A DNA stretch of 64,000 nucleotides from Blastocystis sp. Blastoise (lineage: Eukaryota; Protista; Bigyra: Opalinata). The position numbers and the translations under genes were made by a program. Position 1 is the first letter of the stretch. Each line of letters opens with the position of its first letter. Location of the stretch: positions 62,001-126,000 of the forward strand of contig JBBPEB010000030.1 in NCBI GenBank assembly GCA_039096225.1, written 5' to 3'. Shown here piece by piece: positions 1 through 64,000 of the stretch. The notes under the pieces are model-generated. The model saw nothing but the letters and a program-made list of their open reading frames with translations, had not been told where the DNA came from and ran no database searches.

Positions 1-2075
1 TAAATAATAAGAAAATGAAGAATACGAATAAGGAGTATGATAAGCAGAAGTGAATAAAAAGAATGAGAAATGGAAGGACAATACTAATAATAATAATAAG
101 AAAAAGAAGATACAAAAGGAGGAGGAGAAGAATGAAAAAAAGTTAAGGCTAACTAGAAGCAGAATAGTATAAAGATAATGATAATAAGATTGTAGAACAA
201 GAAATAGAAGTAGAATAAGAAGAGAAATGATTAGGAAGTATAAGTAAAGTAAGAAGAGAAAGATATCATGAATAAGAAGAGAAAGATATCATGAATAAGA
301 AGAGAAAGATATCATGAATAAGAATAAGAATAAAAAATGAAGTAGAAATACAAGCAGAAATAGAAGTAGAATAAGAGTGTAAAAATAAGGTGAATAAGAA
401 TAAAATGTGGAAGATGAAGAAGTAGTAAAAGTTGAGTGAATAGTAAAGAGAAATGGAAAGTAGACACTAAGGCTTATGAAATGAAAACAAAGGAATAACA
501 CCAGAAATAAGAAGTAGAATTAGAATAAGAAGGAAATTAAGAATGAAATGCTGAAGTAGAAGAAGAATTAACAGGAGACAAGAATAAGTAGAAGGCGAAG
601 CAGAACGAGAATAAGCGTAAAAATAATAATAATTAAAGAATAATATCAATTAAAAGAAGGAAAATAGGAATGAGAAGTAAAATAGAAATTACAATAAAAA
701 AAATAAGTAAAAGTAACTAGATAAGCAGAATGAAAATATGAATAGTATGATGAAGGGAAAGGAGAATGAGAAAGTCGCATATGAAGGAAAGCGAGAAGTA
801 GCACGAGGATAGTAATAAAAATAAGAAAGAGAAATTAAAAAATAAGGAGACGTGGAATAAGAAGGAGAAAGTGAGATATATGGAAAAACTAAATAAGAAA
901 CAAAATATTAAGTAAAATAAGAAGTAAAAAAAGAAGTAAAAAAAGAAGTAACAACAATATATGAAAAAGAAGAAGTTGAAGAAGTTGAAGAAGGAGAAGA
1001 AAAATAAGAATAAGAGAAATATATCTAAGAATAATAAAAAGAAGATGACAATAACAAGGAGAAGTAAATTTACAAGGAGAAAAAAAAGAAAGGAAACATA
1101 AGTGAAGAAGGAGAATAAGGAGAAGTAGAATAAGATGTACAGGTGAAGAAGAATAAGTAGTAGACGTAAAGTAAGAAGAATAAGAATAAGAATGAAAGGA
1201 TAAGAAGAAGGATAAGAAGAAGAAGAAGAAGAATGAAAAGGAAAGGATAATTAGAAGTATAATAATAAAATATAATAGTAGAATTCGTGAAGAGGTAATA
1301 GTTATGAAAACAAATAAAGAAAAATTAATATCTATACAAAAAAGAAGAAAAAGATGTAGTAAGAAGTGTATTAGAATGAAGAATGAAGAATGAAGAATGA
1401 AGAATGAAGAATGAAGAATGAAGAATGAAATTTTGTAAACCAAAAAATTTAATAAATAAAAGAATAATAAATTGCAACTTTCCTAATAGACTAATAATAT
1501 TTGTAATCAATTTTTTGTTTTATAGAAGAAACAATAAAAATACCACTAGGTCTAAAGAATATATAATATTATAAAAATAGAATATTAATAATTATAATAT
1601 AAAGAAAAAAATAACATATATATTATTAATAGTCAGTTAAAACAAACTAACTATATTATTAAATACATATATACCTTAATAAAGACTTGAATCATCGCAA
1701 TCTGATTCCCAAGTTGTGCTTAAATACGCTAAGATTCTATAAATAAATACGTAGAATAAATTAATAAAATTAATTAAAGTATAAACATATTAGAAAAACA
1801 ACAAGATAGAAAAATAGGAGCTAATTCAATTATAAAAAGTATAATATAAAATTAAAAAAAGATAGGGATGCTATTAGAATGATAGTGATGTATTAATAGC
1901 ATAGACAAGAAATAGATATAGCAAAAAATAAACAAAATGAGAAAAATGAAAAATATCTATATACCTTAGATTCATCAGTATTGTTTACCAAGACCTTTTG
2001 AATTGATCTGAAACCAGATGAAGTTTGTTTTGAGCATATAAACAAGAAATAACCCATTGATCAACTGATTACTAT
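1..2075 (-). pseudogene. Decayed spliced unit R (exon remnants plus long pyrimidine-rich tract), running off the left edge
   Basis: Minus-strand exon-like blocks bounded by tatag|...|gtat at ~1965-2072 and ~1675-1736, with no coherent reading frame; 1-1430 is low-complexity, C/T-rich on the minus strand. Confidence 0.45.
1374..1428. repeat. (GAATGAA)n heptamer tandem repeat
   Basis: Directly visible, about 8 units. Confidence 0.9.
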
Positions 2076-3868
2076 ATAAAATTAAATATTTGAAGAGAGT
2101 AAACTATATAATATATATATTTATAACTAGAAAACATACATAGATTCATTTTATATGCTTATAATGAAAATATATGAAATAAATCAATATTTGATTTTCA
2201 AGAAATAACCATTCTGAGGATGGAAACAGAGGAAAAACAGCCTAAATAGCGGAATTAATCTCTTCTATAGAAACTTTTTTGGGTTTCAGTGAACAAGTTT
2301 TAAAAATAATTTCTAGAGATTCAAAGTATGGTATAAAAAGTCTTCTTTGATATGGTCCCTATTCTTGGAGTCTTTCAGAATCACTTAAATCTTTGGAAAA
2401 CCGTATTCAGCTACGGCTTAAATGAACTCCTAAAAAAGAATATTTTTTAAATATTATTATATGGATTATTTGCTTATTTAGAAGGTTATTTTATTATTTA
2501 TATTTATATTATATTTTATTAGGTAGATTATTATAGATTAGGCTTGAAATGAATCCAGATAATAAACCAATTAGTGATTCATTCTTTCACGTATATACTT
2601 ATTTGATTTACCATTATTTATATAGGTTTAGAAACATGATTTAGAGAGCCCGGTGGAGTTGGCTACAATATTGGAAGAAAACGCAATGATCGGAATTTCC
2701 TCTTTAAGAATATTCTTTGGTGTATGTTCTAGTGGTATATTATTTTGTTTTTTGTTTGTATATTTAATTATTTATTTAGGAAATTCAAAAGAAAAAAGTA
2801 ATTGGTCTCCATCTACTAAGAAAATTGATGTCTAGGTCCTTCTTTTGATTTTTATTATTTTATTTTTTTATCAGAAGTATATATTTATGTTATTAATGCT
2901 ATATTGTATCTAATTATATAGAAATGGCAAGTGATTATTGTTTTGGAATTTTTGTAACTTTTCGATTTCAGCACAATTATCGAGTCCTTAAAAGTATATA
3001 AATATATTAAATAATTATTTTTTTCTATAGATATATGGAGTAAATTGATATGGTTATATATACAAAAAAAAATACTAGAAGAATATGGCTAAAAAGTATA
3101 TATTTTTTTATTTTTATATTATTAAAATTATATATATTTGTTTAATTAAATTTGTATATTGTAGTTATTTATTTTTGTTATAACTGAGGCTCTAACATTG
3201 ATATATGGTTCAAATATATATATATATATTTTTATTATTTATAAATTCTTAATATTTTATTAATTTATTATATTATTTTTCTATATAGGACTATTAATTA
3301 TCATTCTTTTATTATAGTTTATATATATATATATGTATTATTTATTTTCGATATATTTTATTCTTATTCATATATATAGTATTATTAAGCTATGTACTCA
3401 TTAGCTTCTCTACATCAATACTATTATGTGACTAGGTATATTATATATATATTTAATTATTAGCATATTATTTTCTATTACTTCTTAATATATATATATA
3501 TATATTTATATATTAACTAGTATTTTTATATAGAGAATGTGACGTTTCCCTTATGTTATAAACTTCATGGTCATCAATTTTTATATCTAAGGTATATAGT
3601 TTTTATATGTAAGTAATTGTTTTATTGTAGTATATTGTTTCACATTATTTTTATATATTATTCTATTTTCCGTACAATAATTTTTTATTTTTTTTATATA
3701 ATTTATATTATGTACCTATAATTACTAATAATATCCTATTGTTTATATTTCTGTTATTCATGTCTCTATATTTTTATTTGTTATATAAAAATATATATAG
3801 TAAAACTGTAATTATATATATATATTATATATGTGTTATATATATATACAAATGTTTTTTTATTTGAA

Positions 3869-3871
<3 letters not shown>

Positions 3872-3955
<84 letters not shown>
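3872..3955. repeat. (TA)n microsatellite
   Basis: Directly visible. Confidence 0.95.
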
Positions 3956-3958
<3 letters not shown>

Positions 3959-4846
3959 GTTATAGACTTTTATTGTATTCTTTTTATATTATTATTTTAT
4001 ACATTTTTCTCTCTATATAACATATTCACAGATATATTTACCAAATATATACTCTTTAGAAAATTGATATATGTTTTATTTTGGAAGTTGATAATATATA
4101 CTAGAATCAGTTCATATCAATTGTTTATTCTTAAACTTTATATATATATATATATATTATTTATCAAAGTCAAAGTTATATATAAATAGAATAATGAAGA
4201 ATTATCTATATATAGTGGTCTTTAGTTCTATTACTACATTATTTTTATGTATTTAAGGTATATATAAATATATTATATATATACTTTTATATATACTTAT
4301 TATATAAATATAAACTTATAGACTTATATATAGTAATATATCAGTTATCCTTTTATTTTTCTCATGAGTTTTTAAGTATATAGTCTTTTTATCTTATTAT
4401 ATATATAATACATTTTTTATAATTGACACAAAAGGTAATATTATTTGTATATATAATTTTATCTCAACTATTCTTCTATTTTATTCTTTTATATCACTTT
4501 TTCTTTCTATAACTATATTATGTATTATCATTTTATAATATAATTTGTTTATAGTTAATTATGTATATATATGTAGTAACAGTAATAACTCTTCTTTTTA
4601 TCTCTTTTGTTCAATTATACTAGTATATTTTCTATGATAATATATATACTTTGTATTTATCTCCTTTTATATATATTATCTATTTATTTTGATACTAATT
4701 ATATATACACTTAGTGTTATGTATACTACATTTTCTTTTTGTTTATAATACTATACTAATATCATTTTTATTATATATAGGATTAAGGATATATATAATT
4801 GTTTTGAATGATTTACTTTTGTATTATGTTAAACCTTATTTTCTTG

Positions 4847-4886
<40 letters not shown>

Positions 4887-5606
4887 TTTTCTTTATATTT
4901 TCCAGCTTTCTTTTCTATTATATACATTTATACTCACTATAGTGTACTATTATTAATATATATAGTTTGTGAAGATATTAAATAGATTCTACGTAAAGAG
5001 TATGTATTTTAATTGTTTTAATACATATACATAATATGTTCCTATGTTATATTTAAATATATATATTTTTTACTTTATATATATATTTTTCTCATAATTA
5101 CATATATGTATATATTCATATATATATATATATAGACTTGGTATTCCCTTAATTAATTCATGCCGTCTTATTCATTCATTTTATATATATAGTCTATAAT
5201 CAGCTTTTATGAATTATTACAAATAATGTATACAATCCTTTTGTATGTATTTTATTTATATTTATATAGCTTGCTATGTAGTATTTTCTATTATAACAAT
5301 ATAATGTGTTTATTTTATTTATATATATATTAATTTTTTTTTTTAATCTATATATAGAACGTATCTTTAGCTTATCTTCTATGTTCGTATACAACTTAAT
5401 ATAGATAGTATATATTGTATATATTTATTATATATATTGTTTGCTAATATTCTATTTTTAACTTTATTCTTAATTACATTATATTCTATTGTATATTGAA
5501 ATAATCTTTTTATTCTACATGTTTTTATTATTTAGGTTAGTATTAATAGGTGTAATAGAGTATATATATATATAATTACAATATTTTTATAGTCTCTTTT
5601 CTTCAA

Positions 5607-5639
<33 letters not shown>

Positions 5640-5658
5640 TATTCATATAATTAATATT

Positions 5659-5726
5659 CCTTAGACTGAATATGGTCAGTAGCAATCATTAATAGATTGC
5701 TATCAGGTTCAATTCCTGATCTAAGG
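5659..5726 (+). ncRNA. tRNA-like element E1 (non-canonical cloverleaf, 68 nt)
   Basis: CCTTAGA/TCTAAGG 7-bp acceptor-like stem; CTGA-ATATGG-TCAG D-like arm; TAGCAATC-ATTAATA-GATTGCTA 8-bp arm; TCAGG-TTCAATT-CCTGA T arm; covaries with E2. Confidence 0.8.
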
Positions 5727-7247
5727 TTGTATACTATATTTTTTATAAAAAAATTTAAATGTTTTTTCCCTATAGGTATTCTCATTCATTAGAACCAATA
5801 TGAATAAATACATTGAGTTTCATGCAATTGAATCAACTCTATACGTCGTTAGTCGCTCTTTTATAATAATTTTAGATACCTTTACTTAAAACCAAACACA
5901 TTCACAATTACAATCACCCAAAATTATCTAGTCATTATTTTGTTGAGTTATGTATCCTATTCATCAATTTTACACACAAATAAAAAATAAATATTCATCA
6001 ATAATATCTTGAAGTCTATAAACACGCAATACATTATTTGTTTATACTCTTAAAAGGCATTTCTACTGTTTATATTAATATGATTGACACTAAGAATCAT
6101 TTCTAACCAACTTTAAAAACTTTTGAAGAACCTTAACAAATTTACATTACCTAAAAAACTATTATAATCAACTTTGGCTTATACGAGTCATGATTAAATT
6201 TAAATTATTAATAGAAATTCATAATAAAGGCATTCTATCTCAACATATCACCAAGAGAAATCAATTATGTTTGTAACTTCCCTAAAATTAAATTAATTAC
6301 TAAAAGACGTATTTTAATTAATGTAGAATTCAAATTCAAACACACATAAACTCATCATTTCTGACAATTTTACACATTTAGACAATCTAGTGAGTATCAC
6401 ATAATCAACTAATTCTTGTTGTCTTCATCAAGTCTAACGATTTCCTTATGACAAGAAGCATCAATTTTATTTTATTCAACACTCTATAAATAATTAATCA
6501 ATTAACTAATTTTATTTACTTAAATACATACTCCAATAACAACAACAAGACATCAGGAGTGAGAATAACTGATTAAACTATTTAAATAAAATAATTAATA
6601 ATAAAAAGTAGAAATATTAGGATTTTAATAATTTTTAATAAGTTAATTTATAGTGAAGTTTCAATAATCATATAAAAAATATGATTAATTTAGCTTTTGT
6701 ATGTTCTAAGCATATATCTATCTATATATAGTCCCTAGGAGTATATTAGAGTACCTTCCAGTCTCCATTGGCAGATTGATCTAAACTGGTATGTTCTCTT
6801 TCTCTATTATGAGCTAATCTAGGTGATGTAAAGTGGTTGTACTAGATGGTCAGCTATTGTGTCGTGGTTATAAATGGGATGATGTGACGTCACCATATAA
6901 AACTATTTCTTTAGGTTTTATCAATGAGTGGGAAATGCTTGGCTATGTTAACTGAGCGTTGCTTGAAACTTTCAAAAAATCAATTGGTCAAATGTCTAAA
7001 CAGATTTGTCTTGAATCATACAGAATCATGATCTATTCACATAATCACTACATCTACAATTCAAATATTCATATTTGAAGTTACTTGGTTTAACTCATAT
7101 TCTGATTCTAGATGTATATATTTTCTACATTTTTTTTATATAAATATAATTATATAATTATATTAATGTTTATATAGGTTGTTATATAGCTATTAAATCT
7201 AGTTCTTGCTTTTCTTGTCACTAAATTCTTGGTTCTTCTCTTTTATG

Positions 7248-7278
<31 letters not shown>

Positions 7279-7433
7279 TATTATTAACTTCTTATGTTTT
7301 GATTTTATAATATAAATTTCTTAATTTTTGAAAATTATTTCTATTTATACATATTATTAGTTTCTTCTATGTACTTATTTGAAGTTTTTATTAATATTAA
7401 TTTATGCACTTTTTTCTTTTTTTTTAATTATAT

Positions 7434-7470
<37 letters not shown>

Positions 7471-7599
7471 CTATTTCTATATATATTTGGTTTTCTTTTT
7501 GTCTATATTTGCCTTCTTTTCCATTTTATTCTTATTAATTTCTTTGTTATACTTTATATTTTTCTTATAGTCATCGTGTTGATTCGGGTAATTGTTACT

Positions 7600-9460
7600 A
7601 CTATTAATACTACTCAATATCACATTTCATTATATAATATACCTTTTTTCTTTAGTTCTTACTTATCATTCTCCTTACATTCTTCTTATCTTTCCTTTTT
7701 GTGTTCTCCTTCTATAATTACATCTTCTCTTCATTTCCACCTCTATATCTTAATCTTCTTGTTCTTCTTCATTTTCTTCTTATGTCATTACTTCCTTTTC
7801 ATATCTTTCCACTTCTACTTTTCTATTCGCTATTCCTTTTAATTCTTCATCTAGACGTTCTTTCTATATTCCTTTTTCTTTTATATATCCTTATTCCCCT
7901 TCTCCTTTTCTGTCTCCAATATTCTTTTCCTACTCGTTCTTCTTCATCTATTTATCCTTATGCTTCTATATCTTGTATATACCATTCTTTTGCTTCTCAA
8001 TCTCAATCTCCTTCTCTCAATCTCTTCTGTATCTCTTCTTCTTCCTCTTCTTCTATATATCCTTATTCCCCTTCTATATCTTATATATATCTTTATTCTT
8101 CTTCTATATCTTATATATATCCTTCATCTTCTATATATCCTTCGTCTTTATATTCTTTTTCTCTCTATATATCCTTCGTATATATATTCTTTTTCTCTCT
8201 ATATATCCTTCCTCTGCATTCCTTCTTCTATTTGCCATTATTCTTCTTATACATTTTATCTATATCATTCTCCTCCTATGTTTTCTATTTTTTCTATATA
8301 TCCTTATTCTTATCTTTCCTCTTCTATATATCGTTTTTCTTCTATATATCTTATTTTTGCTTCTTCTTCTATATATCTTTCTTCTTCTTCTATTTATTGT
8401 TCTTATTCTTCTGTATCCTCTATTTATCATTATTTTCCATAGTATTCTTCTACTGTATCTTCTTCTTGTCTCTTTCTTCTTCTTAAATATCTCCTTCTTC
8501 TCCTTCTTTTCTTCTATATCTTCAATATACCTTTCTTTATCTATATATTTTGATGTTCATTATTTCTCTATATATCTTTATTCTCCATATTCTTCCGTAT
8601 CTTCTTCTTCTTTTTATGCTTCTCTTTATTCTCCTTCTATATATCTTTCTTTTCCTTCTTTTCCTTCTCAGTCTCCTTCTCTTCATTTTATCATTCTCTT
8701 TCTCTCTATCTCTATCTCTTTCTATTTCTATATCTTCTATATGTACTTTTTCTTCTTCTTCTTCTATATATCATTATTTTCCTCCTCCTCCTACTCTTCC
8801 TTCTTCTTTTATCATCATTCTTCTACTTCTTCTATCATTTCCTTCTTCGATTTCGATATCTCTATATATCATTTTTCTCCTTCGTCTTCTCCTTCTTTAC
8901 TCTTTATATTATTCTAATTTTATTCCTTTTCATCTATTTCCTCTTTATCTCAATATTCTCTCGATTTATTACACATAATATCAATTATATATATATATAT
9001 ATATAATCTTTTATACTCTTTTTCTTTCATCATATACTATCTTTTTTCCTACATTTACACTTGTACTTCCTATGTGTACTCTACTTATATTTTTATTTCC
9101 TTCTTAATTTATTCTCCCTTGTTCTTCTTCTAACTCTCTTCTCTATCTGTTTTCTCTTCTTCTCCTATACATGACTTTTTATTATCCATCTATCTTTCTT
9201 TTCTTCTTACCTTCTTATCTTATTTTTTACTCGCTTCCTATTCTTATTCTTCTTCTTTATATATATGCTTTTTATTCTCTATCCTATTAACTAACTCCTC
9301 CTTCTTCTTCTTCTCATTTACTTAATATTTTTCTTTTTCCTAATTTATTTTCCTATATTCTTCATATTCATGTTTTCATTTTTTTATATTCAATTCCTAT
9401 CTTTTATCATCTTATATCTATATATATACTTCTCTCCATATTTAAACTATTTCTATCTAC
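7600..9460 (+). repeat. Pyrimidine-rich low-complexity tract
   Basis: TCT/TTC/TATATC-rich; source of the spurious S/F/L/Y-rich ORFs. Confidence 0.85.
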
Positions 9461-9588
9461 TATACTAATTAATATAGTATTTATTTTTATTAATAAAAAG
9501 ATTTTATCCTTTTTATTTCTTATTTATACTTATTATTTTATATGTTTCTTGTTTATATATTTAATTTATATATTAAAATAATTTTTTC

Positions 9589-9632
<44 letters not shown>

Positions 9633-9765
9633 GCAACAGTAATATGTATTCTATTTGATAAATATATATGAAAGAGATAAGTATATATTTATATATCTAT
9701 ATTATTGATTCATCTTTTTTAGATATATATATTAAATATTGTATTTTATTATTATTTATTATTAC

Positions 9766-9833
9766 TCTTATGCTCTATAAGGTGAGAGGCTATCATAATT
9801 CGATAACAATCAGGTTCAACTCCTGACATAAGT
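9766..9833 (+). ncRNA. tRNA-like element E2 (paralog of E1, 68 nt)
   Basis: (T)CTTATG/CATAAG(T) acceptor-like stem; CTCT-ATAAGGTG-AGAG D-like arm; GCTATC-ATAATTC-GATAAC arm; TCAGG-TTCAACT-CCTGA T arm. Confidence 0.78.
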
Positions 9834-11039
9834 CATTCTATATATATATATATATTTTTTTTTATTTAATAAACGTTTTAATTATATGTTCTTTTTACAC
9901 TTATTAATGTATTTATTAAATTATTTATAGCTCTTCATCCTTCAAAACTTCATAGTTTCTGAAATGAGTTGTAATCTGTTTTATTCTCAAAAGTGTAGCT
10001 TATTCAAAATATGTTTGAATTGAGTTAAATACAGTTTTAAAACTTAGATTCATTTTTTATTTTCAAAATATACTCAAATACAGAGTATATTCAGCAATCA
10101 TTAATACTTTAACGACTGTAGTTTATTATTTTTAACTGAATTCTGGTCAGTATACTCAATACAAACAACTAAGTACAATACATACGTATTCATGATTTTT
10201 AAACAACATTTTCCATTTCGACATTTACTTGATCCATTATAAAACTATTTGTCCTTTTGATATAGTAAAGAAAAACGAATACCATATACCAAACAAAACG
10301 TTTTAACTTGAATCTCGTCATCTATTAAATATTTTTCTTAATCAATTCACAGTTCATACTCTTAAAACAGTTATTTAAGATTAATATTTATGTATTTGTC
10401 CTTATACAATATTTTCATGACACTGTAATAATATATATGAAAATTAAAAGAGTCAAGAAATCTGTTAATTATCAAAAAATAAGTTCTATTTACTAAAATC
10501 ATATTTATAAGATTTATAAACTTATACCATATAAAAACATAGCTCTTATATAAAGTATTGGCTGAATTAGTTTATTTGTAAGTAAATTAAAAGTATGTTA
10601 TATAACGTAATTTTAGGTTACTCTTTTTAATCAGATTTATTTCATAGCTATTTATGGTTTATTTGTCTGTTAATCTTATTTTTTAAAACAATTACAGACA
10701 ATTATATTATGATCCTTGTCTATTAAGTTATTTTATTGAATTAATAGTATAAATAAAAGTTATATAACAAAATAAATGTATATATTGATTAAAATAAGGA
10801 ATGAATATAAATAAATAAAAATAGATAAAATTGCCAAAAAGCAAATTCTTAGAATTATATAGTACAATAGACGAACTTCTAATAGAAACTTAAAAATCGA
10901 TTGATTGGATCAAATAGTCAAATCCTAACGTCATAATATGAATTATTCTTTTCATTTTTTATTAATTTAAATTCTTGAAATACATCTAATAAACACGGTT
11001 ATTATATAAATTAATACGATTGGACAACGAAATCAAAAT

Positions 11040-12460
11040 GTTAACAGAAATTTTTGGGTATTTCTAACAAATCATACAAAAAATTGGGTATGTATACAAA
11101 TCAATAGGGAAATCTGGGTATTTCTAACATTTTTCCTAAAAATTATATTAATAATATATATTATTCTCTATATTTATTTGTTAAAAATATATAAAATAAT
11201 TAAATATTGACTGAGAAATTAATGTTATAAGCTATACCCTTTTTTGAAAAAAATTAATTTTCATGTTTTGCATATATAATTTTTTTTCTCAAAAGTTATT
11301 TTATATTTTGATAATATTTTTATAAATTTATAAACTATATGTTATCTAGTTTATAAATAAGTTTTATTTATTTTTAAAAAATTAATATTGATGGAGGAAT
11401 TGTCAAAATAAACTATAGTATCAAAAATGTTTTCTTTTTTTAAACGATTTATTTCACTAATTAAAGACTAATAAAAATTAATTTATTTATTTAAAGCTTA
11501 TTTATGACATATACAACTCATAATGACTCATAACTGACTTTTTAAAGCAAACATTGTCAGTATCAGTTCAACATGTTGTCTTAATTTTTTCAAATAAGTC
11601 ACATTCAATGTCCATAAATGATTCTAAACACTAATCTAAACGTTTTAAGAGTTTATTAAGTTAACAATGTCTGGTGATCTGTTGTCAAAGTCTTTTAAAA
11701 ACAAAATAAAATTGTAAAATATGTTTATTTTGGTATTTAGTGATTCAGTATGAAGTCAAATGTCAAATATATTTATTATTGATGAGAATATTGACAAAAA
11801 ACAAATAAAAAATTTAAAAACAAAATTTCAAAAAACAATTTTTTATTGGATTCAACTATAGTCTCCTATGACTTCATTTTTTTATTTTTTGGAAAAGTGA
11901 TAAAAATGCATCATGTTTGGATTGTCTTATATATAAATATTCTTTAACTTTTATTCTATATTGAATATTGACTCAGAAATCGTAATCACAAAATATACCC
12001 TTTTTAGAAATTTTTCTTTTTTATGTTTTTAATATAAACTTATATATTTTAGTCAATATTGAATATTAAAAGGAAATATTAAAAATGCATCATGTTTATG
12101 TTATCTAGTTTCTAAATATATTTTAATTTTCATTATATGTTGAATATTGACAGAAATATCAAGATCACAAAATTGGGTATCAAACACTAAAATTTTTAGA
12201 AACAAATTTATCTCTTTTAAAAGATATTAATAAAATATAAAACATATTTATGACGGATATAGAGTTAAATAAATGCATTAAAGCTCAAATAAGTTTATTT
12301 AAAAGGAATGTGTCGGATATCAGTTTGACTTTTGTTGTTATTTAAAAGATTTATTGTTGTTTTATAATAGTTGAGGTCGTGTTCATTACATATAAAATGT
12401 TTTTAGAGTTTATAGTTAGTGATCTGTGTATTGATATGTTGTCAAGTTCTAAATATAAAC
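11040..12460. repeat. Diverged ~760-bp duplication with ~180-bp sub-periodicity
   Basis: AATATTGA..GAAAT..ATACCCTTTTT at ~11203 and ~11963; GTTATCTAGTT at ~11341 and ~12100; AATATTGA also at ~11384, ~11787 and ~12143. Confidence 0.65.
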
Positions 12461-12751
12461 AAATCTACCCGTCAAAACTATTTATAAGACCAACCCGTCA
12501 ATAAAAGTTAATTTTATAAAAATAAATATAGAGTATGTTAATAGATATAGGAAAAATAAGAAAACAATAAAAAATGAAAATGGAAAAATAAGTGTTTTTA
12601 TAAAAATGAAAAATATTGGATAAAATAAAAATAATCCAATAATTTTGGTTAAAATTTTGTGCGAAAATGGTTTTTTGCGATTTTTAGCCAGAAATTTAGA
12701 ATTTTCGAAAATTTTTTTTAACAGTCATTTTCAGAATTGTGTTCCGGATTT

Positions 12752-13443
12752 TATGATGTAATTTTTATTTTATAAAAGTTAATAACAAAGTCAATAATAG
12801 TGAAAGTGTGTGAGACACCGTACGCTACATGAACTAAATTAAGGATATTAACAAGCGTTTCACGACTGGCTACGCCAGCCTACGCTTGAATCTAAATAAA
12901 AATAAAAAAAATTTTGTAAAAAAAATATCTTTTCATTATTTTAAATTAATAGTTCATAATAAATTCAAATTTAATAATATTATTAACAACCATTTAATTA
13001 AATAAAAACTAAGAATTAAAATATAAAACGAAGATTACACTACATTTCATAACTAAATATGTTTAAATACTTTAAAAACGTTTATTATTGTACATAAAAT
13101 ATAGTCTATACAATAAATAAGTTATTATAAAAAAACTCTAAAAAACTTTAACATTTTGAAATACACATATCTACTTTTATTAAAATTAATTTTATGCTAA
13201 TATATACATATATTTAATTTATTATTTTAATTTGTAAAAAATAACTTGAATTTCATTTATTTAAAGTCACAATTACAAAAAATGAGTTCTTTTGAAAGAC
13301 AAAAAACATTCTTTAAACTATAATATTTTTGTATTTAGTCAAATATGATGTAATTTTTATTTTATAAAAGTTAATAACAAAGTCAATAATAGTGAAAGTG
13401 TGTGAGACACCGTACGCTACATGAACTAAATTAAGGATATTAA
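12752..13443. repeat. Perfect 100-bp direct repeat pair (12752-12851 and 13344-13443)
   Basis: Identical TATGATGTAATTTT...GTGTGTGAGACACCGTACGCTACATG...GGATATTAA, offset 592 bp. Confidence 0.95.
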
Positions 13444-14704
13444 TATGTAACAAATGAAAAATTTTCAAAGTCAATAGGCTCAATAGCGTATGGGTGTTTT
13501 CAGGTCTTAAAAGAAGAAATCATTTTTGCGGGAATATCGAGAAATTCAAAAAAAGTATTTTTTCCCTCCTTTTTTCACTGTCATTTTTCTTTAATATTTT
13601 AGACTTTTTAGTATTAAAAACGATTCTTAAAGGTATATATAGAGACTCTATACCACTTTTGAGACTAAAAATCAAATATTTAAAAATGAGTGGAAATCAC
13701 GACAAGCAATAAAAACAATTTTGTGAAGCTTGGTATGTTGTGTATAAGCATATGTAACAACAGAGATGATAAAAACATACAACTCCTCTTGGTTTAGGAC
13801 ATAATTATAAACTCTCTCAAAAAGACTATTTTTAATCCCAAAACGATACCCTGAACCATAAATTATGTCCTGAATGATATTCTAAAGTCATATTTTGATA
13901 AAGAGGTTTATTGACGATAATCAATAAACAAAAACAAGAGCTTCTGTTTTACTTTTCTTTTTTGAATTTTTAATTGTTTTGACTTTCTAGGGTAGTTGGC
14001 TAAAAGAATGCTGTCGTCTTTAGGCTAAAAAATTATGAATAAAAAAGTCAAGTCATTTTATTGTTTTTTCCTTGGGAAATCAAAAATAAGAAATTTTTAG
14101 GTGTGTTTAATTTAGGCTGTATAATGATTTATATTGTAAAAGGACTTGACGAGAATGACAAGAGTGATAATACATCACTCAGAGAACACACAAATTTTTA
14201 AAACTTCTCACTCATGTAATCCATTCCTGAATTATAGACTTCAGAGAAAAACTTAAAGTCTTTTTGGTTTTAAACAGTCATTTTAAATCATAAAACACTG
14301 TAAAAGAGTCAATATTTAAAACATCTATGATTATATCAATAAACAGTATATTTTGTAGAGTTATTTTAAAGTTATTTTCGTCAAAAAGAGAGAAACTTGA
14401 CAAGTTGGCGGAGCTTTTGTTCTCGGGTTTAGGCCAACGTATTTTTGATTTAAAAATCCCAGTCATTTTGTTGTTTCTCTTACGGGAAATAGGGTCAAAA
14501 AAACAAAAATTGTCCGTAGTGCGTTAGTGTTTTTTAAAAAGATGAATACTAATTGTATGGATATATTAGGAGTAACTGTTGCTTTAGCTATGAAAAAAGA
14601 ATAGATAAAACAATTATTAGTAAATGAAAAGTAAGGAAAAAAAAGAAAAAGAAAAAAATGAACACATTGTAGATTTATATATGAGCGATAAAATAGTTGT
14701 AGGT

Positions 14705-17700
14705 TTATTTTTGTAATTCAGCCTTAGCCCTATCGATTTCTTCCATCTTAAAGATTCTAAAGATTTTTACATATTGATTTTCTGCATCTTCTATGAGTAA
14801 AGACTTGAATTCATTTCCATGATCTCCTGCTTTCCATATAAGTAGTTCTAACTCATACTCAGCATTATATTGTCGCTTACATTTTTCAAAATAGGACATA
14901 ATTTGTGCTATAAAAAAAAATCATTATTAATATAAATGAAAATATATATATATAATAAATGAATACAATTTGATGGAGGTGGTAAAGGAATATTTTCTTT
15001 TTCTGAATCAAATGAATAAAATATAATAAACTTATCAAGACCATAATAAACATAGAGTGGATGTCCACTAAATAATATATAATAAAATAGTTATTCATGA
15101 TAAAAATAAGAATAAGAATAAGGAGAACAGACAAAAATCTATACCATTGAGATGTTGAATTCCATGAAAGAGAACAATTCGAAAGAGCCACGTGATCCAC
15201 ATCGTAATAGTATTCCAGTGTTGGATACAAATATCTTGATAATACTGAAGGAGGATATGTACTAGAAAGAAATAAGGGTGATAATTGAATATATATATAT
15301 ATGTATTGGAATAATTAAGATTATATATATACGTTAATGAATATAAAAAGTCTACGAAAAAGTCTACATTCTTATATTCATAAAAACATGACTTTTGTAA
15401 TAATGCATAAATCTATAGAATAAATCAATATTATATATATAATAATAATTGTGAATAATATATATATATACATATTTTGGAATAATACTAAGTTTGTTAT
15501 AATCTGGTAATTTGACATCATATATACCTGTTTCACTAATAGATAAGAAGGAATATAAATAAATGTTATAAAATAGTTAGAATATATATTAGAAAATATA
15601 TAAATAGATTAGAATATAGAACATAAATAGGTTTTAATAAAATATATAAATAGATTAGAATATAGAACATAAATAATTATTAAATAAAATATATAAATAG
15701 ATTAGAATATAGAACATAAATAATTATTAAATAAAATATATAAATAGATTAGAATATAGAATAAAAATAATAATTAATAAATAAAATATATACTATAAAA
15801 TAATACATATATATATATACACTTTGTTTGTTCTAGCATATTGAATATAGAAAGAATGAAGATACTGATAGAGATAGGAACGTAGTCCTTCGGGTCCTGA
15901 GGATAATTTACTTGGCAATAACTATAGAGAACATAGTATGTATATATAGAATAGAATCATATAATACGTTATAGAATAATATAATAAATATATTTTAATA
16001 TACTATTTAACGATATAGTTTATGCTAAAATAAAATAGATAAAACATAATTATTTATATACTATTGATGCAATAATAATTATAGAATAAATAAATAATAT
16101 ATATATATATACTTGATGAATCAGCATATATAAACAGATCGATGGATTTGTTTGATTGTATATTTTAAGAGGAGCAGAAGTCTGATTATAAGGTTTGTTA
16201 ATACTATAAAATATTAATATATATATATATAATGTATATTTAAAAAAAGAATCTATAGTGAATACTAATATATATATATATATATATACATTCGTAGTCT
16301 TCGAACAGGTCGTGATATATATTCTACTTCTCGATTACCTATAGAGAGGTATAAATAATATATATATATATATATATTACTAAAATATGAAAGTTTATTA
16401 TGTAGTTATTAATTATTATACTATATAAATACTATTAATTGTTTTATCTATATATGTATATGTATATTCAACAGCAATTTGACAGTGAGGACGCGCGTCA
16501 TCGTCTATTACTATTCCTATAGGATAATGAAAACAAAAATAGTTATATGAATAATAAAGAAAATAAAGAATAATGATATTCATTATATAATATTTATTAT
16601 ACGAATAATTATATTTATTATTACTATTATTATAATTATAAGACTATTAATGATTATAATAATGATTATAATACGCATAAAAGTTATACTAATATGAATA
16701 ATAATAATGATCATCATACCTATAGGATCAATATAGTTAAATTCAAATGGAATACATGTATTTCTTCTTAATACAGCTAATTGATATATATTCTTATATA
16801 AATAATGTTCTTGTACTTGAGGAGAAGATATCATCAGAGAAGGAGAAATACCACTAGTAGATCGAAATCGAAAGAGTACCTAAGGAAATATATATTTATA
16901 TTTATTATAGTTATATACATGTGAATATATATATATATATATATATTATAAAGTAATAAATATATATATAGAATATATCCATGATTTCATTAGTATTATA
17001 TATATATACTTGTGTTCCTAAAGGTTCTTGAGCGTCATGAGATAATTTACTGACAATCTCTTGAATCCCTCTATTTGTGTTCCAACCATAAAGTTTCCCT
17101 CCTGTCATAGTAACCATAGGAAGAAGAGAAGAGAGATGTATATAGGGAGAAGTAGAAGTAGAATAAAGAAGAGACAAAGAAAAAGATAAAGAACGAGATT
17201 TCTCACCCTATATATAGAAAAAGATATTATATATAATAGAGTATATTATAGAAATTGTATGTTTATATAGATATAGTTATAATATTTGATATATATATAT
17301 ATATATACGATATCTGAGTAGAAGTTATTCTCTGGTGTGAGATAGGGTGTCATCGTAGAGTTACTTGAAGGAGTTATATATGGACGATCTATATAGAATA
17401 ACAATAAGAATAAGAATAATAGGGGTATAATAAAGAATATAGAAATGATTAGAAATAATGATTATAATTGGTATTATTATATAGAGAATAATATAGTCAT
17501 TTGAAAATAAACAAGAAATGTTAAATGTATATATAAATATATATATAATAAAAATATGATTCTATTTAATAAGATATATATATACACAAAACTCCTATAC
17601 CATAGGAAGGTGCATCGGATATATATATATTCATAGTGCCTCCTATACATAATCCCTTATGTGTATATATATCGATATAATCCAATACACAATGTAAGGC

Positions 17701-19145
17701 ACTACCAATAGCACTATATATATAATGAATATAAAGACTCCACTATTATATATATAATATATATAATGAATATAAAGACTCCACTATTATATATATAATA
17801 TATATAATAAATATAAAGAGTCCACTATTATATATATAATATATATAATAAATATAAAGACTCCACTATTATATATATAATATATATATAATGAATATAA
17901 TATGGGAAAAATAATCAAAAATATATATATAGAATACCATGTTCCTCTTTGATGTTGAATCGCATCCACTAATCGGAGAGCTTGATCACGTGACGATTCG
18001 ATCATGCACGTGGCTTCCTCCCAATCCATTATTTGGAATAGAGGGATATCTGAACACTGAAGAACACCTTCTGCGTCACTTTCAGGAAATCCTACTATTT
18101 GTGTATACTATATAAATAGATAATAGAATAATAAATATATAATAATCAGAATTATTAGTACAATAATAATGAATAAAATAAATAATCAAAATAATAATAT
18201 ATAATAATAAAAAGTATTAGAATAGCAAAAACAATAATAGTTTCACATAAATCTGTGAATACAAAATTAATATTTCGTAAATAATATACAAGAGCACGTA
18301 TATAATTAGAATGAAGATCATAAACTCCAATTCGATCTCCTACTGTTACTAACACTATATATAATAATATACAAATATTCATTATATATACTAAAACGCA
18401 TATTATTAGGAATAACTTTGATCGTTTCTTTTAAAAGAGTTTTAATGTCTTTTATATAGTTTTCATCACCTGTACAATCTACAATACATACATAGAGTTG
18501 AGATGCAGTTGAACTCACATGAGAAAACTTACTATATTATAAAGAGTAGATTTGAAAAGATTGATCAACAATATTGATAATAGAAAAGTGATTTAGTATA
18601 TATAAAAATATATATTTATATGCATATTTATTCCATAAAAAAATATACGTATCTTGATTGAGAGGCATTTCTAATTCATAAGAATTACAGACACATTCGT
18701 CACATTCAGCTCGACTAAATGCTGATATATATCGTTTTTTTGCAATCATTTTATCGATAGGAGTATATGTATTACAAATAGGGCATAGCCAACTAGTATA
18801 TAATAACGAGACAGAAAAGAAAACAACATACTTATCCTTTTCAAAAATACAGTAATTACTAATATATCCATAGCAGTTCTTACACCGTAAAATCTCTTTT
18901 TGAGTAATTTTAGGTCTCTATAAAAAGTAAATAAAACATAATAAAAAGAAAAATACGGCAATTTCTTGATCTGGATTCAATGGTTGCAATATACCTCCCC
19001 ATGGAATCGATGTATGATCTTTTATTTGTGCTATAAAGATAAATTAAACGCTTAAAGTCAACGAAATACAATTAGCTGGAAACAAGTCAGATGCAAGTTG
19101 TAGAGCTACGATAGGCTTCTCATTGGGTGTACTATTATATTCCAT
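14705..19145 (-). CDS. Divergent Sec23/Sec24-family protein (Zn finger + trunk), about 20 exons; resembles plant SEC23D-type proteins
   Basis: Spliced frame: IPWGGILQP, RCKNCYGYISNYC..WLCPICNT zinc finger, YVCIVDCTG, DRIGVYDL, LYPTL..SLS; all introns GT-AG. Confidence 0.8.
15570..15790. repeat. Intronic ~39-bp minisatellite
   Basis: AAATATATAAATAGATTAGAATATAGAACATAAATA repeated about 4 times. Confidence 0.85.
17715..17895. repeat. Intronic ~42-bp minisatellite
   Basis: ATATAAAGACTCCACTATTATATATATAATAT repeated 4 times. Confidence 0.85.
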
Positions 19146-21082
<1,937 letters not shown>

Positions 21083-21403
21083 ATTATGTTGTTATTCATG
21101 TTATTTCTTCTATATGTTTCTATGTGTTGGATTTTAATTAAAAGTATCTTTTCTATTTACGATTTATTGAGTTCAAGTCATCGTATAAAATATTCATATT
21201 TATTATTAATATTTTAATATAATCAATTACGTCACTGACCTTCTTTTTATTTTTATCAACACATTTTTTCATATCTTTGTCAAGATGCATAGTAAAGAAA
21301 TCATAATCATTAAATAACCTCATCATTCATCCTATTTCTAAAGGAATATTTTTTAAATTAACATTTTTTAGTATTTCTATTTAAAATATAAGATGGCAAA
21401 CAG

Positions 21404-21469
21404 CCAATCAAAAATAAACTCGATGTGATTAACCCAATAAAAAGGGGTAGTCATGAAGAAGAAACCAAT
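21404..21469 (+). promoter_or_regulatory. Three phased CCAAT boxes
   Basis: CCAAT at 21404, 21434 and 21465 (spacing 30 and 31 bp), upstream of the ATG at 21631. Confidence 0.45.
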
Positions 21470-21630
21470 CAAAATTCTTCAATAAAACCAGTCATCTATT
21501 TTTCACAGACTTTTTTTGTTGCTGTTGCGTGAAACGCTTCATAAAATTAAGATATCTTTACAAATATTACTCAAAGTGAGAAAAATTCTTTATATTCTTA
21601 GTTATAACTATCAATAAATCAAAACAAACG

Positions 21631-23242
21631 ATGTCTCCAGACACGATGGTAGGTAATATAAGAAAAAGAAAAGTAGATCTTGATATCTCACAGAATTTCA
21701 GTGTTCTACGAAGCGGTCTTCCTCTTTCGTTTGGAGTTAACTCTACAAATCAAACAATTATTAACTTAATAGCATCTATTCTTACATCCAGTGGTCTATC
21801 AATGCCTTACCTAATGAGTAGATGTGGTATCTTGCTTGGTACTATATTCACTATTTTTTCAATGTTAATTGCTATAGAAACTTCTTATTATTTAACTACA
21901 GCTTGCGAATATACAAAGCAGTCTACATATGGTAGAATAGTGAATATACTTATGGGTGAGTCATTTGCACGTTTATCAAATCTGTTGGCAATAGCTTCTT
22001 CTTTTTGCTTTTCTGTCAGTTATTTTTCTACAATTTTCGATGCATTCCCCAAATTACTATTTTATATATTTCATAAAGAGATCAATAAAGGCTTTGATGA
22101 ATATGTATATATAAATATCATTCATGTTCTTTTTATTTCGTTTTTTTATGTAGTCTAGACACTCTTTATTATTATTATATATATAGACATTCAAACTGAT
22201 CACTATTTTCATCGTTATATTTCCTATTCTTTTATCGAAATCCTTAAATCGTTTTCAAACATTTGATCGAATTTCTATAATATTTAGTCTCCTTACTGTT
22301 ATATATGCATTATTTGAAGGATATCATACGTATTCTACATTCGTATATATATATATATATATATACTTTTATAGTTGTACTATTATTGTTTTTAATGTGA
22401 ACTCAATATTTATCTTCTCCTATATATAAAACTTATATCCTTGTTACAAAATAATACTATTGTATTATTAATATATATATATATATTGTTGTTTATAAAT
22501 GAAATACTTATTCTATCTATCTATATACTTTATATAGCCTCTTCCTCTTCATTTGTTTCCCCGTAAAAATATTTCTTATCCTCGTTTTATTATATTAATA
22601 TTAATGTGGTTCAATAGCCATCTCAGTATTCCAAGTATATATAGAGAAATGAATGTTACTACTAAAGATGAATATTCCTCTAAACCTGAAAAGATGCAAT
22701 ATATTATCAAAGTCTCTTATATTACTTGTCTTTTCATCTATATTATTATTGGTATATGTGGATATATAGCTTTCAGTGAAAATTCTTCATTTAATTTTCT
22801 TAATTCACCTGGAAAAAAAAGTTTTTCTACACTTTTCTACTTATGTAAATCCTCTTATATTTTATATAGTTATATTTCATGTATATTTTGTTCTTATTCT
22901 TCAATTCATTTATTTGATACAATATTTTTTTCATCACCATCTTCTTTTACACGTCAATTCTTTGAAAGTATTATTTGGTGTATTTCTATTTGTTATGCTT
23001 CTATTATAATTCCTTCTCAAAACTTTATTACTATGATCAACGGATGCACTTGCGGTTTATTTCTTGAAATTATTATACCTTCATTATTATACCTTTGTAT
23101 AAATGATCAATTTAAACGAATGATCAGTTTAACAAGCATACTTGGAATTCCAAAAAACAAACGAAATTTAGAAGCTATCTTAGCATCTGCTATCTTTATT
23201 ATCTTTGGTGTATATGTATTGGTTCAAATCCTTGTGGAATAA
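21631..23242 (+). CDS. Amino-acid transporter (Aa_trans / SLC38-like)
   Basis: NLIASILTSSGLSMPY, CGILLG, STYG, HLSIPSIYREM, GICGYIAF; many TM segments; 2 introns. Confidence 0.85.
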
Positions 23243-23955
23243 CAGTATTCATATATTTATATGTATATTTATATTTATTATTTTTTTTTTTTTAATTTTA
23301 ATTATTTTATATATTTAATGATATTATTATGTTAATGATATTATTATATTAATGATATTATTATGTTTTAATGATATCATTATATTTTAATAATTTTACT
23401 TTATTATTGTGTTATCTTTTTGATTATGCTTATCTATTTTTTTTTTATTATTTGTAAATTCCTTCCTCATTTATTTCTATAATTATTATTATTGCCTCTC
23501 TTTTTCATTTTCATTTTCTTTAAATAATAATGTATTTCCGTAAAATTATGCATTTCCTTTCTCAATAAAATGATAAGTTTTGTCTTCCGCTCTTATTCAC
23601 TGTTGACCAATTTATCACATTCTGTTAAACATAAGAATTCATTTTTGAAATAATCTAATTACCAATTATGTAAGGTATTAATCATACTTACGACTTCATA
23701 GACTGTAGAAACCATAAAATCATCGAATAGCATTATTATTTAATGAAGAATCATTGTTTTCACTGAATACATTTAAAAAAAATAAAAACACAAATAATAT
23801 GACGAACACTCTTAAAGAATCAAGAAAAAGTCTTTTATAGAATAATTTGACTCATTTCTCATAAATAACCACGATAATCTCATATTTAACAAGGATTATC
23901 GAAATATAAATTATTTAATACTTTTATACTCCATTCATCTTCAATATTAAATAAG

Positions 23956-25105
<1,150 letters not shown>

Positions 25106-25735
25106 ACATTATTTGATTTATTGATTTATTTCTATTATATGTTTACCTCTTTTATTTATTTTCTTTTTATTCTCATAGTTTTTATATATGTCTTCAAAAC
25201 ATTTCGTAGATCAAGAATATCGTTGTTCTAATTCTTTTATTATATTAAACTCATTTTATATCTAATGTATACAGAGTAATTAGTATGAAACAACAAATGC
25301 CAAACTCTCTTTTTATACTAAAACATTGATATAGACATATCAGAAATATATGTATATATATATATTCATTTATTTATTAAAATCTTTGATACCAACATTT
25401 TGAGTTCATTCATATAATGATAATTGTTGTGTTATACTTAACTATATTCTCTTTACTTCAAATATGGCATAACGAAGAAGACATTTCATTGCTACTAAAC
25501 GTGAAGTATCTCTACCATATTATGTATAAATACAATGCATATTCTTCTTTAATAATGAACGATATACATTTTATATGCAAATCAAAAATATAAATGAAGA
25601 AAAACTCGAAAAAGAATTCAATGAAAGAATGAATTCTTTTTTGTACTTTTAAGTTAGAATTTTCGCTTAAAATAACCATATTGGTATTTATATTAGATAG
25701 AAAATACATTGAAAAATTAATTATATAATTCATTT

Positions 25736-27258
25736 ATGAATACGTTACTGTTATTTGGACGGAATCTCATTCACTATGGCTTAAAACCTGTGAAAACTGG
25801 ATTTACCTATTGTTTATTTGGAACGTATATTATTAATAATAATATTCTAAATGTACCTAGATTTACAGGAAAGATGGGAGATGGTGCTAAGAAAGTAGTC
25901 AATGAATATTTGACGGTTGATCCTGAAGACATACGTACATTCAGTATTATCGCTCATATTGATCATGGAAAGAGTACTTTAGCTGATGCAATGATGAAAT
26001 ATGCTGGAAATATTGCACAAGACTCTCCTGCACAATTTCTCGATAATCTTGAAGTATTTCATCATTCTTTATTCGATGTTAATGCTTTTATCATCAAAAA
26101 TACTATTCATTTGTTGTATTTATAGGTAGAACGAGAACGTGGTATTACAGTTAAGGCTCAAACAGCATCTATGATCTTAAAGAATCCTTCTGATGGTCAT
26201 GAATATTTATATAATCTTATTGATACTCCTGGTATAACTATCTTCAATATTTTTTCTATACTATTGACTAATGTTTATTATTATTATTTTTATGATATAT
26301 ATATATTGATATGTATATATATAGGTCATGTAGATTTCAGTTATGAAGTATACCGTTCATTAGCTGCTTGTCAGGGTGTTTTGCTTCTTGTAGATGCGTC
26401 ACAAGGGATCCAGGCACAAACTTTAGCTAATTATAGAATAGCCAAACAATATGTATATATACTATTTAGTATTATGATGTATTATTCTTTTTATGGTTAT
26501 TTATTATTTTGTTTATATATCAAATAAGCTTTCTATATATATATGATTATATCTATAGAATTTAGATGTTATTCCCGTGATTACGAAGATCGATTTATCC
26601 ATTTCAAATGTTGATAAATGTAAAGAACAACTTGAGTCTCTTTTTGGATTTAAAGAGAAAGATATTTTAACTTGCTCTGCTAAGAAACAACTTGTATATA
26701 TAGATTATTATATGTTAATTATATATTATTGTTTATTTTTTTTTTTATTTTTTTTTTATGATATATTATTAAATTATTTTATTATGCTCATTATATATAA
26801 ATATTATAATACATGTTATTATTATCTCTTAGGGTATTCCTGAAATCTTTGATAGTATCACCAATCATATCATGTGGGCTACGGGGGATGTTACAAAAGA
26901 TCTTCGAGGACGTATCTTTGATAGCTGGTATATATATAAATAAAACTATTATTAATACTTTTGTTTAACTCGACATGAACTCTTTATATACTTATATACA
27001 TATATATATATTAATTTATTTTTTATTTCGAATTTCTATAATTATATAAAGTATCCCTTATTGATTTAATTATATACATATATATATACAATAGGTATGA
27101 TCAGTTTCGAGGTATTGTATGTTCTATTCAGATTGAAGATGGTACCCTCTCTAAGGGGGATATCATTAGCTTTTATTCCAATAAACAAACGTTTGAAGTT
27201 CAAGAAATCGGGTTATTACTCCCTTTTCCTGCTCCTATTAAACAACTCAAACCTGGAC

Positions 27259-27321
<63 letters not shown>

Positions 27322-29698
27322 CATGATTAATAAAAATATTATGAAAATTATTTTCTAAATTATAATTATTAAATATTGTTTTACAATTATTATTATTAAT
27401 TTATTTCATTTTTTCCATTCTTTTTTATATATAATTTCTAATTCTAAAATAAAAAGATATATATATATGTATATATATAGATAGGTTATGCTATATTTGG
27501 AACAAAGGATAATTCCCTTCTTCATATAGGGGATACCTTCACTCATAAAGCTAGTCTCTCTACTATTACTCCTCTTCCTTCTTTTCCTTCTTCAAATCCT
27601 ATGGTATATGCTTCTATTTATCCTGTAGATCAATCTTCGTATGAAGAAATGAAGAAAGCAGTTGATAAATTATTATTAAATGATTCTTCAGTTACTATTT
27701 CACCGGAAACCTCAGATGCTCTTGGCGTAGGATTCCGATGTGGATATTTAGGGGTTTTACATATGTCTATCTTCCAAGAACGTCTAGCCAAGGAATTTGA
27801 GATGTCTGTTATTGTAACGGCACCTTTTGTACCTCATAAAGTACTACTGAAAACTGGAGAAGAAGTATATGAATTTGTTTATATGGTTATTTTATGTTTT
27901 TATTTATATTTATATTTATATTTATATTTGTGTTTTTTCATTTATTCTTTTTAATATGTTTATTATAATTAACAATAAGATTTAATTGAATATATATAAA
28001 CATTTATCTCTTCTTTATATATATATATATAGATGCTTATTGAAAAAGCAGCGGATCTCCCTGACAGAGCACGCGTCAGCAAATATTTTCAGCCAATGAC
28101 ACGTGTCACAATAGTTAGCCCCTCACAGCACATGGGATCCCTCATGAAATTATTAAATGATAAAAAAGGAAGAAGTGAAGTATGTCTATATATAGAATTA
28201 TTCATATATTATATATATATATAATAATTTGTTTTACTATATATCTTTATATACTATTTTCTATGCATAATATATATATTTTAGTATGTATATATATATA
28301 GGATGTAAAATATCTTGATAAAGATTTAGTATTATTACAATATGTTGTCCCATGGGGAGAAATAGTATTAGATCTTTATGATAAAGTAAAGAATATTTCA
28401 TCAGGATATGCAACAATTGAATATGAACAAATCGGATTTGAAGAAGCAGCTATTTCTAAGGTAAATTGTTATTATTATTAATATGTAAATTATACGTTTG
28501 CATTATATATATATATATATATATATTCATTATATTATTCTTCTAGAAGAATAGACTATATATATATATATATATATATCACCAATTACTTGTTCTTTCT
28601 TTCCCTCCATATATTCCCTCCATTTCTAGGTAGATATCCTCATAAATGGTCGTCCTGTAGATGCTCTGTCTTTCGTATGTGATAATAAATCGATTGAAAC
28701 ACAAGGCAGAGGCATCCTGGTCAAATTACAAGTATATATTATATTATATTATATTATATTATATTATATTATATTATATTATATTATATTATATTATATT
28801 ATATTATATTATATTATATTATAGTATATTATATTATATTATATTATATTATATTATATTATATTATATTATATTATATTATATTATATTATATTATATT
28901 ATATTATATTATATTATATTATATTATAATATATTATATTATATTATATTATATTATAATATATTATATTATATTATATTATATTATAATATATTATATT
29001 ATATTATATTATATTATATTATATTATATTATATTATATTATATTATATTATATTATATTATTATTATATTATTATTATATATATTCAAATTCATTTCAT
29101 ATTTCATTTTTTATTTTTATTCATTACATCAATAAGCAATAAAAATTTTTTATTTATTTGTCCACCCATACATTATAAATATTTCTCTTATATATACTTC
29201 TATTTCTGATCTTTACTCTATAAATATAATATCAATTTATTCCTATAAATCATTCTAGAAAGCTATAAATAGACAGCAATTTGAAGTTATTATACAGGCT
29301 TCTGTTGGAAATAAAATCTTTGCTAAAGAGCGAGTGGCTCCCTATCGAAAAGATGTACTCACAAAAAGCGGGAAAACTGTATTTATATTATTATTATTAT
29401 TTAGTTTAATTATATATACATAAATATTTCTTATATATAAATATATACTACACATGATTTACTATCTATTTGTATATAACTCATATCCTATTAAATTATA
29501 TATTCATATATGTTTCAATATTTTTTTGTTAATCCATCTAAATACTAATTATCTATATAATAGGTTGGTGGGGGTGATATGACACGTAAATATAAATTGT
29601 TAGAGAAACAAAAAAGAGGGAAGAAGAAGATGAAAACCGTGGGGAATGTAGAACTATCTCAAGAAGTATTCTTAACTGTGTTGAAACGAGATGAATAA
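25736..29698 (+). CDS. GUF1: Organellar translation factor GUF1/LepA (EF4)
   Basis: [68 protein letters not shown]; N-terminal extension. Confidence 0.97.
28735..29060. repeat. Intronic (ATATT)n pentamer repeat
   Basis: Directly visible. Confidence 0.95.
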
Positions 29699-30505
29699 TT
29701 CATATTTGTTTTGTCATCTATACATAATTAAGTTCTTATCCTATTATATGTTTTTTTCTTTGTTATTATTTGTTATGAATGAGTTTTTAATTTTGAGTTG
29801 TTTTATTTTTAATATTAATATTTTAAAGTTTTGTTTATTAAGAAAAAAAAATTAAAAACAATGATAACGAAACCATGGAATAAACACCAAAATAAAGGAT
29901 AACAACCATCAAAGGATAAGGATAATAATGAAACAAGAAAATGGATTAATCCAAAGAAGAACAGAATAAATACATATATAATTGGAAACAATGACAATAA
30001 TAACACAAAAAATAAATATTATATTGAAAAAATACAATATAAAATATGTGGATAAGAAATATAGAATTGTATGTAAATTTTAAAGAAAATGAATTATAAA
30101 ATATGTAGATATGTATGTATAATCAATAAGTTGAATATATGTAAATTGTCTTTCATATTTATATATATAAGATAACAGTACTAATAAGATTAAAGACATA
30201 GAATGATACAATAAGATAACGTATTACCCATAATATTAATAAAGAAATAGTATATAGATATATATATATATGTAAATACAAAAACGTAAAATAATAATAA
30301 TTCTTTTATAAAATAACAAAAACAAGTATATATATTGGTAAATGAAAATAAAATGTAGAGTTTTAAATATATATATATATATATAAACTCTAAATAAATA
30401 TTTCATGATATATAATAGAATACTATTATATAAAAAAAATCACAATAGAAAGAGAAGAATTGTGTGTAATAATAAGTAAAAATATTCGCGGGAATCCTTA
30501 GTTTC

Positions 30506-32546
30506 TCAGAATATATCTCCCAATTCCAAATCAGACTCTAATTCTACAGCACAAGACTTTGAAATATCTATGTATATATATAAATAGTATAAAAAAGAAG
30601 AGTAGAATGTAAATAATAATGTAAATAATACTATTATATATATATATAATATATATACAAGTGACTTTAGGATGTTTGACCTGCGATGTATAAAGAGATG
30701 TCGAGCTATTTACTTGAGGAAGCGCGTGAAAGGTCTTCAGGGCTTTATATACAATTATTAATGAATAAGAACAAATAAGATATATATATTGGATAATTAA
30801 GAATAATAACTAAAAACAATTAAATAGTATAAAAAAATTATGGGTAATAAATAAAATTATAATAGTAATTCTAATTAAACACAATAAGCAGAATATTATA
30901 TTCTATATACAGTCAATTGTTTGTTTCATATTATCTAAGGCGTCCCCCTGTAGATTACCCTTACCAAGTGCTCCATTCTCAATGATGACGCGGCGTGAGT
31001 CATCAGAGATCCATTGAGGATATATAGGCGTGTCATATACCCAATAACTACTATATATATATTATAATAAAGAGAGATAATAAAGAAATAGTGAAATACT
31101 AAATATTTATATTACATATATATTATTTATATTACATATATATTATATATATTATATATATTATATATATACCATCCATTTCGTTGTTGTCGAATACTTC
31201 CTAATTTCTTCATCCAGTGAAGTACAGGGACGTTGTCGGGATGGATAACCGCCCCCAGATGACGAATACCGACCGACTGAGCGAACTATATATATATATT
31301 ATATATACATATACATATATAAAAAAAGAATCATAGAATAATAATATTAGGAACACATAAGTGTATAAATATAAATATATATATAAATATATATAAATAT
31401 ATATAAATATATATACGAAGGAGAGGAAATAGAGAAGACAAGATCCAATTCCTTCCCCGTGATATTTATCACAGACAATAGCAGCCCATTCGGCATATTC
31501 TGAATCAATTTCATCCTGAATCAGACGAACACTACCAATACCTATATATATATATATATAATTAGAATAGAAAATATATTATGAATAATATAATATACCT
31601 ATATAATAAGAAGATAATAATGTAGAATAAAATAATGATATAGAATATAATAGAATACAATAAAATAATGATATAGAATAATACACACTAGAATAGAATA
31701 ATATATATATATATATACCTTTCCACTCTCCATCGATTTTTGCGAGAGCGACAAAGGCGACGTGACGATCATAATCAATAACCGTCAGATAATCCAGAGC
31801 AGACTCCGACACTTTCTGAATAACACTGTTAAAACGGAAATTTAGAGATTTCTGAGACACTTGTCCTGCAGAAAGAACTAGATAAATAGATAAAGAATAC
31901 ATAATATAATTGATTCAAAAAATAAAGAATACATAATATAATTGATTCATAATATAAAGAATACATAATATAAGTGATTCAACAAATAAAGAATATATAA
32001 TATAATTGATTCATAAGATAAAGAATACATAATATAAGTGATTCATAAGATACATAATAGATAATATAATTGATTCATAAGATAAAGAATACATAATATA
32101 ATTGATTCATAATATAAAGAATACATAATATAATTGATTCAAAAAATAAAGAATAGAATCGATACATAATACATACCTTCTTTCATTCTAAGTTTATCAA
32201 CAGGGAGAATAGGTCTAATAAATATTTCTAATCCGTTTGGTAAAGTGAATTGAGCGCAGTATGACGCGAATGAGCTTGCCATATCTGCTTGAAGAAGAGC
32301 AACCGATTTTTCTGGATCTATTACACAATTTGTATTCTTTATAGCATTTTCATATGCATAGAATGGAGCTGATAACGGTGTATTAGGAGCACGGTTGCAA
32401 AACGTAGTCGTGGCTGCTAAAGGCGAAATACCTTGTTCATACTTGACATCACTGCATTTAGTTTTTCTTCCTATTTTCTGAGGACTGACTCTCAATCCTG
32501 TCTTTGCTTGAAGAAAAGCACTGATATTTCTCATAACATTATACAT
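30506..32546 (-). CDS. GNAT N-acetyltransferase resembling the bacterial Pat-type GNAT domain
   Basis: LPNGLEIFIRPILPVD, SLNFRF, YLTVIDYDRHVAFVA, AEWAAIVCDKYHGEGIGS, VIHPDNVPVL; 6 GT-AG introns. Confidence 0.85.
31890..32160. repeat. Intronic ~29-bp minisatellite
   Basis: TAAAGAATACATAATATAATTGATTCA repeated about 9 times. Confidence 0.9.
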
Positions 32547-32924
32547 CTTTATGTTGATATTTGATTTCTATGAATAAAACAATAATGAATGATGCTCAAT
32601 TTTGATATCTTTCCTTAGTAGTCAATACAACAAGTACTATAGACAAATAAAAAGTAATAAGAACAGTTTGCCATTCGCTATAATAAAAAACTATTGTGTT
32701 TCCGCCGGAAACTCAGAAAGTTCCAAGGGAATCGACCGAAATGTGACGTCATAATCCTTTTTATAGACGGTTCTACAAAAGGAGAAAACAGATAACAAAA
32801 ATAGTGATCAATCGAATTCTATGACACATATCCAAATTCCCTTGGTTAATCGTTGTTTTCATAAAATTGTCCTTTTTTATATATAGTTAGTAAATATATA
32901 GTTTTATTAGGTGGTAAATATTCT

Positions 32925-35342
<2,418 letters not shown>

Positions 35343-35668
35343 CTTCTTATTTATTCATAACTATTGTTTTGCTTTTTTGCTTATTTGTAAACATTTGTAA
35401 ACAATCCTTAGCAATACTTTTCACATTACAAATAAATCAATAGATCCATTTAAATAGCAATTCTTGTGAATTTCTTCAACGTAACTAGTACAAACACATC
35501 AAAAGAACATATATTTCTCGACAAAATAAAATTATTTGATAAAAAATTAAAATAGACAGTTTAATGAAGAAAAATTCACGGGGATTATCAATAATTAAAA
35601 AAAAGAAAATGTCCAAAAAAAGAAATATATTCTTTTCATAGAGATTCTTCACAGTATCATTCTATTCA

Positions 35669-36618
35669 ATGACTTGGTTCAATTGTGTTAACTGTTTATT
35701 CGCAGCTTTTGCTCCTATTGCTTTATATTCTAGAGGTACCGGATTAGCTCCAGAGATTTCGATTAATACTCATTATAAAACTTTATTCTTTTTTATTCTT
35801 ACTTTTGGAGTAAAATTTGCTTTAGAAGCTACTGTAGCTGATGGTAGTCATGAACTTGAATCATCAATCTTAAGTGATATTTTGGTTTCTTTTACTGGTT
35901 TGATTGATGTGCTTGGGATGTATTATCTTCTCGATAAGAGCAAGGGTGATGTCAATACTAGAATTCCAGTTTGTTCTATTGGTTGGATGTATGCTTCTAC
36001 TATATGTTCTAAGATGATTCCTATTATTGCTTACTCCAGAGCTCCTTCTGCTGATTCTTATTGGCTTATATTCAGTTTAAGATCTATTCCTCAATTAGTA
36101 TAGATCTATATATATATATATATTTCTTATTCTTAAATTATATAAAGATATGATTTAACATATAGACGAAAATAGATATATATTTATATAATTTGAATAT
36201 AATTATATCTTTGTTTTTCTATAGTTTTACACTCTTTCTTCTTTTTACTCTGTATTTATGGCTTTATGTACTAAAGGAAGAATGAATGTAACACATCTTC
36301 ATTTCATTCATTTATTATGTAACACATTCTATCCTACTCTTTTCAAGTATTTATTTAATTTTGATAAATTCTTATACTATTTTTATGTTTATATATATGA
36401 TATAGTATATTACATAACATTTATATATTTAATAGGAATAATGAATGTTTATTTAATATTGATAATAACATATATATTATAGGATTATTTTTGAACTGGT
36501 TCATATTGATGGTTGGATTAATCTTCTCCTTGATTCTATTTTCTCAATTGCTTTATACTTAGACACCAAGCATTATTATAATAAGATGATGAACTCTAAT
36601 GGTAAAAAGAAGAATTAA
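35669..36618 (+). CDS. TMEM147: TMEM147-like BOS complex subunit
   Basis: N-terminus MTWFNCVNC..AFAP..Y..TGL.E and DVLGMY, IGW motifs as in TMEM147; 2 introns. Confidence 0.8.
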
Positions 36619-37450
36619 AAAGAATTATCTATATATAAGGGGTTTAAAAACAGATTTTTATTTTATTTACAAAAAAAGTTGTTTTGTTAGAACAATTAAA
36701 GCAAGATTTTATAAACAAAGAAAAATGTATTTTTATTCTTTATCTCTTATAAAAAACTATTTATTATTTATAAAATATAATTTGAAATTATTATTACAAT
36801 TAAAATCAATAAAGCCATTTAATTATATATATATGAACCTTCAGTGTATAGATCAATACAACAATTCGCCATTTTTTTTTATCTAAAAAATCATTTTTCT
36901 ATTTTTATTTTAGATATAGTTTATAAAAAAGTTTAAAATTTTACATTCCTTTACAGTTAATAAATAAGTAAATGTCGAAAAACGTGTTTTAATTGTTTGT
37001 TTTTAAATTATAGATATAACTCGATCATTTTATTTATGATTTGTATATGAATGTCGGTATAAATAAACATACAAATATAAAATAAAAAAAAAAGAAATAA
37101 AATATTCTTATATCTATGGATATATAAAGAAAAACAAGTCAATTTATGGAAATAATTGCGATTACCGATTATTAAGGTAAAAAGAGACCATGGGGGTATT
37201 GAAGTTTTTACAAAAAATAGTAGAATTTATGCATATATTGAAAAATTACCCCTGGATTTTGAAGTTTATGTTTTATTCCTTGTTTTCTTTTTAACCATAA
37301 AGAATAGTTTTATTGACATCTATAGTCCTATTTATAACAATGGTATATAGTTATTCGCAACTAGTTATTAATAATATATCACATTCTATTGATTCTTGAT
37401 CTAAGTTCTCAATATATAAGAAAAGAAACATTTAATTGATTGATTAACTA

Positions 37451-38592
37451 ATGGCTAAGAAATCTCAGACTACAAAGGCTACTCCTGTTGCCCCTAAAAC
37501 TGAAGAAGTTAAGGAAAATCCTCTTTTCCCTAGCGAACCCCGTAATTTCAGAATCGGTGGTGCTATTAGACACAAGACCGATCTTTCCAGATACGTTAAA
37601 TGGCCTCGTTACGTTCAAATCCAAAGACAACGTAAGGTATGTTTCAGGCTTATTCATTTTCGTATTCTTTTATTCTATTATTTTTTAAATCTGTATTATG
37701 AAAGACATTTATCGATTGATTTTTATATAGATCCTTCAACAAAGACTGAAGTGTCCTCCTAATGTAACTCAATTCAAGCACAGTCTTAATAAGAACGAAG
37801 CTATACTTTTATTATAAATAATAGGGTTAATATATGATTTTTTAAAGTTAATATTCTTAATGAAAATTCATTATTTGATTTTTATAATTTATTACATATC
37901 AAAAAAATTTAAATAATTCTATATTTAATTAATTATATATGAATTTATAATATATTATATATAGCTCACGAACTTCTTCGTTTATTAAAGAACTATGTTC
38001 CTGAAACTGCTGCTGAAAAGAAGACTCGTTTAGTTGCTGCTGCTACTGCCAGAAAGGAAGGTAAGGAAGTTGTTGCTACTAAGAAGAACACCATCAAGTG
38101 TGGTCTTAAGCACGTCACCAAGCTTGTTGAAAAGAAACAAGCTAAACTCGTTGTCATTGCTGACGATTGTGATCCTCTTGAAGTATATATATATTCATTA
38201 TTGTACTATTTATATTATATACTGTATTAATTCTTATATATATATATATATATATCATTAATAATATAATATAATATTTTTTTATATAGGTTGTTGTCTG
38301 GCTTCCTATGCTCTGTCACAAGCTTGCTATCCCTTACTGTATTGTCAAGGGTAAGGCTCTCTTAGGTTCCCTCGTTCACCTTAAGAGTGCTTCTTGTATT
38401 GCTCTTACCAACGTTGAAGCTGCTGATGAAGCTACCCTTAAGTCCCTTCAAGATAGCTTCACTGCTAAATATGGTGATGATTCCAATCACCGTAAGTGGT
38501 CTGGTGGTGTCATGGGTCTCAAGACTCAACGTAAGCTTGAAATCCGTGCTGCTGCTGTTGCTGCTGAAAAGGCTAAGAAGGATAAGTATTAA
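37451..38592 (+). CDS. RPL7A: 60S ribosomal protein eL8 (L7a)
   Basis: DLSRYVKWPRYVQIQRQRK, RLKCPP, GLKHVT, IPYCIVKGKA; strong codon bias; intron 2 needs a CT donor as assembled. Confidence 0.98.
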
Positions 38593-39368
38593 GAAAAATA
38601 ATTTTTTTGAGTTTTTGGTCTGAAACGAATGTCAATAAATAATTTGCAGATAGTTTTGTTATTATAACCTATTTACAAGATGATTCTATTTTTTAAAAAT
38701 CAATCTATTTAGTACTGATGACATTTCAATGTCACATATATTTATTGTTAATAATAAAATTAGCTATATATTTTATGGTAAGAATCATTTATTATCTGAC
38801 TGTTCATAACAATAGTGAATACATTCTTTATTAAATGGATTATAGGGTCAATTTCTTTAAAAATTTAATTTTTCATTTATAATTTTTAAAATCAATTATA
38901 AATAGTTAAAAGATAATCATCTATAAGAATTAAGTTATGATATGAAACAGTGATAACTCGAATAAAAAAAGTAATTTCAATAGCTGAAAGCAAAAGAAAA
39001 TAATATAACAAATAATTTAGCATCATTGAAATCGAGACTTCTTATTGGCTTTCGCTCCCAAAACGATTATTTAGAATCAAAAGAAGAATTGTTGAGGGAG
39101 AATCGTTTTTTTCGTGAAAATAAACATAGAGAATTCCTAAGTCGACAATCATGTAGATAATTTATAAGTCAATTACTGGCGAAATGAGTCATCCTAAGTC
39201 GAGGGTAGGAATAAATCTTTAAGATGTGTCCCACGGTAATGAAAAGATATTGCAAGAAAAGTAGAGATTTTCCGTGGTTCTTTTTTAAGTATTAAATGAT
39301 TTCTAGATGTCGAAATGAAATCTAAAAATTTATTCTTTACATTATTATTTTATTATTGTTAACAAGCA

Positions 39369-40806
39369 ATGGATAGATTCGAAAAGGCTGTTAAGGCTGC
39401 TATTCCTAAGCCTGCCCTTATTTTAAAGAAAGGTCTTGCTAAATTTAAGACTATGACTTTCACTGAATTCAATGAAGAAGAATTCATGGATCAAGTCGCT
39501 CTTCTTACTCAAGATATTGATGATCAACTTGAATGGTATGAAGAAAAGGACGAAAGTTTTGAAGCTGAAGTCTTCCAAGCTATTAAGAAGGAAGATAAGG
39601 ATAAGATTAAGAAGAACGTATGTTGTTTTATATTATTATTAAATTCATTTGCTTTTTTAATTATTATTTATTTATATATATTTTAAAATAAATATTATTA
39701 TTATTATATAGGTTATTAAACATCTTGAATTACTTAACAACAAAGAAGTTCTTGAATTAATCAGACCTTATTGTGAAACTGTTATGTCTAACGCTGTATG
39801 TATTTTTTTTATAGAATTGTTGCTTGTGTTTTTAAATAAAACATCACTGATAATATATATATATTCTATAACGTAAAAAATATTTCTATAACTATTACTA
39901 ATATCTATATATATATAGAAGAAACTGAAGAAGAAGAAGGAACTTCCTGAAGAATGGGTTAAGGAAGTATCTACTCTCTGTTGGATTTCTTCTAAGATTC
40001 AAATTCCTGCTCTTCAAAGAGTTGCTGTTCAATTCAATTTAAAGTATGGTGAAAAATTCCAAAGTAAGATTGAAAAGAAGGCTAAGAATGTTGATGAAGA
40101 AGTTGTTAAGAAGTTTGATTACAAACCTGCTAAGCCTGAAATTAAGGATGCTACTGCTAAATTTAAGGAAGCTTGGGAACAAAGACAAAAGGAAATTGAA
40201 GAAGAACTTGCTGCTCTTGAAAAGGCTAAGGAAGAAGCTAGAAGAAAGTTAGAAGCTTCTAGTGATTCTGATTCCGATAGTGACTCCGATTCTGATAGAC
40301 CTAAGAAGTCTAAGAAACATAGTAAGAAGGTAGAATCTTCTTCTGATAGTGACTCTGATAGTTCTGAAGAAGAAAAACCTAAGAAGAAGGCTTCCAAGAA
40401 GGTTGATTCTGATAGTGATTCTGATTCTGATAGTTCTGAAGAAGAAAAGAAACCTGCTAAAAAGGCTGCTAAGAAAGTAGAATCTGATAGTGATTCTGAT
40501 TCTGATAGTTCTGAAGAAGAAAAGAAGCCTGCTAAGAAATCTTCTAAGAAACCCGCTAAGAAGGTCGAATCTAGTTCTTCTGAAAGTGAATCTGAATCTT
40601 CTGAAGAAGAAAAACCTAAGAAGAAGGCTTCCAAGAAATCCAAGAAGGAAGAATCTAGCTCTTCTGAAAGTGAATCTGAAGAAGAAGAAAAACCCAAGAA
40701 GAAGACTCCTAAAGCTACTCCCAAAGCTGAAGAACCTAAGCCTGCTGAAGTAAAACCCGCTGAAGAACCTAAGCCTGTTGAAGCCAAGCCTGCTGAAGCT
40801 AACTAA
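39369..40806 (+). CDS. IST1-like (ESCRT-III) domain fused to alternating Ser/Asp/Glu and Lys repeat tail
   Basis: LELIRPYCETVM..KELPEEWVKEVSTLCWISSKIQIPALQRVAVQFNLKYGEKF..NVDEEVVKKF matches the IST1 core; 2 introns. Confidence 0.75.
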
Positions 40807-41272
40807 ATAGTTTTATCTTAAATCATATATTATAATATGTTTTCTTAAGATATTTCTTTTTCTCTAAATAATTTGTATCATTTATTCAGAATAGTAATAT
40901 ATAATTTGAATTGCATTTCTATTTTTATTGTTTTGTTTTATTTATTTTTATTATATACTTTTATTTTTAATATTTGATTCAATTTAAATTGTACTATATA
41001 TACATGTTTTTATACTTATATTACTACTATACACAGTTGTATGATAAAAAGTTTAGATGTGTTTGGTTTTTTATATTCAGTAAAAGAGAGATTACATAAC
41101 ATAATAATAAAAAAAAACAAAACATTTTAATTAAAATCATAATTATTTTAAAATTATTTATTTTTCATTTTGTGTTTATAGATATATTAATAGAATAAAG
41201 AAATGCTATATATATTGTAATTAAAAAAAAGTGATGAATTTATGATGAATGAATATTAAAAAAAAAATAGAA

Positions 41273-42431
41273 TTATTCAGAATCAGCCTTTTGCCAAACA
41301 GTACCATAAGGTAAATATTCAAGATTATATTTTCTACGAAGTAAATCGTTATGTTCACCAATAAATAAAGTCTCATCCTTTTCATGATCTGTAATTTTAT
41401 GATCACACTTAGCAGGATTACCACACCAATACTATAAAAATATATTATTATTATATTATATTAAAAATAATAATAAATTTATATTAATAATAAAGAATAT
41501 ATATATCTTTAAATAATACAAATAGGCAAAAAATATCTTACATTGAAATTGTTAAAAAAAAATCATATATATACTTCATTAGGACCAACTTTAGTACCTT
41601 GAGAAACAACGCTACCATCAGCAATAATAGCACCATCAGCAACTTCAACACCATCTAAAACAATAGCCTTATCTCCAATAGAACATTGATTACCTATATT
41701 ACAGCCAGTAAGAATAGCACCCTTACCAATATATATACATATATAATAAATAAAATATATAATATAATATGATAAATAAAATATATAATATAATATGATA
41801 AATAAAATATATAATATAATATGATAAATAATAATAAATAAAAACATATTACACAAAGTTATAAACACATAAGTATAAGAATATATATATATATATATAC
41901 CAATTTGAGTATTGTTTCCAATAGTAACAGAACCTGGTAAGTTTTCATAACCTATTTTAACAGAAGAGACTACAGCATTATCCATAATAGAACTGTCATG
42001 ACCAATAGTAACTGAATTATCTTCTCCTAAACAAATATTGAATATATTATCAATATTTAAAATATTATTGTATATCAATATAATCAATTTAAATAATATA
42101 TATATTCATAGAATCAAAGACAAATAAAATTTAAAATAATACATAAAACAATTACCTTTGACAACAGCACCAAACCAAATTTGAGAAGCATTAGCTAAGC
42201 TTACATCACCGATAACAACAGCGTTAGTAGCTACAAAACTGTTGACATCAATCTTAGCACGTTTATCACCAACCTTAATTTGATTTCTACATCTAGAAAC
42301 AGTAGAGAAAGAAACTGCAGAAGAACTGCGAATTCCAGAAAAACATAATTGAGAAACAGATTTCAAAGCCTAAATAGAGTAAACAGTTTTTATATGTTAG
42401 CAAAAAATACAACTGAAGAAGTACTAAGCAT
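41273..42431 (-). CDS. Gamma carbonic anhydrase-like hexapeptide-repeat protein (likely mitochondrial complex I subunit)
   Basis: FVATNAVVIGDVSL..SQIWFGAVVKGE, IGKGAILTGCNIG, YWCGNPAK; Ser/Arg-rich presequence; 4 introns. Confidence 0.9.
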
Positions 42432-42783
42432 TCTGAATTGTAGGATATATATAAATTCAACAAAAGTTAAAAGGATTCTCCTTTTGTATAAAGAAAAAGT
42501 ATAAATTGTCCTTTTTCTCACAAATTAGCGTCAATTACGGAGAAAAATACTCCATGACCAAATTCTTACAAATAACCGCGAATGTCCTGTTTCTCGTCTT
42601 TTATTGTTATAGATTAATATTTATCACATCTTATTGGACAAATCTGACTTTTATTTTTGGGTTCTTCCGTTATTTGGAAGAAATCCAGATTTCTTTGAAA
42701 AACAACAAAATAATTACAGAAATTGGAAATGAAAACTTACTTTCTTCAAAAAAAATATTAATTTTTGTTGTTGTATATATACG

Positions 42784-43717
42784 ATGAAGTTTACTTATTT
42801 AGTTGCTTTTTGTATTATTGCTTTACTTGCTGTTGAAGCTCGTTCTAAGAAACCTGTTAGAGAACCTAAAGTTACCAACAAGGTCTACTTTGATATTGAA
42901 ATTGATGGCGAAGCTGCTGGAAGAATTGTTTTTGGTTTATATGTTTATTATTTTTTTAGTATTTTTTTTTTCCTTTTTTACATATATATAAATGATATAT
43001 GATGTTAAATATTTTTTTTTAAACTAATGATTCATTAAGAAGTATTGTATCTTATGAATAATTTATAGATATGGTAAGACTGTTCCTAAGACTGTCGAAA
43101 ACTTCCGTGCTCTCTGTACTGGTGAAAAGGGTATTGGTAAATCTGGTAAGCCTCTTCATTACAAAGGTTCTATTTTCCACAGAATTATTCCTAACTTCAT
43201 GCTTCAAGGTGGTGATTTCACTAATGGTAATGGTACTGGTGGTGAATCTATTTATGGTGAAAAATTCGCTGATGAAAACTTTAAGATTAAACACACTCGT
43301 CCTGGTCTTTTATCTATGGCTAATGCTGGTCCCAATACCAATGGATCTCAATTCTTTATTACTACTGTATACTTTTTGCTTTTATTAATCTATTTATTTA
43401 ATTGATATATTATATATTTGATTTTAATAGTTTATTGATTTTATTGATATATTGTATATTTGATTTTGTCTATATATATATATATTCTTTTATTAAAATA
43501 TATATATATATTTATGTGAATCTATTAGTTTGTTCAATTTATAGATAAATTTAATATTTGTTCTATTTATATGTCTATATTATTTATAGGTTAAGACTCA
43601 ATGGTTAGATGGTAAGCATGTTGTCTTTGGTACCGTTCTTGAAAATATGGATCTCGTTAAGAAGATCGAAGCTCTTGGCTCTCAATCTGGTGCTCCTAAG
43701 GCGTATGATATTTATTG

Positions 43718-43751
<34 letters not shown>

Positions 43752-43827
43752 CATATTATTATTATTATTATATAGTCATATCGTTATTGCTGATTCTGGT
43801 GAACTCGCTATGGAAGAAAGCAACTAA
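42784..43827 (+). CDS. PPIB: ER cyclophilin (peptidyl-prolyl isomerase B type)
   Basis: Signal peptide, [56 protein letters not shown]. Confidence 0.95.
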
Positions 43828-44334
43828 ACTAATTATTAAACGATGCCTACTATGTTTTTGTTTGATTTATATGTATCATGTTTTTATATTTTATGAACTA
43901 TAATGTATATTATGATATTTATGAATAATAGAATTGAGTACATAACAGCCATAGATTATAATATTTATAAGAGAATCAATGAATAGAATTAGAATTAATG
44001 AATACCAAAGATATTCGAAATCAGGGTTTATCACCAATAGTCTCTAAGAGGAAAAACGTTCCTAGAAGAACTAGTTTTATGTTATGTTTTAGGCTCTCAG
44101 GATGTAATAAAACATTTTCGTGTAGAAACCTATTGAAAAAAATAGTTTAGCAAACACCAATTTTAAGATATTAATATGAAATACTAACAAAAGAAAATGG
44201 TTTTTATAAATTAATAAAGGAAAAGTTTTTGATTGGTAGATTTTCTAAACTGAGATTATTCGAGATACTTGATCCTTGAAATAGAAATACAGATTGTTTA
44301 TTTGAAAAATAGTGATAACTTGTACTATTTGCAA

Positions 44335-49119
<4,785 letters not shown>

Positions 49120-49280
49120 TATATATAAATCACATGTAATTCATGTCTAAAAACATATTTTATTTGTTTTGCTTGAAATTCTTACAGAATAGGTTGCTTT
49201 CATTTTTAAAAATATGATATATTAATAAATAACAAAAAAAAGGAATTATTCTGAAAATAAATAATATAAATAATAAATGA

Positions 49281-49851
49281 TTACAATGGAGATAGCAAGG
49301 AATCTTTAGAATGTAAAAATGTATATAAACCTAAACAATGTTTGAAATATTGAAATGAAGTATCAATATTTGTCAGTTTATATACTGTTAACTCTGATGA
49401 ATTCGAAGGGAAATGCAATATATAAGCATCTTTCACTTGTTTCTATATATATATATAATTGATTATGCTATATAAAGTTTATTATTCATAGAATGATAGA
49501 GAATAGAGTAATATACCTGATTAGAACTCATCTCATTATATGCTTCGACATAAGCAGCCACTAATTATATATATATATATATGAAAAAAAGAAAGAAATA
49601 GAAATATATATATATAAGACTAAATAGATTACATTGAAATGTCATAGTTTCAACGACTGTTTTCCCTGTTTTAAAATCAATAATAACAGGATTTTGATCT
49701 ATTTATATATATATATATATATATAGAGGGAAAAAAATGATTTATTGATTTATAGAGTAAAACTTTACTATTTATATAAATATATATAATATACTTTTAT
49801 CGAAACCAATAGCATCAATATATCCACAGTACTTATACCTATATACAGAAA

Positions 49852-49887
<36 letters not shown>

Positions 49888-50788
49888 TTGCTGCTATTAA
49901 CATATACATTAAGATCTGTAAATGTAAATTGTTCCTTTTGAATCCATATATCTAGATTATTAAGCATGACTTCTGATGACGCACTTAGAGAAGGAGGTAA
50001 CGTCTATAATTAACAATAGAAGAAGGTCAAGAATAAATTATATATATATATAATAATAAATAATTATATATATATTATAATAATACTAATATATATACAT
50101 AATAATAAATTATTATATATATAATAATAATAATACAATAATAATAGAAAAATACTAAAAAACACTAAAAAAGAATATATAATTATTTTTATAATTAACA
50201 CCTACAGATTTTGATAATTTTTTATCTATTAGACTATGTGATTGATTGCCCCATGAAGATGCCTTCTTACGTACTAAAAATATTATTAGTATAAAAATAC
50301 TATTTGTATAAAAACATTATTTGTATAAAAATATAATTAGTATAAAAACATTATTTGTATAAAAATATAATTAGTATAAAAACATATTTGTATAAAAATA
50401 TAATTAGTATAAAAACATTATTTGTATAAAAATATAGCATACTTTGTTCAGGAGCTTTTCTAGCATTAGTTTCTATCGCCTTTAGAGTCTCTTGAGATAT
50501 AGATCCATTTTTCTAATATTTAATGTTATTAAGAAAAGCATCTACATACTAATTCTGTTTTTAGAGATTCAATAAAAGTTTTCAAAATGAGGTTTCCCTC
50601 CCATCGAATTACTCCTAATAGATATTACTTATAAGACTTCTTCTAATTACCAGAATTCATTGTTTCTGAGATAATTGCAGTGACAGATGGATATGATATT
50701 TTCTTAACAGCATAGGATCGATATCTAATTTTTAGAAATCATAAAATAAGACGTTATTCTTATACAATAATTTGGCGGATGTGAACAT
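49281..50788 (-). CDS. MGME1-like PD-(D/E)XK exonuclease, 10 small exons, absent from the ORF track
   Basis: Manual splicing of 9 GT-AG introns gives an open frame with YPSVTAII, WGNQSH, YCGYIDAIG, VIIDFKTGK, QLAAYVEAYN. Confidence 0.85.
50275..50436. repeat. Intronic minisatellite
   Basis: TTAGTATAAAAACATTATTTGTATAAAAATATAA repeated about 4-5 times. Confidence 0.85.
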
Positions 50789-51199
50789 CTAGTTTAGAAA
50801 TTCTTAGAATATATATTAACAAGGAATTAAATAAATAACAACTATGAATATTATAGTTTAAACAGCTTTTAAACTGTATCTGTAATAATAACAAAAAAGA
50901 AATAGATTGCTTGTTTCGTTCACTATATTAATATATCTGTGAAATATGAAACTACAATAAACAAATAGACTATGAGACATAAACACTTTTTATTCAAATA
51001 TACTTGTGAACCAAGACATTTATGATACTAATCTCGTGTATTAACTTGTTATTTATAATAAGAATGATAATGTCATAGTTATATTAGTTCTATTAATGTA
51101 TATATAAATTTTACTTTATTTATATATTCAATATCAGTTTAGAAATATAAAAAATGATATACAAATATTCTTCTGTTGTCTATTAACAGTCACATAAAG

Positions 51200-52747
51200 A
51201 TGGAATTCAATAAAAGGAATATTACTTCGATTATTATATCCTTTGTACTTCTTATATTCTTAGGAGTAGCTTTTTGCTTTACAAAGTATGGAAAGTTACT
51301 GATTGTTGCAATACTTGGAGATAATGGTGAAAAATGTTATAAAACATTTTTTATTGACTTTAATATCCTCAATAAAGATTGTCTTCAAATTACAGTTTCT
51401 AAAGGTCTTGGTTATGGTATTGTTGTTGCTTCAGCAATTCTGAAAGTTCCTCAGATCGTTAAAATATTGTCAAGTCATAGTGTTATGGGTTTGAGTCTTG
51501 ATTCGTTTTTCTTTGAAGTAGCATCAAACATTCCTTCTGTGATATTTAATGTTGTCATGGTATGTACTAATCTAATCTATTCTAATCAGGTTATTAGAAA
51601 TATCCTTTCTCTGTTTTTGGTGAGTCCATTATTATTTTAGTTCAAAATGTCATCTTAGTCATTCTTTACTATATTTATGGTCGTTCAAAAACTACTTTTA
51701 AATATAGCTCTTTCTTCAGAAAATCTTTCTTTTTCTTCGGTATATATCCCGTTTTTATATACTATGTTCCAAATTCTATATCTTTTATGAGATACTATTG
51801 ATATCATAATATACTCATAGATCTAAAAATACTACCCATTATATATTATTATATATTCTAAAGAGATATAACGTTATATATATATTTTTTTAATTGAATT
51901 CTATGTTAATTATATATATATATTTTTATTAAATTCTATGTTAATTATATATATATATATATATTTAATTGAATACTATGTTAATTATATATATATATAT
52001 TTATTGAATTCTATGTTAATTATATATATATATTTAATTGAATACTATGTTAATTATCTATATATATATTTAATTGAATACTATGTTAATTATCTATATA
52101 TATGTTTTTTAATTGAATACTATGTTAATTATATATATAATTTCTTAATTGTATACTACTTTAAGTATCTTCCTTTGATCGGAGGCCTCTGTGCTATTAT
52201 TGGTCGTATTCCGCAAATAATGGAAAATAAGCGACAACGACACACAGGACAAGTATATATATATATATATATATTGATATTCTTCTTCTTATATATATAT
52301 ATTGATATTATTCTTTATGTTTGTTGATGTATCTATATAAGTTTTTATCGTTTTTAAAAAATTGAATCATAATAACTATATTAATTATATATATATCGCT
52401 ATCGCTATCAAATTCTTTTCTTTATTTTTTTTCTATTTCATTCTATTTAATATATATATATATAGTTATCTATATTAACATGGGCATTCACCGCTTTAGG
52501 TTCTATGGCTCGTATCTTCACGACAGTTACTGAAGTTAAGGATCCTATTATGACGCTTAGTTATTGTTTATCCTCATTAGTCAACTGGATTCTTGTCTTT
52601 CAAATCATATTGTATATTTTATTTATATATATTATTAATATAATATATATATATCATTCTTATTATTCTTATTATAGTTATTGGAATAGAACTACAAGAA
52701 TTATTAAAGAACAAACAACACCTATGGATAGTGATACTAAAATCTAA
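51200..52747 (+). CDS. MPDU1: PQ-loop protein, mannose-P-dolichol utilisation defect 1
   Basis: SKGLGYGIVVASAILKVPQI, YPFSVFGE, RIPQI..HTGQLS, GSMARIFT. Confidence 0.92.
51778..52159 (+). other. AT-AC (U12-type) intron in MPDU1, containing a ~33-bp minisatellite
   Basis: 5' ATATCTTTT, branch-like TTCTTAAT at 52142-52149, tandem in-frame TAC acceptors at 52156 and 52159. Confidence 0.85.
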
Positions 52748-53501
52748 TTTTTGAAAAAAAATATCAATTGTTCTTTATAACTCATATATTTTGTAATGTG
52801 TATTTTAAACTTGAATATTTGTTTGTTTTGTTGTTTAGAATATATTAAAACTTGACAATCTTATTATTAGTACTATTTAATACCCATCTTCAACAAATTT
52901 GTCATCAACAAGTAAGTCACAACGTCATACAGTTGCCCTCTGAGTTATTATATTTATTGTGTATATTCTTAAAGTAAATAATTTATTAAAATAAAAAGAA
53001 AAAAAATTGAATGAAGGAAGTCTTAAAAATTATAATTAAAAATTCATTTATTTACTCATTTCTTCAAGAAATAAAACATATGAAACCTAATTGTTTCAAG
53101 TATAACAAAAACAAGTTTTAATATGTTATATGAAACACATCATTTCTATAAGAAATAGTGTTTACTTCTCTCATTGGAAATGACCTTGATTCTCATTCTT
53201 GGGAATTTGTAGAAGAAAAAAAGAGAAATAAGGATTTGAGATCATATATAGAAAAAATCCCCTAAATAGGGTACTTTTTGGAGAAGATATGGGGTATTTT
53301 ATGATAGAAAGCCCTTTTTCCTCATTTCTGTCAATGCTTGATTGTTTTGAGAAAATAATCTAAGAAAGATCGTCTCATCTAGAAAGATCAATTGTTTTTT
53401 TTTGTTCTAACTGTTAATAAATAAGTAAAAGTATATTCTATATCAAGAAAACACATACTATGGAAAGCCATATACATGTTCTTATTTCTTTTTTTATCTA
53501 G

Positions 53502-54879
53502 ATGGCTGAAAAGAAAGCTAATCCTGAAGCTCTTCTTCAAAAATATAGAAAACTTGATGAAAACAGAGTCTGCCCTAACTGTGGTGAAGAATCTAAATTA
53601 GGTTTCACTAATGTTTGTGTTCCTTACAAGAGTTTTGTTTGTAATAACTGTAAAAGTGCTCATCAAGCTTTCTCTCACAGAGTGAAGGTAAAATTATAGA
53701 ATATATATTTTTATTATTGTTTAATTCTTTGTTTATCGTTTTACTATATTGGTTTTCATTATTTATAGAGTGTAACTATGTCTACTTGGACTTTAAAGGA
53801 AGTTAAGGCTCTTTCTTCTAAGAATGGTGGTGGTAATGATAATTGTAAGAAAATCTGGTTAAGTAAAGGACCTGTTGAGAAATATCAACCTCATCCTGGT
53901 GATGATTTAGATAAATTCAAGCGTTTTATTGAAATGGCTTATGAACAGAAGAAATTCTATGCTGGTGAAGATGACCAAGAAGAACAATCTGAAGAAGCTC
54001 CTGAAGAAGCTGAAGAACCCGAAGAAGAAGAAGCTCCTAAGAAGAAGGTTGTTAAGAAGGTTGTATGTGAATTTTTTTTTATATTCTATATATATGTTTT
54101 ATATTGTTTTTATATTAATATATATATTATTTTAATATTAATATATATATATATTAATATTAATATATATATATATATATAGGTTAAGAAGGTAGTAAAG
54201 AAGGTTGCTAAGAAGGAAGAACCTGAAGATGATGATTTAATGAACATGGGTGGTGAAGAGTATCTATTCTATACTATCTTATATTATCCATATTATTATT
54301 TATAGTATATAACTATTTATCTATATAGAGAAGCTGCTCCTAAGAAGACTACAAAGAAGGTTGTAAAGAAGGTTGTTAAGAAGGATAAGGAAGCTGTTAA
54401 ATCTCAAGATCTTATTGGATTTGATGTCGATTCTCCTGAATCTCGTTTACGTATATATATATATATATATATAAACATATTTATTATTCTATTTATTATC
54501 ATAATCATCAATCAATATCAAATTTTAATACATAAATTTCATAATTTTTATAGAAAAGTTATTAGCTCAAACTGACTTCAATGGTGCTGCTGCTCCTGCT
54601 GCTGCTGTTCCCCTTGGTGGTAACGTTCTTATGCCTTCTAATGTTGATTATCAAAAGATGGCTGAAGCTAATGCTATTTCTAGCTTAGGTCCTTCTGTCC
54701 AAGTAGGTCGTACCATGATGCCCATGGCTGCTATGCAACCTACTATGGGTTATGGTATGTATCCTCAACAACAAATGGGTATGGGATATGGCATGCCTCA
54801 ACAACAAATGGGTATGTATGGTCAACAACAAATGGGCATGGGCATGGGTTATGGCATGCAACAACAAAGAGGATTCTAA
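53502..54879 (+). CDS. ArfGAP-domain protein (AGFG/SMAP-like architecture) with MGYG/QQ low-complexity tail
   Basis: ENRVCPNC..FVCNNC..HRVKSVTMSTWTLKEV..GGN..W..FIEMAYEQKKF; 4 introns. Confidence 0.9.
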
Positions 54880-55330
54880 ACGAACTTCATTGAGAATACT
54901 CAAATCTAACCTTAAAATCTGATATTTTAAAAAATACCTGCTTTTATATAATATATCATTGAATTACGTGTTATTTTAATTTTATCAATTGTATGGTGTA
55001 ATTACTCTTTGTGAATATTACTGTAAAAATATACAAATATTTTGACATATATATATATCTATCTTGTACTCTTTTCTTTTTAATATATGCCAATCTATAC
55101 GTTATTTATTATTGGTTTATGTTTTTATTCTATTTAACAAACTGTTATAAACTTTAAAATTATTGTATAAAAGTAACAACGATAAATAACTAACAAAAAA
55201 AAAGAGAAATGAAAACATATAAGTATATCTACATGACAATATAGATAAAGAAAAAAAAGATATATCTCAAGTTAATAGAAACAAAAATATTTTAAATATA
55301 TACAAATAAGTAATTCAAGAAATATCTTGT

Positions 55331-55579
55331 TTATACTTTTATTATACATTTATCCTCATTTTGTATAGAGGGTAGAGAATTAAGAATACTCTTATCCGTA
55401 ATTTGGTCACTAGGATAATGATAACCATTGATGTCAACAGGTTGTGGTTTAGGAACATATTTTGGGAATTCAAATCCATTCACATTGACAGTGTCTTTGC
55501 TTTTGATAAAAGAATCTGTTGGTATAAATCCCTTTTCATCACATGAAGGCAATGAGGCAATGTTAGATGAAAAACTCAT
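55331..55579 (-). CDS. Small hypothetical protein (82 aa)
   Basis: ATG-initiated ORF of normal complexity and higher GC, lying in a gene-sized gap. Confidence 0.55.
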   Translation of the reverse strand: MSFSSNIASLPSCDEKGFIPTDSFIKSKDTVNVNGFEFPKYVPKPQPVDINGYHYPSDQITDKSILNSLPSIQNEDKCIIKV

Positions 55580-55821
55580 TATATTTTATAGAAAAATGGT
55601 ATGAACAACGAGAGAGTAGTTATAAAACATTTAGATAGAGATTTCTGAAATAAAAAGTAAATTCGTGAATATATAATTTTTAAGAAGAGAAAAAGGAAAT
55701 GTTTTCATGATTCAAAAAGAACAAGGATTTTTCTACTCATTAAGCATTTGTGTGGCATTCTATTACTATTAAGGTATTTATCACATTGATTCATATTCAA
55801 TAATTCAAGAAGAAGTAAGAG

Positions 55822-56985
55822 ATGAATCAGACAGAAAGATTAGTTGTTCACAGAAAAGAAATATCTTTAGAAAATCAGAATAACCATCAAACTACAAAGC
55901 TTCCTTCGCTAGAAGAAATCGATATTGACGAAAATAGTATTTTTTCTGGAACTAAAGAAGAATCAGTAGTGAATGATCATCAACTTATTATAGGTTACTA
56001 TATATTTTATGTTTAAATGATTATTAATATTTTATTGTTATTTCAGGTATTCCAAATCCTGTTGATTCTTGTGAATCAGTTCAAAAGAAGCAAATTATTT
56101 CATTAAATGATTCTAAATTAAAAGAATTGTAAGCTATTTTTAATTTTTTTATTTAAATATATTATTAGGAAACAAAACAATGATATAGATGTTTCACATA
56201 ATACTATTCAAAATAGTATTCAGAATGATATTCAAATTAACTCTCAAATCAATATTCAGAATAAATCAAATAATTCTCAAAATAATTTACCCAGTAATTC
56301 TCAAAATAATTTACCCAATAATTCTCAAAATAATTTACCCAATAATTCTCAAATTATGCCTACAAATAACTATCCTATAAATGGTATGCCATCTTTTGAT
56401 TCTCTTCCTCTTCCTAATGGAATGATTCCCTTACCTCCTCCTAATGGAATGATGCCTCCTCCTCCATTCCTATTTCCTCCTTATCTTCCTATTCCTCCTC
56501 CATATATGAATCCAAATACTCCATATTCTATACCTCTTCCTCCAATTATTACTAATACTTCTACTTCAGAAACACATAATATACTCTCTTCAACAACAGG
56601 AATTATCAATAGTCAAACGAATCAACATTCATCAGAAAACAATATACACTCCTCTGACACTATTCAAATAGATTCCACGAATTCAAAAGATATTAATAAT
56701 AATACAAAGAACAATCAAGGAATATCTCCTTCTACAACTATAAATGAACAACAATCGAATACTCCAATAACATCAAATCCACAGAGATCTAATCGTCGAA
56801 TGAAAGTCATACCTCCATTCATTCCAGATTTCTCGTATATTAATCCAAATTTTAGAGCCCAAGATATCCAACCATTTCAAGGAAAAATTGATATGCATTC
56901 CATTGAATCATTGAATGATGCTATGTTTAAAGATCGTTTTATTAAACCTTCTTTCTTAGAAGACCCTTGGAAAAATATAATGTAA
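55822..56985 (+). CDS. Pro-rich protein with MPLKIP/TTDN1/SICKLE-like C-terminal motif
   Basis: Two GT-AG introns give an open frame ending FIKPSFLEDPWKNIM, similar to the YFKPSMLEDPW motif. Confidence 0.7.
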
Positions 56986-57048
56986 AAATAGTAATAAAAT
57001 TTTTTTTTGTTATAATATGACAATATTTAATTAATATACACAACCTGT

Positions 57049-57096
<48 letters not shown>

Positions 57097-57226
57097 ATAA
57101 GAAACAACAACTCAATTATTCATAGCATATATTATATAATATATTAACACCAAACAGAAAAATTTAAAAACCATTTATAAAATAATTCATAAAACATAAA
57201 TAATAGAACACAAAATTATAAATGTT

Positions 57227-60200
57227 TTATTCTTTCATATCAATATCTTTATTAGAATCAACTTCTTCATCATTCGATTGTTCTTCTTCTTCTTCCATAC
57301 CTTTCTTAACATCAAATTCAAGAGTATATTCCTATAAAAAGAAAATTAATAGAATAATAATATATATATAACAATAAAATTAATAATATAACAATATATA
57401 TTCTTGATCACAACCTAAATAAGAATCAGTCATAAAGTATAAAGTATAAGAATAATGGCCAGGTTCATCAGGAGCATTAAATTGTAACTTTGTACGATTT
57501 TCAGCTTTCAAATTAATAGATTTAATTGTATGAATAACATTACTTTCATTATCACCAACAATAAGCCACCACATTTCTTTCTTTGGAATAGGATAAGTTT
57601 GACTAGATACAATACCAATAGAACTAGGATCCTCATCTTCATCAACATCTCTAGTTAAATGAACATTTACAGTAACAACATCATCTGTTGTTAATGTATC
57701 TATATCTTCTATTTCATGTTCTAACTCTATAGATGGATAACTATTACAGAAAGTAGCTATATCTCCAATTTGTTGTTCAGTTAATCCTTTCAAATATTGA
57801 TTTCTTTGTTCATCTTCACATTCAATGATATCAAAAATACCTTCAACACCTTCAGCTTCACAATCTTGAGCTCTATCTTTATCAAAATGAGGTAATTGTA
57901 ATAAACGACTATCTTCAGCCCACATACCTTGTACAATCATCTGACATAATTCAATAGTAGCTAAAACAGGCTTTAAGTATGAAGAACTACTAATAATATC
58001 TACTAAACATTGAAGTAAACGAAGAGATACACTTAATACACCTTCAGTATCTAATTTCATATCACTAGACATAAGCTTACGAGAGAAATAATTTTGTAAT
58101 AATAAATTCACTTTTTGACCTGTTAATGTCTTATTTTCTACAGGATAAGGAAGAGAACGAATATCTTGTCGTATAGTATCTTGTTCATTATGACGAATAA
58201 TAATATCATCAAATTCAGAAGCAGAACATAATATTTGTAATAAACCCTTTCGCTTAGCTTTAGGTTTAATCGATTGAGCAAATAATTCAATAGTAGTATA
58301 TTGAACATAATAATAAGCAGCAATCATACCCATATTAACAGCAGTAAGTTCTAATTCATTCATCTTCTTAATAAGTCCAGCATCAACCAAAGAATTAATC
58401 GTTTCTTCTGTTAATTCAGAAGTATAATCAGATAAATGATCCGCTGATACACCTTGTAATCCATAATAATTAGGATTCTTAAGTAGACGACGGAATAAGA
58501 ATGTCCATGTTAAATAATCATTAGCATCTTGATAATTATCTATAGAACGACTTACAATTTCAGCATTAAATAAATCAGCAAGATTCAAATATAATTGACT
58601 TTCTAGAGGAAGAGGTTCATACAAGAATTTCTTAAAGAATGCCTTTTTAGGTGTATGACAGAGAACGACACATTTACCTACACTATCAACAGAAGGACGA
58701 CTAGCATGACCAATCATTTGAATCATTTCATTAATAGAATAATCAACATACATATGTTCCTTACCATCATAATAGGTAGTTTCCATAATAATAACAAGAT
58801 GGGCTAGCTCTTCTAAACACCAACAACAATCAAAAGTACTCACTAGAACTTGAATCTTTTCTTCATGATATAATTGAAGAACAATCTTCTTATCATTTTC
58901 ATTCATACCCTATAGAAACATAATATAAATTATGAACTGTATAAATAATAATAATAATTTAAAAGATTATATAATATCAGTAGTGGTTAAGGTTAGTATC
59001 ATGAGGTTTCCCCTCAAAAACACGGACCAGTGGTATCCTCATTTAAGAATATATATATATATATATATATATAACACAGATAGTAATAAATATTCTTATA
59101 AGTAATATCAGTAGTGGTTAAGGTTAGTATCATGAGGTTTCCCCTCAAAAACACGGACCAGTGGTATCCTCATTTAAGAATAAATATACTACAATGTAAA
59201 TGTATAAATAAAAAGAGATGTCAGAAATGGTTGCTAGTTTGATCATAAGGTTCCCCCTCAGATAAAACACGGACCAATTTATCATCATTCTCTCTTTAGT
59301 AATACACATTATATATATATAATCAGAAAATAGAAATAATAATAAATATCAGTAGTGGTTAAGGTTAGTATCATGAGGTTTCCCCTCAAAAACACGGACC
59401 AGTGGTATCCTCATTTATTTATTATTTAATTTGATAAAAAATAATTTAAAATAATTAAATAATTGAAAAAATTAAAAAAAAAAAAAAAAAAACAATAATA
59501 ATAATAATAAGAGTGTCAGAAATGGTTGATAGTTTGATCATAAGGTTCCCCCTCAGATAAAACACGGACCAATTTATCATCATTCTCTTAAATTATTAAT
59601 ATAAAATATAATCAGAAGTATCTGTATATCAGTCATAATATACATAAATATACATTCTTACAATAATTGTTATTACATCATATTAATAAATATATCATAA
59701 ATAGATAAATCATATAATATACATACCTTATAAAAGAAACCAATACCAGCAAGTAAAACTACTTTAAGAGCAGGATCTTGAATCGACTCTGTAATTTGTT
59801 CAATATCTTCTTTGGTTGTATGTAAGAATCGAGAAGCATTATTACTAGCACTAGCATAAGTTAATATATCAACACTAGTCATTTGAGCTTGTTTCTTAGA
59901 AGGAACAAATACAATAGTAGATTTAATAGTAGCTAAACTAATAATACTATTATACATAGGTTTACTCATTGCTAATAAACGTGTACCTACATGATTAATA
60001 TCAAATCCTTCTATATGCATTTCAAGTGGAACAGGACGAACACTACTGTGGAAATTATATAAAGATCGTTCACAAGTTAACCAATCTGATAAAGAACGAG
60101 CATTAGCCACGGATGTTGACAAAGCAATAATACGAACTTTCTTTTCTAATTGATTTGTCATATATCGTATTCTTGATAATACAATTTCATAAATATAACC

Positions 60201-63200
60201 CTTAGGAGAATTAATCATATGTAATTCATCAGCAATTACTAAAGAAATCGATTGAATTGATTGTTTTTGTTTCCATCTTCTAGAAATACGATCCCATATT
60301 TCAGGATTTGTAATAATCAAATTACTTTTAGCAACACTTGATTCATCGATACTCATATCACCCATTAATAACGATACAACTAAACCAAACTGTTCAAATT
60401 TCTTCCAATCGTTATAACGAAGAATACATAAATCTTGTATGGGAGCAATATATAATATTTTGCCAGTATCTTCATCAGCAATATGTTTTAAAATAGCTAA
60501 TTCAGCAGCTATAGTCTTACCAGATCCAGTAGGAGCACAAATAAGTGTATTATTATCTGTTTTATATATACTATCAAAAACTTGAGTTTGAATAGGATTA
60601 AAATGAATAAAACGATCATTATAAAGAGATTCAAATTCTTTATTCTTTAAAGCATAAACAGGTAAAGGAGTTAAATCTAATAATTCTACATTAGGATGAT
60701 ATTTTTCAGGAAGAAGTAAATGTCTAAAACTAATTGTATGAATAGTTTCAGAATGTAACCATTTATCATTTATAATTCTTAAGAAATATTGAGGTGAAAG
60801 AGGATCAAAGATAGGAACAGTAAACACTAGAGAATGCTCATTTTCAAAATACTTCTTCTTTAATAAGAAATATTCATAATGAAGTATTTGTTCACCATCA
60901 CCATCTTCGACAATAATATGAAATCCTTCACTATTACCATGATATTGTTCATCATATTTGAAATCAGCAGTTAATAATAATTCGACTTTCATAAGAGATC
61001 TAGTAATAGGTTGTACTTGTATTTGACAATCCATACGAGGAATCATATGAACAAGAGAATGAACTTCACTACTTAATTTACTATTACGAACCATTTCACC
61101 GAAATCAGAAGGAGTAATATCATAATAACGTTCAAAAGGTAAAGGATTATTTTCTAATAAATTCAAAGTTTGTTCAGATAATCTACCTTTAAATTGTCTT
61201 AAAGGAGATTGAGAATACCATAAGCGTTTATCAACACATTTACATATATTCAATATCTTTTGAGAAACAGCAGACCAACCTCTCTTTAAACAAATTTCAA
61301 ATAAAGCTCTAAAGATACGACCAGCACTTTGTTGAACAAACACCATATCAGCAGCTAAAGCAAATCCATCTAATTTTTGTTTACTTATATAAGCTTGTAA
61401 TAATACATTCACCTTAGCAGAAGGTTCTTCTACAGTTTCACGAATAGGAATAGGTACCTTTTGAAGTAATTTTTCTAATTCTAATTTTTCTTCTTGTCTA
61501 ACAATAATTTGAGAGAATTCATTAGATAAAGAGAATAATCTAAATATTTCAATATCACCCATAGTTGGCTTTAAGAATTCATTATAAGTAGCAATAGAAG
61601 GATTCGTAATATAATAATAAGCAGCAGTACGACCAAGAGCAGTACTTTGGAAAACACCTGTTTTACGTTCATATTTAATAAGACCATGTTTAGCTAATAA
61701 GGTAGCAGCACTATGAACAAGATCTACACGACGTTGTAATAAAATAGGATCATGAACAAGTTCATCAGGATCTACACCATATAACTCAGGATTACGAAGC
61801 ATACGAATAAATAAATAAGTATATCCAAGCCAATGGACAGCTTCACTAACATTCTGACAAGTACCAATAACAATTTCAGCATTTAAATTATCGGCTAACT
61901 TTTTAATATGTTGAGATTCAATAGGTAATTGTTGATTCATAAGAGATAAATAATATTGAAGTTCACTATGTTTTGTAATAATAATACCTTCACCTGTTTT
62001 ATCATATTGAGGACGTCCAGCACGACCTAACATCTGTAAGACATCTTGAGGACTTAATTCAACCCATTGACCTTTTTCAGGACTATACATTTGTGTACCT
62101 TTTATAATAACAGTATGTGCAGGTAAATTTACACCCCAAGCTAATGTCATAGTACTGACTAAAACAGGAATACGACGAGCAGCAAATAAATCTTCAACTA
62201 AAGAACGATCATCTCTAGTAAGACCAGCATGATGGATAGCAAAACCAAATGGTAACAATTCTTGTAATTCTTTATCTTTACAATTCTTAGATTGTTCTTT
62301 TAATAATTCTTTTTCACCACTATTTTCAGGTACAAATTGTCCTAAAGTATCTTCATCTAAAGACATATCACGAATAGCACGAGCAGTCTTAGCAGTTTCT
62401 TTTCTTGAATGAACAAAAATAATTACTTGATTCTTACCAGCTTCAGCAAGTACTTTTTCATAACAGATTTTATTCATTAATTGAAGAGCTTTAAGTGGTT
62501 TCTTTTCAGTAACACCAATATATTGTTGATCTAAACCAACAGGACGATACGAATTATCAAAGAAAAACAATCCCTTTTCAGTAACACGAAGGAAATTAGC
62601 AACATCAACATAATTAGGAAGAGTAGCTGATAAACCAACAAGACGAACAAGTTCCTATAGAAAATAAAAAATATATCTAAAAATATCTTTACATAAAAAT
62701 AGAAAAATTATATATGTAATAAAATAAGATATATAATAGACTGAAAATATCTATCGAGCAAGAGGACCTTCTGTTCAGGGAAATTGCAAACCAAAGGTGA
62801 TACATGCTCGAATTGTTTTTTAAAATAATTAAAATAAAAATATATATATATATAAATAATAATGACAAAAAAAAAAGCAATATAAATAATATATACTTGA
62901 GTAGTTTCAATTTGTCTTAATGTACGTGCAACAATAGCTTCAAGAACAGGACCACGATCATCATGTAATAAATGAATTTCATCAATAATAATTAATCGAA
63001 CAAGCTATAATATATAAATAAGCATAAGAAATAATATATAATATACTTGAGTATAAGTTCTTTCACCACTCTTACGAGTAATAATATCCCATTTTTCAGG
63101 TGTTGTAACTATGATTTGAGTTTCACTAATTTCTTCTTTAGTAAGATTAATATCACCAGATAATTCTCGAACAACAATTCCATAATAAGATAAACGTTGA

Positions 63201-63700
63201 GTAAAATTATCAACAATTTCCTTAACTAAAGCTTTCATAGGAGCAACGTAAACAATTTTAAATTTATCCTTATCAACAGAACCATCTTCACGAAGATGTA
63301 AACCAATTTCATGCATAATTGTTAATACAGCAACATTAGTTTTACCAGCACCTGTAGGAGCACATAGTAAAATATTTTCCTATATATAATAATATAGTAT
63401 TAAATAATATAGATTCATTTATATAATAATATCTAAATAATAAAAAATATTAAAAAAAAAAATGCATACAGATGATAAAAGGGCAGTTTCATAAATTTTG
63501 CTTTGGACAGGATTTAAACGATCCATACCTTTGAAAGCAGGTTGAGCCCAATCGGGAAGAGACTTAATCTTGACAAGAGTATCTTCTGCGAATTGTTTTC
63601 TTTCAATTGCAGGAACATGTACTTCTTCATATCCTTTCTTTTCAGCTTTCCATGACTTTTCAGGTAGCTTAAAGCTTATGTTACTCATATAATGTCCTCC
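57227..63700 (-). CDS. BRR2: U5 snRNP 200-kDa helicase (5' part lies beyond the window)
   Basis: [42 protein letters not shown], second cassette APTGSGKT, Sec63 domains, SYLGCDQEY. Confidence 0.98.
58977..59042 (-). ncRNA. Box C/D snoRNA, U18/snR18 family, type A copy 1
   Basis: C box ATGAGGA, guide TGGTCCGTGTTT + D' TTGA, C' ATGATAC, D CTGA; same strand as the host BRR2. Confidence 0.88.
59108..59173 (-). ncRNA. Box C/D snoRNA, U18/snR18 family, type A copy 2
   Basis: Core identical to copy 1. Confidence 0.88.
59221..59288 (-). ncRNA. Box C/D snoRNA, U18-related type B copy 1
   Basis: C ATGATGA, guide TTGGTCCGTGTTTTAT + D' CTGA, C' ATGATCA, D CTGA, terminal stem AGAGA/TCTCT. Confidence 0.9.
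59349..59414 (-). ncRNA. Box C/D snoRNA, U18/snR18 family, type A copy 3
   Basis: Core identical to copy 1. Confidence 0.88.
59516..59583 (-). ncRNA. Box C/D snoRNA, U18-related type B copy 2
   Basis: One substitution relative to B1; terminal stem TAAGAG/CTCTTA. Confidence 0.9.
62747..62813 (-). ncRNA. Candidate single-hairpin H/ACA-like (AGA box) guide RNA in a BRR2 intron
   Basis: Lower stem TCGAGCA/TGCTCGA, internal loop TGTATC / CCTCT, upper stem ACCTT/AAGGT, then T-AGA-TAT; GC-rich island in an AT-rich intron. Confidence 0.6.
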
Positions 63701-64000
63701 CTACAAATAAGAACATCATTAATAGAGTTAATAATTATTTTTTCATTGATGAAAAAAAGAAAAATGATAGTAATTAAGTTAAACATAGTATTGCTTTGTA
63801 ACATAAGTTACTCTATACAATCTACGTCAACAACTACTATCGATTTCACTAATTTCATTTCCATCATTATAAAAATAAAGTATTTTGTTAAAATAAAAAT
63901 GAATAAAAAAGAAAAGAGAGAAATTGTTAAAAATATTAACCATTCATTTTGACAAAGGTTTCTCATCATTTTATCCAATCAATCAAATGCAATGAAGAAT

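Follow-up and report, generated by a model that had tools for sequence, protein, structure and literature searches.

The intron described here carries five copies of a U18-like box C/D snoRNA, and in three of them the second guide is complementary to the D-loop of serine tRNAs. The question raised by this locus is whether such a guide may direct the 2'-O-methylation of G18 in a tRNA. G18 is among the few conserved ribose-methylated positions of tRNA, yeast tRNA-Ser has Gm18, and the modification stabilises the contact between D-loop and T-loop. Gm18 is normally made by the SpoU-class enzymes Trm3, TARBP1 or TrmH. The first-pass annotation of this DNA had suggested that dual rRNA/tRNA guide snoRNAs may install Gm18, possibly replacing Trm3.

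A cluster of U18-like snoRNAs in a BRR2 intron

Blastocystis sp. 'Blastoise' is a tortoise isolate with an assembly of 34 contigs and 33.3 Mb, and the window (the whole stretch of 64,000 nt that was analysed) has a G+C content of ∼24%. The genomes of tortoise Blastocystis isolates are AT-rich, measure 26-33 Mb and have long introns, and the authors who described the strain have grown it in culture (PMC12129017). All five snoRNA copies lie on the minus strand within a single intron, and the open reading frames on either side of it were identified by homology as BRR2. In contigs of two independent RNA studies, which stem from polyA libraries or libraries of unknown type, position 58908 is joined to 59726 and 58909-59725 is spliced out. 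The ends of the intron read CT..AC on the plus strand, which corresponds to GT..AG on the minus strand. Among the RNA contigs we also found short intron-derived pieces which cover B' and the spacer between A2 and B. The snoRNA locus is also present in a gut metatranscriptome, and run X2 contains a near-identical or related strain with a coverage that excludes the type-A guides. The features of the locus are listed below, with guide positions (N1, N2 and so on) counted from the D box.

58909..59725, minus strand: intron of BRR2 (U5 snRNP 200-kDa helicase), 817 nt, carries all five snoRNA copies
58973..59047, minus strand: type-A U18-like box C/D snoRNA, copy A1; Rfam SNORD18 33.9 bits, E 2e-4
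59042-59036 (C), 59017-59014 (D'), 59002-58997 (C') and 58980-58977 (D), minus strand: boxes of copy A1
58996-58981, minus strand: D guide of copy A1, N5 at 58985
59104..59178, minus strand: type-A copy A2, body as in A1; D guide 59127-59112, D box 59111-59108
59217..59293, minus strand: type-B paralogue; C box AUGAUGA 59288-59282, D' box CUGA 59261-59258
59240-59225, minus strand: type-B D guide AAACUAGCAACCAUUU; D box 59224-59221
59345..59419, minus strand: type-A copy A3, identical body, 9-bp terminal stem; SNORD18 38.2 bits
59368-59353, minus strand: D guide of copy A3; D box 59352-59349
59512..59588, minus strand: type-B' paralogue; D guide 59535-59520, D box 59519-59516

Read along the minus strand, a type-A copy consists of the C box AUGAGGA, an 18-nt D' guide, the D' box UUGA, a GAGG/CCUC hairpin and the C' box AUGAUA, which is followed by the 16-nt D guide CUAACCUUAACCACUA and the D box CUGA. 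The type-B boxes are canonical (AUGAUGA...CUGA) with a terminal stem of 6-7 bp, and B' differs from B in a single base inside the D guide, where N10 is U and not G. As we read it, the G at position 5 of the type-A C box may form a pair with U2 in the D box, by analogy with the kink-turn of U4 snRNA. The terminal C and D boxes appear capable of forming kink-turns, and internal D' and C' boxes are present as well.

For 5/5 copies SNORD18 (RF00093) was the best Rfam family, with a margin of more than 13 bits over any other. The scores of 32.0-38.2 bits (E 2e-5 to 7e-4) lie just below the gathering cut-off of 41 bits, and for this reason a default Rfam scan remains blank. We located the rDNA of this genome and scanned it with the D' and the D guides. 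The type-A D' guide forms 12 bp with the LSU rRNA at AAACACGGACCA and has its N5 on A670, and the type-B D' guide forms 15 bp with its N5 on A667, 3 nt upstream of the type-A site. By its complementarity the type-A D' guide is predicted to position fibrillarin at the conserved adenosine in the LSU rRNA that U18 targets. Because the D' guides pair with the LSU rRNA in this manner, the members of the cluster are real U18 homologues with an rRNA guide that looks functional. They share with U18/SNORD18 and yeast snR18 the guide GGUCCGUGUUU upstream of D', directed against LSU AAACACGGACC, where N5 meets the adenosine of the U18 site, as well as the intronic location. They differ from the family in their sub-threshold scores, in the type-A C and D' boxes, in the presence of five copies in one intron, in the displacement of the type-B target by 3 nt and in a D spacer that is longer and departs from the consensus. 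It is in this D spacer that the match to tRNA-Ser falls.

The first-pass annotation had reported the D guide followed by CTGA in all three type-A copies, and its span of 58977-59001 runs from the D box of copy A1 through the D guide into C', most of which it includes. This was borne out: there are exactly three minus-strand occurrences of AACCTTAACCACTA-CTGA, in which the D guide is followed by the D box. The 18-mer AACCTTAACCACTACTGA is likewise present exactly three times in the window (58977-58994, 59108-59125 and 59349-59366, all minus), with 0 occurrences expected from 100 shuffles. The type-A bodies are 100% identical across 73 nt in the three copies and their flanks are no longer alignable. 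This pattern indicates that selection or gene conversion has acted on the whole body, the D guide included.

Relatives of the locus were searched for at the RNA and at the protein level. An exact-pattern scan of metagenomes for orthologous snoRNAs gave at least 120 matches, and 0 of the matches listed were snoRNA-like when checked for the U18 guide or an upstream C box. One of the pattern matches, from a human-gut metagenome (L144), was not taken as human DNA and was left unused. Protein searches gave a best match of 62% identity for a BRR2 exon. The search with a neighbouring gene returned the protein of this genome only, there was no close relative for the MPDU1-like neighbour, and the exact look-up of an open reading frame from the window found nothing on record. 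On the side of the snoRNAs we note that the identity of the copies could stem from gene conversion and not from selection on the guide.

Predicted pairing of the type-A D guide with the D-loop of tRNA-Ser

Counted from the D box, the first five positions (N1 to N5) of the type-A D guide are A, U, C, A and C. Positions N2-N12 are complementary to AGTGGTTAAGG, which gives 11 Watson-Crick bp with the tRNA-Ser of anticodons AGA, TGA and GCT. Across the 33.3-Mb genome this 11-mer was found at 17 sites: 3 in the snoRNAs, 13 in tRNA-Ser genes and 1 antisense to an mRNA. The 13 tRNA-Ser genes are nuclear, with nine copies for AGA, one for TGA and three for GCT. The D-loop of tRNA-Ser(GCT) reads CCGAGTGGTTAAGGCG, exactly the eukaryotic tRNA-Ser D-loop that the first-pass annotation had quoted, and tRNA-Ser(AGA) and tRNA-Ser(TGA) have CCGAGTGGTTAAGGAG. 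Within tRNA-Ser the 11-mer covers A14, G15, U16, G18, G19, U20, U20a, A21, A22, G23 and G24. The C at N5 faces the leading G of the GG dinucleotide, numbered G18 by tRNA convention, and this is the nucleotide that had been proposed from the D+5 rule. tRNA-Ser(CGA) has a one-base mismatch to the guide (AGTGGTTAATGG), and tRNA-Val(TAC) and tRNA-Gly(CCC) have only AGTGGTTA in common with the guide target.

With its 11 bp the duplex is near the lower limit of length for a guide. The predicted energy of the duplex between the D guide and tRNA-Ser is -18.0 kcal/mol, compared to -21.2 kcal/mol for the 12-bp rRNA duplex of the same snoRNA and -23.7 kcal/mol for the type-B rRNA duplex. As modelled, the tRNA-Ser duplex would therefore be close in stability to the rRNA duplex formed by the same snoRNA. 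The pairing of the type-A D guide is also of the kind described for SNORD97, with at least 10 uninterrupted bp adjoining the D box and a Watson-Crick pair at N5. The first-pass annotation had left room for a better rRNA or snRNA target. We found no in-register pairing of at least 8 bp in SSU, 5.8S, LSU, ETS/ITS, 5S, U1, U2, U4, U5 or U6.

Based on these observations we propose the following mechanism. The type-A copies, as homologues of U18 (SNORD18), would be freed from the spliced BRR2 intron, and their D guide would form 11 Watson-Crick bp with tRNA-Ser(AGA/UGA/GCU) at positions 14-24, as long as the tRNA is nascent and still unfolded. The duplex would set G18 opposite N5, and the U18 snoRNP could then 2'-O-methylate G18 of the serine tRNAs. 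Since folding of the tRNA buries G18/G19 and G23/G24, pairing would be restricted to unfolded precursors. We regard it as possible that the type-A D guide directs Gm18 on tRNA-Ser and put this forward as a tentative reading of the complementarity.

Another way to account for the D guide is that it targets a different RNA, such as an mRNA, a lncRNA, the RNA of SRP, RNase P/MRP or telomerase, or another snoRNA. Our target panel was made up of the rRNAs, 5S, five snRNAs and the tRNAs, and near-matches to the guide exist elsewhere in the genome. We searched the whole genome for non-tRNA sites with at most one mismatch, and 0/3 of the best three sites correspond to a known RNA. The first is a 14-nt match (C22:606750) opposite the start of an mRNA; as judged by its ATG, this mRNA is transcribed from the other strand and is itself not complementary to the guide, so the site was ruled out. 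The second (C16:1244089) was ruled out as an AT-rich repeat in non-coding DNA. The third, TAGTGGTTAGGGTTA, is present in ∼35 copies on C25 and belongs to the 5S rDNA spacer with its telomere-like repeats, outside the 5S rRNA. With sites of this kind as the best candidates, we consider a target among the other RNAs very unlikely.

The guide could also bind tRNA-Ser or its precursor without methylating it, for instance as a folding chaperone for a tRNA with a long variable arm, in quality control or in processing. U3, U8 and U13 function without guiding 2'-O-methylation. Such a role would rest on the very same complementarity, and non-modifying roles have been proposed for many snoRNA-tRNA contacts (Zhang et al., PMC10576143). 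The register would then be a coincidence, as N5 falls on G18, and the boxes appear competent to position fibrillarin, so that we think binding of this sort very improbable. Other roles and other targets of the D guide, taken jointly, are unlikely.

For an estimate of how often such a match arises by chance, the D guide was shuffled 200,000 times and perfect in-register 11-mers were counted. This occurred for 1.2% of the shuffled guides in the 7.3-kb AT-rich rRNA/snRNA panel. The corresponding rate against tRNA, scaled from five tRNAs only, was 2.6e-4 per kb and hence ∼1e-3 for an assumed tRNA set of ∼3.5 kb. With an estimated ∼100 guides per genome there is roughly a 10% chance of one tRNA match somewhere. 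Landing on one of the ∼5 conserved ribose-methylated tRNA positions makes the chance about 15-fold smaller again. One tRNA match among ∼100 guides is little surprise, whereas a match that falls precisely on G18, in a tRNA with Gm18 in yeast, is surprising.

These figures bear on a more sceptical view of the locus, namely that the D guide is an orphan or a relic. The match to tRNA-Ser would then be coincidental, the identity of the copies would come from recent duplication or gene conversion, and the snoRNAs would perform U18-type rRNA methylation only. We consider this about as possible as guidance of Gm18 by the type-A D guide. It is in agreement with the chance of a tRNA match somewhere in the genome and with the Rfam consensus of SNORD18, which differs at the D spacer and has no complementarity to the D-loop. 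Likewise, no target besides that of D' is given for the U18 of N. crassa (PMC2780460). The orphan view is at odds with the position of the match, which falls precisely on an Nm site known to be conserved, and with a D spacer that shows 0 changes in three copies while the flanks are saturated. Furthermore, the stability of the tRNA duplex is comparable to that of accepted guides.

Type-B guides and candidate protein enzymes for Gm18

The complement of the type-B D guide begins with AAATGGTTG and places N5 on the first G; the complements are AAATGGTTGCTAGTTT for B and AAATGGTTGATAGTTT for B'. The statement of the first-pass annotation that these guides select the first G of TGGTT is correct as a description. 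As evidence for G18 it does not hold, since no nuclear tRNA has that D-loop: our search for a nuclear tRNA partner of the type-B D guides returned none, only an organellar tRNA and chance matches. Near-matches of the type-B D guide across the genome were at chance level, and with tRNA-Ser it forms only 8 bp, of which 2 are G-U, at -8.9 kcal/mol. The TGGTT (and TAGT) that is common to types A and B is most simply explained by descent of a duplicated spacer, not by independent aiming at G18. The snoRNAs of the cluster are dual-guide box C/D RNAs; type A combines the U18 D' guide with a perfect in-register match of 11 bp to tRNA-Ser, and for type B there is no matching nuclear tRNA.

As the type-B guide is variable and has no target, the D spacer can drift. 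The related spacer of the type-B paralogues, with its one substitution and its lack of a target, therefore speaks for a coincidental match in type A. The same is true of our screens of the genome for a second D-loop guide. With a C box upstream of (A)ACCRCT-N-CTGA as the pattern, the type-A copies alone were recovered, and the broader patterns CCRYT and CCRRYT gave mostly chance hits or rRNA-type guides and no convincing D-loop guide. One candidate from C34 (819038) was rejected: its complement AGTGGTAGAATC is found at just one other place in the genome, and against the multi-copy AATGGTAGAATC there is a mismatch at N3. A general takeover of Gm18 by snoRNPs would lead us to expect guides against the other Gm18-bearing tRNAs, and the screens, which followed up a suggestion of the first-pass annotation, found none.

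The absence of TRM3, which the first-pass annotation had also considered, is compatible with our results. An exon-by-exon search of the genome for PF00588 (SpoU_methylase) detected no canonical long Trm3/TARBP1 (∼1,400-1,600 aa with PF00588 at the C-terminus), though a highly split or divergent gene may be missed by such a search. The genome has only two PF00588 loci, L078 and L079, of which L079 is Mrm1/RlmB-like. L078 has two exons, which were searched separately, no open reading frames upstream and a product (P0121) with a database record of 217 aa and without a paralogue in the genome. In NCBIfam P0121 scored 70.9 bits with TrmH (cut-off 227) and 71.6 with RlmB, both far under the curated cut-offs. 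Against the PDB the scores were 47.3 for an rRNA methylase, 46.5 for RlmB, 45.1 and 43.8 for TrmH and 32.3 for TARBP1. Exon 1 of L078 by itself favours TrmH, and for the SpoU exon the ESM Atlas gave no more than 'SpoU'. P0121 resembles TrmH in its stand-alone single-domain SpoU architecture; it differs from Trm3/TARBP1 in that the long N-terminal region is missing, and it scores equally against RlmB. Judging by the sequence, P0121 could be a plausible candidate for a stand-alone Gm18 enzyme, and its presence is a further point for the view that the D guide is an orphan.

If the type-A D guide does direct Gm18, its activity would most likely be specific to tRNA-Ser and complement a protein enzyme or serve as its backup, as opposed to a wholesale replacement of Gm18 formation. 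The proposal that the guides replace Trm3 fared poorly, with P0121 scoring about equally to TrmH and RlmB and with no other D-loop guides in the genome, and we judge such a replacement distinctly unlikely. Doubtful, though less so, is the broader scenario of a lineage without canonical Trm3/TARBP1 in which the nucleolar U18 snoRNP installs Gm18 on serine tRNAs and hence methylates both LSU rRNA and a tRNA D-loop. This would be the first eukaryotic takeover of a SPOUT-made modification of the tRNA core by a guide RNP.

Comparison with known guide RNPs acting on tRNA

To our knowledge Gm18 has so far been attributed only to stand-alone SPOUT enzymes (TrmH, Trm3, TARBP1), and in the literature on snoRNA-tRNA guidance we found no report of a snoRNA guide for G18. 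Guided methylation of tRNA is known at other positions, and G18 would be new, if real. In humans SNORD97/SCARNA97 guides Cm34 of elongator tRNA-Met (Vitali & Kiss 2019, PMC6601510). A cross-linking study detected hundreds of snoRNA-tRNA contacts, some of them made by rRNA-guiding snoRNAs, and found positions 10, 22 and 34 to be hotspots (PMC10576143). The type-A copies have in common with both that a eukaryotic box C/D RNP would use an ordinary antisense guide against a tRNA, and with the latter network that rRNA-guiding snoRNAs contact tRNAs as well. The difference lies in the position and in the evidence: positions 34, 22 and 10 are experimentally supported, whereas G18 of tRNA-Ser is predicted here from sequence alone and in a stramenopile. 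Predictions of snoRNA-tRNA duplexes have also been published for Neurospora, with similar ones cited for nematodes and Plasmodium, and all of them were presented as unconfirmed (PMC2780460). For SNORD113-6 the target lies towards the 3' end of tRNA-Leu, beyond position 64 (PMC9547152).

Box C/D RNPs also methylate tRNA in Archaea, as documented for the guide sets of Pyrobaculum in PMC6009581, which contains no mention of G18, Gm18 or the D-loop. The closest parallel in logic is that of archaeal Cm56, where in one lineage a guide RNP takes the place of a stand-alone tRNA 2'-O-methyltransferase. Renalier et al. are said to have demonstrated in 2005, by reconstitution, that in Pyrobaculum Cm56 is made by a C/D sRNP where aTrm56 is missing. 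That system differs from ours in the domain of life, in the position (C56) and in the reconstitution. If the match to tRNA-Ser is coincidental, the locus would be an amplified and diverging U18 cluster within one intron. If the type-A guides do act on G18, the few proven eukaryotic snoRNA-tRNA targets, so far in the anticodon region, would come to include the structural core, a single snoRNA would serve the ribosome as well as tRNA maturation, and there would be a eukaryotic parallel to the interchangeability of enzyme and guide RNP known from archaeal Cm56.

Guides and host transcript of the U18-like snoRNAs

The hexamer ACCACU occurs twice in the type-A snoRNAs, on the minus strand at 59035-59029 and 58986-58981 of the window. 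The first copy lies in the 5' portion of the D' spacer, which is unpaired, and the second lies within the D guide. As the SNORD18 consensus has a conserved UCCACUU that the first copy matches, this copy is probably ancestral and without relation to tRNA. The U18 antisense core is also retained in the type-B paralogues:

Window 59217-59293, minus strand: type-B paralogue
Window 59512-59588, minus strand: type-B' paralogue

Three additional bases ahead of D' in type B shift the fifth base upstream of the box from LSU A670 to A667, and thus a second methylation adjacent to the U18 site is predicted.

For the host gene we compared window 58300-60300 with run X2, a polyA gut metatranscriptome that holds a near-identical strain. 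The BRR2 exons of this strain are ∼1.5% diverged from the window and its splice junction is identical; a minor alternative joint connects 59608 to 59727 with 18 foreign letters intervening.

Other box C/D candidates in the genome

Elsewhere in the assembly (G000) we recorded a SNORD35-like candidate and five stretches that contain, in this order, a TGATGA box, a guide-length spacer and CTGA, and that look like additional box C/D snoRNAs:

L056:2278-2361 (C22 near 762,000), minus strand: SNORD35-like box C/D candidate (28.5 bits, E 0.005, under the cut-off)
C16:1240358-1240418, plus strand: TGATGA-spacer-CTGA
C16:1266317-1266366, minus strand: TGATGA-spacer-CTGA
C18:794670-794702, plus strand: TGATGA-spacer-CTGA
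C20:569416-569447, minus strand: TGATGA-spacer-CTGA
C34:71611-71672, minus strand: TGATGA-spacer-CTGA

The guide complement of the C20 stretch starts with AAATGGTT, as in the type-B D guide.

A SpoU methyltransferase, tRNA-rich contigs and the 5S array

The database protein P0121 is encoded at the following locus:

L078 (C4:877640-880930), gene about 879101-879939, plus strand: SpoU methyltransferase, 217 aa, two exons

It is a member of a family of short proteins (about 200-270 aa) known from other protist and metagenomic data; the dinoflagellate Polarella contributes one member, and others are an MMETSP transcript and a Tara Oceans cluster. The substrate class of P0121 may be either TrmH-like or RlmB-like.

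The short contigs C9 and C12 share a dense array of tRNA genes that runs in opposite orientations on the two, and they are probably two assemblies of a single mitochondrion-related organelle genome. Its tRNA genes include a tRNA-Ser(UGA) with the D-loop AGTGGTTGAAGG. Contig C25 contains the following array:

C25:∼990,000-1,048,000 (loci L026-L050): tandem 5S rDNA array, >30 units, period 900-970 bp

Degenerate telomere-like TTAGGG/TTAGGGG repeats lie within its spacers, where one repeat, TAGTGGTTAGGGTTA, is found ∼385 nt upstream of every 5S gene. Repeats of the TAGGGGTTAGGGTTA type occur at contig ends of the assembly.
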